Shown here: in pieces, positions 1-64,000 of the stretch | How positions within the stretch are numbered: the first letter of the stretch is position 1 | Layout of the letters: the number at the start of each line of letters is the position of its first letter | NCBI GenBank assembly: GCA_009392005.1 | Contig: VFHL01000005.1 | Location: 49,643 to 113,642, forward strand | Length of the DNA: 64,000 bases | Direction of reading: 5' to 3' | Source: SAR202 cluster bacterium | GTDB taxonomy: Bacteria > Chloroflexota > Dehalococcoidia > UBA6926 > VFHL01 | Notes under the pieces: generated by a model | Told to the model about the DNA's origin: nothing | Databases searched by the model: none | What the model saw: only the letters and a program-made list of their open reading frames with translations | Program-made: the position numbers and the translations under genes

Positions 1-984
1 GTTCAAAGTGAAGCTGCAGAAATTATGCACAAGATTATGGATGGTGAGGCTACACCGTCGCAAATCGCGGGTTTCCTTATCGCTTTACGAGTAAAGGGAG
101 AAACTGTCGAAGAAATCGCTGGCCTCGCCAAAACCATGCGCGAGAAGGCCTTGTCCGTACACATTGATGGAACCAATCTCATTGATACGTGTGGAACCGG
201 GGGCGATAATTCCGGATCACTGAATATATCAACTGCAGCGGCTCTGGTTGCAGCCGGTGCAGGGGCGAACGTTGCGAAACATGGTAATCGATCAATGACT
301 TCGTCTTGTGGTTCTGCTGATGTTTTGGAAGCCCTAGGCGTCTCTGTTGACCTCGGACCTGAAGGCGTGGCGCGATCCATTAAAGAAGCAGGGATGGGTT
401 TCATGTTCGCCCAGACTTTTCATCCAGCGATGCGATATGTAGCTCCAGTCCGGCGAGAGCTTGGCGTCCGGACCGTGTTCAATATACTCGGTCCCTTAAC
501 AAATCCAGCTGCAGCCAAGTCACAAGTCCTAGGAGTCGCAGACCCAGCACTGGTGGAAAAGATGGCGAGGGTTTTGAGCCTTTTGGGTTCACGTCATGCT
601 CTCGTCGTGCATGGCGATGATGGGCTGGATGAATTCTCTCTAAGTGGACCAACAACAGTGGCAGAATTAAAAGATGGGCAGATATCCACCTATTCTGTCG
701 ATGCGAAAGATTTTGGTCTCGCGCCGGCGCCTAAATCAGCTTTATCTGGTGGAGACGCACAACAGAATGCTGGTCTTTTGTTAGATGTTTTACAAGGCGT
801 TCCAGGATCACATCGGGATGCAGTAATCATAAATGCCTCCGCTGCCTTAATGGTTAGTAACATAGCAAAAGATTTTCAAGAAGGCGTCAATATTGCCACT
901 GAGACAATTGATAGCGGGAAAGCGCGTTCCGCTTTAGATACTTTGGTACGTGTTTCCCAAGAATCCAGTAAGGCTTCTGATTAA
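1..984 (+). CDS. trpD: Anthranilate phosphoribosyltransferase, 5'-truncated by the window edge
   Basis: Motifs DTCGTGGD, NISTAAA, KHGNRS..S..GSADVLEALG and GLDE. Frame is open back to base 1. Confidence 0.97.
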   Translation, partial: VQSEAAEIMHKIMDGEATPSQIAGFLIALRVKGETVEEIAGLAKTMREKALSVHIDGTNLIDTCGTGGDNSGSLNISTAAALVAAGAGANVAKHGNRSMTSSCGSADVLEALGVSVDLGPEGVARSIKEAGMGFMFAQTFHPAMRYVAPVRRELGVRTVFNILGPLTNPAAAKSQVLGVADPALVEKMARVLSLLGSRHALVVHGDDGLDEFSLSGPTTVAELKDGQISTYSVDAKDFGLAPAPKSALSGGDAQQNAGLLLDVLQGVPGSHRDAVIINASAALMVSNIAKDFQEGVNIATETIDSGKARSALDTLVRVSQESSKASD

Positions 985-986
985 GA

Positions 987-1604
987 TTACGCATCCATGC
1001 CATCTTTGATATAAAGACCTCTTGAGCGTATATATTCATCTACTGCGACAGGAACCTTGTCCGTTATAGGATTCCCTTTGGCTACATGCCTCCTCAGTTC
1101 AGTAGCGCTAATGTCAATTTGTGACCCCGTCAAAACGATTAACTTTTTCTTAAGTTCAGGTAGTTTGTCGATGGTTCTCTTGATATCCTCTTGTGCTATC
1201 CCTGGACGGGGGAACGCTGCGAGAAAACAAAGACTAATTAATCGGTGTGGATCATGCCACAATGGTAGGTCCACAATTGAATCCATCCCAACAATAAAAA
1301 AAATCCGAGCCTGTTCACCCCGTTGAGCTTGTATAAATTTAATGGTGTCCACCGTATACGTTGGGCCGCTCCTATCTGTGTCCACCGTTGACATCGTGAA
1401 AAGAGGATTTTCTTCTATGCCCTTCTGAACCATGGAAATTCGGTGTTTCGCAGCTGAAACATATTGATTGCTTTTCAGCCATTGTTCACCAGCAGGGACG
1501 AACACTATTTCATCAAGCGAGAGCTGCTCAAGAGCCGTTGCCGCCACTTGAAGGTGTCCATTGTGCAGGGGATCAAAAGTGCCCCCCAAAACTCCTATGT
1601 CCAC
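987..1604 (-). CDS. nadD: Nicotinate-nucleotide adenylyltransferase
   Basis: GGTFDPLHNGH (HxGH), TYTVDT and ISATELR motifs; overlaps the obgE stop. Confidence 0.96.
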   Translation of the reverse strand: MDIGVLGGTFDPLHNGHLQVAATALEQLSLDEIVFVPAGEQWLKSNQYVSAAKHRISMVQKGIEENPLFTMSTVDTDRSGPTYTVDTIKFIQAQRGEQARIFFIVGMDSIVDLPLWHDPHRLISLCFLAAFPRPGIAQEDIKRTIDKLPELKKKLIVLTGSQIDISATELRRHVAKGNPITDKVPVAVDEYIRSRGLYIKDGMDA

Positions 1605-2866
1605 TCCAGCTCCAAACGCCCTATCCGGACCATGTCTCCAGGTTCGGCTCCTTTTTTGGCCAACTCGTTCATGATGCCCAGTCGCTCAAGCTCACCTTGA
1701 AATTGAGCTCGTGCCTCAGGATGATTGATATCGATTGCTGTTGCCAGTCGTTCGGCCCGATCATTCTTAACAATAAATACATCGTCTTTCTTTTGAATCA
1801 CGGTGGTGGGTTCCACGACCTGTACCTGAGGGGGTACTATCGTTTGCTGAACAGCCATCTTTTGTTCGGTCTGCCTTTTTTCTGTCACTACCTGTGCCAC
1901 ACGCTCAACTAAATGTTGTATTCCGTTACCAGAAAGAGAGGAAATGAAAAATGGTTCAACGCCCTCTTGCATAAAGGCATCTTTCATGGCTTGCTCTTTA
2001 TTGATTACTTCTGGTATATCAGTCTTTGTCACCGCGACAATTTGCGGTTTTTTGACAAGTTCGTCGTTATACTCTATCAACTCAGCGTTGATAGATCGCC
2101 ACATCTCAAGCGGTTCCTCCTCGGACCCATCAACAAGATGCACAAGAACAGCCGTACGTTCTATATGCCTAAGGAATTGATGGCCAAGTCCTTTGCCTTC
2201 GTGGGCCCCTTCAATAAGGCCAGGTAAGTCAGCCAATACAATATCTCTCCAACCCATCCGGACCACGCCCAAGTGCGGTTCCAGTGTTGTGAATGGATAT
2301 GCTCCCACTTCAGGCCGCGCCTTGCTGACCGCTCGCAACAAAGTTGATTTCCCGGCATTTGGAAAACCTATCAATCCAGCATCAGCAAGCAATTTCAGTT
2401 CAAGTCGTACGTGGATTTCCTCGACAGATTCACCGGCCTCGGCGAGCCTTGGTACTTGATTGATAGAGGAAACGAAACGCGCATTACCGCGCCCACCAAT
2501 CCCACCTCTAGCAACCATTAATTCTTGCTGATCTTCTGTAATCTCCCCAAGCATTTCTTCGGATGAGTCTCGATGCTTTTTCCATACGATGGTCCCTACT
2601 GGAACTGGTAATCGGAGATCATCACCTGTAGCGCCTATTCTGTTCTTGGGTCCACCACGTTGACCATTCTTAGCCGAATATTTTCTTTTTTGACCAAAGT
2701 TGCGCAAAGTTGACTCATCTTTTGAGCCAAAGAACCAAACCGACCCCCCATCACCTCCATCACCTCCATTTGGCCCACCTCGAGGGACATACTTTTCCCT
2801 ACGGAAACTGACGATTCCGTCTCCTCCTCCTCCAGGTTGGAGATATATTGTTATTTCATCAATCAT
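1595..2866 (-). CDS. obgE: GTPase ObgE/CgtA
   Basis: FRREKYVPRGGPNGGDGG, GFPNAGKST, YPFTT and DLPGLIEGA; C-terminal OCT-like domain. Confidence 0.98.
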   Translation of the reverse strand: MIDEITIYLQPGGGGDGIVSFRREKYVPRGGPNGGDGGDGGSVWFFGSKDESTLRNFGQKRKYSAKNGQRGGPKNRIGATGDDLRLPVPVGTIVWKKHRDSSEEMLGEITEDQQELMVARGGIGGRGNARFVSSINQVPRLAEAGESVEEIHVRLELKLLADAGLIGFPNAGKSTLLRAVSKARPEVGAYPFTTLEPHLGVVRMGWRDIVLADLPGLIEGAHEGKGLGHQFLRHIERTAVLVHLVDGSEEEPLEMWRSINAELIEYNDELVKKPQIVAVTKTDIPEVINKEQAMKDAFMQEGVEPFFISSLSGNGIQHLVERVAQVVTEKRQTEQKMAVQQTIVPPQVQVVEPTTVIQKKDDVFIVKNDRAERLATAIDINHPEARAQFQGELERLGIMNELAKKGAEPGDMVRIGRLELEWT

Positions 2867-3190
2867 TTTCTTAACTGTTCTTACACTCTAGATATTCTTA
2901 TAGATCTTTTTTATTAATACTTATTTTAATTATAAGGAATAATATGGAAATAAAATGAATCTGTATTTGTATTGTTTGTGTGGCCTGTTGGAAAAAGGTA
3001 AGAAATAATGAATAGAAAAAGATGGCATAGATTAGATGGATCTTACACCAATCACCTCAAAACCTTAAAAAATCTAGAATGAGCTGTTTTCAACCGCTTG
3101 ATATAGGAAATATCTGATCTGTTGGAAGTTTTTAAGAGGCTTTTACCTAAATTGTTTCCAAAAGGAAAAGGTTTCGATCAATGACGTCTA
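2867..3190. other. AT-rich intergenic region, candidate replication origin
   Basis: Very AT-rich 2880-2975; GATCTTTTTTATT at 2903-2915; repeated CTGTTGGAA-like 9-mers. Confidence 0.4.
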
Positions 3191-3224
3191 CGTGGGGCAT
3201 GAAGGCACAAAAGGAGAAGCGGGA

Positions 3225-4406
3225 ATGGATGTAATGGCATTGGACCATATTAAAGTGTTGGATATGACAAGGTTGGCGCCTGGACCATTTTGCACAATGG
3301 TTTTGGGTGATTTTGGAGCTGATATCTTGCGGATCGAACAGCCCATCGGTTTGCCAAGAAATGACGAAGAGAGGAACACGCAAAAAAGAGAGTCAGCATT
3401 TAACCCCCTCAATCGGAATAAAAGAAGCATAGGTCTTAACCTTATGGAAAAAGAAGCTCGGGAGGTAGTTTATAAATTAGTAGAAAAATCTGATGTCTAT
3501 GTGGAGGGTTTTCGGCCAGGAAGAGCAGAAGAGATGGGTGTTGATTACGAAACCTTAGCAGCAATTAATCCGCGTTTGATCTATTGTTCGATAAGCGGTT
3601 ATGGCCAAGATGGTCCATATCGGGGTCTCGTCGGTCATGACTTGAATTACATATCAATTGGCGGAGCCCTGGATATGATTGGAGCAGAGAATGGACCGCC
3701 GGCGATCCCGAACAATATAATTGCGGATTTCGCTAGTGGTGGCCTCTTAGCAGCTCTTTCCATAAGTTTTGCTATCTTGGCGCGCGAAAAAACAGGGAAG
3801 GGACAATACATTGATATGTCTATGACAGACGGTGTTATGTATTTAATGGCATCCCTGACAAAGGACTTTTTCGCTGCTGGAAAGATTCCGGCCAAGGGAT
3901 CAGATCGGCTTAACGGCGGATTGCCCCATTACAACGTTTACGAATGTAAAGATGGAAAATATCTGAGCGTTGGTTGTCTGGAAGATAGGTTTTTCGATGA
4001 CTTAGTCAGGGCCTTGGATCGCCCTGACCTTGTTGGGCATGTTGGAGACCCTAAACAGCGTGAAGAACAATTCTCCTTTTTTGAAGAAGAATTCAAGAAA
4101 AAGACGCGAGATGAATGGTTTAATCAATTATTTAATGCTGGAGACGTCGCGATAGGAAAAGTAAACGATATGGCGGAAGCGTTTAACGACGAACAATTAA
4201 TTCAGAGAAAAATGTTGGTTGAGGCGGGTAACTGGAATGGTGAAATCATAAAACAAGTAGGGATCGGACCGAAAATGATGGGCACTCCAGGGAAAGTCCG
4301 AGATTTAGGACCGTTTATTGGAGAAAACACGAATGAAGTATTAGATTCTTTAGGATACGATTCGCAGACCATCAACCACTTCAGGGAAAGTGGCATCGTT
4401 GGATAA
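3225..4406 (+). CDS. CaiB/BaiF (class III) CoA-transferase, alpha-methylacyl-CoA racemase-like
   Basis: LAPGPFCTMVLGDFGAD, NRNKRSI, EGFRPG and GHDLNY. Start placed at the ATG after AAGGAG; the ORF track starts at 3192. Confidence 0.9.
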   Translation: MDVMALDHIKVLDMTRLAPGPFCTMVLGDFGADILRIEQPIGLPRNDEERNTQKRESAFNPLNRNKRSIGLNLMEKEAREVVYKLVEKSDVYVEGFRPGRAEEMGVDYETLAAINPRLIYCSISGYGQDGPYRGLVGHDLNYISIGGALDMIGAENGPPAIPNNIIADFASGGLLAALSISFAILAREKTGKGQYIDMSMTDGVMYLMASLTKDFFAAGKIPAKGSDRLNGGLPHYNVYECKDGKYLSVGCLEDRFFDDLVRALDRPDLVGHVGDPKQREEQFSFFEEEFKKKTRDEWFNQLFNAGDVAIGKVNDMAEAFNDEQLIQRKMLVEAGNWNGEIIKQVGIGPKMMGTPGKVRDLGPFIGENTNEVLDSLGYDSQTINHFRESGIVG

Positions 4407-4430
4407 ACGAATAAATTTCAAGAGACAAAA

Positions 4431-5711
4431 TTATGGCCGGACATGGCCGTCTCCCTTAATAACCCATTTATAACTAGTAAGTTCTCGTAAGCCAAGTGGC
4501 CCACGAACATGCATCTTATCAGTGATTATCCCAACCTCGGCTCCAAGCCCTAATTGGGCGCCATCTGTAAACCGGGTAGATGCATTCACGAACACAGCTG
4601 CAGAGTCGACAGTATCTAAGAAAATTGTCGCATTTGATTGATCTTCGGTCAAAATGGCGTCTGAATGGCCAGATCCATATTGGTCGATGTGGCTTAAAGC
4701 TTCTTCCAAGCTATCAACAACTTTGATAGCTGCGGTTAAGGACAAAAATTCCTTACCCCAATCATCGGTAGTCGCAGATTTGATGGTTGCCTCTGGGTAA
4801 TCACCAAGGATGAGCTGTGATCTCTCATCTGCATGAATTTCTACATTCGCCATCCCCCACTCTTTCGCGACTAGCGGAAGAATTCTTGGCGCAATAGATT
4901 CGTGTACCAAAAGAGTATCTAAAGCATTGCAAACCGTTGGCCTTTGGACCTTTGCGTTAACAGCGATAGCCACGGCCTTCTCAATATCTGCACTAGAATC
5001 GACGAATGTATGGCAAACACCAATCCCCCCGGTGGCAACGGGGACAGTTGCATGTTCTCTCACAAATTCAATGAGGCTTTCGCTGCCGCGAGGAACCAAT
5101 AAATCAATCCCACCTTTATATGTCAGCATTTCTTGGGCTATTCGTCTGTTTGGTGATTGGATCATTTGCACACTATCTGATGGGATTCCCGCTGCAATAA
5201 CGGCATCCTGGACAACATTGGCAAGAGCATGATTTGAAAGAATCGCTTCGTGTCCGCCTCTCAAAATACAAGCGTTGCCCGATTTTATTGCTAACGATGC
5301 GATATCCACCGTTACATTCGGCCTGCTTTCATAGATTGAAGCAAGCACTCCAAGAGGTACTCGACGTCTACTAATATCGAGGCCATTAGGTAAAACCGCA
5401 GCGTCAAATATTTCACCAACGGGATCTTCTAGGCCTGCGATTGTCATCACGTCGTCGGCCATTGCTTCTAAACGGTCTTTATTTAGCAAAAGCCGGTCTA
5501 ACATAACTTCTGATAGCCCTTCTTGTGCTGCTGATTCGTAATCCCCAGCGTTCGCTAGAAGTATCTCATCTGACCTTTTGATGAGTGCCTTCGAGATGTT
5601 TTCAAGAGCCTTATTTTTCACTTGCGTCGAGGCGAGAGCAAGTTGTCGAGACGCGACGCGCGCTGCGTCGACTTTTTCAACTAACTCTGCTGTTCGCTCT
5701 TCGAGTTGCAT
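4431..5711 (-). CDS. proA: Gamma-glutamyl phosphate reductase
   Basis: VPLGV..IYESRPNVT, CNALDTLLVH and VNASTRFTDG motifs. Confidence 0.97.
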   Translation of the reverse strand: MQLEERTAELVEKVDAARVASRQLALASTQVKNKALENISKALIKRSDEILLANAGDYESAAQEGLSEVMLDRLLLNKDRLEAMADDVMTIAGLEDPVGEIFDAAVLPNGLDISRRRVPLGVLASIYESRPNVTVDIASLAIKSGNACILRGGHEAILSNHALANVVQDAVIAAGIPSDSVQMIQSPNRRIAQEMLTYKGGIDLLVPRGSESLIEFVREHATVPVATGGIGVCHTFVDSSADIEKAVAIAVNAKVQRPTVCNALDTLLVHESIAPRILPLVAKEWGMANVEIHADERSQLILGDYPEATIKSATTDDWGKEFLSLTAAIKVVDSLEEALSHIDQYGSGHSDAILTEDQSNATIFLDTVDSAAVFVNASTRFTDGAQLGLGAEVGIITDKMHVRGPLGLRELTSYKWVIKGDGHVRP

Positions 5712-5844
5712 CGTGTCATCCTCCGTGAAATAATTTCAATTAATAAGCGGTCTGTATTCTAAAAGGTCGAATTTATTGAGAGACAGTATACAGCAACAAA
5801 AACTAGCCGCACGCCATAAATTTGGCATTTCACACGTGCCCTTT

Positions 5845-6978
5845 TTACATCACCACAAGATTATTCCGATGAATGACCTCTGATCCAAAATCATTCTCAA
5901 CAACACTAGAAACACTGGAGGAGTGGTGGCCCATAAAGCGTTTGATATCATCAGATCCATAATTGGTGATTCCACACGCTAGGCGTTCGCCGTTTTCATG
6001 CACAATGTCGATGACATCGCCACGATTGAATTCTCCTGTTACATTACTGATCCCAATAGGCAATAGGCTGCTTTGCTCCTCGCGTAAGGCTTTAGCTGCA
6101 CCATTATCGACAATGACAGCGCCTTGAGGCCCTGTGTGACTCAGCATCCATCTTTTCCTGCTTTCTAACCTGGTTGAAGTCGCTGGAAAAAATGTTCCCG
6201 TTGAAATTCCTGACGCGATGCTTATCAAAATGTTCGGTTCTGTACCCTTGCCAATAAAAACTGCCGTGCCTGAAGAAGTCGCCAGCCGAGCAGCTTCAAT
6301 TTTGGTAGTCATACCGCCCTTGGATCTTGAGGAAAATGTGTCTTGAGCAACTTTTTCTATTCTTGAATCTATCTCTGGTACTTCTCGAATGAGCTGGGCA
6401 TCAGGGTTAAGAGTAGGGTCCGCAGTATAAAGGCCATTTGTGTCTGTCAACAAAGCTAAGAGATCTGCGTCGACAAGATTCGCGACCATGGCCGAAAGGT
6501 TGTCATTGTCCCCAAATGTTTTAGCCTCTATTTCATCTGTGGATACAACATCATTTTCATTAATAATCGGAACAGCACCCAGCTCTATGAGCTCTAAGAG
6601 CGTATTGCGAACATTCAAGTAACCTGCACGATCATCCACATCGCGACGTGAAATGAGCGCTTGAGCCACCGGTATATTATGTGCAGAGAACAGTTCCCCG
6701 TACACATGCATTAGTTCGCTCTGGCCAAGAGCTGCTTGTGCTTGGGTGGATGGCAAATCGCGAGGATGGAGCGATACTAATTTGGAACGTCCAGCGGCAA
6801 TCGCCCCCGAACTGACAATGATTACTTTTGAACCCTGTGATAAAAGATGTGCTATTTGCGAAACCAGCGCTTTCATCACATCTACGTTCAATTGATCTGT
6901 GCCAGCTGTTAACAAATTCGTACCGAACTTGGCCACGATCTGGCGATATTTAAAATCAGACGGTTTATTAGATGACAT
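5845..6978 (-). CDS. proB: Glutamate 5-kinase
   Basis: KFGT, VSSGAIAAG, NEND, FGDNDNLSA and GGMTTK; C-terminal PUA domain (EVIHRNNLV). Confidence 0.97.
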   Translation of the reverse strand: MSSNKPSDFKYRQIVAKFGTNLLTAGTDQLNVDVMKALVSQIAHLLSQGSKVIIVSSGAIAAGRSKLVSLHPRDLPSTQAQAALGQSELMHVYGELFSAHNIPVAQALISRRDVDDRAGYLNVRNTLLELIELGAVPIINENDVVSTDEIEAKTFGDNDNLSAMVANLVDADLLALLTDTNGLYTADPTLNPDAQLIREVPEIDSRIEKVAQDTFSSRSKGGMTTKIEAARLATSSGTAVFIGKGTEPNILISIASGISTGTFFPATSTRLESRKRWMLSHTGPQGAVIVDNGAAKALREEQSSLLPIGISNVTGEFNRGDVIDIVHENGERLACGITNYGSDDIKRFMGHHSSSVSSVVENDFGSEVIHRNNLVVM

Positions 6979-7037
6979 GTTAATACAATAATATTCCCTT
7001 TTGTGCCTCTGCTACAATCGCCATAAACAAAATATAG

Positions 7038-8246
7038 GTGGTTACGATTTATATCCAACGCCTTTCTCTCACATATTTTCGCAACTATCAAGAGCAGGAA
7101 GTAGATCTAGCAAGGGGCATCAATGTTCTCCATGGGGTAAATGCCCAGGGGAAAACCAACTTTCTAGAAGCCTGCTACTTGATTGGCACAACTCGCGCTT
7201 TTAGAACGAGATTTGATCGCGAGCTGATAGGCTGGGGGGCGGCTAAGGAGCCATTACCCTATGCGCGTGTTATTGCGAATACGCAACAAGCGTCTGGTGC
7301 AACCGAACTCGAGGTGGTAATTCAAGCTAATAGTACGCGGCCAAACTTACAAACGAATCATGATCACGAAAATGTGTTGTCACCACCAGGAATATATAAG
7401 GATTTCAGCTTCCAAAGAAGTTATCGGATAAATAAAACCCGTCGACGTACTGCGGATATGATAGGTGAACTGAGGATTGTTTTGTTCGCTCCGCAAGACG
7501 TTGAATTAGCAAAAGGGTCACCGACTCAGAGGCGTAGATACATTGACCTGTCGATTAGCCAGATCAACAAGCGATACCTCCAAACACTTCAAGAATATAA
7601 CCGAATAATTACTCAAAGAAACTCACTACTTCGCCGCATTCGAGACCAACAAGCAAACGTCGCCCAATTGGGATTTTGGAATAAAGAATTAGTTGAATTA
7701 GGATCAAGCGTTCTTTTTACTCGACTAGAAATGCTATCGGAGTTAAATGCCATCATCAAAAGTACTCATGCTAATTTAATTAATGAAGCTAAAACCATAT
7801 TCGTTGATTATGAGCCAACATTGGAAATACAGGATAAAAAAGTGGCTGCTTTAGAAGAATCATTTCAAAGAGCCCTTGAAGTAAATCAAAGTCGAGAGAT
7901 TGCAGCGGGGCAAACTTTGATCGGTCCACACCGAGATGATATCCGTTTTTTGCTTGATGGAATTGACATAGGCATTTATGGTTCGCGGGGTGAAAACCGA
8001 ACGGTTGCTGTAGCATTAAAGCTTGCTGAGGCGGAGTATATGCGAACCATATCGGGAGAAGCACCAGTGCTATTGCTTGATGATGTTTTATCAGAATTGG
8101 ACCTGAATCGCCAAGCACATCTTCTGCGAGCGATATCCGAATATGATCAAGCGATTCTTACTACAACGGATTTGAACCAAATTCCTAGTGACGTCATACA
8201 AGGAACATCTTCGTACCAAGTCACAAATGGCGTTATTCCAGATTAA
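7038..8246 (+). CDS. recF: DNA replication/repair protein RecF
   Basis: FRNY, GVNAQGKTN, GPHRDD, GSRGE and LLLDDVLSELD. Confidence 0.96.
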   Translation: MVTIYIQRLSLTYFRNYQEQEVDLARGINVLHGVNAQGKTNFLEACYLIGTTRAFRTRFDRELIGWGAAKEPLPYARVIANTQQASGATELEVVIQANSTRPNLQTNHDHENVLSPPGIYKDFSFQRSYRINKTRRRTADMIGELRIVLFAPQDVELAKGSPTQRRRYIDLSISQINKRYLQTLQEYNRIITQRNSLLRRIRDQQANVAQLGFWNKELVELGSSVLFTRLEMLSELNAIIKSTHANLINEAKTIFVDYEPTLEIQDKKVAALEESFQRALEVNQSREIAAGQTLIGPHRDDIRFLLDGIDIGIYGSRGENRTVAVALKLAEAEYMRTISGEAPVLLLDDVLSELDLNRQAHLLRAISEYDQAILTTTDLNQIPSDVIQGTSSYQVTNGVIPD

Positions 8247-8270
8247 AAAGGGGATTTAATACCGTCAAAA

Positions 8271-8954
8271 TTAGATATTGTCTGTATTAAATCGATACCC
8301 CACGTTTCGTACCGTGTCAACAAATGTATGAGCAGGGTCCTCTAACTTCGCTCGGAGGCGACGAATGTGAACATCTACGGTTCTAGTGCCGCCGAAGTAA
8401 TCGTAACCCCAAACTCGATTCATTAGCACTTCACGGGTGAAGACTCTGCCAGGGTGTGACGCGAGGAGTTTCAAAACCTCATATTCTTTGAAAGTTAGCG
8501 TGACTTCACGTCCAGAGACCCATACTTCATAGCGGTTCAGATCAAGTAAAAGATCTCCTAATCGAATAGTTTCTTGGCCGATCTCTTTTTGCCGCGTCCA
8601 AAGAAGCTGATCAATTCGTACAAGGATTTCATCTGCTGTGAATGGGCGAACTACAAAATCATCAAAACCAAGTGTGAAATCAAAATCATGAAGATCGAAG
8701 TTACTAATAATCCCGAGAACAGGTATAAACGAATCGCGATGCGCTTGCGAAATGATGGTGGATAGCGACTCAACGGACATGATTCGTGGTGAAAGATCAA
8801 TTAGTATGACATCAGGTTTGGGAGAACTGAAGAAACCTTCAATATCTTGTTCACGCTCAATATATTTAGACGAATGGGAGCCGCCCTCGAGCTCTTCGCA
8901 GAGATCACGGAGGTCAATACTGTCAGAATGGCCAACAACCCCTATAAGCATCAT
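8271..8954 (-). CDS. Orphan OmpR-family response regulator, GlnR-like
   Basis: wHTH LTFKEYE...HPGRVFTRE...VWGYDYFGGTRTVDVHIRRLRAKL...TVRNVGYRF. Atypical receiver domain; no adjacent kinase. Confidence 0.85.
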   Translation of the reverse strand: MMLIGVVGHSDSIDLRDLCEELEGGSHSSKYIEREQDIEGFFSSPKPDVILIDLSPRIMSVESLSTIISQAHRDSFIPVLGIISNFDLHDFDFTLGFDDFVVRPFTADEILVRIDQLLWTRQKEIGQETIRLGDLLLDLNRYEVWVSGREVTLTFKEYEVLKLLASHPGRVFTREVLMNRVWGYDYFGGTRTVDVHIRRLRAKLEDPAHTFVDTVRNVGYRFNTDNI

Positions 8955-9133
8955 GCGTCCCTTATCAAAAAGTCAGTATAACATCTGATCCGGCGCTCAA
9001 AGGTCTCATATTTGCGGGTAACGAATACATGTTTTGCTTGCAATAAAGTGTTGATCGTGGCCTAGGAAGGTGGGAAAATTAGCTTACTGGATTAGAGCCG
9101 CCTCACATATCTCTAAAATCAAAGGATTGGTCC

Positions 9134-10000
9134 ATGAAAACGAACAAAAGATTACCCGAATGGTTCAAAGTGAAAGCCCCCGGAACAGAAAACTACCGAC
9201 ACATAAAGTCAATTATTAACGATGAATCTTTAAACACCGTTTGTGAGGAAGCAAGATGTCCAAATATTGGAGATTGTTGGGATCGTGGCACTGCCACTTT
9301 CATGATTCTTGGAGACGTTTGTACGCGTGCCTGCCGGTATTGCGCGGTGGTTTCTGGTAAGCGTGGTGGTGACCTTGATATCTATGAACCACTCAGGGTC
9401 GCTCAAGCTGTAAAGCGGATGGGAATTCAGCATGCTGTCGTTACGTCAGTTGACCGTGATGATTTGCCTGATGGGGGGGCAGCGGTTTTTGCACAGACGA
9501 TTCATACTATTCGCCGTATTGCCCCTGGAGTTCGGGTTGAGGTTCTTACCCCTGACTTTGGCGGGAATTGGGATGCCTTGAATTCGGTAATTAGTGCAAA
9601 ACCAGATATATTCAATCACAATATTGAGACCTCTGAAAGGATTTTTCGCGTAGTGCGACCAAAAGGAAATTACGCGTTATCATTAGAATTCCTTGCTCGT
9701 GTAAATGCCACGAATTGCCCTTCGAAATCTGGAATGATGGTTGGCCTTGGCGAGACAAAAGAAGAGATTATTGAAACCATGGATGACTTAAGGCGAGTGA
9801 AGTGCGACATCCTTACTATTGGCCAATATTTGAGGCCATCCGCCAAACATGTGCCGTTGGATCGGTACTATACGCCAGCGGAATTTATGGAATTAAAGGA
9901 GATTGCGTTAGGAAAAGGGTTTACTCATGTCGAGGCTGGACCACTTGTGCGCAGTTCATATCATGCCGAGGAACAGAGTATAGCGGCAGGTAGAAAATAG
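9134..10000 (+). CDS. lipA: Lipoyl synthase
   Basis: CEEARCPNIGDC, radical-SAM motif CTRACRYC, and RSSY. Confidence 0.97.
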   Translation: MKTNKRLPEWFKVKAPGTENYRHIKSIINDESLNTVCEEARCPNIGDCWDRGTATFMILGDVCTRACRYCAVVSGKRGGDLDIYEPLRVAQAVKRMGIQHAVVTSVDRDDLPDGGAAVFAQTIHTIRRIAPGVRVEVLTPDFGGNWDALNSVISAKPDIFNHNIETSERIFRVVRPKGNYALSLEFLARVNATNCPSKSGMMVGLGETKEEIIETMDDLRRVKCDILTIGQYLRPSAKHVPLDRYYTPAEFMELKEIALGKGFTHVEAGPLVRSSYHAEEQSIAAGRK

Positions 10001-10006
10001 ATCGCG

Positions 10007-11560
10007 ATGGTGCAGAAGACCGATCTTGTCTTTCATAACATTCACGCTGAAACCATAGATCGGGAAGTCTCGCCCGCTAGTGTTATAGGGGTTCGCGCAG
10101 GGAAAATTGTTCATGTTGGTAACGATTCCTCTTTTGACTTTTTGGTTGATGCGAACACTCGAGTCATTGATGGAGAAGGCCTTTTATTGACGCCTGGTCT
10201 GATAGATCCACATCTACATTTATTATCTTGGGCTAATTATCTTTCAAGCGTTGATTGTAGTCGTGAGGCGGTTGCGTCTATTGAAGAAATTCAGGCTGCG
10301 ATTGCAAAAGAGGCAAGGAAGGTTCCTCCCGGCACGTGGATCAGAGCGGTCGGGTATGATGAATTTTACCTAAAAGAAAAACGGCATCTAACCCGTCATG
10401 ATTTGGATGCCGCTGCCCCTTTACATCCAGTTCGGCTCGCTCATCGATCTGGCCATATTTTGGTTCTAAACAGTTTGGGTTTGCGGAATACGAATATTCG
10501 TATAGACACGGAAGAGCCCCCAGGCTCCACAATAGATCGGGAGATTCCTAGCGGTGATCCATCAGGCATGCTAATTGATATGGATGCTTGGATTAGAGAG
10601 CGGATTCCTGACATTCCTGAGGAACAAATCTCGCAAGGATTATCGCAAATTAATCATTCGCTATATTCATCGGGAGTCACGTTTGTTCAAGACGCATCTG
10701 TAACAAATGACTATTCCATTTGGAGGGATTTCATCGGTTATCGAGAAGAGGGCATTTTGAAAGTGTCGGGTTCCATGATGATCAATGGAGACAAGACCCA
10801 AGAGTTTTTGCAGAATAACCTTGGGTTTGGTGAACGATACGGCGAGTGGCATATTGGAGCGGCAAAAATCATTGTTTCGGATGTAGGCGGCAAAATGCAT
10901 CCTACTCTAGAGGATTTGGAAGAACTGGTTCAAAAAATTGATGATAAGGGTTTCCAAATCGCTATTCATGCTGTTACAAGGACCGAGATAGAGCATGCGC
11001 TGGAAGCATTTGGTAGCTTAAGTAACGAGCCTAGTTCTCGTGTAAAAAGAAGACATCGGATTGAACACGCATCCATCTGTCCACCGGATCTTTTGGAAAA
11101 ACTCCGAGAACTAGATCTCGGTGTGGTAACACAACCGGGATTCATATTTTTTAATGGTGATAGGTATCTGAACACGGTTGAAAAAGCGTCTCAAAATTGG
11201 CTTTATAGAGCCACCACATTCTATAAAGAGGGTATCACCGTTGCATCATCCTCTGATGCCCCAGTAATACCAGAAAACCCACAGTTCGGCTTATACGCAG
11301 CAGTTACTCGCAAATCAATGAATGGACATCATGTTGGTGAATCTAGAGGGCTGCAGTTTCATGAGGCGCTTGCTTTATTCACGAAGAATGCAGCCTATCT
11401 TACGTTTCAAGATCATCAACGGGGAACCCTTTTGCCTAACAAAAGGGCTGATCTTGTTTTATGGAACAAAGGATTATCGGCCTTGCAAGATCCGGATGAG
11501 ATACGTCAATTGGAACCATTAATGACAATAGCTAACGGCGATTTTGTTTTTGAATCCTAA
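10007..11560 (+). CDS. Amidohydrolase (YtcJ / amidohydro_3 type)
   Basis: PGLIDPHLH, AIHAV, RHRIEHAS, SSDAP and RGTL..NKRADLV. Confidence 0.88.
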   Translation: MVQKTDLVFHNIHAETIDREVSPASVIGVRAGKIVHVGNDSSFDFLVDANTRVIDGEGLLLTPGLIDPHLHLLSWANYLSSVDCSREAVASIEEIQAAIAKEARKVPPGTWIRAVGYDEFYLKEKRHLTRHDLDAAAPLHPVRLAHRSGHILVLNSLGLRNTNIRIDTEEPPGSTIDREIPSGDPSGMLIDMDAWIRERIPDIPEEQISQGLSQINHSLYSSGVTFVQDASVTNDYSIWRDFIGYREEGILKVSGSMMINGDKTQEFLQNNLGFGERYGEWHIGAAKIIVSDVGGKMHPTLEDLEELVQKIDDKGFQIAIHAVTRTEIEHALEAFGSLSNEPSSRVKRRHRIEHASICPPDLLEKLRELDLGVVTQPGFIFFNGDRYLNTVEKASQNWLYRATTFYKEGITVASSSDAPVIPENPQFGLYAAVTRKSMNGHHVGESRGLQFHEALALFTKNAAYLTFQDHQRGTLLPNKRADLVLWNKGLSALQDPDEIRQLEPLMTIANGDFVFES

Positions 11561-11596
11561 AGAAAACTACGCATGCGTCAATAATTGGTGCTATGG

Positions 11597-11869
11597 CTAA
11601 TCCATTTTTTCAAGTGAGTAGACTACGTCCGTGTTGTTATGGGCCTTATCCCAAGCTATCATCTTCGGTGAGCTCATTATCTCCTGCATTTTGTCCATGT
11701 CTGTAATATTAGCCATATTTATCACTTTGCAGCGTCCTTCGATTCCCGTGTCTACAACTCCTACATCGAAGGAGCCTCCGGCCTGTTTCATTTCCTCTTC
11801 GAACTCAGCCATCAGCGACATATAGTCATCAATCGTCCCGTCAAAAGTTGATACGACGCAAATATTCAT
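11597..11869 (-). CDS. Small hypothetical protein, 90 aa
   Basis: Strong RBS (GGAGG) before the ATG; protein-like acidic composition. Confidence 0.7.
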   Translation of the reverse strand: MNICVVSTFDGTIDDYMSLMAEFEEEMKQAGGSFDVGVVDTGIEGRCKVINMANITDMDKMQEIMSSPKMIAWDKAHNNTDVVYSLEKMD

Positions 11870-11923
11870 TTAGATCCTCCATTTAATAAAACTGCAATTC
11901 TTAACTTCGGTCATTGTATCCGA

Positions 11924-12844
11924 TCAAAAAATGGCGAGTGGGTTGACTGGAGACCCAGTGCCATTTTGGACACGTAGTGGGCCAGCTGAGAGCATGAACT
12001 CCCAGCGATTAAGACGGGTACATTGTTCTGAAAGTTCCTCTAAGTTAGCATTATCCAATAGCCACAATCCCATCGATACAATTCCGATGTGATGTAGTGG
12101 AAGCCCAACCGCCGGGTATTCCCTAGGGAATGTGTCATTTGGTGTGTCAGAACCAAGGATTGCTACGCGACGCTCGTGTAGCCATGGCAAGAGCGCTGCA
12201 TGGGGCCCCGGCCCGCCGTCGTTTGTTGGCCCGAGACTGAGCCTTCTTTTATAGTTCCCGGTCCGAATCAAGAGAATGTCTCCCTCGCCCACTTTGACGC
12301 CTGCCTGCTCTTCCGCAGCTTCGAGATCTTCAGGGAAGACGCCTTCGCCAGGTTCCATCCAATCTTTTCTTTTCAGGCGTGCGATGTCTAAAAGGATAGC
12401 GCGTGACACTACCCCGTTTTCCAACAATTCAATGGATCCGGCTTGCGCAAAATCACGTGAATTCACGAGGCTAGCCGGCCTATCGTTGTACATTTTCCCA
12501 TTCCAAAATGCGTGGCAACTGGCATCTAGATGTGTCACTGTTGAACCGTGAAATGCTACACCGATGAAATCCGATGTGCCTCCGGAACCTTTATCAGGCA
12601 CTGTATCTCCGGCTGCGACCATGAAATGAACCGGTGGAATTCGTACATCTGGTGCCGGCTCAGCCACGATTGGTCTCGCACATGATACAGTTTGACCCTC
12701 AGTCACTAACCCTGCGGCCTCTGCAATCTTTTGTGGAGTGATGAAATTGATTGTTCCGATTTCATCATCCGTGCCCCAGCGGCCCCAATTGTTGACCTGA
12801 TCAAAATAAGCTAAAACTTCTTGCTCTGTCGGTTTGTTCGCCAT
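11924..12844 (-). CDS. Cyclase family (kynurenine formamidase-like) metal hydrolase
   Basis: NWGRWG.DDEIGTIN, HG..VTHLDA..H, GDILLIRTG and GTGSPVNPLAIF. Start at 12844 after GGAGGAG. Confidence 0.88.
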   Translation of the reverse strand: MANKPTEQEVLAYFDQVNNWGRWGTDDEIGTINFITPQKIAEAAGLVTEGQTVSCARPIVAEPAPDVRIPPVHFMVAAGDTVPDKGSGGTSDFIGVAFHGSTVTHLDASCHAFWNGKMYNDRPASLVNSRDFAQAGSIELLENGVVSRAILLDIARLKRKDWMEPGEGVFPEDLEAAEEQAGVKVGEGDILLIRTGNYKRRLSLGPTNDGGPGPHAALLPWLHERRVAILGSDTPNDTFPREYPAVGLPLHHIGIVSMGLWLLDNANLEELSEQCTRLNRWEFMLSAGPLRVQNGTGSPVNPLAIF

Positions 12845-12901
12845 ACAAATCTCCTCCGTGTATCTTTTTGACAAGCGAGATAGACAATTGCTGAAACAAT
12901 T

Positions 12902-12976
12902 TGGAGCGGGCGATGGGATTTGAACCCACGACATCTTGCTTGGGAAGCAAGCACTCTACCGCTGAGTTACGCCCGC
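12902..12976 (-). tRNA. tRNA-Gly(CCC)
   Basis: Cloverleaf GCGGGCG...; anticodon arm CTTGC-TTCCCAA-GCAAG; T-loop GTTCAAATC; encoded CCA. Confidence 0.97.
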
Positions 12977-13601
12977 GCATCATCATTTAGCCACTCGGTA
13001 TTTGTGATGTCAAGGCATGAAATTCTTCACAACAGAGCACTTTTATCGATGAATAATTTATAAACATAGAGGGGAAGAAAAAAGAGTTTTCCTGATCCCA
13101 GATACAACTTATGAGGAAACGCGACGTAACACATAGGACAAAGTGAGAAAATGAGAGCATGCAGTCTGAGTTAACGACCATACAGCTATATCCACAAGTT
13201 CGGAAAACGCAAGCCTAATGCTTTGACTCGGCGGAGAAGAAGCAAGTATTATCACCGTGACCGATGAACAGCAGGGTATCGATTTAATTAGTGACAATTA
13301 AGCATGATAGCTTGATATTCAGTGAAGAATTAGGAGCGGAGGGAGAGGCCTTAAACTTCAGTTCTTACAGCGGTTTGTTTAGCAAGAATTAATCGAGCAT
13401 TTTTGGTCAAGCCTTTTGAATTTCTGTCAACTGCAATTATGGTTGTGAGGTAGCCTTCACAAGAGATGCCGTAGTTGCGGGCATGGGGTCGCAAAGCTAT
13501 CTTTTAACATCATGTTATGGATACTCTGGGTGTCTTTGTGCCTTTTTTCAGCATTTGAATCAAGGGAACTGGCTAGATTTGGATCAATCCGGGGGGCGTT
13601 G

Positions 13602-14975
13602 GTGCGAAAAGAGAATCGGGCCAAAGAATTGTGGGTTGCAACGCTTGGCGCGCTGCAAGTTCAAGTTCCGGCATCATTGTATGACGCTTGTCTAAAAAAG
13701 AGCCACGGGATTGATTTCCAGGGCGAAGAATTTTTGATTAGCGTTGATTCACCCTTTGCTCGGGAGATGTTAGAGAAAAGGATGCATTCGCTTCTTGAGC
13801 GAACTCTAAGCAAGATTCTTAAACAAAAAGTTCGTTTGGCGATTCAAGTGGGCGCTTCCCCCGTTAAAGAGGAAGAAAAAAAACTGCCAATAAAACGAAG
13901 TAAAACACCTCCCTCTCGCGTTGGGAATATAGATGCAAGTGCCAATCCTAGGTATACTTTCAACTCTTTTGTTGTTGGTGAAAATAATGAAATGGCTTAT
14001 AGTGCGGCACTAGCTGTCGCTCAATCACCAGCGACGCTCTACAACCCACTATATATCCATTCTGATGTCGGGCTTGGAAAGACGCATTTGTTACAAGCGG
14101 TGCGGCATTCTGCCTCAGCGAACGGCCTGACGACTTTATTTGTTTCCTCAGAACAGTTTGTTTCAGATTTTGTTGCTTCTGTACGTGGTCAATCAAGTAA
14201 TAATTTTCGCGATAAGTACAGATCACCAGATATTCTCTTGGTTGATGATATTCAATTCCTTAGTGGTAAATCTCAGTCAGAGGAAAGCTTTTTCCATGTA
14301 TTTAATTCTCTCCATGAATCTAATCGACAAATTATTGTTACTAGCGATTGCCCCCCAGAAGAACTCAAAAAAGCGCAGAGTAGGCTGGTTTCTCGCCTGC
14401 AATGGGGACTTGAGGTAGAGGTGTCTATGCCCTCTGAGGAGACGCGGTTTGCAATCCTGAAGAAAAAATCTTCTAAATTGCCTTTCAAGATAAGCGAGGA
14501 CATTCTTTCCTTAATAGCATCTATACCCGTCACCAGTGTCAGAGCGCTTGAGGGAAATCTGAATAAAGTTATTGCTTTGGTCAATATGAAGAAAGAACCA
14601 CTGACCATGGATTCCTGCAAAAACCTCCTAGATTTTGGAGTATCGACAGAAGGCGAAATGTCAGGGAATTCGCATGGAATTAGACTGAAATTAATGGACA
14701 AAGCGCTAGAAATTGTTGGTGAATATTACGGGATATCGGTCAATGTAATGAAAGGTGCGTCTAGAGAGCGTCGCTCAGCACGAGCTCGGCAAATAGCTAT
14801 GTACTTAATTTACGAGTCTAGTGATTTTGCTCCTTCCGAGATTGGTGAATTCTTGGGCAGTAGGCATGCGAAAACGATTCAATATGGAATCGATAAAATA
14901 AACAATAGCTATAGAACAGAAGATCATTTCAAAAATGAAATTGACCATCTGAAATCTGTTCTGGTAAATAGTTAG
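13602..14975 (+). CDS. dnaA: Chromosomal replication initiator DnaA (divergent)
   Basis: YTFNSFVVG, YNPLYI..DVGLGKTHLL, DDIQF, RLVSR..WGL, VRALEG and ARARQIAMYL. Start is likely GTG 13602 or TTG 13599. Confidence 0.93.
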   Translation: MRKENRAKELWVATLGALQVQVPASLYDACLKKSHGIDFQGEEFLISVDSPFAREMLEKRMHSLLERTLSKILKQKVRLAIQVGASPVKEEEKKLPIKRSKTPPSRVGNIDASANPRYTFNSFVVGENNEMAYSAALAVAQSPATLYNPLYIHSDVGLGKTHLLQAVRHSASANGLTTLFVSSEQFVSDFVASVRGQSSNNFRDKYRSPDILLVDDIQFLSGKSQSEESFFHVFNSLHESNRQIIVTSDCPPEELKKAQSRLVSRLQWGLEVEVSMPSEETRFAILKKKSSKLPFKISEDILSLIASIPVTSVRALEGNLNKVIALVNMKKEPLTMDSCKNLLDFGVSTEGEMSGNSHGIRLKLMDKALEIVGEYYGISVNVMKGASRERRSARARQIAMYLIYESSDFAPSEIGEFLGSRHAKTIQYGIDKINNSYRTEDHFKNEIDHLKSVLVNS

Positions 14976-15120
14976 TAAAAGTTTCGCCGTCTTGGATGAA
15001 ACGATGAAATGACGAACTCTTCAAGCATCTTTGATTAGTATTCTAGGTAAATTCAAGAGTGATGGTACAATTCACACGTACCCAAGATGGGCGCATAATC
15101 CTAAATTTGAGGATATAAAA

Positions 15121-16584
15121 TTGCTACTTGAACCGGTTATCGGGCTAGAAGTCCATGTGCAACTTCTTACACGTACAAAAATGTTCTGCGCGTGTGTTTC
15201 AGATTCGTCTGGTGGTGAACCGAACACTCGGGTTTGTCCAGTGTGTCTCGGCCTGCCCGGGGTTTTGCCAGTAGTTAACAAGCGAGCGGTTCAATTTACT
15301 GTAATGACGGGCCTGGCCCTAAACAGTACTATCGCAAGTGATACAAAATTTGATCGCAAGAACTACCCCTACCCTGATCTGATGAAGGGATATCAAATTA
15401 GCCAATTTGATATCCCTATTGCATCGGGAGGCTGGCTTGAGCTAGACAGCGGGAATCGATTAGGTATCACGCGAGTGCATATGGAAGAAGATACTGCTCG
15501 GTTAATTCATCGGGTGGATGATGCTACTGGGAAAGGATTTTCACTGGTTGACGTTAATCGGTCAGGAATACCCTTAATGGAAATCGTGGGTGATCCTGAT
15601 ATCTCATCCGCCGATGATGCGCGGGAGTACCTTACAAAATTACGGTCAATCGTTCAATATCTCGGGGTTTCGACAGGTAATATGGAAGAGGGTAGTTTTC
15701 GCTGCGACGCAAATATAAGCCTAAAAATAGATGGGCAAATGTCAGATCAGCGCGTTGAAGTGAAAAACATGAACAGCTTTCGGGCCGTTCATGGCGCTCT
15801 TGAGTATGAGATTCAAAGACAAACTGAAGTGCTTGAAAAAGGACAGCGAATTGTACAGGAAACCCGAGGCTGGATAGAGGACCAAGGCATCACAGTGTCC
15901 CAAAGATCCAAAGAAGAAGCGCATGATTATCGATATTTTCCAGAACCTGATCTACCGCCACTTGTCGTTGATCCAATTTGGGTAGAAGATATCCGCTCAA
16001 AGTTACCAGAATTACCCGAGAACAGACGCAAAAGGTTCCAAGAGGAATATGATTTATCGGAATATGATGCTAATCAATTAGTGGCGACAAAAGCGAGTGC
16101 GGACTTTTTTGAAGATTCTTTATCGACACGTGGCGATAAACAGTCAATAGAATCTGCTATAGCGAAGTCGACAGCTAACTGGATTAATACAGACCTAGCT
16201 CACCTTTTAAACGATGCCGGGGTAAACATTGAAAATTCCCCTATATCGCCTGCTTCTTTAAGTGAAATGCTTGCTTTCATTGAAGATGGAACGATTAGCT
16301 CGAAGATGGCAAAAGATCTTTTCGAGGAAATGTTTCACACTGAAAAAGGCGCTAAAGTAATCATTGAGGCCAAAGGTTTAAATCAAATCAGTGATGATGA
16401 CGCATTGGCAGAATTTGTTAGTGGTGTGATCGCTGAGAATTCAAAAGCTGTGGATGATTATCGGAATGGCAAAGAGACAGCCGTAAAGTTTCTGGTCGGC
16501 CAAGTGATGCGGGTTACTCGAGGCCAGGCGAATCCTCAAAAGGCGACTGAAGCGGTTCTTAGCCAACTTGATCGAGATGTTTAA
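15121..16584 (+). CDS. gatB: Asp/Glu-tRNA amidotransferase subunit B
   Basis: IGLEVHVQL, FDRKNY.YPDL.KGYQISQ, RSKEEAHDYRYFPEPDL. TTG start after GAGGA. Confidence 0.97.
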   Translation: MLLEPVIGLEVHVQLLTRTKMFCACVSDSSGGEPNTRVCPVCLGLPGVLPVVNKRAVQFTVMTGLALNSTIASDTKFDRKNYPYPDLMKGYQISQFDIPIASGGWLELDSGNRLGITRVHMEEDTARLIHRVDDATGKGFSLVDVNRSGIPLMEIVGDPDISSADDAREYLTKLRSIVQYLGVSTGNMEEGSFRCDANISLKIDGQMSDQRVEVKNMNSFRAVHGALEYEIQRQTEVLEKGQRIVQETRGWIEDQGITVSQRSKEEAHDYRYFPEPDLPPLVVDPIWVEDIRSKLPELPENRRKRFQEEYDLSEYDANQLVATKASADFFEDSLSTRGDKQSIESAIAKSTANWINTDLAHLLNDAGVNIENSPISPASLSEMLAFIEDGTISSKMAKDLFEEMFHTEKGAKVIIEAKGLNQISDDDALAEFVSGVIAENSKAVDDYRNGKETAVKFLVGQVMRVTRGQANPQKATEAVLSQLDRDV

Positions 16585-16954
16585 CATCGTTCGCGGGGCT
16601 CTTATTGGTAGCGCAATCACGCTTGCTTTGTATATTGTTCCAGTCGTGCATTTCTTCGGGCCGTTTATAGGCGGGCTCGTTGGGGCCTCAATTTCAAAGA
16701 TTTCTTTCTCATGGGCATGGGTTTTTGGCCCATTCATGGCTCTTGTAATTGGATTGGTAGTTACTATTTTAGGTCAGTTAGTAACGACTATTCTCCAGAG
16801 CTTGTCGATTCAAATGCCTTTTGGAGAAAGTAGTGGGTTTTCTCTGATTCTTGGAGGAGTTATAGCGGTACATTCGCTGATATTGGGGACCTTAGGGGCC
16901 GTGGTGGGAAGTTTTATCGCCGCGCGATCTAAAGGTAAGCAGTCAGTGTCATGA
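16577..16954 (+). CDS. Small Gly-rich membrane protein
   Basis: Several hydrophobic segments; overlaps the gatB stop and the next start. Confidence 0.7.
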   Translation: MFNIVRGALIGSAITLALYIVPVVHFFGPFIGGLVGASISKISFSWAWVFGPFMALVIGLVVTILGQLVTTILQSLSIQMPFGESSGFSLILGGVIAVHSLILGTLGAVVGSFIAARSKGKQSVS

Positions 16955-17922
16955 ATGGGCACCGCGTTACCGCTATTGGCGGTGGTACAGGGTTAGCGAA
17001 TCTCCTGGATGGTTTGAGAATGCGTACAGAGAATATTACCGCCATTGTGTCAGTAGCTGATGATGGAGGGAGTTCGGGGATACTTCGTGACGAATTCGGT
17101 ATGCTTCCACCAGGTGATTTCAGAAGTTGTTTGGTTGCATTGTCCGACGCTGATCCCTTAATCAAAGACCTTTTTAAGTATCGGTTTGTGACAGAATCAT
17201 CGCTTGCGGGGCATAGTTTAGGGAATTTGTTAATTGCCGCATTGTCTACCTTGTCGGGAGGTTTTGAAAATGCGATTGATGTTTCGAGCCAGCTTTTGAA
17301 TATTAAGGGCAAAGTACTACCGGCTTCCTTGGAGAATATTGTCCTTATGGCCGAAATGATGGATGAGAAGATTGTGAGTGGTGAATCAAACATTACATCT
17401 CATGAGAGTGTTATAAAAAAAGTTTTTATTGGTGAACCTGATGTCGAAGCATACCCTCCAGCTGAGGATGCAATTCGGCAAGCAGAACTAATAATAGTTG
17501 GCCCAGGTAGCTTGTATACGAGTGTGATACCAAATTTTCTTATCAGAGGGATACGAGATGCGATTCAAGAAGCATCTGCACCGTGTGTCTACGTTTGTAA
17601 TGTGGCAACACAAGTAGGCGAGACAGACGGATTCAACGCTGGAGATCATGTTCGCACACTTCTAGAACATGTCGGCGACGGCGTGATTGATTATGTTGTC
17701 GTAAACGATAATATTAAGAATCGCCTAGCTAATGAATTGGACTTCAGGCCAGTATCACCTGATGGATTACCAATAAACGGAGTTGTTGCCCTATATAAAG
17801 ATGTTGTAAATACTGCATCTCCGGTGCTTCACGACTCACGAAAATTATGCGAAGTGCTCCTTAATGCATTAGAAAAAGGTACACTAACAAAGAATCCAAT
17901 AGCTGATCGAGGTGTTTCGTGA
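16951..17922 (+). CDS. YvcK/GlmR (CofD-like) gluconeogenesis factor
   Basis: IGGGTG, VADDGGSSG.LR, PPGD.R, GHSLGNL and GPGSLYTS. Confidence 0.92.
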   Translation: MNGHRVTAIGGGTGLANLLDGLRMRTENITAIVSVADDGGSSGILRDEFGMLPPGDFRSCLVALSDADPLIKDLFKYRFVTESSLAGHSLGNLLIAALSTLSGGFENAIDVSSQLLNIKGKVLPASLENIVLMAEMMDEKIVSGESNITSHESVIKKVFIGEPDVEAYPPAEDAIRQAELIIVGPGSLYTSVIPNFLIRGIRDAIQEASAPCVYVCNVATQVGETDGFNAGDHVRTLLEHVGDGVIDYVVVNDNIKNRLANELDFRPVSPDGLPINGVVALYKDVVNTASPVLHDSRKLCEVLLNALEKGTLTKNPIADRGVS

Positions 17923-18140
17923 TACCAGCATTTCAAATTATTCAGATCATAATATCGGTGATTTTAATAGCCGTTATTCTCCTTCAGGTTCGAATGCAAG
18001 GACTCGGGGGCGTATTTGGTCAGGGGTCTTCTATAGCGAGAGCGCGGAGGGGATTTGAGAAAACATTGTTTCAATTTACGATTGTTCTATCTATCTTGTT
18101 CGTGGTTATTTCCATCATTTCTGTGATTGTTCAAAGATAG
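17919..18140 (+). CDS. secG: Preprotein translocase subunit SecG
   Basis: Two TM helices flanking ILLQ...GLGGVFG...RRGFEKTL. Confidence 0.9.
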   Translation: MIPAFQIIQIIISVILIAVILLQVRMQGLGGVFGQGSSIARARRGFEKTLFQFTIVLSILFVVISIISVIVQR

Positions 18141-18391
18141 ATTTTGGGCGCACACTTTTGCCTTCTATCTGTTAGTGAGTGGAAAACGCATGGCAAGATA
18201 TTCCTTATTTATTTTGCTTATACCTTGCGTGAGCTAACCCAATTACGAGTGGCTTTTTGGAGGTTGAAGAACTTCCTTATACCAATTTCATAGCATGTTA
18301 ATTAACTCGGATATTTTGGATTTTAGGAGCTGGAAAGAAGATTCCTCATTGCCACGATTAGTATGATTTTCACAGCATTGACGAGACAGGT

Positions 18392-19648
18392 ATGAAAACT
18401 TTTAATGACGTATTTTATGGCTGGTGGATCGCCATCGCCGCCATGACAGTTTTGTCAGTTGGAGCAGGTGTTTATTGGCAAGGATTTGGAGTTTTTTTCT
18501 TGCCATTAGCGCACGAATTCTCCACTAGTCGTGCCGCCCTTTCAGGCGTAGTATCCATTTCGCAGCTTGAAGGGGGCTTGTTGGGACCAGTTGGCGGATA
18601 CTTGGTCGATCGATATGGGCCGAGGAAAATGATGCTGATTGGTGGAAGCTTCATGGGGTTAGGATTCCTTCTTTTGTCGCAAGTCCAATCTCTGATGATG
18701 TTTTATGTAGTCTTTCTCCTTGTAATTTCTGTTGGCATGTCAATTGGGATCCGCGTTCCTGCCCTGGTTGCCCCGGTGAATTGGTTCATTAAGAAGCGGG
18801 GGCGTGCTTTAGGAATCGCCACTTCGGGTGGAGGTTTAGGTGGTGTTTTTGTTCCATTTCTGGGTTGGCTTATTGTCGCTGTTGGTTGGAGAACAACAGC
18901 TGTTATAGCAGGATTGATGGTTTGGGTTGTAGCATTACCTTTAGCTTTTTTTATGCGCACTCGTCCCGAAGATTATGGTCTTTTACCTGATGGAGAAAGA
19001 TCTGTTTCCCAAAACGTTGAGACTTCTGAAAATGGTCTTGAGGATACGATTTCAGGTGAAGCTGAGTACACGTTGATGCAAGCCTTAAAGACTCCTGCTT
19101 TTTGGTTTCTGGCAATTGTTCTAGGCCTTCGCCAATTAGCTATTGGTGCCATAGCGTTACATCAAGTTCCGTTCCTTGTCGGCATAGGCATCAGAACTGA
19201 AATCGCTGCAACGGTTTTAGGCATGACAGGTGTGATTAGTATTCTTGGACGTTTCGGTTTCGGTTGGTTAGCTGAGAAGATCTCTACAAGGTACGTGATG
19301 GCTATCACAATGGGATTAGTTGCATTAGGCTCATTTGTTTTGGCGAACGTTGGTACGTGGTGGCATTTGTTTTTTTTCGTTCCCATCTATGCTGTTGGCT
19401 GGGGGGGTGGTGCGACATTGATGTTCGCGCTACGGGCGGAATATTTTGGCCGTAAAGCTTTTGGCACAATATCAGGAGCCATGGATGCGATTCAGATGTT
19501 TGGATTAGTATTGGGTCCCGTGTTTGCAGGGTTAGTCTATGATTTGACAGAGAGCTACTATCCAGCTTTCATAACGTTCGCAATATCAGCGGCTCTTGCC
19601 GCATTAACAATGGTCTTTATTCGGCCACCTGAACGACGAAATGGATGA
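18392..19648 (+). CDS. MFS transporter
   Basis: GYLVDRYGPRK (MFS motif A), NWFIKKRGRALG; about 12 TM segments. Confidence 0.9.
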   Translation: MKTFNDVFYGWWIAIAAMTVLSVGAGVYWQGFGVFFLPLAHEFSTSRAALSGVVSISQLEGGLLGPVGGYLVDRYGPRKMMLIGGSFMGLGFLLLSQVQSLMMFYVVFLLVISVGMSIGIRVPALVAPVNWFIKKRGRALGIATSGGGLGGVFVPFLGWLIVAVGWRTTAVIAGLMVWVVALPLAFFMRTRPEDYGLLPDGERSVSQNVETSENGLEDTISGEAEYTLMQALKTPAFWFLAIVLGLRQLAIGAIALHQVPFLVGIGIRTEIAATVLGMTGVISILGRFGFGWLAEKISTRYVMAITMGLVALGSFVLANVGTWWHLFFFVPIYAVGWGGGATLMFALRAEYFGRKAFGTISGAMDAIQMFGLVLGPVFAGLVYDLTESYYPAFITFAISAALAALTMVFIRPPERRNG

Positions 19649-19822
19649 CATTTCGATGTTTATTTTCAGCATTATCAAAGCCCAGCATTCTAATTGAAAT
19701 AAATGATGGTGACAGGCTCGCCTCCTTTTGATTTAACAGTTTCTATTTTCGTTTGTTGTAAAATTCGCTAAGCGAACTGTAAACGAGTCAAATTCAAGAA
19801 TAAGACAAAAGGGGACTTTATA

Positions 19823-20686
19823 ATGCCAGAGTATGACAACGTACTTTATGAGAAACGCGAACATGTAGCAATTATTACTCTGAACAATCCGGAACGGTTA
19901 AATTCTTTAAGTATCGGGCTAAAAGAAGATATTGAAGCAGCTATGATGCATGCCGCGAATGATCGGGATGTACGTGCAATTATTTGGACTGGATCTGGCC
20001 GAGCGTTTTCCGCAGGTGCAAATATGGGAGGACGTGGCGATGAAGGTTTCAAGAGGGACCCGAGAGAACAGGGATTGATGGGCAACTATCTTGCAGCGGA
20101 AGAGTATCGAGAATGGGGTGTCCGGTGGCAATCGGCAGTCTCTCAACCAATAATTGGCGCGATTAACGGGTACTGTTTGGGTCGTGGTTTCGAATATGCT
20201 CTACACAGCGATATTTTGATTGCGTCCGAACGGGCTGCTTTTGGAGCTCCAGAGATCCGGCATGGAAGTATAGCAGCGACACGGCTACCGTTCTTTGTGA
20301 GCGCTCAGTGGGCAAAGCGTATTATCCTCACTGGGGATCATGTAAGTGCAGAAACAGCGGAGCGTATTGGGCTGGTTGTTGATGTGGTTCCGCATGAAAA
20401 ATTGATGGATGCAGCATTTTCTTTAGCGCAACGTTTTGCTCACATTCCGCCTTTTGCCGTGCGTTTCAATAAACGAATGATTGATGGAACGCTTGAAGCC
20501 ATGGGAATGAATTCAGCTTTATCTTACAGTTCAATGGTTGATGCGATTGGTCATGCTACAGCAAGAGAACAACCTGGTGTTCGCGTTACTGATGGGGTTG
20601 ACCTTGATAAGATTAGGCAAGAGGAAGGCACTGGCGCTTTTATTAAAGCACGTGACAAGCCATTTGGGCCATCACCACACCTATAG
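19823..20686 (+). CDS. Enoyl-CoA hydratase/isomerase family protein
   Basis: LNNPERLNSL, AFSAGAN, AINGYCLG.GFE and FGAPE. Confidence 0.9.
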   Translation: MPEYDNVLYEKREHVAIITLNNPERLNSLSIGLKEDIEAAMMHAANDRDVRAIIWTGSGRAFSAGANMGGRGDEGFKRDPREQGLMGNYLAAEEYREWGVRWQSAVSQPIIGAINGYCLGRGFEYALHSDILIASERAAFGAPEIRHGSIAATRLPFFVSAQWAKRIILTGDHVSAETAERIGLVVDVVPHEKLMDAAFSLAQRFAHIPPFAVRFNKRMIDGTLEAMGMNSALSYSSMVDAIGHATAREQPGVRVTDGVDLDKIRQEEGTGAFIKARDKPFGPSPHL

Positions 20687-20702
20687 ATTGCAGTGAGGAG
20701 AG

Positions 20703-23093
20703 TTGAAGTTGGCTGAACTCGATTCATTAAGTGGTATACGCGTTCTTGAGATTGGTGGTCAAGCAGTCGAGCATTGTGGACGACTTCTGGCTGATTTAGG
20801 AGCGGAGGTAATAAAAGTTGAGCCTCCGAATGGTGCTCTTTCGCGGTCTCTTGCGCCGTTTGCAGGTGATCTAGTTGATACTGAGCGTAGTTTGTACTTC
20901 TTGAATGCAAATTCCAATAAGAAAAGCGTAGTACTTGATTTGGCGAATGAACAAGATCGAGTACGACTTAAAAACCTCGTTGGTCGGTCAGATGTGGTCC
21001 TTGAAGACTTTATACCTGGCTACTTGGATTCTCTTGACCTTGGTTTTGATTCTCTCAAGGGAATGAATCAAAACATCGTATTAACTTCTATTACTGGTTT
21101 TGGACAGATAGGACCGTTTGCAAAATTCCAATCGAATGATCTAGTTGCGGGCGCCATGGGCGGGATTATGAGTATTCAAGGAGATCCGGATTATCCTCCT
21201 TGCAACACGCCATTAGAGTTAGGTTATCAACTTGCAGGGGTTCATGGAGCGATAGGCACACTCGCTGCATTGTTCGATCAAAGAGTGGATGGAAATGGTT
21301 GCCACGTTGATGTTTCTATTCAAGATGTGATTGGCCATATCCAATTCGCAATTCATCGATATTCCATGGATTATGAAATTACGAAGCCGACAGAACGTGG
21401 TGTTGCTGGGATTGAGGCATATCCAACAAAGGATGGTTGGGCACACATTTATAGCCGGCGATGGGAATGGATTGTGGACTGGATTAATGATCCAGTCCTG
21501 AACGAATCTCGATGGGAAGACCGGCAATATCGAGCTGATAATTCTCACGAAGCTCATCAAATTATTGAAGACTTCACCCGGAAGTTCACCTCGATTGAAT
21601 TGATGGAACAAGGCCAAGAACGGGGTATCCCCATTGCACCGCTTAATTCTATGGAAGATTTCGCGAAAAGCATACACTTGCGAGAACGGGGGTTTTTTAA
21701 AGATGCGAAACATCCCGTGATCGGTGATTACAGTTATCCTGGCCCACCGTACATCCTGACACAAACGCCTGTACATGTTCATAAAACAGCGCCTCTTTTG
21801 GGAGAACATGATTCATTGTTGGATCAAATTTTACGTGAAGGCCCCAAGGATACGCGTCGTCGGCCCGCACGTTCAAAGGAAATGCCAAAGACGATGCAAG
21901 ATATTCGTGTATTGGACTTCACAATAGCGTTTGCTGGACCTTACGCTACACGGTATCTTGCCGAACTTGGAGCAGAAGTCATTAAAGTTGAATCGATGAA
22001 ATTTGCGGGTGGCACGAGTGAAGCAGCTGAATTCCGTCTGCAGCATCCTGGGGGGCGTACTGGCAATTTCAACGAGATTAATAGAAGTAAGCGTAGCATC
22101 GCTTTGGATTTGCACTTTTCTGAAGCGCAAGAGATTGCCTTAGAACTAGTAAAGAAAAGTGATGTAGTAATAGACAATTTTAGCCCTGGCACATTGCAAA
22201 AGTGGAATTTGGGTTATGACGATATCAAAAAAGTAAAACCAGACATTATTATGGTGGAAATGCCCGGGTTTGGCTCTTCTGGACCTTATGGTCACTATGT
22301 TAGCCTAGGTCAAACTTTAACATCCTATTGTGGCATGATGCGTCTTTGGGGTCATCCGTCATCTCCAGAGAACATGCGCTCCAAAATAGCGCATCCTGAT
22401 TGGGTCGCTGCGGCGCATTCTGTAACTGCTATTCTTGCTTCTTTAAATTATCGTGATCAAACTGGTCTAGGGCAATATATTGAGTTGCCCCAGATTGAGA
22501 CGGCAGCGACAATGATGGGCGCTGCATTTCTAGATTATTTTGTTAATGGCCGGGTGGCAGAGCCAATAGGTAACCATCATCCGTCGTTTTCACCGTATAA
22601 TTCATATCCATGTGAAGGCGATGATCGCTGGTGTGTGATAGCTGTAGAAACTGATGAGCAGTGGACAGCGCTAATTCAGGCGACTGAAATTAATGAATGG
22701 GCAGATGATCCAAGATTTAAAGATCGGTTTGGGCGGAAGTCACATGAAATAGATATCGATAAGCGATTAAGCGAATGGACTAGACGCCATAGCCCGAGTC
22801 AAATAATGTATTTACTGCAAAAGGTTGGAGTGCCTGCTGGATTAGTTCAGGATGCAGAAGATCTCTATCGAGATTATCATTTGCGTGAAAAGGGATACTT
22901 GATTGAAGTGGAACAGCCATTCACGGGTAAGGTCATAAACCCAGGTGCGACAATTCGGCTGGGTGGATTACCTGAAGTGAAGCCAAGAGGTGCTCCTTTT
23001 TTGGGGCAAGATAACGCAGATGTTTATTCGGAATTGCTTGGCCTCTCCGCAGAGATGATAGAAGAATATACGGATAAAGGCTTTTTCGTTTAA
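20703..23093 (+). CDS. Two-domain (fused) class III CoA-transferase
   Basis: Two CaiB modules: LADLGAEVIKVE..NSNKKS and LAELGAEVIKVE..NRSKRS. Confidence 0.9.
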   Translation: MKLAELDSLSGIRVLEIGGQAVEHCGRLLADLGAEVIKVEPPNGALSRSLAPFAGDLVDTERSLYFLNANSNKKSVVLDLANEQDRVRLKNLVGRSDVVLEDFIPGYLDSLDLGFDSLKGMNQNIVLTSITGFGQIGPFAKFQSNDLVAGAMGGIMSIQGDPDYPPCNTPLELGYQLAGVHGAIGTLAALFDQRVDGNGCHVDVSIQDVIGHIQFAIHRYSMDYEITKPTERGVAGIEAYPTKDGWAHIYSRRWEWIVDWINDPVLNESRWEDRQYRADNSHEAHQIIEDFTRKFTSIELMEQGQERGIPIAPLNSMEDFAKSIHLRERGFFKDAKHPVIGDYSYPGPPYILTQTPVHVHKTAPLLGEHDSLLDQILREGPKDTRRRPARSKEMPKTMQDIRVLDFTIAFAGPYATRYLAELGAEVIKVESMKFAGGTSEAAEFRLQHPGGRTGNFNEINRSKRSIALDLHFSEAQEIALELVKKSDVVIDNFSPGTLQKWNLGYDDIKKVKPDIIMVEMPGFGSSGPYGHYVSLGQTLTSYCGMMRLWGHPSSPENMRSKIAHPDWVAAAHSVTAILASLNYRDQTGLGQYIELPQIETAATMMGAAFLDYFVNGRVAEPIGNHHPSFSPYNSYPCEGDDRWCVIAVETDEQWTALIQATEINEWADDPRFKDRFGRKSHEIDIDKRLSEWTRRHSPSQIMYLLQKVGVPAGLVQDAEDLYRDYHLREKGYLIEVEQPFTGKVINPGATIRLGGLPEVKPRGAPFLGQDNADVYSELLGLSAEMIEEYTDKGFFV

Positions 23094-23120
23094 TTTAATG
23101 ATTATCAGGAATGTAGATCA

Positions 23121-23852
23121 ATGATCCCGTTATCTGATGCAAATGGGTATCACCAAATACGTCCATACGTGACTTGGACATTCATTATCCTTAATGCATT
23201 TGTTTTCTTTTTCCAAATGCTTTTCGCTGATAAGGCAACTTTTTTTTACACTTTTGGGATGATTCCTTCAGAACTAACGGAAGGAATTTCATATAGATTC
23301 TTGGACAGTTCTCAAGGCCTTTTGGATATAGAAACGCCGTTTCCCACGTGGGGCACTTTGATCTCATCAATTTTCATTCATGGCGGCTTCTTACATTTTG
23401 GGAGCAACATGCTGTACCTTTGGATTTTTGGAGACAACATCGAAAATTGGTTAGGGCATACCAAATTTTTGATTCTGTATTTGGTTTTTGGCTTAGCGGG
23501 GTCTGGTGCACATGTGATGGCGGATTCCAGTGGGATGGTGCCTGTTATTGGTGCGAGTGGGGCAATAGCCGGAGTCCTCGGTGCATATATTGTTTTATTT
23601 CCAAAGAATCGCGTTAACACTCTAGTAATGTTCTATTTCATAACAATGGCTCGGATTCCTGCAGTATTCGTCTTGGGTGGATGGTTTGTTTTGCAACTGG
23701 TGAGTGGTTTAGGATCATTGGCGAACACAGGATCGGGTGGCGTTGCTTATTGGGCTCATGTTGGAGGATTTGTTGCCGGGTTGCTAGTTGCGTATGTGGG
23801 GAAACGTTTCTTCCCGCCGTCCTTACGATTTTCTGATATTAACCGTTTGTGA
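23121..23852 (+). CDS. Rhomboid intramembrane serine protease
   Basis: HGGFLH..NM..LWIFGDNIE, GASGAIAG (catalytic Ser) and AYWAHVGG (His). Confidence 0.93.
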   Translation: MIPLSDANGYHQIRPYVTWTFIILNAFVFFFQMLFADKATFFYTFGMIPSELTEGISYRFLDSSQGLLDIETPFPTWGTLISSIFIHGGFLHFGSNMLYLWIFGDNIENWLGHTKFLILYLVFGLAGSGAHVMADSSGMVPVIGASGAIAGVLGAYIVLFPKNRVNTLVMFYFITMARIPAVFVLGGWFVLQLVSGLGSLANTGSGGVAYWAHVGGFVAGLLVAYVGKRFFPPSLRFSDINRL

Positions 23853-23881
23853 GATTTAGAGATAAATGACAGCGATAAAAA

Positions 23882-25309
23882 CTACCTACGCCTGAAATAC
23901 GGTGAGCAAAAAGCATTCTCACAGTGGGCGACTTTCAGTTCTTCGTTCGTGTAGTCATAATAGCTGATAAGCCCATTTCCATCGGTCCCGATCGTCATTG
24001 ATGAATAAGCTCCGACATTCCCCTCCGTATCAACCGAAGATATTGTGATAGAGTTGCAGCCGATATCCACACAATGACCGACCATCAAATCATCTTTGGT
24101 GAAATCGTAATAGCTTAAAACTCCTAGCCCATCGGCACCAATTGTTATCGACGATTCTCTAATGAATCTTCCTGTCCTGATTAAAGTGGATGTTGTACCG
24201 CTGGAACATGCCCTGTTGGTACAATGGGCGATTTTGAGGTCGTCTGTCTCAGAGTCGTAATAGCTAATGAGGCCTTGGCCATCTTTTCCAATGACTAATG
24301 ATGGCCACGGGCCAACTACTGACTCATCGTCAAGAGTTGTGATTATCGCTTTTGTGCATGTCGTGTTTTCGCAATGAGCAATTTTGAGTGCATTGTTGGT
24401 GGAATCAGCGTATGCGATTAGCCCTAGGCCATCAGCACCGATTACTATTGACGAGTATGCGCCAACATTCCCGTTAGGATCAACTACTGTTGTAGTTGCT
24501 GACGAGCAAAGAGTGTTCTCGCAGTGCGCGACTTTGAGGTCATCACTAGTTGCATCGTAATAGCTAATCAGCCCTAGCCCATCTGCACCTATAGTGATTG
24601 AAGATCTCGCTCCCATATTGCCTTCAGAGTCTAGATTGGCAATCGTGTTTTCTGAACAAGTAATGTTTTCACAATGAGCGATTTTGAGGTCGTCTGCCGT
24701 TGCATCGTAATAACTGATTAGCCCAAATCCATCGCGGCCAATTGTGATTGCAGAGTAGGGTCCGACGTTACCTGAATTGTCGATGGTATTTACCGTGACT
24801 GATGAACATTCGATATTTTCGCAATGCGCAACTTCTAAGTAATGGTTAGCTGAATCGTAGTAGCTGATCAGGCCTAATCCATCTGAACCAATCGTAATAG
24901 ATGATTGCGCCCCAACTTTTGTCTCCGTTTTTAGCGTATTGATTGTGTTTGGTTTTGGGCGCGATCTGTCGTCAAGGTTTCCTTGTGGACCTTGGACGCC
25001 TTGTACTCCTTGTGGTCCTGTATCACCGACTGGTCCAGCCGGACCTTGGACGCCTTGTACTCCTTGTGGTCCTGTATCACCGACTGGTCCAGCCGGACCT
25101 TGGACACCTTGTGCTCCCTGTGAGCCAGCATTACCGACTGGTCCAGCCGGACCTTGTTCGCCCTGCATACCCTGAGGTCCAGCCTGCCCTTGTGGTCCAC
25201 TAGGCCCCTGGACACCGTCAGTGTTTTTTAAAGCATTTTGAGATCCGGTGCATGAAAGTGATACAGAAATGCATACCGTGGAAATGAAGAACAATATCAA
25301 GATTTTCAT
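23882..25309 (-). CDS. Secreted or lipoprotein collagen-like protein with seven ~50-aa Cys-containing repeats
   Basis: Signal peptide ending SLSC; 27 Gly-X-Y triplets; seven repeats of SITIGxDGLGLISYYD...LKxAHCxNxxCS. Confidence 0.85.
   Translation of the reverse strand: MKILILFFISTVCISVSLSCTGSQNALKNTDGVQGPSGPQGQAGPQGMQGEQGPAGPVGNAGSQGAQGVQGPAGPVGDTGPQGVQGVQGPAGPVGDTGPQGVQGVQGPQGNLDDRSRPKPNTINTLKTETKVGAQSSITIGSDGLGLISYYDSANHYLEVAHCENIECSSVTVNTIDNSGNVGPYSAITIGRDGFGLISYYDATADDLKIAHCENITCSENTIANLDSEGNMGARSSITIGADGLGLISYYDATSDDLKVAHCENTLCSSATTTVVDPNGNVGAYSSIVIGADGLGLIAYADSTNNALKIAHCENTTCTKAIITTLDDESVVGPWPSLVIGKDGQGLISYYDSETDDLKIAHCTNRACSSGTTSTLIRTGRFIRESSITIGADGLGVLSYYDFTKDDLMVGHCVDIGCNSITISSVDTEGNVGAYSSMTIGTDGNGLISYYDYTNEELKVAHCENAFCSPYFRRR
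24987..25148. repeat. 54-bp tandem repeat in the collagen domain (two exact copies plus one diverged)
   Basis: GGACCTTGGACGCCTTGTACTCCTTGTGGTCCTGTATCACCGACTGGTCCAGCC at 24987 and 25041; variant copy at 25095. Confidence 0.92.
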
Positions 25310-25385
25310 GTCTAATATTGACTGCGCTACTGGATTCAAAAGAATGCAGTAGGTGTGACCTTGCGTCTACAGACCTCCCATTTTA

Positions 25386-26297
25386 TTACCGTGTACGTTG
25401 GAATTTCTGTACTCGTCGACCCTCTAGTACTTCGGATACGTAAAGGTCACCGTGAGAATCTGCCCAGATGCCATGAGGCGCCCAAAATTCCCCCGAAGTA
25501 TGGCTACGTTCTCCGCCCCATCGAGCTAAGAGGTTGCCATCGAGATCCAAGATGCTCACCCTCGCACCCAATTCCGCGACATAAACAATGTCATTCGCGA
25601 TGAATATTTTGCATGGCTGAAGAAAACCTGGCCAAGTATCAAGATGTTGGCCCTTTAGAGTGAAGACTTGCAAGCGATTGTTTTGTCGGTCAGCAACGTA
25701 GATACGATCGTTATATTGCCATACGCTATGCACTAATCGGAATTCTCCTGGTCCTTCCCCAGGATCTCCCCAAGAAAATAAAAGATTCCCTTCAGTTGAG
25801 AATTTATGGACACGGCAATTACGGTATCCATCAGATACATATAAATCTCCATTAGATGCCAATGAAATATCTGTCGGATGGTGGAACGGTGGGCCCGGCC
25901 TCGTAACAACCGGATTATCCGATGTATAGCCCGTATCTGATGGCTGGTCTCTGTTCCCCAGTGTAAAGATAAGTTCTCGGTCTTTATTGAATTTCATGAC
26001 TACTTGAGGATTCCGGTCAACGAAATAAAGAGAGTCATCCTCGCCAATGCATAATCCATGAGCATCTTCGAAGATACCTTCGCCCCATGAATCTATGAAT
26101 CGGCCATTTCGGTCAAAGACCATGACAGGATGTTCCGTTCGTGTGAATACATGAACCTGATCTTTAGAGTCGACTGCGACAGCGCCGGCTTGTCCCCACT
26201 CCCATCCATCGGGAAGGTCACCCCAACCCTCTAGGACTTCATACTGAAAGTCACCGGACTTAGTTGTCATATCGTGATTCCTTCCATCACTAACCAT
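25386..26297 (-). CDS. NHL-repeat beta-propeller (peptidyl-alpha-hydroxyglycine lyase-like)
   Basis: Repeats FHHPTDI, YVSDGYRNCRVHKF, YVADRQNNRLQVF and FWAPHGI. Confidence 0.85.
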   Translation of the reverse strand: MVSDGRNHDMTTKSGDFQYEVLEGWGDLPDGWEWGQAGAVAVDSKDQVHVFTRTEHPVMVFDRNGRFIDSWGEGIFEDAHGLCIGEDDSLYFVDRNPQVVMKFNKDRELIFTLGNRDQPSDTGYTSDNPVVTRPGPPFHHPTDISLASNGDLYVSDGYRNCRVHKFSTEGNLLFSWGDPGEGPGEFRLVHSVWQYNDRIYVADRQNNRLQVFTLKGQHLDTWPGFLQPCKIFIANDIVYVAELGARVSILDLDGNLLARWGGERSHTSGEFWAPHGIWADSHGDLYVSEVLEGRRVQKFQRTR

Positions 26298-26419
26298 GAT
26301 TGGTTCGCCTCACGCGGCAAATTGGAGCCATTGTACCATTCCTTGAAATTAGCTAGCGGAGGAAAAGATGTATTGCTACGATTTTAAAGTCCTCTGGAAC
26401 AGGAGTAGTAATGATCCCT

Positions 26420-28189
26420 CTAAATGATGCGTTTTAGAGAGGTATTCCAAGAGGGCATTAGTTCTAATGACAACCCTTCCAATAAATAGGACGAAATGTC
26501 TTGAATTATGTTATTAACGTTATCGTCAATTATACGCTTTGTCTGTTGCAGGGAAGCCAAAACTGGTTCGTATCGCTGGATATAAATCTTTAATTTCGGT
26601 TCTGTGCCGGAAGGCCGGATAGTGATGCGCGATCGACTATCATCCAGAAGCTCAAATGAAATGATATCGTTGGATCCACCAATAGAATAAGATTCGGGGC
26701 TCAAATTCGCGACTCCTAATAAATCTTTGACTCCTATAATGCTCAATCCTCCAAGATTTTTTGGTGGATTTTTCCTCAGATTCATCATGATTTCGGTCAT
26801 GGTTTGTCTTCCCAACTTACCTGGAAGCTCGATCAATAACTGTGCATTTTTATAGTATCCGTATTTTTCGTACAGCTCGTCCAAATATTGCGAGACAGTT
26901 TTTCCGTCATCCTTTAGTGATGAAACCATTTCACTTGTAAGTAACGCCCCAATTGATGCGTCCTTGTCTCGCACAAAATTTCCGGTTAAGTATCCTAAGC
27001 TTTCTTCTGCAGCAAAAATAAAATCGTCTTTGTTTGCCATTTCGCCAATAGTTTTTGCAATGAATTTGAATCCTACCAAGAGGTCAGATTTCACGTTCAC
27101 ATCAAAACTTTTTGCAATATCCGAAATCAAATTAGTCGTTACTAGTGTCTCAAGAACTAAGCCGTTTTTTGGTAATCGATTTGCACGTTTTCGCTCAGTC
27201 AATATGAAGTGAATTAAAGCTGCTCCAACTTGGTTTCCGGTCAGGATTTCCAATTTGTTTGATTCCAAATCTTTTTTTGCTGCTACGCCAATTCGATCAG
27301 CATCAGGATCAGAACATATTGCTACGTCAGCCCCTATTTGTTCAGCCAACTGTACGGGTTGTTCCATAACTTCTTTATATTCAGGATTGATAAGGTCACC
27401 TGGTGCCGTTGGGAATGTTTCATCTGGTTCTTTTTGTGTGTTAACGTCTGTGACATTGAATTGTTCTTCGCGTAGAACCGGCGTGACGTTAGTTGATCCA
27501 GCGCCGTGTATTGGGCTGAAAACAATGATTGCTGAACGTGACTGACTGACTGATACTGAACGGACATTATCTATGTATTCTCTATCGACTTCTTCGCCTA
27601 CTGTCTGAACAAAGCCTCTTTCACGAGCCGTTTTTAGCGGTAAGCGATCGATCTTTTCGACGCCGTTCACAAGATTCATAAATTGGTTGTCTAGTGGAGC
27701 GACGACTTGTCCGCCGTCAGACCAGTAAAACTTAAATCCATTGTCGGTGCGAGGATTATGTGAAGCAGTAATTTGGACTCCTGCTGTTGCTTCTAAATGA
27801 CGTACAGCAAATGATATTTCGGGGGTTGAGCGCATGCTGTTAAAGAGGTAAGAATTAATCCCATTCGCGGCAAAAATTTCGCAACTCAGTTCAGCGAATG
27901 CCCTAGATTCACGGCGTGCTTCATGGCCAACTACTACACCGTTCGATTTTGCGGATTGTCCGTATTCGTTTATAAAAAAGCAGAGCCCTTGAGCAGCCTC
28001 CCCAATTGTACGGCTATTGATCCGATTCGGCCCTATCCCTAATGGTCCCCTAATTCCACCTGTACCAATCATCACATGCATGTAAAAAGCGTCTTCGATT
28101 TCAGGCCAGGCTGCATTTTTTAGCAGAGTTGTCAGTGCCGGAATAAATTCGCTGTATGCGGGGTTTTCTAACCATTCAATCAGATTCAC
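26420..28189 (-). CDS. Phosphoglucomutase/phosphomannomutase
   Basis: GTGGIRG, TASHNP, DPDADR, AEES.GY and RPSGTEPK. True start may lie upstream (see findings). Confidence 0.93.
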   Translation of the reverse strand: MNLIEWLENPAYSEFIPALTTLLKNAAWPEIEDAFYMHVMIGTGGIRGPLGIGPNRINSRTIGEAAQGLCFFINEYGQSAKSNGVVVGHEARRESRAFAELSCEIFAANGINSYLFNSMRSTPEISFAVRHLEATAGVQITASHNPRTDNGFKFYWSDGGQVVAPLDNQFMNLVNGVEKIDRLPLKTARERGFVQTVGEEVDREYIDNVRSVSVSQSRSAIIVFSPIHGAGSTNVTPVLREEQFNVTDVNTQKEPDETFPTAPGDLINPEYKEVMEQPVQLAEQIGADVAICSDPDADRIGVAAKKDLESNKLEILTGNQVGAALIHFILTERKRANRLPKNGLVLETLVTTNLISDIAKSFDVNVKSDLLVGFKFIAKTIGEMANKDDFIFAAEESLGYLTGNFVRDKDASIGALLTSEMVSSLKDDGKTVSQYLDELYEKYGYYKNAQLLIELPGKLGRQTMTEIMMNLRKNPPKNLGGLSIIGVKDLLGVANLSPESYSIGGSNDIISFELLDDSRSRITIRPSGTEPKLKIYIQRYEPVLASLQQTKRIIDDNVNNIIQDISSYLLEGLSLELMPSWNTSLKRII

Positions 28190-28431
28190 AAAAGCGGAAT
28201 CAGAGAGGTGATTCCTATTGTCGTGAACAAGGTTGATGAACTCTCTCGTATTTTGGCTGAACTCATTCAGGTGACTGTCCTTGTACCTTTCCAGATCACA
28301 TGCAACGTGTGTTATCGAGATTAGATCATGTGGAGAGTGGCTTGCACTAGATGGGACAAAACCGACGGGTACACAAAGAGAGATCCATTTGTTCGCTCCA
28401 AAGCAATCTTGAGCATTGTATCTGTTGAAGC

Positions 28432-30840
28432 TTAGATGCTTGTTACTCGTGCTAGGCCACTTGCTGTTGAGAATTTGTCATTATGGAGGGTAGGGGTGCC
28501 CGGGTGATCTGTGTCGGGTACTGGCCACTGTACGCCAGTAAATTCAGAATCAAGTCGCTCAAACGAAAGGCCTTTATAAGTTTCAACATTATTTGCAATG
28601 TCATCAAATACTGATGATGCGCTCGAATAGTCAAACTCAGCGGAACCCATATTTGTAGCTATTTCTTTTACAATCTCCCATACTGGTTTCGTTTCCCCAG
28701 CCGGCTGTAAGCTTGCTCGAATTCTTTGCACGCGTCTCTCTGAGTTAGTATATGTACCATCACGTTCCATGAATGAAGTTGTGGGCAGAACTACGTCAGC
28801 AAGTTCGCTGATAATACTGGGTGCCAGTGAGACTGCTGCAAGAAATTCCAGTTTTGGCAATGTATTTTTCAGGCGTGTGATCATTGCATCAGGAAGTTCT
28901 TGCTCAACCCTATCCTCAAGGGATGTCGGCGTAAAAGATGTGGACGTTGATAAGTCACCAACCCACAGAAGAGAGGTGATATTTCCCGATTCAATGCCGT
29001 CAAGAATTGCTTCAAAATCATTCTCTGTGTCGCGAGGTGCAGCGCCGATGTCTTGTATTCCCTGTGAATTTCCTTGTGGGAGAAAGATGTGAACACCGGA
29101 GGAACCATTGCCGACACCGCCCGTTACCAACGCAAGGTTTGTTAGCATTGCGGCTATGCCTTTTGAATCAGAACTTGGATCTACAGCATATACAATCGAA
29201 CTGGGAGTGCTAGAAGCATAACTGCGTGCCGCCTTTTGAATTAAATCGACTGAAATACCGGTTTCACTTGAGACTACATCTAGTTTTATAGATGCAACGG
29301 ATTCTCGCAAGGACTGAATGTTTTCCACCCTTTTTTCTATGAATTCTTGATCAATGAGATCTTCATCGAAAACCACCTTTAACATTCCACGCAAAAATGC
29401 TAGTTCGGTTCCATTATTGAGCTGAAGATTTTGAGTTGCTGCTCGACTAATTTCTGGATATGTGGTCGATGTAACGGAAATCAAATCTGCATCGACGTAA
29501 TTCACAGCTTTGTGGATTTGGTAAGCCGCTACGGGGTGAGTTGAATTGAGGTCTGCGCCCATGAAGAGAATTGACTTTGACTTAGAGATATCTTTAATCT
29601 CATTTGTTGAAACACCTATACCAACAGCATTCGCCATTTCGTTGATTGCTGGTGACAAAGCCCGAGGTACGTTGTCAATATTGTTAGAACCTTGTACTTG
29701 CCTCGCTAGCTTTTGAAGTAGATAGGCATCTTCGTTTGAACTGGTTCCTGTCGTGATCAGAGCGAATTTTTCTCCATTGTTTTTGGTTAGCGCGTCAGAT
29801 ATAAAGCCTAGAGCGACATCCCAAGAAGAAGGATTGGCCGAAGTATTCTGGCGTATCAAAGGTACGAGAAAACGGTCTTCACGCCTTGTTGAATCCGTAA
29901 GTTGGAACTTACCCTTCACGCACGCGAGTCCACCATTTGCGCCACCATCAAGATCTGGGACGACTCGTAATACTTTTTCTCCCTGCATTTCGACAGTTAG
30001 CTGACAGCCTATTTCGCATTGATCACACACTGTTGTTACGGTGTGAGAAGGCAATCCTGCCCATTTGTTATCTTTCTCTGTCAGCGCGCCAACAGGGCAT
30101 GCATCCACACATGCTCCACAATGGATGCAGCCTGACGCAGCGTCAGATAATGGAAGATCAAAAGGCGTCCCGGGCAGCACCCTATCTCCTCGCTGAACCA
30201 TGCTGATGGCGTCTGCGCCAACTACTTCATTACAAACCCGAACACATCGAACACATGCTATACACAGATTGTAATCTCGATCAAAGAAGGGATCTTCGTC
30301 TCGGATCGGCAGGGCTCGATAGCCATAGTCGTAAATTGATTCATCAACCCCGGTGATTTCAACTACCGCTTGTAATTCACAGCGCTGGTTTTGCGGGCAA
30401 ACAACACATCGGTCAGTTACCGACACATTGCGTAGACAAATATCGGTTGGACCGCAATGAGTTATTCGATCACAGGTTAGGCATCCATGAGGATGCTCAC
30501 TCATGAGCAGGCCAAGCACACCTTTTCGTAGATCAACGACTTCTGGAGTATTGGTTCGCACTGACTGGCTTACCATTGTCCCTCGCTCAGCTGGTGGCGG
30601 GGCTGGAACTGGATCTGCTGGTGTGACACATGACGCTAGGAATTGGCGGCGTCCTTCAGGTTGCACAACGCACATTCTGCAAGCACCATACGCTTTAAGT
30701 TTTGGATCCCAACATAATGTTGGTATGTAAATTCCTGCACTTTTAGCGGCCTCAAGTATGGTTGTGCCGCGAGGAACCGTGACCTCTTGGTTATCAATCA
30801 TGATTGTGATCATGTTTGGTGGGGCTTCAGTTGTCGTCAT
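28432..30840 (-). CDS. NuoG/FdhF-like Fe-S and molybdopterin-fold protein
   Basis: 2Fe-2S motif (IPTLC..GACRMC..C), CIACVRCVRVC, CIHCGACVDACP, CDQCEIGC..C and ERDGTYTNSERRVQ. Confidence 0.85.
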   Translation of the reverse strand: MTTTEAPPNMITIMIDNQEVTVPRGTTILEAAKSAGIYIPTLCWDPKLKAYGACRMCVVQPEGRRQFLASCVTPADPVPAPPPAERGTMVSQSVRTNTPEVVDLRKGVLGLLMSEHPHGCLTCDRITHCGPTDICLRNVSVTDRCVVCPQNQRCELQAVVEITGVDESIYDYGYRALPIRDEDPFFDRDYNLCIACVRCVRVCNEVVGADAISMVQRGDRVLPGTPFDLPLSDAASGCIHCGACVDACPVGALTEKDNKWAGLPSHTVTTVCDQCEIGCQLTVEMQGEKVLRVVPDLDGGANGGLACVKGKFQLTDSTRREDRFLVPLIRQNTSANPSSWDVALGFISDALTKNNGEKFALITTGTSSNEDAYLLQKLARQVQGSNNIDNVPRALSPAINEMANAVGIGVSTNEIKDISKSKSILFMGADLNSTHPVAAYQIHKAVNYVDADLISVTSTTYPEISRAATQNLQLNNGTELAFLRGMLKVVFDEDLIDQEFIEKRVENIQSLRESVASIKLDVVSSETGISVDLIQKAARSYASSTPSSIVYAVDPSSDSKGIAAMLTNLALVTGGVGNGSSGVHIFLPQGNSQGIQDIGAAPRDTENDFEAILDGIESGNITSLLWVGDLSTSTSFTPTSLEDRVEQELPDAMITRLKNTLPKLEFLAAVSLAPSIISELADVVLPTTSFMERDGTYTNSERRVQRIRASLQPAGETKPVWEIVKEIATNMGSAEFDYSSASSVFDDIANNVETYKGLSFERLDSEFTGVQWPVPDTDHPGTPTLHNDKFSTASGLARVTSI

Positions 30841-31043
30841 GAATCCTCCTGGGCCAGCTTTGATCAATTCTATAGATTGCCATTATACCGGGTAAGTCGC
30901 AGTCGCGTAAGTTGTAATTTGCAAATTTTTGGCGGCAGCTGATACCTTCTTGAAACACATTACTGGTATAAATAATACGACTTCTGTAGCACCCTTGCTG
31001 GATAACTGTTATGCTCAAGACATTAAAAATTGAGGTTTATTGT

Positions 31044-31580
31044 ATGCGTATAGGTTTGGTTTCAGATACACATGTTCCTGAATCACGTAAGGAAATATAT
31101 TCGGCGATTGTTGATGTGTTTCAAGGCGTGGATTTAATACTGCATGGTGGTGATATTGCTGTCGAGCGCGTGCTGGATGATTTAGCGCAAGCAGCACCGG
31201 TGCTGGCTGCCGAAGGCAATCACGATCGTTACTTGGAAGATGATCGAATCAAGAAAGTGCACGTTATTGAACAAGAAGGTTTCACGATTGGTCTAACGCA
31301 TCAGTTCTTGCCATATGAATGGGACATGGACAAACTCATTTCGTATTGGATGGGTGGCATCAAAACGGACATCATTGTGTTCGGTGACAGTCATTACGAG
31401 AAAGTTGAGATGCGGGACGGGGTACTCGTGATCAATCCTGGTAGTGCAATGTATCCCCATAACCAAAGCACGCGACTGGGCCATGTTGCATTTCTTGACT
31501 TAGAAGCTGGGCGAGCGCCCCAGCCTGAGCACGTAGAAATCGTCAATTTGGCAGATAGATATCCGCAACCTGAAGATTAG
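31044..31580 (+). CDS. YfcE/MJ0936-family metallophosphoesterase, copy 1
   Basis: SDTH, HGGD, GNHD and NPGS motifs. Confidence 0.88.
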   Translation: MRIGLVSDTHVPESRKEIYSAIVDVFQGVDLILHGGDIAVERVLDDLAQAAPVLAAEGNHDRYLEDDRIKKVHVIEQEGFTIGLTHQFLPYEWDMDKLISYWMGGIKTDIIVFGDSHYEKVEMRDGVLVINPGSAMYPHNQSTRLGHVAFLDLEAGRAPQPEHVEIVNLADRYPQPED

Positions 31581-31622
31581 GTTGAAAATCGGCTATTTTG
31601 CGCCGTCCTCCAAGGTTATTGT

Positions 31623-32159
31623 ATGCGTATAGGTTTGGTTTCAGATACACATGTTCCTGAATCACGTAAGGAAATATATTCGGCGATTGTTGATGTGTTT
31701 CAAGGCGTGGATTTAATACTGCATGGTGGTGATATTGCTGTCGAGCGCGTGCTGGATGATTTAGCGCAAGCAGCACCGGTGCTGGCTGCCGAAGGCAATC
31801 ACGATCGTTACTTGGAAGATGATCGAATCAAGAAAGTGCACGTTATTGAACAAGAAGGTTTCACGATTGGTCTAACGCATCAGTTCTTGCCATATGAATG
31901 GGACATGGACAAACTCATTTCGTATTGGATGGGTGGCATCAAAACGGACATCATTGTGTTCGGTGACAGTCATTACGAGAAAGTTGAGATGCGGGACGGG
32001 GTACTCGTGATCAATCCTGGTAGTGCAATGTATCCCCATAACCAAAGCACGCGACTGGGCCATGTTGCATTTCTTGACTTAGAAGCTGGGCGAGCGCCCC
32101 AGCCTGAGCACGTAGAAATCGTCAATTTGGCAGATAGATATCCGCAACCTGAAGATTAG
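31623..32159 (+). CDS. YfcE/MJ0936-family metallophosphoesterase, copy 2 (identical)
   Basis: Same 178-aa translation as copy 1. Confidence 0.85.
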   Translation: MRIGLVSDTHVPESRKEIYSAIVDVFQGVDLILHGGDIAVERVLDDLAQAAPVLAAEGNHDRYLEDDRIKKVHVIEQEGFTIGLTHQFLPYEWDMDKLISYWMGGIKTDIIVFGDSHYEKVEMRDGVLVINPGSAMYPHNQSTRLGHVAFLDLEAGRAPQPEHVEIVNLADRYPQPED

Positions 32160-32160
32160 G

Positions 32161-32394
32161 TTAAAAACCGGAATGGTTTTTTGAAGTTATACCAGCTATT
32201 TCGTAAATGTTCCGAACCTCGGATCCAATGTCTTCAAATCAGGCATCAGTAATGCGAAGATAATTTTGTACATCGACGCCTGAAATATGGTCAGTTTTTG
32301 GTGCAAAAATATTTTTCGGGATTAAACGACGTATCCAGTATTTGATATTTTGCAACCGGAATACATTTCTAGATTTACTTTGACTCATCCACAT
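32161..32394 (-). pseudogene. 77-codon frame interrupted by one in-frame TGA (32239-32241)
   Basis: ATG 1 nt after the upstream stop; MWMSQ...YLRITDA*FEDIGSEVRNIYEIAG...; ends tail-to-tail with the phosphoesterase. Confidence 0.35.
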
Positions 32395-32395
32395 T

Positions 32396-32734
32396 TCATT
32401 TCAAATCCTGATCTTCTCTAGATTCTTGATACCCCTTTGTAAGTAGTATTTTATTCAGGTCTTGTTGGTCGGACCAAAGTGTAACTTGCAAAACTCCTTT
32501 TGTGTTAACGGCGTGGACAGTGAAAAACATAATCTTGTCATTTGTTAATTCAGAGAGAGCATGTAAGGCCTCAGCTTTCTCACTATCTCCGCTTGGTAAT
32601 CTGGTTCCAATTGGCCATAATCTTTCTGCATCTTCTGTGTATAGAGTTCCATCATCAAGGATGTCCACAATTCGTGCCCAACGCTGAGGATGTTCTTCGT
32701 TTGCAAAAGGGTCTGAAAAGTTTAAAGTGTTCAT
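32396..32734 (-). CDS. Hypothetical protein, degenerate thermonuclease (SNase)-like
   Basis: Pattern IVDILDDGTL..ERLWPIG..P..EA..AL..L..K..G...LW...LNKILL.KGY. Confidence 0.55.
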   Translation of the reverse strand: MNTLNFSDPFANEEHPQRWARIVDILDDGTLYTEDAERLWPIGTRLPSGDSEKAEALHALSELTNDKIMFFTVHAVNTKGVLQVTLWSDQQDLNKILLTKGYQESREDQDLK

Positions 32735-34110
32735 TTTTTCGGCGCAAAGAATGCTATTCTCCCGTTTTTTATAATAGTAGGCTTCTCTGAACCCACAATA
32801 TCAATCATTATAATCTCTGGATCTTGGTTTATTCGCTGGTGGTCGGGATACCCAGCAACTACAAGGTAATTCCCATCTGCTGACAATAATGAGTGTGATG
32901 TGCTGAACTGATCAAAATAAGCCAAATGTACGGCTAATTCTTGAGTTGGTACAAATGAATAGAGGTCCCTTTTTCTCTTGTTGGCCAAATCAGTAACTTT
33001 AACCACGACCTCGTCTTCTAACCCTGTTTGAACAAAATATACGATTCGCTCAGCGGTTGGATCCCAATAAAATGCAACGAATGGCTCGTCGATGAGTTTA
33101 TATAAAGAGTCGTCCGACGGATCGAAAAGGTAAAGCTCAGAGTAAGAGGTATCTGTGTTATTTAAGTTTGCAATCGCAAGTAATTCATTATCCGGAGACC
33201 ATAAAAAGGCTGATGAATCATTGATGTCCATTATTGGTTCTTTATCTATCGCTCCGACTTCATTTACAAAAAGGTGATTGCCTAATTGTGATGTTTCGAT
33301 GTATGTGATTTTGTGCGATTGGGGACCCCAATCAGGGGTACGATATTGCTGTGAAGATGGACCTATTTGTACCGGATATAGAATGAGATTTGTATCTACT
33401 ATGCGCAAACTTTCATTTTGGTGTAACAGAATGATTTGTCCACGATGGTCCCAGCGGAAATATAGGTTTGTCGCTTGTGTAATTTGCTGAACCCTTGAAG
33501 CTCCTTCGACGTTGACCAATAAGAGGCTTAACAAGCCATTTTTGTCTCCGGCGGCGAGGAAAGCAATTTGGTCTCCCGCGGGAGACCAACCAACATAATG
33601 AGGGGTGCGAGGTGCGAGGTAAGGGAATTTTCTAGTGGGTTCAGATTTATAAACTTCTTGACTCATGTTACCGTCCGCGTCCGTGAGATGAAGGGACATC
33701 TGTAAATTACTATCAGGCGTTTTGACAATACTTGAATAGACTATTTTTTGGCCGTCAACGCTCCATGTAGGCCATGTGTGTCTAGTTTCACCGGATGAAG
33801 CGATGCGTTTTGTTGAATAAAAATGATCGGGTCCCCTTCCCTTCATCAATTCAATGTTCCCATTTGCTGTCACAAGCGCCAATTCATATAGTGGTGGTGG
33901 TGCGATAGGACTAGGGATGAGTTCAGAAGTATCAGATGTTTTATTGACCGATTGTTCAGGATTCATTGTTTCAGATTCTGAGGGATTAGCATCATTTACT
34001 GTCTCTTGATTCTCCATACGCGTAGTAGGAGTGCAGAAGATGTTGGAGATAAGGATAATGAATGCGATGGTTAGTTTTAGTGAAAAGTTGTTCTTGCAAG
34101 TGCTAATCAT
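32731..34110 (-). CDS. TolB-like beta-propeller, probable lipoprotein
   Basis: Signal peptide with Cys; PD40-like repeats WSVDG, WSPAG, WSPDN and WDPTA. Confidence 0.75.
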   Translation of the reverse strand: MISTCKNNFSLKLTIAFIILISNIFCTPTTRMENQETVNDANPSESETMNPEQSVNKTSDTSELIPSPIAPPPLYELALVTANGNIELMKGRGPDHFYSTKRIASSGETRHTWPTWSVDGQKIVYSSIVKTPDSNLQMSLHLTDADGNMSQEVYKSEPTRKFPYLAPRTPHYVGWSPAGDQIAFLAAGDKNGLLSLLLVNVEGASRVQQITQATNLYFRWDHRGQIILLHQNESLRIVDTNLILYPVQIGPSSQQYRTPDWGPQSHKITYIETSQLGNHLFVNEVGAIDKEPIMDINDSSAFLWSPDNELLAIANLNNTDTSYSELYLFDPSDDSLYKLIDEPFVAFYWDPTAERIVYFVQTGLEDEVVVKVTDLANKRKRDLYSFVPTQELAVHLAYFDQFSTSHSLLSADGNYLVVAGYPDHQRINQDPEIIMIDIVGSEKPTIIKNGRIAFFAPKK

Positions 34111-34215
34111 AAGTGAACTTTTGATAATAGGTGTAGTTGCGATAATAGTTGTTATACAATTCGTCTTGTCTTGGATATACCATTATAGATTACAAAGCAT
34201 TGGAGGAGGGTATCA

Positions 34216-34518
34216 ATGTGCACTTGGATCGTAGAGAAAGTGTCAATTGACGGTAGCGGTAAAGGTCACCAAGGGTGGATTGATGTTGACAGAGCATATG
34301 TTAATTATGACCACCCAACTTATGCTCGATACGACCATTCTCTAAATATCGACTTTGTTAACACAAAAGGAGGCCCTAGCTCTCGTGTTGCTGTAGAGTT
34401 GTCAGCCGAGTCAGCTAAAGGTCTCGTGGCGGCGATTCTAACAGCCCTTGAAACCGGAGAGCGCGAGCATGGTCTCGAAGGTGTTGGTGAATTAGTAAAA
34501 TCAGTTGGTTCACATTAA
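34216..34518 (+). CDS. Conserved small protein (DUF6295-like)
   Basis: MCT...GSGKG..GW...YDHP..A..HSLNIDF...GPSSRVAVELS; RBS GGAGG. Family name recalled, not searched. Confidence 0.7.
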   Translation: MCTWIVEKVSIDGSGKGHQGWIDVDRAYVNYDHPTYARYDHSLNIDFVNTKGGPSSRVAVELSAESAKGLVAAILTALETGEREHGLEGVGELVKSVGSH

Positions 34519-34537
34519 TTGACATTAAAATGTTTTG

Positions 34538-35026
34538 TTAAATATCAGCTCCAAGAAATTCCTTAACTTTAACGAACTTGTTTTTTTGCTCGCTCCATGC
34601 GAATAAGATCGATTCGACTACACGCTTGTCATCAATACCAATTACAAGTTGTTGGACAGGATATGCCGGCCCATCCCCCCATGGGCTAGTCGCGACCTTC
34701 TTATCAGTGTCGGAAAAATATGCTTGGCCGTTTGGGTGAGAATGATAAATGATTCGAGCGGGCATCTCACTGTCTAAGCTGCGATTCAATTCAAGTAAAT
34801 CCTCCCCACTTATGACGTAAGCCGTCTCTCCACCTCTATCGTCTGCGGTTGGATGCCCCCCAGATTCTTGAGCATTGAGGCATTTCCGTACAGTTTTTAC
34901 CTCTGAATCACTTCTATTACCAGCCAACCAGCCGCAACACTCGAGAGGAAAAGATATACGTGCTTCTTTATAAACTTCTTCAAGGACGTGGCGAGGGATC
35001 TCAATTGGCAAAGGAGAGGTATTCAT
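34538..35026 (-). CDS. JAB/MPN (M67) metallopeptidase, Mec-like
   Basis: P.ECCG plus JAMM motif YHSHP...YFS.TD. Confidence 0.88.
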   Translation of the reverse strand: MNTSPLPIEIPRHVLEEVYKEARISFPLECCGWLAGNRSDSEVKTVRKCLNAQESGGHPTADDRGGETAYVISGEDLLELNRSLDSEMPARIIYHSHPNGQAYFSDTDKKVATSPWGDGPAYPVQQLVIGIDDKRVVESILFAWSEQKNKFVKVKEFLGADI

Positions 35027-35281
35027 CTCTCAATCTCCCTTCTTAGACGTGCTTCATATGTGAATATCAGTTGGTTCTTCCTTGATTCTAACGCAAAGCA
35101 ATTAATGAATTACATGTAAATGGCTTTTTGGTGGTCGTGATTTTCAAAATGAGTAGTTATCTAAGTTGCGTTAAATCAAGGCGAATAACGAAGGTGTTAT
35201 ACTCAACCTGTTATTATGTCAATGGTGCATTTTCCACTTTAAATAGGGTCCACTTTCTAATTTGTATTGGAAGACAAAAAG

Positions 35282-35839
35282 ATGAAGAACCCTTCAATTC
35301 GCGAGAAAAACATTTTGAATCGTAGGGTGCTGGTACTTAATCAGGACTACATGCCACTGAACGTGTGTCAAACCCGGCGGGCTCTGCTGCTTTTGTTTTC
35401 AGGTAAAGCAGAAGTTGTTCAAAATGATCATAGCGATCTCCACGGTCCAGCAGTGACGATAAAAGCACCATCTGTAATTAGGTTGGGGCGCTTCGTCAAG
35501 AGGAAAAATGTCGCTAGAAAACTCACTCGCAGAGAGATTTTCTTCCGAGATGAAAACACATGCCAATACTGTGGTAAGGCCTCTCATGAGTTAACCCTTG
35601 ATCATGTTTATCCGCGACACCGAGGAGGATTGAAGAGTTGGAGTAATATGGTCAGCGCATGTGTTCAATGCAACTTTCGCAAAGCGGGGAGGACACCAGA
35701 AGAGGCGGGTATGAAATTACTCAACGTTCCACGACAACCTTCGTTAAATCCCTACTATCCTTTTTATCGTTACTTAGGAGACAGGCCTGAGTGGCGGTAC
35801 TTTTTCCCGGTAGAGATGAAGGATTCTGTATCTCGATAA
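35282..35839 (+). CDS. HNH endonuclease family protein
   Basis: VLVLN, RD..TCQYCG, LTLDHV.P, W.N.V.ACVQCN.RK. Confidence 0.9.
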   Translation: MKNPSIREKNILNRRVLVLNQDYMPLNVCQTRRALLLLFSGKAEVVQNDHSDLHGPAVTIKAPSVIRLGRFVKRKNVARKLTRREIFFRDENTCQYCGKASHELTLDHVYPRHRGGLKSWSNMVSACVQCNFRKAGRTPEEAGMKLLNVPRQPSLNPYYPFYRYLGDRPEWRYFFPVEMKDSVSR

Positions 35840-36016
35840 AGACAATGCGATCGCATGAATGCGTTGTCTATTAATACCTACGCCCTTTTTGCTCACAAAA
35901 CTAAGGGATCTAGAGTTGAAGATTAGGCTTCAAAGTTGACAGTCGTGCTACAATCACACACATTGGTGCGCGACTGCGTATCTAAAAAATGAAGATTGTC
36001 AGGAGGAGGGTAGCGA

Positions 36017-36508
36017 ATGACATCTCAACCGGAGACTCTTGTTAACCAAGAGATGCTTGACAAAAAGGACCAATGGAGCGAGCCGAATGTTTCGCCTCCC
36101 GTTTCAGTGTCAGATATTCGCAAATGGGGTATAGCCGTTTATTGGCCAGATACACCCCCGCGTTTGTTCTGGGATGAGGAATATGCGAAGTCGACTCGTT
36201 ACGGAGGGATTGTTGCACCACATGACTTCAATCCGTTCGCGTGGCCAGTAGAGCGTGAAGTGCCAGCTGCGCGCGCAACAGCTGCTGGTGGAGGCGTTGG
36301 TACACGTGGCATGAATGGTGGCCAGACAGATTTTTATGAGAAGGCGATGCGTCCTGGTGACGTTGTAAGCACATCTAGCGCTTTAGTTGATTGGTACGAA
36401 CGTAATGGGAAGTTGGGACTGACATTGTTCAGCGTCACTGAAGTTCGGTGGACCAATCAGAATGATGAAATAATCAAGAAGCGACATTCAATAAGTATTC
36501 GGTATTAA
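36017..36508 (+). CDS. MaoC-like hotdog dehydratase, N-terminal type
   Basis: DEEYAK.TRYGGIVAP, NGG, RPGDV and NQNDE. Confidence 0.82.
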   Translation: MTSQPETLVNQEMLDKKDQWSEPNVSPPVSVSDIRKWGIAVYWPDTPPRLFWDEEYAKSTRYGGIVAPHDFNPFAWPVEREVPAARATAAGGGVGTRGMNGGQTDFYEKAMRPGDVVSTSSALVDWYERNGKLGLTLFSVTEVRWTNQNDEIIKKRHSISIRY

Positions 36509-36559
36509 ATCAGTTGATAAGTCACAAGATTCATTACCGACAACAAAAGGAGTATTCGC

Positions 36560-37015
36560 ATGGCGTATAACGTTTACTACGAAGATGTGGAAGTTGGACA
36601 AGAGATCCCTGAATGGTCTCGGCAGACCGATTTCATGCATTGGAACCGTTACGCAGCAATAAATGATGAATTTGTATACATTCACATGGATGATGAAGCT
36701 GGGCGAGCCGCGATGAATGAGCAAGGAGCCTTTGGAATGGGTAACTTGCGATTCGCCTATTTTCATAATGCTTTGCGTGATTGGGCCGGAGACGAGGCCT
36801 ATGTAACGAAATTAGGATGCCAGTTCAGAGCCATTAATCAAAAGAATGATGTCTTGACGGTTAAGGGAACTGTTACTGCAAAACGTGAAGAAGATGGTAT
36901 GTATTTGGTGGATATAGAGATGAATGTAGAAAATCAGGAGGGTCAAAAGACCGCTCCTGGAGAAGCCACTATAGCTTTGCCTTCAAAGAGTGGTAACCAT
37001 AACCTTCCTGGTTAG
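36560..37015 (+). CDS. MaoC-like dehydratase
   Basis: YYEDVEVGQEIP, YAA..D...IHMDDE; paired with the previous hotdog gene. Confidence 0.82.
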   Translation: MAYNVYYEDVEVGQEIPEWSRQTDFMHWNRYAAINDEFVYIHMDDEAGRAAMNEQGAFGMGNLRFAYFHNALRDWAGDEAYVTKLGCQFRAINQKNDVLTVKGTVTAKREEDGMYLVDIEMNVENQEGQKTAPGEATIALPSKSGNHNLPG

Positions 37016-37153
37016 AGGAATAGGTAAACTGCATTAATTGACAAAGGGCGTGGGCGGTATCGTCTTCTAAGGATGGACGTTGCACCCACGCCGGTTTGTG
37101 TCTTTAATCGTGTGGTTACTTTGTAAAGTAGTTGGTTGCTGTTTGATAATTAT

Positions 37154-37228
37154 CGGGGTGTAGCCCAGCGGTAGGGCGCCTGCTTTGGGAGCAGGAAGTC
37201 GGAGGTTCGATCCCTCTCACCCCGACCA
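37154..37228 (+). tRNA. tRNA-Pro(TGG)
   Basis: CGGGGTG...; anticodon arm CCTGC-TTTGGGA-GCAGG; GTTCGATC; CCA. Confidence 0.97.
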
Positions 37229-37287
37229 CTGCTTTCTGTTACAATGGGCCACGTTAACTAGATAACTTAAGGAGCCACTTATTTAGT

Positions 37288-37407
37288 ATGTATTTAATGT
37301 TCAGCCTGAATGTGATTAAAGAAGCGATTACTGACTGTTGTTGTCGAAACACGCATACTGATATGAGGTGTTCAAACAGTCTTGTGGAGGCAATGCCAAT
37401 GAAGTAA
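37288..37407 (+). CDS. Putative Cys-rich leader peptide MYLMFSLNVIKEAITDCCCRNTHTDMRCSNSLVEAMPMK
   Basis: AAGGAG at 37269-37274; ATG at 37288 (alternative 37297); TGTTGTTGT at 37336-37344; TAA at 37405-37407. Confidence 0.65.
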   Translation: MYLMFSLNVIKEAITDCCCRNTHTDMRCSNSLVEAMPMK

Positions 37408-37447
37408 ACATTAAAAATTTCGTGGCTGGATAGTTTGAATAGACCTC
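37365..37447 (+). promoter_or_regulatory. Putative antiterminator helix
   Basis: GAGGT-GTTCAAAC (37365-37377) can pair with GTTTGAAT-AG-ACCTC (37433-37447), which includes the terminator's 5' arm. Confidence 0.6.
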
Positions 37448-37466
37448 GATCGAGGTCTTTTTTTTT
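37441..37466 (+). terminator. Intrinsic terminator (attenuator) upstream of the peroxiredoxin
   Basis: AGACCTC-GATC-GAGGTCT followed by a run of 8 T, 27 nt before the start codon. Confidence 0.85.
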
Positions 37467-37493
37467 GAAGTTTAGTTTTATTAGGAGGATAAT

Positions 37494-38129
37494 ATGTCTG
37501 TCAAACTAGGAGATGAAGCGCCGAATTTTACTGCCAATACGACCGAAGGGGAAATAGATTTCCATTCTTGGCTGGGAGAATCTTGGGGGATTCTAATGTC
37601 ACATCCAGCCGATTTCACACCAGTTTGCACAACCGAGCTTGGCAAAGTTGCCTCGCTATCTGATGAATTTGGAAAGAGAAATACTAAGGCCATAGCAATT
37701 AGTGTTGATCCTTTAGATAAACATTCTGGGTGGATAGATGACATTAATGAGACACAGAACACGCAGGTGAATTTCCCGCTCATAGCTGACCCTGAGCGCC
37801 AAATCGCACAGCTTTACGATATGATTCATCCCAATGCTGATAATACCCTGACTGTAAGGACTTTGTTTGTTATAGGGCCAGATAAGAAGGTTAAATTGAG
37901 TCTTACTTATCCAGCGTCCACCGGACGTAATTTTCAAGAAGTATTGAGGGTACTGGATTCATTGCAACTTACAGCGAACCATAAGGTTGCGACGCCAGTT
38001 GATTGGGAACAAGGCCAGGATTGTGTAGTTCTTCCCGCAATTAAAACAGAAGATATACCAGGAATATTCCCGAAGGGACATAAAGAGATTAAACCGTACT
38101 TGAGGACAACGCCTCAGCCCAATCTTTGA
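37494..38129 (+). CDS. 1-Cys peroxiredoxin (Prx6 / LsfA-like)
   Basis: SHPADFTPVCTTE, YPASTGRNF and ATPVDW; RBS AGGAGG. Confidence 0.95.
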   Translation: MSVKLGDEAPNFTANTTEGEIDFHSWLGESWGILMSHPADFTPVCTTELGKVASLSDEFGKRNTKAIAISVDPLDKHSGWIDDINETQNTQVNFPLIADPERQIAQLYDMIHPNADNTLTVRTLFVIGPDKKVKLSLTYPASTGRNFQEVLRVLDSLQLTANHKVATPVDWEQGQDCVVLPAIKTEDIPGIFPKGHKEIKPYLRTTPQPNL

Positions 38130-38155
38130 GCATCATTCGCTTTATGTTGATACGA

Positions 38156-38187
38156 AAAGCCCCCTTGATCTTTTGAAAGGGGGCTTT
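38156..38187. terminator. Terminator-like hairpin after the peroxiredoxin
   Basis: AAAGCCCCCTT-N10-AAGGGGGCTTT. Confidence 0.75.
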
Positions 38188-38189
38188 GG

Positions 38190-38463
38190 TTATTACGAAT
38201 ACGATATACAAGGTCAACTCTCATACCACAATCGCTGCCGCGAATAATCAAGAGAATAGATTGCCGGTCAACCTAATTAAATTCAAAATGTTGTCAATCT
38301 GTGTTAGTAGTATAACCAAAATAATGACAACAGTAACAATTGTCTTTTTCACAAAGCCATCTTTGCTTTAAAGCCAACACCTGAAAGCAAATATCAGCAA
38401 TATTCCATACAAAACACCCCAGATAAGCCATTCCCTACGAATCGTTTTCATAGTATGAATCAT
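38190..38463 (-). pseudogene. Decayed small membrane-protein gene
   Basis: One hydrophobic frame interrupted by TAA (38368), TGA (38248) and TGA (38221). Confidence 0.4.
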
Positions 38464-38523
38464 AACATGCGAGATACTACGCTTCTCAAGTAGAAATTAC
38501 GTGGTGAAATTGTAAAAGGCAGG

Positions 38524-39159
38524 TTATTTTTTCTTGGCGTTGGGGTTCTTAGCACCACCCCAAGCGAAATCACTACATAAGTCAACGGCCGCGTCTATCT
38601 TGCTTTGTGACGCTAATCCCACTAGATCCTGAACTAATGGCTTCATCTTCGCACGTGCATCTACGGTAAAGTCGGGATCTGGCACATTGAATCCTTGGTC
38701 TCGCAGGCACTGTGCAAACTCTAACAAGTTGTCTTGTGTTTCAATTGGGTCTTCCTTATCAATTTTTCCGGTAAATGTTGTATTTGCCAAAATAGGTACG
38801 CATGTATCAAGTGCCTTTCCGCTATCCTTTTTCTGTAAATCAAATCTAGGATCGTGGTTGAAACTCTCTTTGAGCTTCTCAAAATTTACGGTGCCATCAA
38901 CATTCAATTCTGGATCAGGGATGTTAAACCCTTTATTTCGCATACACTTTGTAAACTCAGTGACAACTTCTTCATCTGTTTTTACTTTAGCAGCCCTACC
39001 ATCCAATCGGCTGTTTGACGGCGACGTGACACCTATTTCCTCGGAATTATCGATCCTCGCAACTCCGCTATCAGATTCGTTTTTGCGAGAGCACGCAGAT
39101 AGTGAGAAAAGGATTGCAAGAATGGCGAAGCAAATAATTAGAGATGATGAATATCTCAT
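38524..39159 (-). CDS. Lipoprotein with two C(M/L)RxxGxxxPDP repeats
   Basis: Lipobox LSAC; EFTKCMRNKGFNIPDP and EFAQCLRDQGFNVPDP. Confidence 0.8.
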   Translation of the reverse strand: MRYSSSLIICFAILAILFSLSACSRKNESDSGVARIDNSEEIGVTSPSNSRLDGRAAKVKTDEEVVTEFTKCMRNKGFNIPDPELNVDGTVNFEKLKESFNHDPRFDLQKKDSGKALDTCVPILANTTFTGKIDKEDPIETQDNLLEFAQCLRDQGFNVPDPDFTVDARAKMKPLVQDLVGLASQSKIDAAVDLCSDFAWGGAKNPNAKKK

Positions 39160-39421
39160 TATTTCGTTTCTTCCTAATATTTATAATTACACATGGAATA
39201 AAGTTTCATGCATCAAGAAAAGTATACAAAATATTCGAAACGAAACGTTTGGTGAGAGACAGAGATTTTCATGGGGAGGAACAATCGTTACAATGAAATA
39301 GTTAGGAGAAGCGCCAGGTTGTTTTGACGAATACGTTGCTCGTTAAATTGAGATCAAGGGGTCTGATGTTTGAAAAGATTTGTCCCCTTCCTTCTTTTTA
39401 ATTTGGCGCCATGATGCAGTC

Positions 39422-40210
39422 ATGAGTTTGAAAGTTTCAGTCGGGTTTTGTACGAATAAGGGACCTGTTCGGGATTTGAATGAAGATGCTGGTGGTTTCA
39501 TTAGTGCAAATGAAGCATTGAATGGTGTCGATGGAGTTTTTGTTGTAGCGGATGGGCTCGGTGGCCATGATGGTGGTGAGGTCGCAAGCAAGATGGCGGT
39601 CGAAGTCGTTTTAGATGCGTACCGTAAGGATTCTAGCGATATTGGAACTCTGTTACCCATTGAAAAATCGATGGAAAAGGTGATTTATAAGGCGAACAAT
39701 GATGTCTATGAATTAAGCATGGCCTCGGTTTCTGGGGAGGCCCTACATCGAGATCCTGATAGATCAAATATGGGTACAACAGTTACGGTCGCGATTCTTT
39801 CGCGTGGCAATATAACAATTGGTCATGTTGGCGATAGCCGCGCGTATCTGAAAAGAAAAAGAAAGTTGGATTTGCTAACAGAAGACCAGAATCTTGCCGC
39901 GGAGCAGCTACGGGAGGGCGTCATTTCTTCGGATGAACTTCCTGATCATCCCTTACGCAATGTCTTGACCCAAGCGGTTGGTACCACTGAGACAGTGAAG
40001 CCGTTTGTGCTGACGAAGAAAATCCAGTCGGGAGATACACTGCTTCTTTGTTCAGATGGTCTCTATCAGGTAGTAAATGATGCGGTTTTATTGCAAATGA
40101 TTGGTGGGTCAAAGGAGAGCCAAAAGGTTGCGGATCAACTTGTGCAAAAAGCCATCGAAAGCGCAACTGCTGATAATGTAACTGCTCTTGTGGCATATAT
40201 AACCAGTTGA
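39422..40210 (+). CDS. PP2C-family Ser/Thr phosphatase
   Basis: R..NED, VADGLGGH, MGTT, HVGDSRAY, LLCSDGL and DNVT. Confidence 0.93.
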   Translation: MSLKVSVGFCTNKGPVRDLNEDAGGFISANEALNGVDGVFVVADGLGGHDGGEVASKMAVEVVLDAYRKDSSDIGTLLPIEKSMEKVIYKANNDVYELSMASVSGEALHRDPDRSNMGTTVTVAILSRGNITIGHVGDSRAYLKRKRKLDLLTEDQNLAAEQLREGVISSDELPDHPLRNVLTQAVGTTETVKPFVLTKKIQSGDTLLLCSDGLYQVVNDAVLLQMIGGSKESQKVADQLVQKAIESATADNVTALVAYITS

Positions 40211-40244
40211 AGCTGTTTTAATCTAGTCGTTGAAAGGTGCTGTT

Positions 40245-41036
40245 TTAACCACCCAAATTCAGGCCTCCATCAACGCTTATTGTTTGGCCCGTGATGTAGT
40301 TGCCAGCTTTCGATGCGAGCATGACGGCAAGTAAGCCGATTTCTCGTGGGTGCCCTGCTCGGTTTAGTGGTGTATGTGTATTTAAGATTGGATCATCTAG
40401 GTAATCATCTAAAGTTTGTGGCCATGTATCTGGAAAGAAACCTGGGGCGATGCAGTTTACTTGAATATTCGGAGCCCATTCTAATGCCAAACTTTTCGTG
40501 AAATTGTTTAAACCTGCCTTTGCGGCATTGTAGGCGCTGTTTCCAGCAGTACCTCGCGCCCCCCCAAACGATGATATAAAGATCATTTTCCCTGTTTGTT
40601 TTTCGAGAAGGTGTGGACCAATAGAACGGGCAAGGTAAAATGCTGAGTTCAAATTGATGTCTATAACTGAATGCCAAATTTCATTTGTATACTGCTCTGG
40701 GGTGCGATCCTTGTTATCCGCTGAGATTGAACCTTGGATACTATCCCCAAGAGTTGATATCACGATGTCAACGGTTTTCAATGTTTTAATGGTCTCGTTC
40801 ACTACTGAGTCAATTTGGTGTGGATCCAAAGCGTCACCGGCTAGTCCGACCGCTTTCTTGCCACGTTGCGAAGCTTCTAGAGTGAGCGCCTGAGTGGATT
40901 CTTCAGACAACGAGTTTATGACCATATTGACCCCCGCGTCTGCCAAGGCAATGACGATGCCACGGCCGATCCCACGTCCAGCACCTGTGACGAGCGCTGT
41001 TTTGCCTTCCAAGTCAAATTCTTTTAGTGCCGGCAT
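40245..41036 (-). CDS. SDR oxidoreductase
   Basis: TGAGRGIG, YNAAK and VNCIAPG. Start at 41036 after AGGAAGG. Confidence 0.9.
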   Translation of the reverse strand: MPALKEFDLEGKTALVTGAGRGIGRGIVIALADAGVNMVINSLSEESTQALTLEASQRGKKAVGLAGDALDPHQIDSVVNETIKTLKTVDIVISTLGDSIQGSISADNKDRTPEQYTNEIWHSVIDINLNSAFYLARSIGPHLLEKQTGKMIFISSFGGARGTAGNSAYNAAKAGLNNFTKSLALEWAPNIQVNCIAPGFFPDTWPQTLDDYLDDPILNTHTPLNRAGHPREIGLLAVMLASKAGNYITGQTISVDGGLNLGG

Positions 41037-41068
41037 GATACCTTCCTTTTTATAAATACTGGAATAAT

Positions 41069-42319
41069 CTAGATTTGGCGCATTGCTTTTGAGCGCCACG
41101 CCCATATAACGAGGGTTAGGAGTCCAACACTTGCACTTATATTTGTTGAACGTATGGGCCCAAGTGTCTCGGCTACAAATCCGACAATTAACATTCCGAT
41201 TGGCAGGGCGCCAATTGCCATGTTTACCATTCCCATCGCACGGCCTCGGATTTCATCCTTTACCGACAGGAGTATTATTGTTGCCTGCATAGTGCTAAAA
41301 CCTGCTATTCCAAAGCCTGCCATCATCAGGCTGAGGACAGACAACGGGAAAGAGCGCGAAAACGAGAAAATTAGCAAATTCATGAATGCGAATATTGAGC
41401 CGTATACGTAATAAGCAGAATTCCGGTGAATATGTTTTCTAGATGCAATGAACATAGACCCTAATAAAGCACCGGCTCCTTGTGCTCCACCAAGAATTCC
41501 CATTAGTGTGGCGTTCACTTCGAGTACATTTTGTGCAAATACAGGAATTAATGGTGTGTAGGAAAAAAAGAACAAATTGACCAAAACAGTTATCCCCAAC
41601 GTACCTATGGCTGCACGATTCTTCGCGATATCTTGCATGCCTTCTATAGTATTAGCAAGAGCTGTCAACAGGCTGAATTTTGTATTGACCGGGTATTTTG
41701 AGGGGCTCGTACGGCGGAGTTGCACGAAAGATACCAAGTACAAAAAAATGACTATCAAATAAGAACTGCCAGCGCCCGCTGTCCCCAATGGTACAAAATC
41801 GACGAGCGCGCCCCCAACCCATGGTCCGATCATCATGGCACCCGTCATACTCATACTTTCGAGTGCTAAAGCAAAGGGTAAATTTGATCGGTTTACGATG
41901 TCTGAGACAAAAGTTCGCCTTGCGGCCATATCTAATGTGTTTGATAAACCTATGAATCCCGTTAATGCCAAGATATGCCATGCTTGTATAAGGCCAGTAA
42001 GGATGAGCATCGTCATGGAGAGGGCGAACGTTAGATTCAGTAAGTGGATTGTGATCAGAATACGTCGTCGGTCAAAACTATCTGCAATGAGACCACTAAA
42101 CACTCCTAGAATCAGCATTGGGGCAGACCATGCAACGCCCACCAACTGAGTTTGAAATGTGGATTCAGTTAGTTGTAGCACCAAATAACCCGCAATTATC
42201 ACCCAGATCCAACGGCAAGAATGCCACGCCCAACCTGCAGTCCACAACAATTTATAATCTGGTTCATTTAAAACATCGAGAACCGGCCTACGGGCGGTAG
42301 CACGTTGGTTTTTCGACAT
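41069..42319 (-). CDS. MFS transporter
   Basis: GLIADSFDRRR and RGRAMG; about 12 TM segments. Confidence 0.88.
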   Translation of the reverse strand: MSKNQRATARRPVLDVLNEPDYKLLWTAGWAWHSCRWIWVIIAGYLVLQLTESTFQTQLVGVAWSAPMLILGVFSGLIADSFDRRRILITIHLLNLTFALSMTMLILTGLIQAWHILALTGFIGLSNTLDMAARRTFVSDIVNRSNLPFALALESMSMTGAMMIGPWVGGALVDFVPLGTAGAGSSYLIVIFLYLVSFVQLRRTSPSKYPVNTKFSLLTALANTIEGMQDIAKNRAAIGTLGITVLVNLFFFSYTPLIPVFAQNVLEVNATLMGILGGAQGAGALLGSMFIASRKHIHRNSAYYVYGSIFAFMNLLIFSFSRSFPLSVLSLMMAGFGIAGFSTMQATIILLSVKDEIRGRAMGMVNMAIGALPIGMLIVGFVAETLGPIRSTNISASVGLLTLVIWAWRSKAMRQI

Positions 42320-42499
42320 TAAGTAGTCCTCAAGGGAGCTACTTGTTCTGTACCAAATTCAGCCAACGTTCGATGTAAGGCCATTGTTGCAGGTGGTAGC
42401 ATTATTTTAAATTCAGACTGTTTAGTAGTGAAAATCATTGGAAGCACTTTCCTGAGTGTTGAAATTCGTAGGAGCTATTATTATAGATAGCGATTATAT

Positions 42500-42934
42500 C
42501 TAACCCATAAGATTTTTGATTCCGTTCAGGCCCAAGTAATATCCGTAAATACCAAATCCGTAAATAGATCCTTCACAACTTGACTGCACCTTCGATGTGA
42601 CTCCTCGCGAGGTGGGGTTAGACATGTGGATTTCAATCACTGGAATGCTGAGGTTGTTGATTGTTTCAGGAATCCGACCATCTGATTGTGTATATCCTGC
42701 CGGATTTATTAGTGCTGCATCAACTTCATTACTTTCTACTGCTAATAACTGTGTAATAATTTCATGTTCAAAGTTTGAATGGAAAATCTCGACAATAATC
42801 CTTAAATCCTTAGCGTAGCGATAAATCTCATCATTAATGTCATCTAAAGTCGCATTACCAAATAATGCTATTTGATCCTCTGTCTTACCACGCAAGTGCA
42901 TGTCAGCACCTTGTATTACAAGAACCCTTGTCAT
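42500..42934 (-). CDS. Type II 3-dehydroquinate dehydratase-like protein (divergent)
   Basis: HSNFE, INPAGYT, IEIHMSN and GFG..GY; N-terminal signature altered. Confidence 0.75.
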   Translation of the reverse strand: MTRVLVIQGADMHLRGKTEDQIALFGNATLDDINDEIYRYAKDLRIIVEIFHSNFEHEIITQLLAVESNEVDAALINPAGYTQSDGRIPETINNLSIPVIEIHMSNPTSRGVTSKVQSSCEGSIYGFGIYGYYLGLNGIKNLMG

Positions 42935-43195
42935 TTTTGGTCCCCCTGATGTTGTAAATTTGGTGTAACTTGTATCCTAGAAGACCCTGAATTAAAAAAT
43001 CGATCGGCTTTAAATGTGTTGCGAACAGGCTTGAGTTACGAAAGAGCGATATAACAAAATATAGTCGCTGGCCGACACGGATGCCACCGCATTGTTTTAG
43101 CGCCTTAATGCAGCAATTTGAAAGCGATCGGGCTTGAAGCTATCAGCAAAGAACGTAGATTGGCATCACCTTTTTAGTGCGCGCTTCCGCAGTTT

Positions 43196-44068
43196 TTATT
43201 GCTCATCATCGTCATTATCATCATCATCTTCTAAAGATTCTAGTGATAATGGTTCTTCCTCATCACTGTCGGAGTCTTCATTATCTTCGTCGTTTTCGCC
43301 ACCGTCTAACTCAGCGCTTTCATCTTCCATAGCCGCTCTTAATTCGCTTGCTCCGTATTCATGTATAAGCGAGTTTTTGGTATAAGCACGAAACCCCTCG
43401 GTACGGTAAGAGGGAAATGAAATTTGTCCGATTTGGTTCGGATCTTGATACGTTTCTTTCAAAATTACCCGTACTTCGTCGGTTGTAACCGTGACGATCC
43501 CTGCAGAATATTGGTTCCCGCCCAACATCAGCCTTATAACACGCATAGCAAGTTTGGTGTCAATGCTGCCAATATATTCTCCACTATGATTTTGCAGTTT
43601 CAGCTTGTTCTCTTCCATTATTATTGAGACATTCTCTCCACCTGCAAGACGCTGCAAGACGTTCTCTTCCCCTATTTCAGCGAGGGTAGTGACAATTGCT
43701 TTCCCTGTTTCTTCAAGGAACAAGCTCGGAATCGGTGCTGTAAGTGGATTTCTCTTTGGCTTAGTCCGCTTTCTCTTTGGCATCGCCATCAATACCTTCA
43801 AATGTTCAAGGTTGCGGCGAGCAATGGGATTGGTTGGCACAAGTTCTTGCGTTTTTTCAAATGACGCGGTTGCAGCTTCATGATCTCCTAGTTCTAAATG
43901 TGCTTTCCCTAGTCGGTTGTGAGAATCTACGTCATCAGGAAAATGCGTGAGGAGATATTCATTTGTTTCAATCGCATCACGCCACTTGCCAGTCAATGCT
44001 TGGTTAATGGCTTTTTGGGAATATTCCCAGTACATTCGAGCGCGGTTCTCTGTTCCATTGTAGGTCAT
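43196..44068 (-). CDS. TPR protein with acidic C-terminal tail
   Basis: TPR-like N-terminus (NRLGKAH.ELG..A..F), FLEETGK, and a D/E-rich tail. Confidence 0.8.
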   Translation of the reverse strand: MTYNGTENRARMYWEYSQKAINQALTGKWRDAIETNEYLLTHFPDDVDSHNRLGKAHLELGDHEAATASFEKTQELVPTNPIARRNLEHLKVLMAMPKRKRTKPKRNPLTAPIPSLFLEETGKAIVTTLAEIGEENVLQRLAGGENVSIIMEENKLKLQNHSGEYIGSIDTKLAMRVIRLMLGGNQYSAGIVTVTTDEVRVILKETYQDPNQIGQISFPSYRTEGFRAYTKNSLIHEYGASELRAAMEDESAELDGGENDEDNEDSDSDEEEPLSLESLEDDDDNDDDEQ

Positions 44069-44136
44069 CTACAAACTCCTTAGGTTCTTATCAAATAGGC
44101 TTATTTTGTATGTGGCGTTTCCAAGCTTTATCAAGA

Positions 44137-44544
44137 TTAATACTTCAAAGGTATCTTTTTATGCTCGACCATTGTACACATATCCATTACGACGTCGAGT
44201 CCTGCATCCCGCGCTATAACAGCAGCCTCGTCATTAATTATACCTTCCTGCATCCAAATCATTCCTGCTTTTACTTTGATGGCGTCTTTCGTTATTGGAA
44301 TAATCGCATTTGGCCGGCGAAAGATGTCAACTATATCAATCTGTTCCTGAACAGACAACAAGCTTGCGTGACACTTTTCTCCTAAAACCATTTGGTCAGT
44401 CAAGGCAGGATTTACTGGCACAATCTTATACCCAACCGATTGAAGATATTTGCCGACTTCATGGCTGTCACGGTCAAGGCGATCTGAAAGTCCAACAATT
44501 GCGATAACTCTTGCTTCCTCTAATATTTCTAAGTGTCGCAGCAT
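44137..44544 (-). CDS. CoA-binding protein (YccU-like)
   Basis: IAIVGLS, PVNP, DIVDIFRR, WMQEG and DMC. Confidence 0.9.
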   Translation of the reverse strand: MLRHLEILEEARVIAIVGLSDRLDRDSHEVGKYLQSVGYKIVPVNPALTDQMVLGEKCHASLLSVQEQIDIVDIFRRPNAIIPITKDAIKVKAGMIWMQEGIINDEAAVIARDAGLDVVMDMCTMVEHKKIPLKY

Positions 44545-44624
44545 TTTTCTCCTTGTTCCAATAAGTAGATTGCGTGGATTTAAACCCCAACTTCTTTAAC
44601 AAAAGTAGGCATGTTTAAAAAAAC

Positions 44625-45359
44625 TCATTTATAAGCTCCTACCCAATATCGCCATCGAATCATAATGGCATCTTTTATCATTTCCAACGAATGCTGCAAC
44701 GGTTTAACTCGACTTTCTTCTCCATACACCCATGTCACGGGCACCTCATTAATAGTAAGACGTTTTCTTTCTGCGAGGAACAACAATTCAACATCAAAAC
44801 CAAATCCATTTGTTTTCTGTTGGTTGAAAATCTCTTGTGTCGAAGATTTTCGAAACAACTTAAAGCCACATTGCGTATCTTGAAATTTCAAACCAGTCAG
44901 AACCTTGACCAGTCCGTTAAATGTTCGACCCATGATGTGCCGATATGGTGGCTCACCGATTCTCTGAGATCCCTCAACTTCTCGTGATCCGATTGCGATA
45001 TCAGGCCGTGGTTTTGAGTTCAACAAGTAATGTACATCGTCAATTGGTACCGAAAGATCTGCATCACTTAAGAGCATGTAGTCTCCGTTTGCTTCAAGCA
45101 TGCCATGTTTCACTGCATGGCCTTTGCCACGGTGTTTTAGTTTCACAATTTTAATACTTCGTTCGTTTCGTTTTGCCTCCTCGATCACTTTTAACGTGTC
45201 ATCTGTGCTGCCATCGTCAACAACAATAATTTCGGTTTTAAAAGGATTGGCGTCACAAAAATTCGCGATATGCTCCAAAGTCTTTGGTAATCGATACTCT
45301 TCATTGTATGCAGGTATGATGATCGAAAGATATGTGTGATCTTTTTTATCAGCCGGCAT
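44625..45359 (-). CDS. GT2 glycosyltransferase (polyprenol-phosphate glucosyltransferase-like)
   Basis: IIPAYNE, DDGSTD, GKG.AV, DAD, DTQCGFK and FDVE. Confidence 0.9.
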   Translation of the reverse strand: MPADKKDHTYLSIIIPAYNEEYRLPKTLEHIANFCDANPFKTEIIVVDDGSTDDTLKVIEEAKRNERSIKIVKLKHRGKGHAVKHGMLEANGDYMLLSDADLSVPIDDVHYLLNSKPRPDIAIGSREVEGSQRIGEPPYRHIMGRTFNGLVKVLTGLKFQDTQCGFKLFRKSSTQEIFNQQKTNGFGFDVELLFLAERKRLTINEVPVTWVYGEESRVKPLQHSLEMIKDAIMIRWRYWVGAYK

Positions 45360-45365
45360 CTTGAT

Positions 45366-46595
45366 TTATGATTCTTCGATGTCTGCTTCAAGTTCAAAGG
45401 CAGAATGAAGGGCGCGAATAGCCTTTTGCACGCCTTCTTCATGGATTATGCATGTAATACGGATCTCTGATGTTGTGATCATTTCGATATTCACCCCAAC
45501 TTTATTCAAGCATTCAAACATGGTGCTTGCATAACCGGGTTGACTCTGCATACCAGCGCCTACAACACTAACTTTGGCTAAGTTTGTATTGCTAGTGAGG
45601 CTGCTTGCGCCAATTGTTTTGGTGATCGGATTTATTACTGCTAAGGCTTCATCTAGAGATGATCGCTCCACTGTAAAAGAAAGGTCAGTAAGTTTATCTA
45701 CGCTGCTATTTTGCACAATTATGTCCACACTGATGCCTGCATCTGATAGAGGGCTAAAGATACTTGCAGCGATTCCAGGGTGGTCAGGAACACCCAGAAT
45801 TGTGACTTTAGTTACGTCCAAATCATGAGCTATCCCTTTAACTTTATCCTTCATCTCCATATTACGCCCTCCGTGTATAAGCGTGCCCTGTTTTTCAGTA
45901 AAACTGGAAGCAACAAGTATTGGTACATTGTAGACCCAAGCGAGTTCAACAGCTCTTGAGTGTAAGACGCGCGCTCCATGATTGGCCAATTCAGCCATCT
46001 CTTCAAAATTCAGTTCGATTAGTTGTCTGGCTTTTGGTTCTATCCTTGGGTCTGCAGTGTATACACCTTCAACATCAGTGTAAATTTCACATACATCCGC
46101 TCCAAGTTTGGCTGCTAATGCAACCGCTGTCGTATCCGATCCCCCTCTTCCAACCGTCGTGATATCTAACCCTTCGGATATTCCTTGAAATCCAGCAACG
46201 ACTACTATTTTCCCAGTTTCTAGGTTTTCATGAATTCTAGAGGGATCAATCTCTTGTATCTGGGCACGTCTATGTTCTCTAGTCGTTTGGATACCCGCTT
46301 GGTTTCCGTCAAGGCCAATAGCATCGTATCCAATAGCTTTCAGGGCCATTGTGAGAAGTGCTGTCGAGACTATTTCTCCTGTTGACAAAAGCATGTCCAT
46401 CTCGCGTGGTGGTGGAGCGTCTGTGAGTTGATCAGCTAGAACGGTTAAAGTGTCTGTAGAGTCCCCCATAGCTGACACAACAACTACGACTCCATCGCCA
46501 GTGTCTTTTCGATCTGCTATTCGGCGTGCCACACTTTTTATACGGTCTGGTGTCGCTACGGAAGAGCCTCCATATTTTTGTACGATAATTGACAA
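45366..46595 (-). CDS. lysC: Aspartate kinase
   Basis: QKYGGSSV, SAMG, GRGGSDTTA and TDVEGVYTADP; two ACT domains. Confidence 0.95.
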   Translation of the reverse strand: MSIIVQKYGGSSVATPDRIKSVARRIADRKDTGDGVVVVVSAMGDSTDTLTVLADQLTDAPPPREMDMLLSTGEIVSTALLTMALKAIGYDAIGLDGNQAGIQTTREHRRAQIQEIDPSRIHENLETGKIVVVAGFQGISEGLDITTVGRGGSDTTAVALAAKLGADVCEIYTDVEGVYTADPRIEPKARQLIELNFEEMAELANHGARVLHSRAVELAWVYNVPILVASSFTEKQGTLIHGGRNMEMKDKVKGIAHDLDVTKVTILGVPDHPGIAASIFSPLSDAGISVDIIVQNSSVDKLTDLSFTVERSSLDEALAVINPITKTIGASSLTSNTNLAKVSVVGAGMQSQPGYASTMFECLNKVGVNIEMITTSEIRITCIIHEEGVQKAIRALHSAFELEADIEES

Positions 46596-46600
46596 TTTTC

Positions 46601-47515
46601 TTATCTCTCTGTTACCTGAGTTCCTATCTTATCTATGGCCAGAATCTGAGTAGTTCCTACTAATCCCTCTTCTTTAGCTGAGCGTTGCATGTTTTGTGCA
46701 ATTTGCCGCTCATTGTCGATTGCAATGGCTGTAACTGTGGATCCCGCTCCCGAAAGGAATGCTCCTACCGCTCCGGCGTCCGTCGATGAGGCAATAAGTG
46801 AATTAAGGCCAGGGAGGAGTTGTGTTCGATACGGTTGGTGCAATCGATCTTCCATCGCCGTTTTTAGATCTTGCCATTTGCCTGTCCTCAAGCTATTGAT
46901 AAGCAATGCGACTCTTCCTAGGTTGAATATTGCATCTTCCCGATCAACTTCTCGAGGTAGAATGGCTCTTGCATGTTCAGTTGGCATTTGTGATTCGGGC
47001 ACGAAAATCACCACACTTGGGTTTCCCTCTATCAGGACTTCTGAAGTTATGACTTCTGGTCCTTGTCCACTTTGTATAGCAATCTGGCATCCTCCCAAGA
47101 GGCCGGCTGTTACATTGTCAGGATATCCTTCGATCTGAACAGCGAGTTGCAAAAGCTCTTGGTTCGCCAAAGGATTGCCCTCCATCACGTTTGCCGCAAT
47201 AAGGCCTCCTAACGTGGCGGCACCGCTGCTGCCAAGCCCACGAGCTAAGGGTATTCGATTAATACAATCAATGTTCATTTTTTGGACCGGCCTCCCGATG
47301 GTTTCAAAAAACCTCTTAGCTGATTGGAAAATGAGGTTTTCATCATCGGTTGAAAGTTCAGCACTACCTTCACCTTGAATCCGTATTTTGTTGCTTTCAC
47401 TGGGCGTAACAGAGAGCTCATTGTAGAGATTCAGAGCGATTCCAAGGCAATCAAATCCAGAACCCATATTGGCAGAGGTAGCAGGGGTGCGAATATGTAA
47501 AAATTTTGATGCCAT
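46601..47515 (-). CDS. thrB: Homoserine kinase
   Basis: PATSANMG.GFD, IPLARGLGSS, DRLHQPYR and LSGAG. Confidence 0.95.
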   Translation of the reverse strand: MASKFLHIRTPATSANMGSGFDCLGIALNLYNELSVTPSESNKIRIQGEGSAELSTDDENLIFQSAKRFFETIGRPVQKMNIDCINRIPLARGLGSSGAATLGGLIAANVMEGNPLANQELLQLAVQIEGYPDNVTAGLLGGCQIAIQSGQGPEVITSEVLIEGNPSVVIFVPESQMPTEHARAILPREVDREDAIFNLGRVALLINSLRTGKWQDLKTAMEDRLHQPYRTQLLPGLNSLIASSTDAGAVGAFLSGAGSTVTAIAIDNERQIAQNMQRSAKEEGLVGTTQILAIDKIGTQVTER

Positions 47516-47642
47516 AGAACAGTTGCTCCATTAACCGCAGATAGAAAAAGAATTATAACAATGGTTTATCTAAGAAGTAATATAAACTATAATCGTTGCT
47601 CGGTGTTCTATTCATGATCTGTTTCCAGAACATCACTTATAT

Positions 47643-47719
47643 CGGGGAGTGGCCCAGCTTGGTAGGGCGCCGCGTTCGGGACGCGGAGGTCGGGGGTTCG
47701 AATCCCCCCTCCCCGACCA
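47643..47719 (+). tRNA. tRNA-Pro(CGG)
   Basis: CGGGGAG...; anticodon arm CCGCG-TTCGGGA-CGCGG; GTTCGAATC; CCA. Confidence 0.97.
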
Positions 47720-47780
47720 ACATGAGAGGATTGTTGTGGTCTTGAATATAAAGCGCCAATTTATGAGTGGATGTTGAAAA

Positions 47781-48575
47781 TCAAATCTCTTTAATTTCCC
47801 GAATTCTCTGGACAAGGGTTGGTAAAACTTCACCAGTTGGCCCATTAATGGTGAGGTCACAGATTTCGCTGAGAGCGGACCCCTCCGTATTAATTTCCAA
47901 AATTTGAGCACCATTCTGTTTTGCTAAAGATGGAAACGCTGCTGCCGGATACACGACTGCAGACGTCCCCAATAGAAGCATACAGTCTGCCTTTAACGTC
48001 TCTTGCTGGCAGACATGCATGACGTCTGTTGGTATCGGTTCGCCAAACATTACGGTGTCTCCCTTTACGATGCCACTACATTCTGGGCAATGCGGTGGAA
48101 CATTTTCAAGATCCGCATCTATTTCGTTCTTTTCGAACCGCATGTTGCAGTCAATACATCGCAATAAGGTTCTATTTCCATGAATTTCGGCTACATTTGT
48201 ATGGCCCGCAGCTTTGTGCAAGTTGTCCACATTTTGAGTAATTATATGTTTCAAAATGCCCATCTTTTCCATTTCTACTAAAGCGTAGTGGCCTGGATTA
48301 GGAGTTGCTGTTTCAAATGCTGCTGCCTCAGGTCGCGGTTGTTCAGTTAGGCGATTTACCCACCATTGTTTTGGATCTTGTAGTAATTGTTCGTACCCTC
48401 TGTTATCGGGTTCTCCATACTTAGTCCATAGTCCTCCTTTGCCTCTAAAAGGAGAGATACCGCTCTCCACTGACATACCTGCGCCAACTAGAGCAACAAC
48501 ATATTGTGATTCACATATTAATTCTGCAGTTTGATCGATTATGTGTTCTATCTGTTCCGATAAAGAGAAATCCAT
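47781..48575 (-). CDS. Sir2-family NAD-dependent deacylase
   Basis: [21 protein letters not shown]..CxxC..CxxC and GTS.VVYPA. Confidence 0.93.
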
Positions 48576-48676
48576 GCTGCCACTCCTAACTAGCTGTGGA
48601 AACTTTTCCTATCCTAGGTCACGAAATGAGTAAATGAGTACAAAACCTAATAAATACTAAGTACTCTCAGAATAAA

Positions 48677-48714
48677 TTTACGTGAATGTAACATGAATGT
48701 AGCACACGCGAAAC
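48677..48714 (+). promoter_or_regulatory. Putative GlnR-type operator upstream of amtB
   Basis: TTTAC-n6-GTAAC-n6-GTAGC-n6-GAAAC, with exact 11-bp phasing. Confidence 0.65.
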
Positions 48715-48797
48715 ATTCAACCTGTATGTTCAACTCTCCAATACGTTAAGTTGGAGCAGGTTCCTTTAGGAAAAATTTCGGAAGACAAGGAGAAATT

Positions 48798-50015
48798 ATG
48801 GACAGTGGACACACTGCTTGGGTACTAGTTGCATCTGCTTTGGTGTTTTTTATGACACCCGGGCTCGCGTTTTTCTATGGTGGGTTGGTGCGAGCAAAAA
48901 ATGTGGTTAATACGATCATGTACAGTTTTATGTCTATCGCCGTTGTGAGTATTGTCTGGGTTCTTTGGGGCTACAGTCTTGCATTTACCGATGGCGGCGG
49001 ATTGAACCAATGGGTTGGAGGCTTTAGCGCTTTTGGGTTGAGTGGTATCGGCGTTGATGCTGATGCCGGTGGATTTCCAGAATTGGCATTCATTTGTTTC
49101 CAACTAATGTTTGCGATTATTACTCCTGCACTCATAACAGGAGCATTCGTTGAGCGATTCAAATTTACTACCTATTTGGTTTTCCTTGTGTTTTGGATAA
49201 CGCTCGTTTACGCACCCGTTTGTCATTGGGTGTGGGGCGGAGGTTGGATCGCTGATCTTGGTGCACTTGATTTTGCCGGAGGTACGGTAATTCATGTGAA
49301 CGCTGGTATAGCTGCTGTTGCGGCGGCCATGCTCGTTGGGAAGCGAAGAAATCCAGGAGTCGAGCCACACAATGTTCCATATGTTGTTTTGGGGGCTGCG
49401 ATTCTCTGGTTCGGATGGTTTGGATTCAATGCAGGTTCTGAACTTGCAGCTGATGGTGTCGCAGCGAGTGCATTTCTTGTAACGAACACAGCGGCGGCGG
49501 CGGCGGCATTAACGTGGGGAATCATTTCACAAATACGGACAGGTAAAATGGGTGCTGTTGGTGTCGCAACGGGCGCAGTCGCTGGCCTGGTTGCCATTAC
49601 ACCTGCATCTGGGTTTGTTGGGATATATGGAGCACTGGCGATTGGCATTGGCGCTGGGGTCATATGCTTTATCTGCCTTGAATTAATGGAACGATCTGGC
49701 CTTGATGATGCTCTCGCCGTTTTTGCTGTTCACGGTGTAGGTGGCGCATGGGGTGCAGTAGCGACAGGCATATTCTGCACTGCAGCTATAGGTGGGACCG
49801 CAGGACTAATTGATGGAAACGCAGGGCAGGTTGGTATTCAGGTTGCTTCTGTCCTAGCGACTACTGCGTACTCTTTTGTTTTGACAATAGCGATACTGTT
49901 TGTTTTGGATAAAGTCCCGGGACTTGGCCTTCGAGTTTCTGAGCCTGATGAAGATGTTGGTTTAGATCTGGCTGCTCATGGTGAACGAGGAACAGTGGGT
50001 GATGGTGCTGATTAG
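48798..50015 (+). CDS. amtB: Ammonium transporter
   Basis: MTPGLAFFYGG, DFAGGTVIH, WFGWFGFN, AGLVAITP and twin His (VHGVGG). Confidence 0.97.
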   Translation: MDSGHTAWVLVASALVFFMTPGLAFFYGGLVRAKNVVNTIMYSFMSIAVVSIVWVLWGYSLAFTDGGGLNQWVGGFSAFGLSGIGVDADAGGFPELAFICFQLMFAIITPALITGAFVERFKFTTYLVFLVFWITLVYAPVCHWVWGGGWIADLGALDFAGGTVIHVNAGIAAVAAAMLVGKRRNPGVEPHNVPYVVLGAAILWFGWFGFNAGSELAADGVAASAFLVTNTAAAAAALTWGIISQIRTGKMGAVGVATGAVAGLVAITPASGFVGIYGALAIGIGAGVICFICLELMERSGLDDALAVFAVHGVGGAWGAVATGIFCTAAIGGTAGLIDGNAGQVGIQVASVLATTAYSFVLTIAILFVLDKVPGLGLRVSEPDEDVGLDLAAHGERGTVGDGAD

Positions 50016-50066
50016 CACGAACTGAAAAGTAGTAGCAGTAAAGATTCTAGAATGTATTGTAGTTAA

Positions 50067-50105
50067 ACCGGTTCCAGATACCTTTGGGGTTTTCCTGGAA
50101 CCGGT
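50067..50105. other. Perfect 11-bp inverted repeat between amtB and glnK
   Basis: ACCGGTTCCAG-N17-CTGGAACCGGT; no U-tract. Confidence 0.7.
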
Positions 50106-50152
50106 GGTTGAATCAGGATTTGTACAGAGGTTCTGCAAGGAGGTAAGGGGAG

Positions 50153-50506
50153 ATGCTTAAAGTTGAAGCTATAGTTCGTCCGGAGAGGGTAAACGAAGTT
50201 GTCGCAGCATTACAAGATGCAGGCTGCCGCGGTTTTCATTATGAGAACATAACTGGTCAAGGTATACAACAGGGTGTTGAAGTTGTTACTGGGCGGGGTG
50301 GTCGAGTAGCGTCTCGTGCTGCTATGCCCAAAACTTTAATCGTAACGGTTATTTCAGATGACATGAAAGAGGCAGTTATTGAAGCGATTGTTTCTTCCGC
50401 ACGCTCCGAAGGAGAAGGCGCGATCGGTGATGGAAAGATTTTTATGAGTGAGATTTCGGATGTCGTTAGAGTGCGAACTGGCGAAAGAGGACAGGACGCG
50501 CTTTAA
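50153..50506 (+). CDS. glnK: P-II nitrogen regulator with a divergent T-loop
   Basis: KVEAIVRP, G.IGDGKIF and RVRTGERG; adjacent to amtB. Confidence 0.9.
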   Translation: MLKVEAIVRPERVNEVVAALQDAGCRGFHYENITGQGIQQGVEVVTGRGGRVASRAAMPKTLIVTVISDDMKEAVIEAIVSSARSEGEGAIGDGKIFMSEISDVVRVRTGERGQDAL

Positions 50507-50598
50507 CCCGCGAATTATCTTGGTGAGGTTGCAAGAAGCGACGAAAAACGGTTCAATGTCACTAAGGTTCTAGTGCGATCATTAAACGGAGGTGAAGC

Positions 50599-51600
50599 GT
50601 GGTATATAAGGCAGAATATTTGTGGTTGGATGGAACGACGCCATCGGCGCAGATAAGATCGAAAACTAAAGTCATAGCTGATGGAGAAGCGCCGCCTATT
50701 TGGGGTTTTGATGGGTCAAGTACACAACAAGCAGCCGGTGAGAGTTCTGACGTCGTTCTTAACCCGGTTCTTACAGTTCCTGATCCGATTCGTGGCGGGA
50801 ACAACGTTATTGTGATGAACGAAACATTGTTGCCTGATATGAGTCCCCACCCTACAAATACACGAGCTGCATGTGCAGCGGCAGCAGAAAAATTTAGTAG
50901 TTTTGATACGTGGTTCGGAATTGAACAGGAATACACGTTCTTTCAAGGTAGGGACCCGTTAGGTTGGCCAGAGGATGGCTTTCCGGCTCCTCAAGGAGAC
51001 TATTACTGTGCGGTCGGTTCTGAAAACATCTTTGGCCGGGATATTGTTGAGGAGCATATGGATGCCTGCATAGCTGCAGGTTTGACAATAGCTGGTATTA
51101 ACGCAGAGGTTATGCCAGGCCAATGGGAATATCAGATTGGTCCTGTGGGTGCGCCGCAAGTTGCCGATGAGCTGTGGATTGGTCGGTGGTTACTAGCAAG
51201 AATCGCAGAAAATTATGGGGTGACCGTTTCTTTAGACGCGAAACCTGTAAAAGGCGATTGGAATGGCGCTGGTTGCCACACCAACTTTTCTACCAAACAA
51301 ATGAGAGAAAATTACGCAGCATGTGAAGCGGCAGCGGAAGCACTTGGGGCAAATGCGGCGGAACACATAGCTAATTACGGAGCTGGGATTGAAGATCGGT
51401 TAACAGGTCAGCATGAGACCGCAAGTTATAAAGATTTTTCTTATGGGGTTTCTGATCGTGGGGCTTCGATAAGAATTCCATGGCAGGTTGCTAGAGATCA
51501 AAAAGGGTATATAGAGGACCGACGCCCAAATGCCAATATGGATCCGTACCTTGTAACTCGTTTAGTTATTGATACTGTCTGCGGAGCTGCCAGTAAATAA
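50599..51600 (+). CDS. glnII: Glutamine synthetase type II
   Basis: AEY.WLDG, RSKT, WGFDGSST, INAEVMPGQWEYQ, GDWNG.G.H.NFST, RLTG.HET and EDRRP; 333 aa. Confidence 0.95.
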   Translation: MVYKAEYLWLDGTTPSAQIRSKTKVIADGEAPPIWGFDGSSTQQAAGESSDVVLNPVLTVPDPIRGGNNVIVMNETLLPDMSPHPTNTRAACAAAAEKFSSFDTWFGIEQEYTFFQGRDPLGWPEDGFPAPQGDYYCAVGSENIFGRDIVEEHMDACIAAGLTIAGINAEVMPGQWEYQIGPVGAPQVADELWIGRWLLARIAENYGVTVSLDAKPVKGDWNGAGCHTNFSTKQMRENYAACEAAAEALGANAAEHIANYGAGIEDRLTGQHETASYKDFSYGVSDRGASIRIPWQVARDQKGYIEDRRPNANMDPYLVTRLVIDTVCGAASK

Positions 51601-51700
51601 ATCTCTGGACTTCGAATCGGGTAAATAATTGAAATTGATTGTGTAGTTTTCATGGGTGGCAGTTAACGGGATAGCTCAACCTGCTGCCCGAACGAAATCT

Positions 51701-51730
51701 TTGACACAAATTTCACAATCGCCATATACT
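51701..51730 (+). promoter_or_regulatory. Putative sigma70 promoter of glnA
   Basis: TTGACA-18 nt-TATACT. Confidence 0.5.
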
Positions 51731-51804
51731 GTGGGGCAACGCTTTAATTGTGAGCGCTGCCCCATTGCTATCAAATCAGGGGTAAGGAGGAGGCCCTAAG
51801 CGAC

Positions 51805-53148
51805 ATGGCAGCCATTCAAGACCGTGAACAGGCTAAGGAATTCGTTTTACGAACAGTAAAAGAACGCGATGTGCAATTTATTCGCCTCTGGTTTACTGAC
51901 GTTAGCGGAACCTTAAAGGGTTTTGCAATCATGCGCGAGGAATTGGAGGAAGCGTTAAACGAGGGGTTTGGGTTTGACGGATCATCAATTGATGGTTATG
52001 CGCGGAGTGATGAAAGCGATATGATCGCCCTGCCAGATCCAACGACATTTTCTCTTCTGCCATGGCGACCTCAAGAGCGCGGAGTAGCTAGGCTATTTTG
52101 CGATATCCTCTTACCTGATGGAGCACCTTTTACTGGTGATCCACGATACGTTTTGAAAAAGAATCTTGAGAAGGCTCGTGAAAAAGGATTTACCTTTTAC
52201 GTTGGTCCAGAAATGGAATATTTTTATTTGAACAGCCCTGATGATCCGACTCCGGTCGACGCGGCAGGATATTTTGACCAGGATTCGCTTGATTTGACAA
52301 CTGACCTTCGCCGAGACACGGTCCTGAATTTAGAAGAGATGGGTATTGGCGTAGCTTATACGCATCATGAAGTTGCTCCTGGACAAGAAGAGATTGTTCT
52401 CCGGCATACTGATGCACTCACTATGGCAGATAATTGCATGACCTATAAAGTTGTTGTGAAGGAAGTAGCGCGTCAACATAACGTGTTCGCGACATTTATG
52501 CCGAAGCCATTAGCGAATCTCAATGGCAATGGTATGCACACGCATCAATCTCTTTTTCGTGGAGAAACTAATGTTTTTTACGATGCTGACGAGGATCTGA
52601 ATTTGTCTGCAATTGGGCGACATTATATAGCGGGCTTGTTGGAGCACGCATCAGGGATTACATCAATTACGAACCAATGGGTTAATTCATATAAAAGACT
52701 TGTTCCAGGGTATGAAGCTCCCATATATATCTCGTGGGCAAAAGTAAATCGATCAGATTTGATAAGGGTGCCACGTATCAAGCCATCAAGGCCGGATGAA
52801 ATGCGTATCGAGTATCGTGCTCCTGATGCAGCATGCAACCCCTATCTTGCATTTTCTGTGATGCTTGCAGCAGGATTGGACGGTGTTGAAAGGGAACTCG
52901 ATCCTCCTGAACCACTTACGCAAAATGCGTATGATATGAGTGATGAAACCCGGGTTGCGAAAGGTGTAAATACCCTTCCTGGGGATCTTATGCAGGCAGT
53001 TTTAGCTACTGAAGAAGATCCACTGGTACGTGACACATTAGGTGATAGTGTTTTTGAAAGTTTTTTGAAGAATAAGACGATCGAATGGGATACGTTTCGT
53101 CGACAGGTTACTGATTACGAATTGCAAAGGTACTTACCAGTTTTGTAA
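51805..53148 (+). CDS. glnA: Glutamine synthetase type I family
   Basis: FDGSS, HHEVAPGQ.E, ATFMPKP, NG.GMH.HQS, NSYKRLVPGYEAP and RIEYR.PD..CNPY. Confidence 0.9.
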   Translation: MAAIQDREQAKEFVLRTVKERDVQFIRLWFTDVSGTLKGFAIMREELEEALNEGFGFDGSSIDGYARSDESDMIALPDPTTFSLLPWRPQERGVARLFCDILLPDGAPFTGDPRYVLKKNLEKAREKGFTFYVGPEMEYFYLNSPDDPTPVDAAGYFDQDSLDLTTDLRRDTVLNLEEMGIGVAYTHHEVAPGQEEIVLRHTDALTMADNCMTYKVVVKEVARQHNVFATFMPKPLANLNGNGMHTHQSLFRGETNVFYDADEDLNLSAIGRHYIAGLLEHASGITSITNQWVNSYKRLVPGYEAPIYISWAKVNRSDLIRVPRIKPSRPDEMRIEYRAPDAACNPYLAFSVMLAAGLDGVERELDPPEPLTQNAYDMSDETRVAKGVNTLPGDLMQAVLATEEDPLVRDTLGDSVFESFLKNKTIEWDTFRRQVTDYELQRYLPVL

Positions 53149-53220
53149 TTTGTGTCTCATCATGAATGGATGGATAAAATTATTGTGAAAAAAGAAGATT
53201 CAATTAACAAGGAGTCGAGT

Positions 53221-56200
53221 GTGAAAAGGAATAGTTTCGAACATCTTTTCGCACCTAAAGGACTATATCGTTCGGCTTATGAACATGATTCGTGTGGCAC
53301 TGGTTTTGTTGCACGGATATCTGGTGAGCCTTCTCATGATATTGTTGCAATGGCTGTTGAAGCAGTGATTAACTTGACTCATAGAGGGGCTGTTTCATCG
53401 GACGCTAAAACTGGCGATGGAGCGGGGATTCAGACACAAATACCCCGAAAGCTTTTCACGCGTGAAGCGAAGAAAATGGGGATTGATTTAACTGATAAAG
53501 ACTTACTAGGTGTTGCGATGGTTTTCCTGCCTAACCAGGATGAAAAACTGCAACAACGGTGTGTTGAAATCATTGAAGAGTCAGTGGCAGATTATAATTT
53601 GAATCTAATTGGCTGGCGGGTTGTACCAGTGAATCGTTCCGTTCTTGGGGATCAAGCTCTGGAAACTTGTCCTGACATACGTCAAGCGTTAATAGTTCCA
53701 AATTCTGACTTAGATTCCGTGTCGTACGAACGCGCATTGTATTTCGCCCGGAAAAAGATTGAAAGAATTGCGATAGCAGAACAAATTGCGGATCTCTATA
53801 TACCTTCGATGTCCCAGTATTCTTTGGTCTATAAGGGGTTATTTGTTGCGCCTCAGCTTAAGGGGTTTTACGAAGATTTGACTGATCCAGATTTTGAATC
53901 ATCTTTAGCACTTTTCCACCAGCGATATTCAACGAATACCTTTCCCACTTGGGATCGTGCTCAACCGATGAGATATCTGGGCCATAATGGTGAGATAAAC
54001 ACTATTCAGGGTAATCGTAATTGGTTGCGTGCTCGCGAGCCTGAATTGAGCTCGCCGTTACTGAGCGAAAACATTGACATTTTGAAACCAGTGACGTTTG
54101 ACGAGACGAGTGATTCAGGCAGTTTGGACCATGCTCTAGAGTTACTTGTGATGTCGGGACGTGACGTCTTGCATTCGATGATGATGCTTATCCCAGAGCC
54201 ATGGGAAAATATGCCTAATATGGATCCTGCTTTGAAAGCTTTTTACGAATACCACGCGAGTTTAGTGGAACCATGGGATGGGCCGGCTGCTATCAGCTTT
54301 ACTGACGGGCGTATCGCTGGCGCTATTTTGGATCGAAATGGATTGCGGCCTGCTCGCTACAAAGTTACAAGGGATGGCCTTGTAATCATGGCCTCCGAAG
54401 TTGGGGTTGTTGATATTCCTGATAACGAAGTGATCGAGAAGGGCCAATTGGGACCGGGTCAAATGATTGCTGTTGATACAGCCAATCAACAGTTCCTAAG
54501 AAATGAAGATATTAAGAATTCTGCGGCGCACCGCCAACCATACGCTCAATGGGTTGGTCAGCACCAGGTAAAACTAGAAAGCCAAGCAGATCAACAGATC
54601 GATGGTGTTAAAGAAACCCAAGGTAGCGAGGCACTTTCTTTAGAACCTGTCCAAAGAAGGCAGATGTTTGGCTACACTGCTGAAGAGTTAAACATGGTTA
54701 TTAAACCGATGATTTTGGAAGGAAAAGATGCGACATTTTCAATGGGTGATGATACGCCCTTAGCAGCTTTATCTTCGCTAGAGCCAATAACGTATAGTTA
54801 CTTCAAACAAAAGTTTGCTCAGGTCACTAACCCCGCCATAGATAACTTGCGAGAAACTGTTGTAATGTCTAGCTACAATTTTTTGGGCGCGCGCCGTAGT
54901 TTTCTCGAGGAAAAGCCTGATGCGGCCAAACTTATACGTGTTGAGAGTCCGGTGCTCACAGATAATGAATTGGCGATGCTCCGTGATCTTTCTGACCCTG
55001 CATTTCAATCGATAACCATTCCCATTAATTTCGAGATTTCTGATGGAGCTCTTGGTTTGCAGAATGGGCTCAGGGATTTGTGTGAGACTGCATTAGAAGC
55101 GATTGATTCTGGAAAATCATTAATAATATTGAGTGATCGTGGAACGAACGCTACTCATGCTCCTATTCCGATGATGATCGCCGTTGGAAGATTACATCAT
55201 TTTCTTATTGATCATGGGAAAAGGATGAGGGCGAGCATTATTGCAGAAACAGCCGAACCACGTGATATACATCATTACGCCGCTCTTGTCGGGTATGGAG
55301 CCAACGCAATCAATCCGTACATGGCGTTTGAGATTGTAACGGAGCTGTTTGAAAAGGATGAAATTAAAGATTTTGAAACGCCTCAGCAAGCAATCTTGAA
55401 ATATAGAACCTCGGCATCAAAAGGCATATTAAAAATTATGTCGAAGATGGGTATTTCTACGGTAACAAGTTATAGCGGAGCACAGATTTTCGAGGCGATT
55501 GGATTGGATGAAGACATCATTGATCAGTGCTTCAGAGGTACACCATGCCAATTTGGTGGGATGGGGTTGAACCAATTTGCAGAGGATGTTTTGAAACGCC
55601 ATTCTAAAGCAATGGATGTACCTAAAACCGGTAAGAAACGACTTGAAGATATAGGTTTCATAAGATTTCGTCGAAAAGGCGAGTACCACGGGAACAATCC
55701 ACAAGGTGTTCGTGCTTTGCATGCAGCTGTTTTGAATGGCAATTATGATGATTACAAAGTGTATTCAGAAATGATTATTAACCGACCGTTGACCTCAATC
55801 CGTGATTTAATGGGTTTCAAGAGTGATCGGAAGCCTGTTTCTATTGATGAGGTTGAGTCTATAGAGTCGTTGCGTCGACATCTAAATACCGGTTCCATGT
55901 CTCTCGGGGCCCTCAGTCCGGAAGCTCACGAAACGATTGCGTTAGCGATGAATTCAATGGGCGCAGCGAGTGCTACGGGTGAAGGTGGCGAAGATCCGGT
56001 TAGATATCGGCCACGGTCTGATGGGCTTAATGGTAGCAGTAAGATCAAACAAGTTGCATCTGCGAGATTTGGTGTAACACCTGAATACCTTGCGATGTCA
56101 GAAGAGCTTGAGATTAAGATTGCCCAAGGTTCTAAACCTGGTGAGGGTGGGCAATTGCCTGGACATAAAGTTGTGACTCATATCGCACATATTCGTCATT

Positions 56201-57780
56201 CGCAACCAGGAATCACATTGATCTCACCACCTCCGCATCATGACATATATTCGATTGAAGATCTTGCACAACTGATTTATGACCTTAAGATCGCTAATCC
56301 ACGCGCATATGTGACCGTTAAACTTGTCTCTGAAGCTGGTGTTGGTACGATTGCTGCGGGAGTCGCAAAAGGATTTGCAGATAAGATTGTTATAAGCGGG
56401 CATGCCGGTGGCACTGGCGCTTCTCCGCTTTCCTCGATTAAGAACGCAGGGACTTCATGGGAGTTAGGTGTTGCTGAGACACAACAAGTGCTCGTTATGA
56501 ACGATCTTCGCGGGCGGGTTAGGTTACGAACAGATGGTGGATTTCAGATTGGTAGAGATGTTGTCGTTGCAGCAATGCTTGGCGCCGAAGAATATGGGTT
56601 TGGGACTAATGCGCTTATTGCAGCAGGTTGTGAGATGGCGCGGCAGTGTCATCTTGATACTTGTCCTGTTGGCGTTGCGACCCAGAGGGAAGATCTTCGC
56701 GGAAAATTTAATGGAACAGTTGAATCCATTGTTCATTACTTCACCTTTGTGGCTCAAGAAATTCGCGAAACTTTAGCAGACCTTGGGTACAAAAGCCTTG
56801 ACGATATCATTGGGCGTTCAAATTTATTGACTCCATCTACGAGAGATGACATCGCAGAAATTGCTCGTACTGTAGACGTTCGTCCCATTATTGCTTTGGC
56901 TGATCCGACTGGTTCAAGGCCCATCAAGAATAATCAAAAGAGGAATGATCGTGGAGAGGTGCCTCTAGACGACCGAATCTTGAAAGATATTCAGCCGACT
57001 TTGGATGACAAGAAGCAGTCAAAGTACGAATATAACATTCATAACACAGATAGGACTGTAGGTGGTCGGGTTGGTGGTGAACTATCAAGGAAGTACGGTT
57101 CTGATGGATTGCCCGAAGGTACTGTTGATTTACAGTTCATAGGAACTGCAGGTCAAAGTTTCGGGGCCTGGTGTGCTAACGGCATGCGATTGACTCTTGT
57201 TGGAGAGGCAAATGATTATGTCGGAAAGGGCCTTGGTGGTGGAGAAGTGATTCTGAAGCCTTCTCCTGACGCGAATTTCATTGCACATGAAAATTCCATT
57301 ATGGGTAATACTTGTTTATATGGAGCAACAGGAGGATACCTTTTTGCTGCCGGTCGTGCTGGAGAGAGATTCTGTGTGCGCGCGAGTGGAGTCCAAGCGG
57401 TGGTGGAGGGTGTTGGCGATCATGGATGCGAATATATGACGAGTGGTATTGCCGTAATTCTGGGTGAGACCGGTCGCAATTTTGGGGCTGGAATGTCTGG
57501 AGGAATGGCTTTTGTCTACGATCCAGAGAAACAATTTCCAAGTAGATATAATCCGGAAATTCTCGCTCTTGATCCTCTCGATGACCAAGAGGATATTGCG
57601 AAAGTAAAAGATTTGGTTGAACGCCACACTAACTATACTGGATCAATTCGTGGTAAAGAGATACTGGATAATTGGGACTCAGCTGTAAAGGATTTCTGGA
57701 AGGTTATCCCGTTTCAGATCAAGGATCAGGGTATGTCAATTTCTGACGTGTTGAAAAAGGTTGAAGGGGCTGTTACATAA
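53221..57780 (+). CDS. gltB: Glutamate synthase large subunit
   Basis: EHDSCG.G, HQRYSTNT, KQVASARFGV, QGSKPGEGGQL, C.MARQCHLDTCPVG and GXGXG domain. GTG start after AAGGAG. Confidence 0.97.
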   Translation: MKRNSFEHLFAPKGLYRSAYEHDSCGTGFVARISGEPSHDIVAMAVEAVINLTHRGAVSSDAKTGDGAGIQTQIPRKLFTREAKKMGIDLTDKDLLGVAMVFLPNQDEKLQQRCVEIIEESVADYNLNLIGWRVVPVNRSVLGDQALETCPDIRQALIVPNSDLDSVSYERALYFARKKIERIAIAEQIADLYIPSMSQYSLVYKGLFVAPQLKGFYEDLTDPDFESSLALFHQRYSTNTFPTWDRAQPMRYLGHNGEINTIQGNRNWLRAREPELSSPLLSENIDILKPVTFDETSDSGSLDHALELLVMSGRDVLHSMMMLIPEPWENMPNMDPALKAFYEYHASLVEPWDGPAAISFTDGRIAGAILDRNGLRPARYKVTRDGLVIMASEVGVVDIPDNEVIEKGQLGPGQMIAVDTANQQFLRNEDIKNSAAHRQPYAQWVGQHQVKLESQADQQIDGVKETQGSEALSLEPVQRRQMFGYTAEELNMVIKPMILEGKDATFSMGDDTPLAALSSLEPITYSYFKQKFAQVTNPAIDNLRETVVMSSYNFLGARRSFLEEKPDAAKLIRVESPVLTDNELAMLRDLSDPAFQSITIPINFEISDGALGLQNGLRDLCETALEAIDSGKSLIILSDRGTNATHAPIPMMIAVGRLHHFLIDHGKRMRASIIAETAEPRDIHHYAALVGYGANAINPYMAFEIVTELFEKDEIKDFETPQQAILKYRTSASKGILKIMSKMGISTVTSYSGAQIFEAIGLDEDIIDQCFRGTPCQFGGMGLNQFAEDVLKRHSKAMDVPKTGKKRLEDIGFIRFRRKGEYHGNNPQGVRALHAAVLNGNYDDYKVYSEMIINRPLTSIRDLMGFKSDRKPVSIDEVESIESLRRHLNTGSMSLGALSPEAHETIALAMNSMGAASATGEGGEDPVRYRPRSDGLNGSSKIKQVASARFGVTPEYLAMSEELEIKIAQGSKPGEGGQLPGHKVVTHIAHIRHSQPGITLISPPPHHDIYSIEDLAQLIYDLKIANPRAYVTVKLVSEAGVGTIAAGVAKGFADKIVISGHAGGTGASPLSSIKNAGTSWELGVAETQQVLVMNDLRGRVRLRTDGGFQIGRDVVVAAMLGAEEYGFGTNALIAAGCEMARQCHLDTCPVGVATQREDLRGKFNGTVESIVHYFTFVAQEIRETLADLGYKSLDDIIGRSNLLTPSTRDDIAEIARTVDVRPIIALADPTGSRPIKNNQKRNDRGEVPLDDRILKDIQPTLDDKKQSKYEYNIHNTDRTVGGRVGGELSRKYGSDGLPEGTVDLQFIGTAGQSFGAWCANGMRLTLVGEANDYVGKGLGGGEVILKPSPDANFIAHENSIMGNTCLYGATGGYLFAAGRAGERFCVRASGVQAVVEGVGDHGCEYMTSGIAVILGETGRNFGAGMSGGMAFVYDPEKQFPSRYNPEILALDPLDDQEDIAKVKDLVERHTNYTGSIRGKEILDNWDSAVKDFWKVIPFQIKDQGMSISDVLKKVEGAVT

Positions 57781-57787
57781 GAACAAA

Positions 57788-57818
57788 AGCAGCCGGTGAA
57801 TTTTGCTCTTTGGCTGCT
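57788..57818. terminator. Hairpin between convergent genes
   Basis: AGCAGCC-N17-GGCTGCT just after the gltB stop. Confidence 0.55.
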
Positions 57819-57829
57819 ATTCGGAAAAC

Positions 57830-58069
57830 CTATGTCATTGTTTCGTTTAATTCCTCACGCCGCATAAATTCGAGAGCTGCTGCACCGTCTTCCCAGTTGT
57901 CGTCGGGCCTCTGCTGGCGTTGGTTCTCCCAACCAAATACTTCATAGCCAAGTACATATCGTAGCGAACCTCGAACTGTGTCCTCAGGCCCGCGGGTGCG
58001 CATCATCTCCATCGCGCGGTAAATCCACTCGTCAGGTAGTTCAACAGTGACTTTCATTTTCCCCTCCAT
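57830..58069 (-). CDS. Small protein with a VapB-like RHH N-terminus
   Basis: MKVTVELPDEW...AM.....R...TV..SLR pattern. Confidence 0.55.
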   Translation of the reverse strand: MEGKMKVTVELPDEWIYRAMEMMRTRGPEDTVRGSLRYVLGYEVFGWENQRQQRPDDNWEDGAAALEFMRREELNETMT

Positions 58070-58139
58070 TTTTGAGGCATATGGATGCTCAGTATATCCT
58101 GATTGTATTTATCTTGCCTCACCTTGATGTTAACTGGTT

Positions 58140-59312
58140 TCAGTCATAATCTCTTATTTCCAGATTATCCATCGCTAAATGAACTAAACTTTCAACATCC
58201 AGATCTGCTTCAATTGGTTTAATTTGGGCTTCGTTCGAGCGCGTTACTGGGTGTTTGGGCACGAATAGTGTACAGCAATCTTGATCTGGCAGTATAGATA
58301 TGGGATAAGTGCCGATATTCATGGCCTGTTGAATTATTTCAGTTTTGTCCATGCCGATTAAGGGTCGGAAGATCGGTTTTTCGGTTACAGAATCGACCAC
58401 TGTTATATTCTCCAAAGTTTGAGATGCGACTTGTCCAAGACTTTCTCCAGTGATTAATGCTTGTGCTTTTTCTTGCAACGCGATTTGTTCAGCGATTCGT
58501 ACCATGAAACGTCGGTAAAGAACCACTCGATAGGCTGGGGGCGCTGAAACGATAATATGTTTTTGTACTTCTGCAAAAGGTACTAAGTATAGACGGGATT
58601 GCCCTTGATATTCATTCAGTACTTCTACTAGCTCAATCGCTTTGTCACGTGAAGACCCGTCTACTAATGGGAACGCATGGAAATGTATAAATACTACTCG
58701 ACATCCACGTTTCATCATTCTTTGCGCAGCGACTGGTGAGTCGATTCCACCTGACAGCAGAGTACCAACCTCTCCACCTGTACCCACAGGCAACCCTCCC
58801 GCTCCGGGTAGCGGGTCAGAATAAAAATATAATGTGCGAGGGAGAATATCGACATATATTGTCAAATCAGGATTTTTCAACGAAACTGAAGTTCCTGTTT
58901 CTTCTTGAATAAATTTCCCAAGTTTTGTATTCACTTCCTGTGAAGTTAGAGGGAATTTTTTATCTGCTCTCTTTGTTGTAATTCTGAAGGAGTCAAAATC
59001 TTTATTTTTCGTAACAGTCAGTATTTCTTCCTTTAATTTTTCGAGGTTGTGTGAACCGCGTTGTGCAAGAGATATCTTCACTATGCCAAACACTTTTCTT
59101 AGCGCATCATAGATCAGATCCCAGTTAGCATTTTCGTTTAGTTGAACACCAATTAATCCCCGTTCAGCCCAAACTTTATCTACATCCATATTACGAGTGA
59201 CTCGACGTACGTTTCTCACGATGTGATTAATGAAAAAAGAGCGATTTTTCCCCTTTAACCCTGCTTCGTGGTATCGAAGGATAGCGTATCGGTTGTAATT
59301 GTTAACTGTCAC
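58140..59312 (-). CDS. thiI: tRNA 4-thiouridine synthase ThiI (no rhodanese domain)
   Basis: LKGKNR, THUMP domain, PP-loop SGGIDSPVA, GESLGQVASQT and DCC. Confidence 0.95.
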   Translation of the reverse strand: MTVNNYNRYAILRYHEAGLKGKNRSFFINHIVRNVRRVTRNMDVDKVWAERGLIGVQLNENANWDLIYDALRKVFGIVKISLAQRGSHNLEKLKEEILTVTKNKDFDSFRITTKRADKKFPLTSQEVNTKLGKFIQEETGTSVSLKNPDLTIYVDILPRTLYFYSDPLPGAGGLPVGTGGEVGTLLSGGIDSPVAAQRMMKRGCRVVFIHFHAFPLVDGSSRDKAIELVEVLNEYQGQSRLYLVPFAEVQKHIIVSAPPAYRVVLYRRFMVRIAEQIALQEKAQALITGESLGQVASQTLENITVVDSVTEKPIFRPLIGMDKTEIIQQAMNIGTYPISILPDQDCCTLFVPKHPVTRSNEAQIKPIEADLDVESLVHLAMDNLEIRDYD

Positions 59313-59381
59313 GAAATCATCCTGTTATTAATCAGCGATTGGTGTTGTGATGTGAGCATTGCTTATACCAACAAATGTAAG

Positions 59382-59457
59382 TGGCTCCCCGCGCAGGACT
59401 CGAACCTGCAACCTGGCGGTTAACAGCCGCCCGCTCTACCAATTGAGCTAGCGAGGA
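59382..59457 (-). tRNA. tRNA-Asn(GTT)
   Basis: TCCTCGC...; anticodon arm GGCGG-CTGTTAA-CCGCC; GTTCGAGTC; CCA. Confidence 0.97.
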
Positions 59458-59653
59458 GTATGGATGCTGAATTGCCTCAGTAGTTTAGCAAGCCAGATGG
59501 ATTAGATACAAGGGTAATGGTACTAGCCAGAACAAATCAATTCAATTAAGGCGTGAAATGGTTCGATTTCCCCGATTCAGAATTCATGTTCCAAAATCAT
59601 GTGATCTGCCGGAATTGGGTAGACACACATGGATGATTTGGTATTGTCTATTC

Positions 59654-62224
59654 ATGATACCTGTTCGTGTAGCCTTAGAAAATTTTATGCCGTATAAGGG
59701 GATAACAACCCCACTTGAATTGGAGGGTTTGCAACTTGTTTGCCTCTCTGGCGCAAATGGCCATGGCAAAAGTGCGTTACTAGACGCCATAACATGGGCG
59801 TTGTGGGGCAAATCTCGGGCACGGTCCGACGATGACTTAATACATGCAGGACAGGATGAGACACAAGTTACGTTGGATTTTATCGCAGGCGGGGATCGTT
59901 ATCGGGTTATTCGCCGGCATAGAAAGCCGCGGGGGCGCGCTCGTTCAGGGCAGTCTAGTGTTGATTTACAGATTTCTACTGAATCTGATTTCCGGGTTAT
60001 TTCTGGTAATACGATGCGAGAAACGAATAAGATTTTGGTCGATTTATTGCAAATGGAATACGATACTTTTATAAATAGTGCCTTCTTAATACAAGGTCGG
60101 GCTGATTTATTCACCATGGCTACCCCTACCGAGAGAAAGCAGGTATTGAGCGATATTTTGGGATTGTCCACTTATGATGTACTTGAAGAACGTGCTCGAA
60201 ATCGAGTACGAGATGCTGAGAATCATCTTCGGGTGAGCGATTTAGCACTTTCCGACATGGAAAAGGACTTGGAAAAGCGTGTTCAATTGCAAACAGATAA
60301 TGATGAACAGCAGATAAAACTACGTGATTTAGAGGACAAACACTCAAAGGCAACTGATAAACTTACTGCTCTACAAGAGCGTCGGACGCGACTAGATCTA
60401 GTGGAAGAACAAATAGCTGAGACTGTGAACAGAAATACGGCTATTGATGTTATGACTGAAACTGCGTCAACAGAGCTAAATAATGCGCAAGGTAAATTGG
60501 ATCGGTATAGTGCAATCTTATCTAAATCTGATGAGGTTTTGGTAGGTTACCACCAATTACAAGAAACTAGGCTGCAGTTGCAGGAGCTATCGAAGAAGGC
60601 GACACTATTTGTTGATCTGAATTCAAAACGAACTGATTTGCAAAATGCGATTAACAAAGAAGGTAATGCATTGGAAGTGGAATCGAATCATTTGCAGTCT
60701 CAAATTGATGAACTGCGGCAGGAAGCGGACCGAAAAAACTCTATTGAAAAAGATATTGATGCTTTTTCGGAATCATTATTGAAAATCGCGAGTGAAGAAG
60801 AGAATCTAGATCAAAAGCGGCAGGAATTTCAAGCTGTTGAAACAAACATCAATGTATTACTTGAGAAAAATGCCTCTTTAAGAAGCCAAATGGAAGATCT
60901 TCGCCAAAAAGTGGATTTACTTGAAGAAGGCGTAACAACATGTCCTATTTGTGGCATGGAGTTAGACGAACAAGAATTTGCCCAAGTCCGTAATCACTAT
61001 GAAGTTGAAGGTCAAGAAATGGCGAATAAATTTCGGGAGAACCAAAGGGTTGTCCAAGAATCAAACAAATCTAACGAGAAACTAAAGTCGCAATTAAGCG
61101 AGATAGAATTGAGATTGCGCCAGGAGAGAACCGCGTATGAAAACAATCTTGCTCTTAGTCGTGAAAGATTAAAGAATGCTCTTGCTGCATCTGTAGGAAT
61201 TGATGGTTTGTTGGTGCAAAAGGAAAGTTTGGACTCAAAAATTGCGCATCAGAGCTTTGCGTCGAACCTGAGAAATGATCTCCAAACGCTCTTAACGGAA
61301 ATAGAGGGAAATGACTATCAGCAAGATGAACACAAAATTTGGCAGGATCGCATCAAGGAACTTGAGCGATTTGAGGCGCGATTTCGCGAGGTGAATGAGG
61401 CGGAGAACGCTCATGTGAGGGAAAAGGAAATTCTTGATTCAACGAAAGAAAGATTGAATCAGTTAGAGAAAAATAAGCGAGAAAATAGTGAACGCCTTGT
61501 AGACTTGAAAGAGCAAGTGAAGGGGCGTGAAGAATTTCTAACAGAGTTTGAGCTTGCAAAAAACGCTTTCGATGAAAATAAAGCTGAACTAGATAATGTA
61601 ACGAAAGATTTGACCCGGATTGGTCTTGAATTAGAACGGTTATCTCGAATAGTTGAAGAGCAGCGCGAGAAAACTGCTCAAAGAAAGGAATTCGCTCACC
61701 AAAGAGATACCTATGCGGAGGTTGCGAAAGCTTTTGGCAAACAAGGAGTTCAGGCTCTTTTGATTGAGACTGCTTTACCTGAGATTGAAGAAGAAGCAAA
61801 TAAGCTCCTATCCACAATGACCGAAGGGAAAATGAGTGTGCAGTTAGAGAGTCAAAGGGAAACGCGTCAAGGACGGATTCAAGAGACTCTAAGTGTGAGC
61901 ATCGCAGATGAAATGGGTACACGTCCATATGAAATGTACAGCGGTGGTGAAGCCTTCAGAATAAATTTAGCTCTTCGTATTGGGCTTTCTCGTATACTGA
62001 CACGTCGTTCAGGAGCCCCACTACCTGTATTGTTCATTGACGAAGGATTTGGGTCGCAAGATCTCTTGGGTCGTGATCGTATCGTTGATGCCATTAGTTC
62101 TATTCAAAATGAATTTCAATTAATCATTGTAATTACTCACATTGATGAATTAAAAGAGCTATTTCCAAATCGCATTGAGGTTAAGAAGCTAGAGGAAGGC
62201 TCAGAATTCACAGTGCACCTATAA
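59654..62224 (+). CDS. sbcC: SbcC/Rad50 SMC-family ATPase
   Basis: GANGHGKS, coiled coil, CPICG zinc hook, YSGGE, IDEGFG and ITH. Confidence 0.92.
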   Translation: MIPVRVALENFMPYKGITTPLELEGLQLVCLSGANGHGKSALLDAITWALWGKSRARSDDDLIHAGQDETQVTLDFIAGGDRYRVIRRHRKPRGRARSGQSSVDLQISTESDFRVISGNTMRETNKILVDLLQMEYDTFINSAFLIQGRADLFTMATPTERKQVLSDILGLSTYDVLEERARNRVRDAENHLRVSDLALSDMEKDLEKRVQLQTDNDEQQIKLRDLEDKHSKATDKLTALQERRTRLDLVEEQIAETVNRNTAIDVMTETASTELNNAQGKLDRYSAILSKSDEVLVGYHQLQETRLQLQELSKKATLFVDLNSKRTDLQNAINKEGNALEVESNHLQSQIDELRQEADRKNSIEKDIDAFSESLLKIASEEENLDQKRQEFQAVETNINVLLEKNASLRSQMEDLRQKVDLLEEGVTTCPICGMELDEQEFAQVRNHYEVEGQEMANKFRENQRVVQESNKSNEKLKSQLSEIELRLRQERTAYENNLALSRERLKNALAASVGIDGLLVQKESLDSKIAHQSFASNLRNDLQTLLTEIEGNDYQQDEHKIWQDRIKELERFEARFREVNEAENAHVREKEILDSTKERLNQLEKNKRENSERLVDLKEQVKGREEFLTEFELAKNAFDENKAELDNVTKDLTRIGLELERLSRIVEEQREKTAQRKEFAHQRDTYAEVAKAFGKQGVQALLIETALPEIEEEANKLLSTMTEGKMSVQLESQRETRQGRIQETLSVSIADEMGTRPYEMYSGGEAFRINLALRIGLSRILTRRSGAPLPVLFIDEGFGSQDLLGRDRIVDAISSIQNEFQLIIVITHIDELKELFPNRIEVKKLEEGSEFTVHL

Positions 62225-62376
62225 ATGTTGATGCTTTTGTTACCCTTCTATATCCTAGGGGAATTAATTTAGTTTTTGTGTGTGCAGGGTTAATTCTGTA
62301 CTTTTGAATTAATGGATGCGAATGGCGATGCAAAATTTTAAATTGCCTCAACGTATCTTGGTTTAAAGGAGAAATT

Positions 62377-63648
62377 ATGCAATACCAGGCTCCCAGAGGT
62401 ACAGTTGATATATTGCCAGAAGATCAGGTCTATTGGGATAGAGTGAAGGCAGCAGCTCGTGTGGTAACACAGCAATTCGGTTATCGACAGATTGATACAC
62501 CTACATTTGAAGATGCTGGTTTGTTTGTAAGAGGTGTTGGTGAAGGCACAGATATTGTTGAGAAAGAGATGTATACGTTTGAAGATCGTGGTGGATCACT
62601 AATTACTCTTCGACCAGAAGGTACAGCTTCTGTCTGCCGAGCATATCTCCAGCACGGAATGCACGCTCTGCCTCAACCTGTTCGACTATTCTACATAACT
62701 CCCATTTTTCGTTATGAGAGACCGCAAGCTGGTCGATTTCGTCAACATTGGCAATTCGGTTGCGAAGCTATTGGTGATCCAGATCCTGTGGTGGATGCTG
62801 AGACGATTCAACTAGCTTGGGCCTATTTTGGTGAATTGGGATTTTCAGATTTGACGTTGTACGTCAATTCAATTGGATCCCGACAAGGCCGAGAAAAATA
62901 TCTGGAGAGACTCGTTGATTTTTATAATCCAAAGATGGATTCCATTTGTAATGATTGTCGTGTCCGTCTGAAAAAAAACCCCCTTCGTTTGTTGGATTGC
63001 AAGCAAGAATCATGTCAGCCTTTTATTGAAGATGCTCCGCACGTCACTGACTATCTCGATGCTGATTCTCAAGAGCATTTTGATGACGTTAGACGATACT
63101 TAGAGTTGTCAGAGATTCCCTTTACTTTGAATCACCGTTTAGTGAGGGGATTAGACTATTATGCCCATACTGTTTTCGAGATTTTTCCTAAGCAAGAAGG
63201 TTCTCAAAGTGCTATGGCTGGAGGGGGACGTTATGATGGATTGATTGAACAAATCGGTGGGAACTCTGTTCCTGCAGTGGGATTTGGATCTGGGATAGAA
63301 CGAGCTGTTCTTGAACTGAAGCAACAAGAAAATCCGGATACGTATTCTGAACAAATTGATGCCTTCATCGCATATTTGGGAAGTCCTGCAAAAAATGCTG
63401 CAGTTTGGCTCTTGGGAGCGTTGCGTAAGCATAACGTTAGCGCCCAAATCGCGACTGGTTCTCGTTCTTTAAGGGCCCAACTTCGGACTGCGAATCAAAT
63501 TAATGCGCGGTTCGCGATCATTATTGGCGATGACGAGTTATCTGGGTCACAAATTGATGAAGTAAAACCTGTGGTGCGGGACCTTGCATCAGGGGAACAA
63601 AACTCAATGACAGTTGAGGCTTTAATTCAACGAATCTCTATGAAGTGA
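62377..63648 (+). CDS. hisS: Histidine--tRNA ligase
   Basis: PRGT.D, LRPEGTA, FRYERPQAGR, LVRGLDYY and GGGRYD. Confidence 0.98.
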   Translation: MQYQAPRGTVDILPEDQVYWDRVKAAARVVTQQFGYRQIDTPTFEDAGLFVRGVGEGTDIVEKEMYTFEDRGGSLITLRPEGTASVCRAYLQHGMHALPQPVRLFYITPIFRYERPQAGRFRQHWQFGCEAIGDPDPVVDAETIQLAWAYFGELGFSDLTLYVNSIGSRQGREKYLERLVDFYNPKMDSICNDCRVRLKKNPLRLLDCKQESCQPFIEDAPHVTDYLDADSQEHFDDVRRYLELSEIPFTLNHRLVRGLDYYAHTVFEIFPKQEGSQSAMAGGGRYDGLIEQIGGNSVPAVGFGSGIERAVLELKQQENPDTYSEQIDAFIAYLGSPAKNAAVWLLGALRKHNVSAQIATGSRSLRAQLRTANQINARFAIIIGDDELSGSQIDEVKPVVRDLASGEQNSMTVEALIQRISMK

Positions 63649-63760
63649 ATTCTACTATAGGGGGTCTGAATTAGCGCTATCTGGATGTTGCCGAACGGTT
63701 GTAATCATGGATTGATAGCGACAGACCGGCACTAGGATTGAAAGGATTCGTGAGGAAAAT

Positions 63761-64000
63761 TTGAAGCAGGATAAAGATCTTACCCGCGTGGCAAATGGAT
63801 ACTTACGCCAACAAATTGAATACTCTATTCCTATGTCAATCTACCCGGCAAAATCAGGAGTAATTATCATCAATGCTCCTGGCGCTGGCGAATCAAAGAG
63901 TGGTCGGAAAAACCGTTATGAAACTCTTGGTCAGTACATACAAAAAGAACAGATAGCCGCATTTATTACGCATAATCCTCCGAAACCGGATGCAGAGGGT
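63761..64000 (+). CDS. 3'-truncated ORF, possibly an alpha/beta hydrolase N-terminus
   Basis: TTG after GAGGA; open for 80 codons to the window end (..GVIIINAPGAGESK..RYETLG..). Confidence 0.5.
   Translation, partial: MKQDKDLTRVANGYLRQQIEYSIPMSIYPAKSGVIIINAPGAGESKSGRKNRYETLGQYIQKEQIAAFITHNPPKPDAEG

Follow-up and report, generated by a model that had tools for sequence, protein, structure and literature searches.

The trp, his, leu, thr and pheA attenuators of enterobacteria combine a leader ORF, a set of alternative 1:2, 2:3 and 3:4 helices and an intrinsic terminator. Leader-peptide attenuation of this kind is textbook matter and, to our knowledge, nearly all known cases feed back on the synthesis or charging of the amino acid that is sensed. 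Among leaders with Cys codons, uORFC-8-2, found before cysS of Rhodobacterales, is a predicted attenuator with two tandem Cys codons near codons 14-15, within its first stem (PMC8632094), and the polycysteine leaderless sORFs of mycobacteria were shown experimentally to act as a cysteine sensor through ribosome pausing (bioRxiv 10.1101/834739). Cys leader peptides also precede cys/cbs operons of Actinobacteria, for which the available part of the source reports that no terminator hairpins were found and proposes Rho-dependent termination (PMC1262725). As for peroxiredoxins, sulfur starvation of Pseudomonas aeruginosa raises lsfA >45-fold at the RNA and 8-fold at the protein level (PMC12581299), and the structured PBC-28-3 motif upstream of ahpC-like genes abuts the start codon and is probably translational (PMC8632094). 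As far as the accessible parts of these sources go, the literature context offered by the initial annotation, namely mycobacterial poly-Cys sORFs (bioRxiv 10.1101/834739) and induction of LsfA by sulfur starvation (PMC12581299), holds.

The locus described here lies in a 64,000-nt stretch of DNA (the window) and probably carries a leader-peptide transcription attenuator of the ribosome-mediated, trp type, which would sense Cys-tRNA charging and control a Prx6-type peroxiredoxin. The leader sORF occupies positions 37288-37407 of the plus strand and comprises 39 codons, start included, with the translation MYLMFSLNVIKEAITDCCCRNTHTDMRCSNSLVEAMPMK as read from the window sequence and the ORF list. 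Three consecutive TGT codons at 37336-37344 form the candidate stall site and a fourth Cys codon follows at 37369-37371, as the initial annotation had described. With both strands of the 1.6 Mb genome counted, TGYTGYTGY has 253 occurrences, or 7.9e-5 per nt. A Shine-Dalgarno-like AAGGAG box (37270-37275) stands 12 nt 5′ of ATG 37288; translation might also begin in frame at ATG 37297 or at GTG 37312, and the peptide begun at the latter (MIKEAITDCCC...) resembles the M[FI][KR]E[IV]T...CCC of relatives. Further upstream, TGTTACAAT (37237-37245), picked out by eye, is a possible extended -10 promoter element for the leader transcript; it was not called by a consensus promoter scan of the window, and TGGTACAAT is found at another Prx gene of the same genome. 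The upstream neighbour on the same strand is a tRNA-Pro gene with anticodon UGG (37154-37228; ARAGORN, Rfam tRNA 69.1 bits), which may be co-transcribed with the leader.

The proposed regulated gene (37494-38129, plus strand), preceded by an AGGAGG Shine-Dalgarno box at 37483-37488, encodes a protein of 211 aa. Its AhpC/TSA fold (Pfam AhpC-TSA, PF00578, E 2e-30), 1-cysPrx_C domain (PF10417, E 5e-6) and PVCTTE peroxidatic-Cys motif are those of a Prx6-type enzyme; the NCBIfam model PRK13189 scored 199.4 bits, under its cut-off of 211. Both the PVCTTE motif and a second cysteine, Cys177, are invariant in the four aligned orthologs.

An intrinsic terminator separates the sORF from this gene. Its coordinates in the initial annotation (37441-37466, plus strand) proved accurate: the hairpin at 37441-37458 has seven pairs, four of them G-C, and a 4-nt GATC loop, the T-run extends to 37466, and 27 nt lie between the end of the T-run and the Prx ATG at 37494. 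The alternative pairing claimed earlier was likewise recovered, GAGGTGTTCAAAC (37365-37377) pairing with 37433-37447 in a helix of 13 bp that includes one G-U pair and a 2-nt bulge at 37441-37442. The most stable duplex that the ORF tail can form with the region of the terminator 5′ arm reaches -16.1 kcal/mol, while 2000 dinucleotide shuffles averaged -8.0 (p = 0.0025); the fold of the whole leader (37229-37500) is unexceptional (z = -1.26, with 22 of 200 shuffles folding at least as well). At minimum free energy the leader folds so that segment 1 (37333-37357), with the Cys codons, pairs with segment 2 (37362-37381), which holds the antiterminator 5′ strand. Segment 3 (37433-37447), the antiterminator 3′ strand supported by duplex and shuffle calculations, overlaps the terminator 5′ arm (37441-37447). 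The Cys codons precede segment 2 by about 20 nt, and a ribosome sitting on them would, according to the model, melt the 1:2 hairpin.

Folding with a masked ribosome footprint, the transcript being cut at the terminator loop, gave a paired fraction of the terminator 5′ arm in the window of 0.71 with the ribosome at the Cys codons, 0.24 with the ribosome at the stop codon and 0.30 without a ribosome. Of the two halves of the trp/his-type geometry suggested in the initial annotation, the first, in which a stall frees the sequence from 37365 onward, is thus supported by the masked folds. The second, masking by a ribosome that has run to the stop codon, fails in the window: there and in one relative (L032) segment 2 ends 26-30 nt before the stop codon, beyond the cover of a terminating ribosome, and classical masking is inapplicable. 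In these two leaders segment 2 would, in the model, instead be recaptured by segment 1 with its Cys codons. Across all seven loci compared, the masked folds follow the expected direction in six; L032 behaves contrary to expectation (0.55 stalled vs. 0.80 at stop).

The layout of a Cys-codon sORF, a terminator and Prx6 was found in six other Dehalococcoidia-type genomes belonging to four further lineages: L032, the three genomes L002, L003 and L004 of genus g4, L097, and L119, of which L174 is a metagenome duplicate. The Dehalococcoidia genomes sampled numbered 401. The set of relatives is small, and within it the three g4 genomes are closely related to one another. Of 30 genomes of the window's taxonomic order, four bear Prx6 and all four carry the module; the L032 enzyme shows 84% identity. 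Leader sequences can barely be aligned between lineages and the flanking sequence is different in each; nevertheless, Cys codons, terminator and the complementary segment inside the sORF all recur upstream of the Prx6 ortholog in the six genomes. A short, translatable ORF on the same strand is predicted upstream of the gene in all 7 loci, the window included. The clustered codons for one amino acid are conserved in all seven loci as CCC in the window, CCCC in L032, CCC, CCC and YCC in g4, CAC in L097 and CSC in L119. L004 has two adjacent Cys codons only, and L097 and L119 have C-x-C and no run. The Cys frame is the only one enriched in every lineage, the Leu/Val readings of TGTTGTTGT being lost in the CAC and CSC leaders. 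The terminator stands 46-53 nt 5′ of the Prx start in 7/7 loci with the Shine-Dalgarno box alone in between. Rfam gave no family at gathering score on the window leader (scanned to an E-value of 10) or in 7 relatives’ loci.

A uniform script requiring a terminator 15-90 nt upstream of Prx6 and a C.?C sORF was applied to 33 Prx6 loci at the class level: a terminator was present in six, and each of these six had a Cys sORF. L097 was missed by this script owing to an interrupted T-run, and a separate terminator scan does call its site terminator-like. The script returned a terminator at none of 78 Prx6 loci of other phyla and at 3 of 80 metagenome contigs, one of the three with a Cys sORF; this one is L174, whose Prx is identical to that of L119 and which is all that the metagenome scan added. 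Two further sites were set aside. L173 combines a terminator-like site with a stop-to-stop RICCLKELS frame but yields no qualifying sORF under the uniform script. In L138, left uncounted, a very short frame (ATG-TGC-TTG-TGT-TGA) separates a tRNA from Prx, together with a hairpin without a T-run. In the window's own genome a C.?C sORF ends ≤75 nt upstream of 13 of 265 terminator-like sites; at this rate chance co-occurrence would amount to 5.8e-6 for four independent lineages and 2.8e-7 for five.

The antiterminator was compared in the same way. Shuffle tests in the seven loci gave p = 0.0025, 0.039, 0.008, 0.17, 0.32, 0.023 and 0.18; three of them (L003, L004 and L119) are not individually significant, and Fisher's method over five lineages yields a combined p = 2.8e-4. 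Between the window and L032, seven of the eight lower antiterminator pairs are retained with different bases, several changed on both sides, and over the whole 13-pair helix double-sided changes occur at four pairs vs. 0-1 in slid controls. The comparison supports the notion that the predicted antiterminator partner changes together with the terminator arm. Computation thus predicts an antiterminator helix in competition for the terminator 5′ arm, one that a ribosome stalled at the Cys codons would expose.

It is tempting to assemble these elements into the following scheme. When Cys-tRNA is plentiful, the ribosome would pass the Cys codons. In short leaders, whose stop codon is right next to segment 2, it would then cover this segment, and in the window and L032 segment 1 would recapture it; in both cases the 3:4 terminator would form and transcription would stop near 37466. 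Under a shortage of Cys-tRNA the ribosome would stall at 37336-37344 with segment 1 held in its footprint, segment 2 would pair with the emerging segment 3, no terminator would form and RNA polymerase would enter the Prx gene. The regulated gene encodes a peroxiredoxin and not an enzyme that makes or charges the sensed amino acid; targets of the latter sort are usual in the family but not mechanistically required. Physiologically, cells short of cysteine, likely their main low-molecular-weight thiol, would raise their enzymatic peroxide defence. Induction of lsfA works through protein regulators. By analogy, the physiology of cysteine shortage would match the induction of LsfA, a Prx6 homolog, in sulfur-starved Pseudomonas. 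A putative link between Prx6 and cysteine may also be counted in the high-GC sister group, which is without the leader and has a cysteine-synthase-family gene directly 5′ of Prx6 on the same strand; this gene was verified in L115 (cysKM, 261.7 bits, below cut-off), and its C-terminal peptide was recognised by eye in L112-L116 and L118.

The initial annotation had itself noted that a promoter between the terminator and the Prx start would leave the hairpin as no more than the end of the tRNA-Pro transcript. In the corresponding rival reading the Cys ORF would be a chance occurrence and Prx would be expressed from an unrecognised promoter or by leaky read-through. Such an arrangement gains some colour from the lack of any other terminator between the tRNA-Pro end (37228) and the hairpin, from a promoter-like site at 37465-37493, the only one in the window between terminator and gene, and from one RNA contig that begins at 37487. 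The -10 box of that site, however, ends at or next to the Prx ATG, so transcription would start inside the gene, and in the four relatives scanned (L097, L032, L119 and L004) the interval from terminator to Prx contains no promoter-like site on the plus strand. A terminator stands between ORF and gene in 7/7 loci, with no usable promoter after it where promoters were scanned, in these four relatives and the window. The contig in question (X2, poly(A) library) starts within the Prx Shine-Dalgarno box after adapter-like loose letters; its start could be an RNA 5′ end between terminator and gene, but the molecule looks like a decay fragment, since it stops at 37819, inside the coding sequence, and carries an untemplated A-tail there. 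Two metatranscriptome contigs matching with 0 mismatches, X1 (37306-37666) and X3 (37360-37506), bridge the hairpin, so that leader, terminator and Prx can lie on one molecule; coming from RNA libraries that can hold DNA, they bear on bridging only, not on regulation, ends or levels. RNA contigs from the tRNA region, with mismatches and loose ends, were assigned to other organisms and set aside, and contig-free parts of the window (e.g., 37248-37284) are uninformative for RNA cover. In L032, L097 and L119 the upstream gene is divergent, on the opposite strand, and the terminator therefore cannot belong to it, while in g4 the upstream gene is of the glutaredoxin family. On this evidence the tRNA-Pro is not part of the conserved module, which appears to travel with Prx6 while its upstream neighbour varies. 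Together with the chance expectation given above for Cys sORFs across four to five lineages, this makes mere termination of the upstream transcript barely credible. Upstream of the sORF itself, L097 has TTGATC-N17-TACAAT with its -10 box ending 6 nt before the ATG, and g4 has TATAGT-N6-ATG, where the window instead has a Shine-Dalgarno-like box; some of these leaders (L097, g4) may therefore be leaderless.

Two other explanations keep the sORF functional and assign its cysteines another role. The nascent Cys-rich peptide might sense a metal, such as copper, or a thiol oxidant, the sORF still controlling the terminator through ribosome position. There is a precedent in the CruR uORF product, which, according to the accessible part of its description, senses copper by a CXXC motif of the nascent chain and controls downstream transcription; C-x-C-R (CCCR, CACR, CSCR) is common to three of the five lineages, and the regulated gene is a redox enzyme and not a cysteine gene. 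Yet the leader peptides are unlike each other apart from Cys and carry no arrest motif such as RAPP, the distance from Cys codons to stop varies from 10 to 24 codons, and the Cys codons sit just where a hungry-codon stall would free segment 2. The architecture of CruR differs as well, its effector relieving the stall and termination being Rho-dependent in that same part of the description. Sensing by the peptide is thus unlikely. Alternatively, the sORF could encode a small protein, rich in Cys and itself functional, that is made together with Prx and acts, for example, as a thiol partner or by binding metal, with a leaky terminator setting the ratio of the two products. The constant adjacency of sORF and Prx, their ability to share one RNA molecule and the C-terminal PV[ED]IS[AS]G[GV]I, fairly conserved within g4, would suit such a protein. 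Between lineages, however, both length (22 to 52 aa) and sequence vary except for the Cys codons, and an NCBIfam search with the 39-aa peptide returned no family match. Within g4, moreover, an RNA hairpin has changed in its loop but retained its arms, one G-C pair having become A-U by a double change. This pattern points to RNA structure and not to constraint on the peptide, and the complementary segment 2 would be left unexplained. A functional small protein is accordingly judged quite improbable. The attenuator interpretation of the initial annotation thus stands supported: checks of conservation, of promoters and of terminator ownership were run on sequence, and none refuted it.

A genome scan for a second Cys leader, with a terminator required, gave four hits, among which the Prx leader is the sole convincing one. 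The others, a C2 hit before a long gene (MYQ...RCRC...), a C6 hit with a 47-aa ORF and a C7 hit with MGCACVR before a selD-like gene, are without the full layout. Scanning without the terminator requirement produced 69 CC-sORFs that look like noise. Two of them precede other AhpC/TSA genes, at C4 168741 and on the reverse strand at C8 2714; since they precede or overlap good promoter boxes (TGGTACAAT; TTGACA-N17-TATAAC) and no terminator accompanies them, they were put down to chance. Upstream regions of a cysK-like gene and of the first cysS copy contain no Cys sORF, and a Cys-rich frame upstream of the second cysS copy has neither start codon nor terminator. It is intriguing to hypothesize that tRNA-Cys charging is the sole input and Prx6 the sole output in this genome, a one-gene “Cys ribulon” without a protein regulator, an extension of the attenuator reading that may hold but that we regard as tentative. 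Charging of tRNA-Cys would then reflect the pool of reduced free cysteine, oxidation or depletion of that pool would directly induce peroxide defence, and an amino-acid attenuator would have been turned into a redox/sulfur-status switch in streamlined marine Dehalococcoidia. The genome also holds two Fur-family genes and one LysR-family gene, and no claim is therefore made that peroxide-sensing regulators are lacking.

If the leader works as proposed, it would provide a regulator-free link from sulfur and thiol status to peroxide defence and, if this is true, an independent molecular route to the still unexplained induction of 1-Cys peroxiredoxins by sulfur starvation. At ~180 nt, it would also be a small and transferable RNA element of possible use as a switch that responds to cysteine. 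More broadly, it suggests that functions may be assigned to unannotated sORFs of uncultured marine bacteria by comparison alone.

Like the classical attenuators, the leader combines a short ORF bearing a codon cluster for one amino acid with alternative helices and a terminator placed just before the gene; unlike them, it would sense cysteine and regulate an antioxidant enzyme rather than a biosynthetic operon, it occurs in the phylum Chloroflexota (Dehalococcoidia), and in the window and L032 its sORF extends 9-10 codons past segment 2. With uORFC-8-2, likewise a prediction, it shares tandem Cys codons of a uORF in a stem, followed by a U-run terminator (PMC8632094). In the available part of that source, however, uORFC-8-2 is known only before alphaproteobacterial cysteinyl-tRNA synthetase genes (PMC8632094), whereas the target here is Prx6 in Dehalococcoidia and neither cysS copy has a startable Cys sORF with a terminator. 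The mycobacterial elements likewise have consecutive Cys codons in an unannotated sORF, but, as far as the accessible text goes, they are translational, unmask a Shine-Dalgarno sequence, lack an intrinsic terminator and stand at the head of operons for cysteine metabolism, and none of the words peroxiredoxin, oxidative and thioredoxin appears in that text (bioRxiv 10.1101/834739); here a terminator is present, the output is a peroxiredoxin and the folds show no pairing of the Cys tract with the Prx Shine-Dalgarno box. The Actinobacteria leaders are also short ORFs with Cys-codon runs, predicted to regulate the next gene, whose targets in the available part of the source are cysteine biosynthesis genes without terminator hairpins (PMC1262725). 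LsfA offers the same physiological logic, low sulfur or cysteine supply raising a 1-Cys peroxiredoxin, although lsfA is described, in the accessible part of that paper, without a leader peptide or terminator (PMC12581299). PBC-28-3 is likewise a candidate cis-regulatory RNA before a peroxiredoxin gene, but its available description mentions neither a Cys uORF nor a terminator (PMC8632094). No description of such leaders in Chloroflexota, class Dehalococcoidia, was found in the literature searched. Attenuators with Cys codons have thus been described before, at cysS of Rhodobacterales and at cys genes of mycobacteria, and what is new here is the phylum and the antioxidant-enzyme output.

The cysteine-codon leader upstream of the Prx6 gene is a real and conserved module and, judged on comparative sequence evidence, is quite probably a trp-type attenuator that would read tRNA-Cys charging and control the Prx6 peroxiredoxin; this is its best explanation. 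In the window it lies in the interval (37229-37493) between tRNA-Pro(UGG) (37154-37228) and the peroxiredoxin gene, and comprises a 39-codon sORF (37288-37407) with three consecutive TGT codons (37336-37344) and a fourth Cys codon (37369-37371), followed by a terminator hairpin (37441-37458; 7 bp, loop GATC) whose T-run extends to 37466, 27 nt from the Prx ATG. The antiterminator pairing of 37365-37377 with 37433-37447 is 13 bp long, with one G-U pair and a 2-nt bulge. On re-reading of the window, the coordinates given in the initial annotation for the ORF, the Cys codons, the terminator and this pairing all proved correct. The minimum-energy fold pairs segment 2 (37362-37381) with segment 1 (37333-37357), inside which the Cys codons lie. 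No Rfam family matched the window leader, and taken whole it folds no better than shuffles (z = -1.26).

The gene downstream of this leader (37494-38129, 211 aa) encodes a protein with AhpC/TSA and 1-cysPrx_C domains, the PVCTTE motif and an invariant second cysteine, Cys177; among NCBIfam models, the peroxiredoxin model PRK13189 matches this protein best, with a score of 199.4 bits, below the cut-off of 211. It is one of eight AhpC/TSA matches in its own genome. Two matches of this family there, G000:C6:131780-132148 (+) and G000:C13:45807-46178 (-), contain a single in-frame TGA, as do those of many relatives, and are possibly selenoprotein peroxiredoxins; a selD-like gene is present in contig C7.

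The expected conservation in relatives was borne out, since a Cys-codon sORF and a terminator precede Prx6 in genus g4 and at the loci L032, L097 and L119/L174 as well. The window's own genome (1.6 Mb, 13 contigs) belongs to an order with 30 genomes in the collection, four of which carry a Prx6 ortholog, namely this genome and three of g4. In all three g4 genomes the gene is preceded by a 22-codon ORF, reading MFKEITRMFCCCPVEISSGVIF, MIRAVTQVSCCCPVEISAGGIL or MIREITQLSYCCPVDISAGGIW, and by a strong terminator, AAGCCCCGA...TCGGGGCTT followed by T6. The scan of species-representative genomes yielded three further cases. Two are from uncultured Dehalococcoidia bacteria: L032 (Prx identity 84%) has CCCC within a 52-codon ORF and the terminator GGACCTC-AAAA-GAGGTCT followed by T8, and L097 (70%) has the ORF MSNTSLNLITTFSCACRTYNDRGQY followed by a 9-bp hairpin that terminator prediction scored as terminator-like despite its interrupted T-run. 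The third, L119 (G288, same class; 70%), was retrieved by searching 401 genomes at class level, 60 of them with a Prx6 match, and its ORF contains ...QCSCRILSLCGGEMRYWGFD before a 10-bp terminator. From the metagenome scan came a single addition, L174, with a Prx identical to that of L119. High-GC Dehalococcoidia Prx6 genes (L112-L118, L120-L137) are without the module. At L138 (G334) the space between a tRNA gene and Prx6 contains a frame of five codons, ATG-TGC-TTG-TGT-TGA (MCLC), about 110 nt upstream of Prx6. A GC-rich hairpin lacking a T-run comes after it, and the frame may be a chance occurrence or a degenerate form related to the leader.

One uniform script was applied to all locus sets, searching for a terminator 15-90 nt upstream of Prx6 and then for an sORF with two Cys codons adjacent or one codon apart. 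It found terminators at 6 of 33 class-level loci, all six with such an sORF, at none of 78 loci from other phyla, and at three of 80 metagenome contigs, one of these (L174) with the sORF; L097 was missed because its T-run is interrupted. As background, the window's own genome has 265 terminator-like sites, and at 13 of them such an sORF ends within 75 nt upstream; at this rate chance co-occurrence would be 5.8e-6 for four independent lineages and 2.8e-7 for five. When 47 Prx6 proteins were placed in a quick maximum-likelihood tree, the genes with a leader fell into two clades with strong support, the window with L032 (99) and L097 with L119/L174 and g4 (100). At least two state changes are needed on this tree, which is still compatible with a single origin of the leader.

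Pairing between the segment running from the Cys cluster to the terminator and the terminator 5' arm plus 8 nt was compared with 2000 dinucleotide shuffles of the segment, giving p = 0.0025 for the window, 0.039 for L032, 0.008, 0.17 and 0.32 for the g4 loci L002, L003 and L004, 0.023 for L097 and 0.18 for L119; Fisher's method over five lineages, with the median for the three g4 genomes, gives a combined p = 2.8e-4. In every locus the arm has its best partner within the 3' part of the sORF. In g4, L097 and L119 this partner abuts or overlaps the stop codon, as in the classical trp arrangement, whereas in the window and L032 the stop codon follows 26-30 nt further downstream. Across loci the partner also tracks the arm: GAGGT..TTCAAAC faces GTTTGAA..ACCTC in the window, GGGCCACAC faces GTGTGG.CC in L032, CGGGG or TGGGGTT faces CCCCG or AGCCCCG in g4, GGGGCC faces GGCCCC in L097, and GGGGGTT faces AACCCC in L119. 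Aligning the window and L032 leaders with MAFFT shows that seven of the eight lower antiterminator pairs are kept in L032, several of them changed on both sides, and that the upper five are not in register. Counted across the full 13 pairs, pairing holds in 80.8% of cells vs 23-38% with a slid partner, and four pairs are changed on both sides vs 0-1 in slid controls; these values were reached in 29 of 500 shuffles, in a test with two sequences only and a structure derived from one of them. The g4 leaders additionally carry an 8-bp hairpin, CCGGTTGA...TCAGCCGG, directly after the Cys codons, with arms kept, a variable loop and one G-C to A-U double change, in L002.

Ribosome position was modelled on transcripts cut at the terminator loop, the moment of decision, with a 28-nt block around either the final Cys codon or the stop codon. 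The readout was the mean pairing probability of the terminator 5' arm at that point. Without a ribosome, with one at the Cys codons and with one at the stop, respectively, it was 0.30, 0.71 and 0.24 in the window, 0.39, 0.67 and 0.40 in L002, 0.44, 0.57 and 0.02 in L003, 0.50, 0.62 and 0.47 in L004, 0.73, 0.67 and 0.53 in L097, 0.69, 0.77 and 0.29 in L119, and 0.52, 0.55 and 0.80 in L032. Stalling thus exceeds the stop position, the expected direction, in six of seven loci, with L032 opposite, a comparison of limited weight as an equilibrium model of a kinetic process.

As to the signal, no frame but that of Cys is enriched in every lineage; TGTTGTTGT can also be read as Leu or Val, but those readings are gone in the CAC and CSC leaders, and the leader peptides otherwise share little. 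In the window's own genome there is a single cysK/cysM-like gene (below cut-off, 307.8 bits), a cysE/serine acetyltransferase above cut-off is absent, and cysS is present in two full-length copies over cut-off, G000:C11:21958-23307 (+) and G000:C4:133382-134755 (-). None of the cysK-like gene and the two cysS copies has a Cys leader upstream, and genome-wide scans of this genome gave no second convincing one. By eye in translation, the cysK-like gene (C2:186057) lies directly 3' of a ThiF/MoeB-like reading frame. In the high-GC sister group that has no leader, a cysteine-synthase-family gene stands immediately before Prx6 on the same strand at L115 (421-1377 (+); best match the cysKM subfamily, 261.7 bits, below cut-off), and the same C-terminal peptide is seen by eye in L112-L116 and L118; this neighbourhood is an independent link to cysteine. 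In Pseudomonas aeruginosa the Prx6 homolog lsfA shows >45-fold RNA induction, among the strongest under sulfur starvation (PMC12581299).

The hairpin could simply end the transcript of the upstream gene, which in the window is tRNA-Pro and in g4 a glutaredoxin-family gene. In L032, L097 and L119, however, the upstream gene is on the opposite strand (an MFS-type protein in L032, an aldo-keto-reductase-like protein in L119), so the terminator there can end the sORF transcript alone, and this explanation was rejected. A promoter between terminator and Prx would likewise free the gene from the hairpin. That interval holds only a Shine-Dalgarno box, with no plus-strand promoter-like site in the four relatives scanned (L097, L032, L119 and L004); the single such site in the window, TTGAAG-N17-GATAAT (37465-37493), reaches as far as the ATG and could therefore not serve the gene. 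Prx expression must therefore pass through the terminator. In L097 (TTGATC-N17-TACAAT, 1188-1216) and in L002, L003 and L004 (TATAGT) the sORF start codon comes 6 nt after the end of a good -10 box, and these leaders may be leaderless mRNAs, as in mycobacteria.

Six metatranscriptome runs matched parts of the window, and contigs of four were aligned to it. Two contigs from a single marine study, X1 record 4 (37306-37666; 363 nt, mismatch-free, its T-run longer by two T) and X3 record 14 (37360-37506), each bridge sORF, terminator and Prx, so that a read-through molecule exists, unless the library carried DNA; such contigs show neither RNA ends nor levels. Against the attenuator reading stands the RNA 5' end of a contig from the poly(A) library X2 (37487-37819), which falls at 37487, inside the Prx Shine-Dalgarno box. 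This contig has adapter-like loose letters before 37487, presumably resembling a template-switch oligo, and an untemplated A18 tail after 37819; because the molecule stops short within the coding region, it is read as probably a polyadenylated decay fragment of Prx mRNA.

Several neighbouring genes deserve mention in their own right. The g4 glutaredoxin-family ORF, just upstream of the leader in L002, L003 (2375-2620, - strand; PF00462, E 1.8e-10) and L004, has in L003 an in-frame TGA in place of the first Cys of its CxxC motif (reading UPSC), making it a candidate selenocysteine glutaredoxin beside the leader-Prx6 module. At 35267-35839 (+) and 36017-37015 (+) of the window, two small ORFs come after a protein with an HNH endonuclease domain; the first has a FAS1-like dehydratase domain and the second gave no Pfam match. 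Convergent with Prx is a 211-aa protein (38527-39159 (-)) with a lipoprotein-like N-terminus, whose residues 63-80 match the copper chaperone COX17 weakly and below threshold.

Among the matches listed in full-text literature searches, none describes a Cys leader upstream of a peroxiredoxin or leader-peptide attenuation in Dehalococcoidia. Cys leader peptides without terminators were predicted upstream of actinobacterial cys operons (PMC1262725), leaderless poly-Cys sORFs of mycobacteria were shown to act as translational attenuators that respond to cysteine (bioRxiv 10.1101/834739), and a uORF with two tandem Cys codons and an intrinsic terminator was predicted upstream of Rhodobacterales cysS (PMC8632094). 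A different RNA motif, PBC-28-3, lies before ahpC-like genes (PMC8632094), and the CruR uORF senses copper through a nascent CXXC motif (PMC9426467). The mechanism proposed here is a classical one, and leaders that sense Cys were known before; the novelty lies in the phylum and in the predicted antioxidant output.

Follow-up and report, generated by a model that had tools for sequence, protein, structure and literature searches.

The DNA studied here is a stretch of 64,000 nucleotides, which we refer to as the window. On the forward strand it carries a cluster of the genes amtB, glnK, glnII, glnA and gltB. These gene identities had been read from the sequence in a first-pass annotation and were confirmed with Pfam and NCBIfam models. 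Ahead of amtB lies an array of four pentamers (48677-48714, forward strand), TTTAC, GTAAC, GTAGC and GAAAC, which are separated from one another by gtgaat, atgaat and acacgc. There are 6 nt between each neighbouring pair of pentamers, which gives an exact 11-bp period, and 83 nt from the end of the array to the amtB start codon, the ATG being located at 48798. The spacing and the distance of about 83 bp had both been described before, and we confirmed them from the sequence. A gene for a regulator of the OmpR/PhoB family is found 40 kb away from the cluster and is not linked to it in this genome. The features are given below, one per line; promoter positions are relative to the predicted transcription start and the scores refer to the pentamer matrix introduced in the next section.

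8271-8954 (-): P0001, the candidate regulator, a GlnR-like protein of the OmpR/PhoB family, 227 aa
48677-48681 (+): pentamer 1, TTTAC, at the a1 position, approximately -60 to -56
48688-48692 (+): pentamer 2, GTAAC, a match to the consensus at the b1 position, approximately -49 to -45; score 8.72
48699-48703 (+): pentamer 3, GTAGC, at the a2 position, approximately -38 to -34; score 3.42
48710-48714 (+): pentamer 4, GAAAC, at the b2 position, approximately -27 to -23, which falls between -35 and -10; score 4.73
48725-48730 (+): predicted -10 element TATGTT, which starts 11 nt after pentamer 4; predicted transcription start at about 48736-48738
48787-48792 (+): ribosome-binding site of amtB, AAGGAG
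48798-50015 (+): amtB, ammonium transporter (PF00909, E 2.8e-124; TIGR00836, 455 bits)
50153-50506 (+): glnK, P-II protein (PF00543)
50599-51600 (+): glnII (NCBIfam GlnII equivalog NF041605, 598.6 bits, cut-off 500)
51701-51730 (+): glnA promoter, TTGACA-18-TATACT, agreeing with the consensus at 11 of 12 positions
51805-53148 (+): type I glnA
53152-57780 (+): gltB

The pentamer array and its conservation

The four units of the array are of unequal quality. Pentamer 1 is the weakest: with a matrix score of 0.94 bits it is nearly uninformative, and at its position the relatives carry GTAAC or TTAAC. Pentamer 2 occupies a position that reads GTAAC in 26 of the 27 loci of family f2, to which we return below. 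Pentamer 3 stands at the place otherwise expected for a -35 element. The word GAAAC of pentamer 4 also forms the final unit in five other loci (L052, L075, L102, L038 and L230) and in actinobacterial amtB promoters. Taken as a whole the array of the window is the most degenerate of its group, with 4 mismatches in 20 positions compared to four copies of GTAAC, where the relatives show 1-2.

Marine and seawater metagenomes from several studies contain the stretch. Two other marine studies supplied contigs in which the array is unchanged, though they differ from the window at 48414, 48551 and 48745, which is a weak hint of constraint.

In order to score the array we built a pentamer matrix from the sites of six relatives only. 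The window's own site was left out in order to avoid circularity. With this matrix the four-unit array of the window reached 17.8 and ranked second in the 1.6-Mb genome when both strands were scanned. Twenty artificial genomes generated with a dinucleotide Markov model contained on average 0.2 matches at or above 17.8: four of them had one match each and the rest had none. The real genome holds ten four-unit matches with a score of at least 11. The amtB array is the sole intergenic one and the others fall within coding sequence. The amtB array is beyond chance. A scan of this kind had been suggested in the first-pass annotation together with the expectation of enrichment at nitrogen genes. The amtB array did come out near the top, but two-unit sites were not enriched across the genome (5 found, 5.65 expected). 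Five lower-order matches near gene starts, four of them intergenic and one coding by a crude gene map, were read as chance; the genes that follow them are unrelated (cyclophilin, AIR-synthase-like, epimerase, DRTGG/CobQ-like and ribosomal protein S3).

We also looked for boxes at the other genes that might be expected to carry one. The region upstream of the regulator gene contains no box (best score 1.3) and thus shows no sign of autoregulation. No box was found in the spacer ahead of glnK or in the one between glnK and glnII either, the best score in the latter being at most 4.3, and neither glnA nor glnII has a box of its own. In this genome a detectable box is present at amtB only. The GlnR nitrogen regulon that had been suggested earlier therefore applies to the lineage, in which arrays precede amt and glutamine synthetase (GS) genes, and in the window it is detectable at the amtB promoter only.

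The first-pass annotation had listed TTGAC-n6-TTCAC (51701-51716) as a weaker box that overlaps the -35 element of glnA. The motif is present and does coincide with the glnA -35, but the evidence does not support it as a GlnR box: it scores only 3.0 and is itself the -35 of a near-consensus promoter. Judged by its letters, the glnA promoter would most simply be an activator-independent promoter of the sigma-70 type. As it is near the consensus and lacks a box, glnA-gltB look independently and strongly promoted. For amtB and glnK, and for these two genes only, we found exact contigs in one metatranscriptomic library, which show neither start, strand nor level. One of these contigs spans 49986-50252 and thereby includes both the stop of amtB and the start of glnK; contigs of this kind cannot prove one transcript and DNA carry-over is possible. 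glnK is possibly co-transcribed with amtB. A SIR2 gene lies divergent from amtB and was considered as a part of the system. It was dropped because the divergent gene is crotonase-like in the relatives of genera g2 and g4 (our own reading of the sequences); two loci of genus g5 yielded no ORF that could be interpreted.

The amtB gene was found in all 41 related genomes and 30 of the loci were compared. The first-pass annotation had made its operator reading depend on conservation ahead of orthologous amtB genes, and we observed the array in every one of the 27 amtB loci of family f2, which represent three genera. Its form there is GTAAC-n6-GTAAC-n6-GTAAC-n6-GTCAC/T with no more than 2 mismatches in 20 positions, and it sits 76-99 nt ahead of the ATG. 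The flanks of these arrays have diverged and are AT-rich in genus g4 and GC-rich in genus g2. The family f3 locus reads GTTAC-GTAAC-GAAAC-GAAAT and has the array farther upstream, and one locus at the class level shows a weaker version.

The regulator at 8271-8954 and its relatives

The protein at 8271-8954 had been proposed as the GlnR-like regulator of this array. Its GlnR-like character is supported by its sequence, its DNA-contacting residues and its place in the tree described below, and the gene is located on the minus strand. The neighbouring genes encode a RecF/SMC-like ATPase (7038-8246) and a lipoyl synthase (9134-10000). As there is no histidine kinase gene among them, P0001 is an orphan. 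Pfam recognised only the DNA-binding domain (PF00486, E 9e-29, residues 148-222), and for Response_reg there was no match at E ≤0.001. An AF2 model based on a 33-row alignment (mean pLDDT 91.2) consists of a receiver-like domain at residues 1-125, modelled with high confidence as alternating strands and helices, and a winged-helix domain. Within the receiver-like domain D53 is invariant among nine relatives of the order and class, but not across the 33 rows, which include actinobacterial GlnR. The N-terminus lacks the acidic pair (GHSDS), and Arg-Pro stands in for the usual Lys-Pro, as read against the model.

Several comparisons place P0001 next to GlnR. In a sequence search against the PDB the first three ranks were GlnR structures, namely 8hih from M. 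tuberculosis (4.7e-36) followed by 8hig and 8hml from S. erythraea. RegX3 came seven orders behind with 4.7e-29, and MtrA had 2.2e-27. As stated in the part of PMC10235972 available to us, 8HIH is a GlnR transcription activation complex and 8HML the DNA-binding domain of GlnR on DNA. The winged-helix domain of P0001 superposes on the DNA-binding domain of S. erythraea GlnR with 1.5 A over 97-98 columns, at 52-53% identity. Foldseek also ranked M. tuberculosis GlnR first. This search does not discriminate for GlnR, since the members of the OmpR family all score alike. Against the MtrA model P0001 reached 126.9 bits, which is below the cut-off of 300. The overall identity to actinobacterial GlnR is about 33-39%.

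The residues that read GTAAC in S. erythraea GlnR are R186, V190, R193 and R194 (PMC10235972, available part). The equivalents in P0001 are R191, V195, R198 and R199, so that all four base contacts are kept, as are all of the listed phosphate contacts (T154, K156, R174, W182, T192, H196, R201, T214, R216, N217 and Y220). E. coli PhoB carries the same four base-contacting residues. They are hence not unique to GlnR, and the match is necessary but not sufficient.

We then considered the distribution of the protein. Of 29 genomes belonging to the same order, 28 were found to encode an orthologue of P0001, with E values between 1e-57 and 1e-63 compared to about 1e-29 for the next paralogue; the sole genome without one is 62% complete. 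When named genomes were scanned with the orthologue alignment, Dehalococcoidia and other Chloroflexota MAGs came first at 43-53% identity, in agreement with the earlier suggestion of a probable Chloroflexota genome. Actinomycetota came next, for example Cryobacterium, Kribbella, Glycomyces and Micromonospora. Five actinobacterial genomes were compared, and in every one the best match to P0001 (1e-39 to 1e-42) was 8-10 orders ahead of the next. The best match in Micromonospora scores 8.8e-89 against M. tuberculosis GlnR and also matches entries named GlnR receiver domain.

A maximum-likelihood tree of 69 proteins separated a GlnR-like side from 34 paralogues taken from the same genomes with an ultrafast bootstrap of 100 and an SH-aLRT of 100; the groups had been assigned by search rank, so that the branch support is independent and the grouping is not. 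The GlnR-like side comprises 26 sequences from Chloroflexota, seven actinobacterial best hits, one sequence from Armatimonadota and one from a record titled Massilia. The paralogue side holds the true MtrA clade (NCBIfam MtrA, 382 bits, cut-off 300). The tree is unrooted, and in it the GlnRs of actinobacteria group as a single clade on a long branch within a comb of Chloroflexota sequences. Together the comparisons support the protein encoded at 8271-8954 as a likely Chloroflexota orthologue of actinobacterial GlnR.

The regulator gene and the array are linked in many other genomes. The orthologue adjoins amt genes in three genomes (G002, G036 and G040), and in most of family f2 it adjoins two glutamine synthetase genes. 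In genera g2 and g4 the stretch from the regulator to the first GS gene contains a conserved two-unit GTAAC-n6-GTAAC. The matrix was also run over 643 kb of named genomes, made up of 80 loci centred on the regulator, and gave 10 matches with a score of at least 15. The six strongest (at least 21) all come from Chloroflexota MAGs and lie directly upstream of amt (L075, L079 and L098) or GS (L069, L100 and L102), beside the regulator. Further matches of at least 15 were found in L096 (16.4), L126 (17.5) and L139 (17.3), and additional arrays in L038 and L052. G029 and G002 contributed three arrays with scores of 23.9, 30.9 and 30.9. Besides Dehalococcoidia, MAGs labelled Tepidiformales, Anaerolineaceae and Chloroflexia show the system.

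At the class level, where the numbers are small, the genomes related and G037 outside the comparison (contig end), array and regulator largely went together: arrays of at least 13.5 precede amtB in G030, G034, G039 and G040, all of which have the orthologue, and no array (scores of -3.3 or below) precedes amtB in G032, G033 and G035, all of which are without it. There are two exceptions. G038 has an array-like site of 14.9, yet only a truncated match to the regulator, and in G036 the orthologue adjoins amt but there is only a two-unit box.

The genome encodes one other full regulator of the OmpR/PhoB family besides P0001, on contig C6 (locus L032), and this protein needs to be weighed as a possible partner of the array. 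It is a canonical response regulator with a kinase gene adjacent; the other neighbour encodes a repeat protein. Among solved structures it matches MtrA best (7.8e-56), and there is no GlnR among its 20 matches at E ≤1e-30. The array could be a real operator that is bound mainly or additionally by this MtrA-like regulator, perhaps as a repressor or competitor. Direct repeats of 11 bp suit any protein of the OmpR/PhoB family, and MtrA and PhoP act at GlnR boxes in actinobacteria: as far as the available parts of the papers go, MtrA acts on the nitrogen regulon governed by GlnR (PMC13718301) and PhoP competes at the glnA and amtB promoters (PMC3561978). However, the recognition helix of the second regulator, RTVDVHVSNLRRKL, has S and N in place of the base-contacting R193 and R194 of GlnR. 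Moreover its gene is unlinked to nitrogen genes, whereas the orthologue of P0001 repeatedly adjoins amt and GS genes that bear arrays, and in the tree the protein falls among the paralogues. We therefore regard this explanation as unlikely and continue with P0001 as the candidate regulator of the array.

Promoter geometry and proposed mechanism

A hexamer of the form nAnnnT starts at exactly +11 from pentamer 4 in 35 of 37 loci and in 14 of 16 lineage representatives. At any other offset between 1 and 40 such a hexamer occurred in at most 3 of the 16 representatives, and the two exceptions start at +12. The -10-like hexamers include TATGTT, TACACT, TAGACT, CAGCAT and TATTCT. In the amtB promoter of the window there is no -35-like hexamer and a consensus scan finds no sigma-70 promoter. 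If the -10 element is set at -12 to -7, the pentamers start at about -60, -49, -38 and -27. In the GlnR complex that has been solved, site b2 lies on the downstream side of the -35 element, and the protomer bound there touches the beta flap and region 4 of sigma (PMC10235972, available part).

As a control we used six amtB loci from five actinobacteria, and in five of these loci the array with the highest score was located upstream of amtB. The scores obtained there with the strict Dehalococcoidia matrix were low (-3.4 to 18.1) because the a2 sites are degenerate in actinobacteria, and they were used for the layout only. Three of the actinobacterial amtB promoters read (G/T)T(A/C)AC-GAAAC-(degenerate)-GAAAC, and nAnnnT comes next at +11 (GAGTCT, CACCGT and CAAACT). 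As the layout is common to both phyla we propose activation as the mode of action. The lack of a -35 hexamer combined with weak -10 elements is likewise typical of an activator-dependent promoter.

On this evidence from sequence and layout, the array is probably the operator of an activator-dependent amtB promoter, and the GlnR orthologue encoded at 8271-8954 (-) would serve it with four copies arranged head-to-tail. All four pentamers would be occupied, so that each helical turn carries one copy of P0001. The array would stand in for the -35 element, and the bound regulators would recruit RNA polymerase. In this way amtB, and probably glnK too, would be switched on under nitrogen scarcity. 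We infer that P0001 binds the array, that it activates and does not repress, and that nitrogen limitation is the signal.

The same protein could in principle bind the array and act as a repressor that occludes the amtB promoter. The array reaches into the -35 region and the spacer, and a protein sitting there might block the polymerase; actinobacterial GlnR does repress some genes, for example ald, according to the available part of PMC10704036. The promoters themselves point the other way: the -35-like hexamer is absent and the hexamers at -10 (CAGCAT, TACACT and TATGTT) are weak, which is the activator-dependent type, and it is the box-less glnA that carries a near-consensus promoter. The geometry furthermore equals that of the GlnR activation complex, which was solved on an amtB promoter (PMC10235972, available part). 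Repression by P0001 is accordingly improbable in our view.

Finally, it is highly improbable that the pentamers are a chance periodicity or what is left of an 11-bp tandem duplication and play no part in regulation: pentamer 1 is weak, and units 1-2 and 2-3 have TGAATGTA in common, so that a local duplication could account for some of the pattern, but only 0.2 such arrays are expected per genome, the same array stands at the same place in all 27 f2 loci despite their diverged flanks, it recurs before amt and GS genes in other Chloroflexota at a fixed spacing from a -10-like hexamer, and, as weak evidence, it is unchanged in the contigs of the two other marine studies. Activation of amtB by the GlnR orthologue thus stays our preferred reading.

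Origin of the system and comparison with known regulators

GlnR is the master regulator of nitrogen metabolism in actinomycetes (PMC10704036 and PMC10235972, available parts). Judged by its sequence, the combination of a GlnR-type operator and a GlnR-family orphan regulator in marine Dehalococcoidia is an extension of this known system to a second phylum and implies no new mechanism. In the literature we searched, GlnR is mentioned with Chloroflexota or Dehalococcoides only in incidental co-mentions; subscription journals and regulon databases were beyond the scope of the search and an earlier description is possible. The public names of the orthologues, taken from the members of five clusters, are 'response regulator', 'winged helix-turn-helix domain-containing protein' and 'PhoP' but never GlnR, so that they are generically named or misnamed in public records.

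The position of the actinobacterial clade within the comb of Chloroflexota sequences means that the module may be ancestral to both phyla or may have been passed from a Chloroflexota-like donor to early actinobacteria. Taking all observations together, we tentatively suggest, as a possibility to which we give rather less than even weight, that the module of GlnR, GTAAC array and promoter lacking a -35 element is an old system common to Chloroflexota and Actinomycetota and not an actinobacterial invention. The copies in an Armatimonadota MAG would then be stray ones, and in the streamlined marine Dehalococcoidia the system would have been reduced to amtB alone with an unlinked regulator gene.

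In the literature searched we found no description of nitrogen control in Chloroflexota. The results provide a testable pair of regulator and operator for a group which is hard to grow and includes organohalide-respiring as well as abundant marine lineages. They also provide a signature, GTAAC-n6 repeats followed by 10 nt and then nAnnnT, with which nitrogen-responsive genes could be predicted in metagenomes. In addition they offer a second phylum in which to examine the four-protomer mode of activation known from cryo-EM.

We conclude by comparing the system with known regulators. With GlnR and TnrA of Bacillus and other Firmicutes, which belong to the MerR family, it has only the name and the nitrogen theme in common: they are of an unrelated family, recognise operators that are palindromic and are under the control of feedback-inhibited glutamine synthetase (PMC9249791, available part).

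MtrA and PhoP of actinobacteria are closer. They belong to the same family, use direct-repeat operators of about 11 bp and, as far as the accessible literature goes, overlap with GlnR at nitrogen promoters. They differ in being canonical two-component regulators with a partner kinase, and true MtrA lies among the paralogues in our tree. PhoB of E. coli needs phosphorylation, binds with two protomers per box upstream of and at the -35 position and reads a different word. In the present system four protomers would be expected, with one site downstream of -35. What the pho box has in common with the array is that winged helices bind in tandem, head-to-tail, to direct repeats standing in place of the -35 element and make contact with sigma region 4 (PMC10235972, available part).

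The closest counterpart is GlnR of actinobacteria such as Streptomyces, Mycobacterium, Saccharopolyspora and Amycolatopsis. There we find the same GTAAC-like pentamers with 6-nt spacers at four sites, a1-b1-a2-b2 (PMC10235972, available part), the same promoter geometry with the last site between -35 and -10, and amtB-glnK as a target in common with the window. Actinobacterial GlnR is also the closest solved relative of P0001 and has the DNA-contact residues and the orphan status in common with it. The systems differ in the host phylum, which is Chloroflexota here (Dehalococcoidia by the nearest named relatives), and in the letters of the operator: the relatives studied here have three GTAAC sites followed by GTCAC, and not the alternating gTnAc/GaAAC. 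They also differ in their reach, with one boxed promoter in this genome and a glnA that appears to be independent, and in the gene order, since the regulator gene adjoins its amt and GS targets in many Chloroflexota.

Arrays and boxes at regulator-centred loci

Among the loci centred on orthologues of the GlnR-like regulator, we found further four-unit matches, that is four GTAAC-like pentamers with 6-nt spacers, all with scores in the range 16.4-17.5 against the pentamer matrix built from relatives:

L096 3274-3311: four-unit match
L126 6988-7025, minus strand: four-unit match
L139 5577-5614: four-unit match

Of these three loci, two are actinobacterial and one lies in a MAG with the label Dehalococcoides mccartyi. 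A fourth locus, L052, carries a partial second copy of the regulator gene:

L052 (genome G002, contig C127), about 2211-2600: stand-alone copy of the DNA-binding domain, 3' of the full-length regulator gene

The copy has an open frame of 127 aa, is 58% identical to regulator residues 129-224 and has a separate, perfect four-unit array upstream of it (score 30.9). It might act as a competitor in truncated form, or represent a paralogue under autoregulation.

In the neighbouring family f2 (L035-L062) we observed a common gene order of regulator, ~500-aa glutamine synthetase and type I glnA, with a two-unit box after the regulator stop codon. For the genus g2, inspection by eye showed a conserved CATTCT hexamer that begins 22 nt past this box and is in helical phase with the spacing at amtB, where a -10-like nAnnnT hexamer starts 11 nt after the fourth pentamer.

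Labels of the regulator orthologues in public records

Members of the protein clusters containing the L096 and L058 orthologues are named 'alkaline phosphatase synthesis response regulator PhoP' by JGI/IMG and carry generic names at NCBI; such labels probably misannotate a nitrogen regulator. Chloroflexota-type GlnR-like genes were also present in a record titled Massilia sp. (L086) and in an Armatimonadota MAG (L083), and both sequences nest among those of Chloroflexota in the tree. For the Massilia-titled record this placement suggests either assembly contamination or recent transfer.

Sequences flanking amtB

amtB-glnK spacer, window 50016-50152: contains a long perfect hairpin
SIR2-family deacetylase gene, window 47781-48575, minus strand: divergent to amtB

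The hairpin has the arms ACCGGTTCCAG ... CTGGAACCGGT, and a T-run downstream of it is absent. Other marine populations show a 7-nt insertion in this spacer, at 50047 or 50052. Possible readings of the hairpin are an attenuator, a processing site and a repeat element.

On the other side, amtB and the SIR2-family gene share a spacer of 222 bp. Direct reading of the sequence showed that this adjacency is not kept: a crotonase-like gene takes the place of the deacetylase gene in g2 and g4 relatives, and in the two loci of genus g5 we detected no interpretable ORF there. In actinomycetes, according to passages of a GlnR review (PMC10704036), glutamine synthetase and the DNA binding of GlnR are both under acetylation control.
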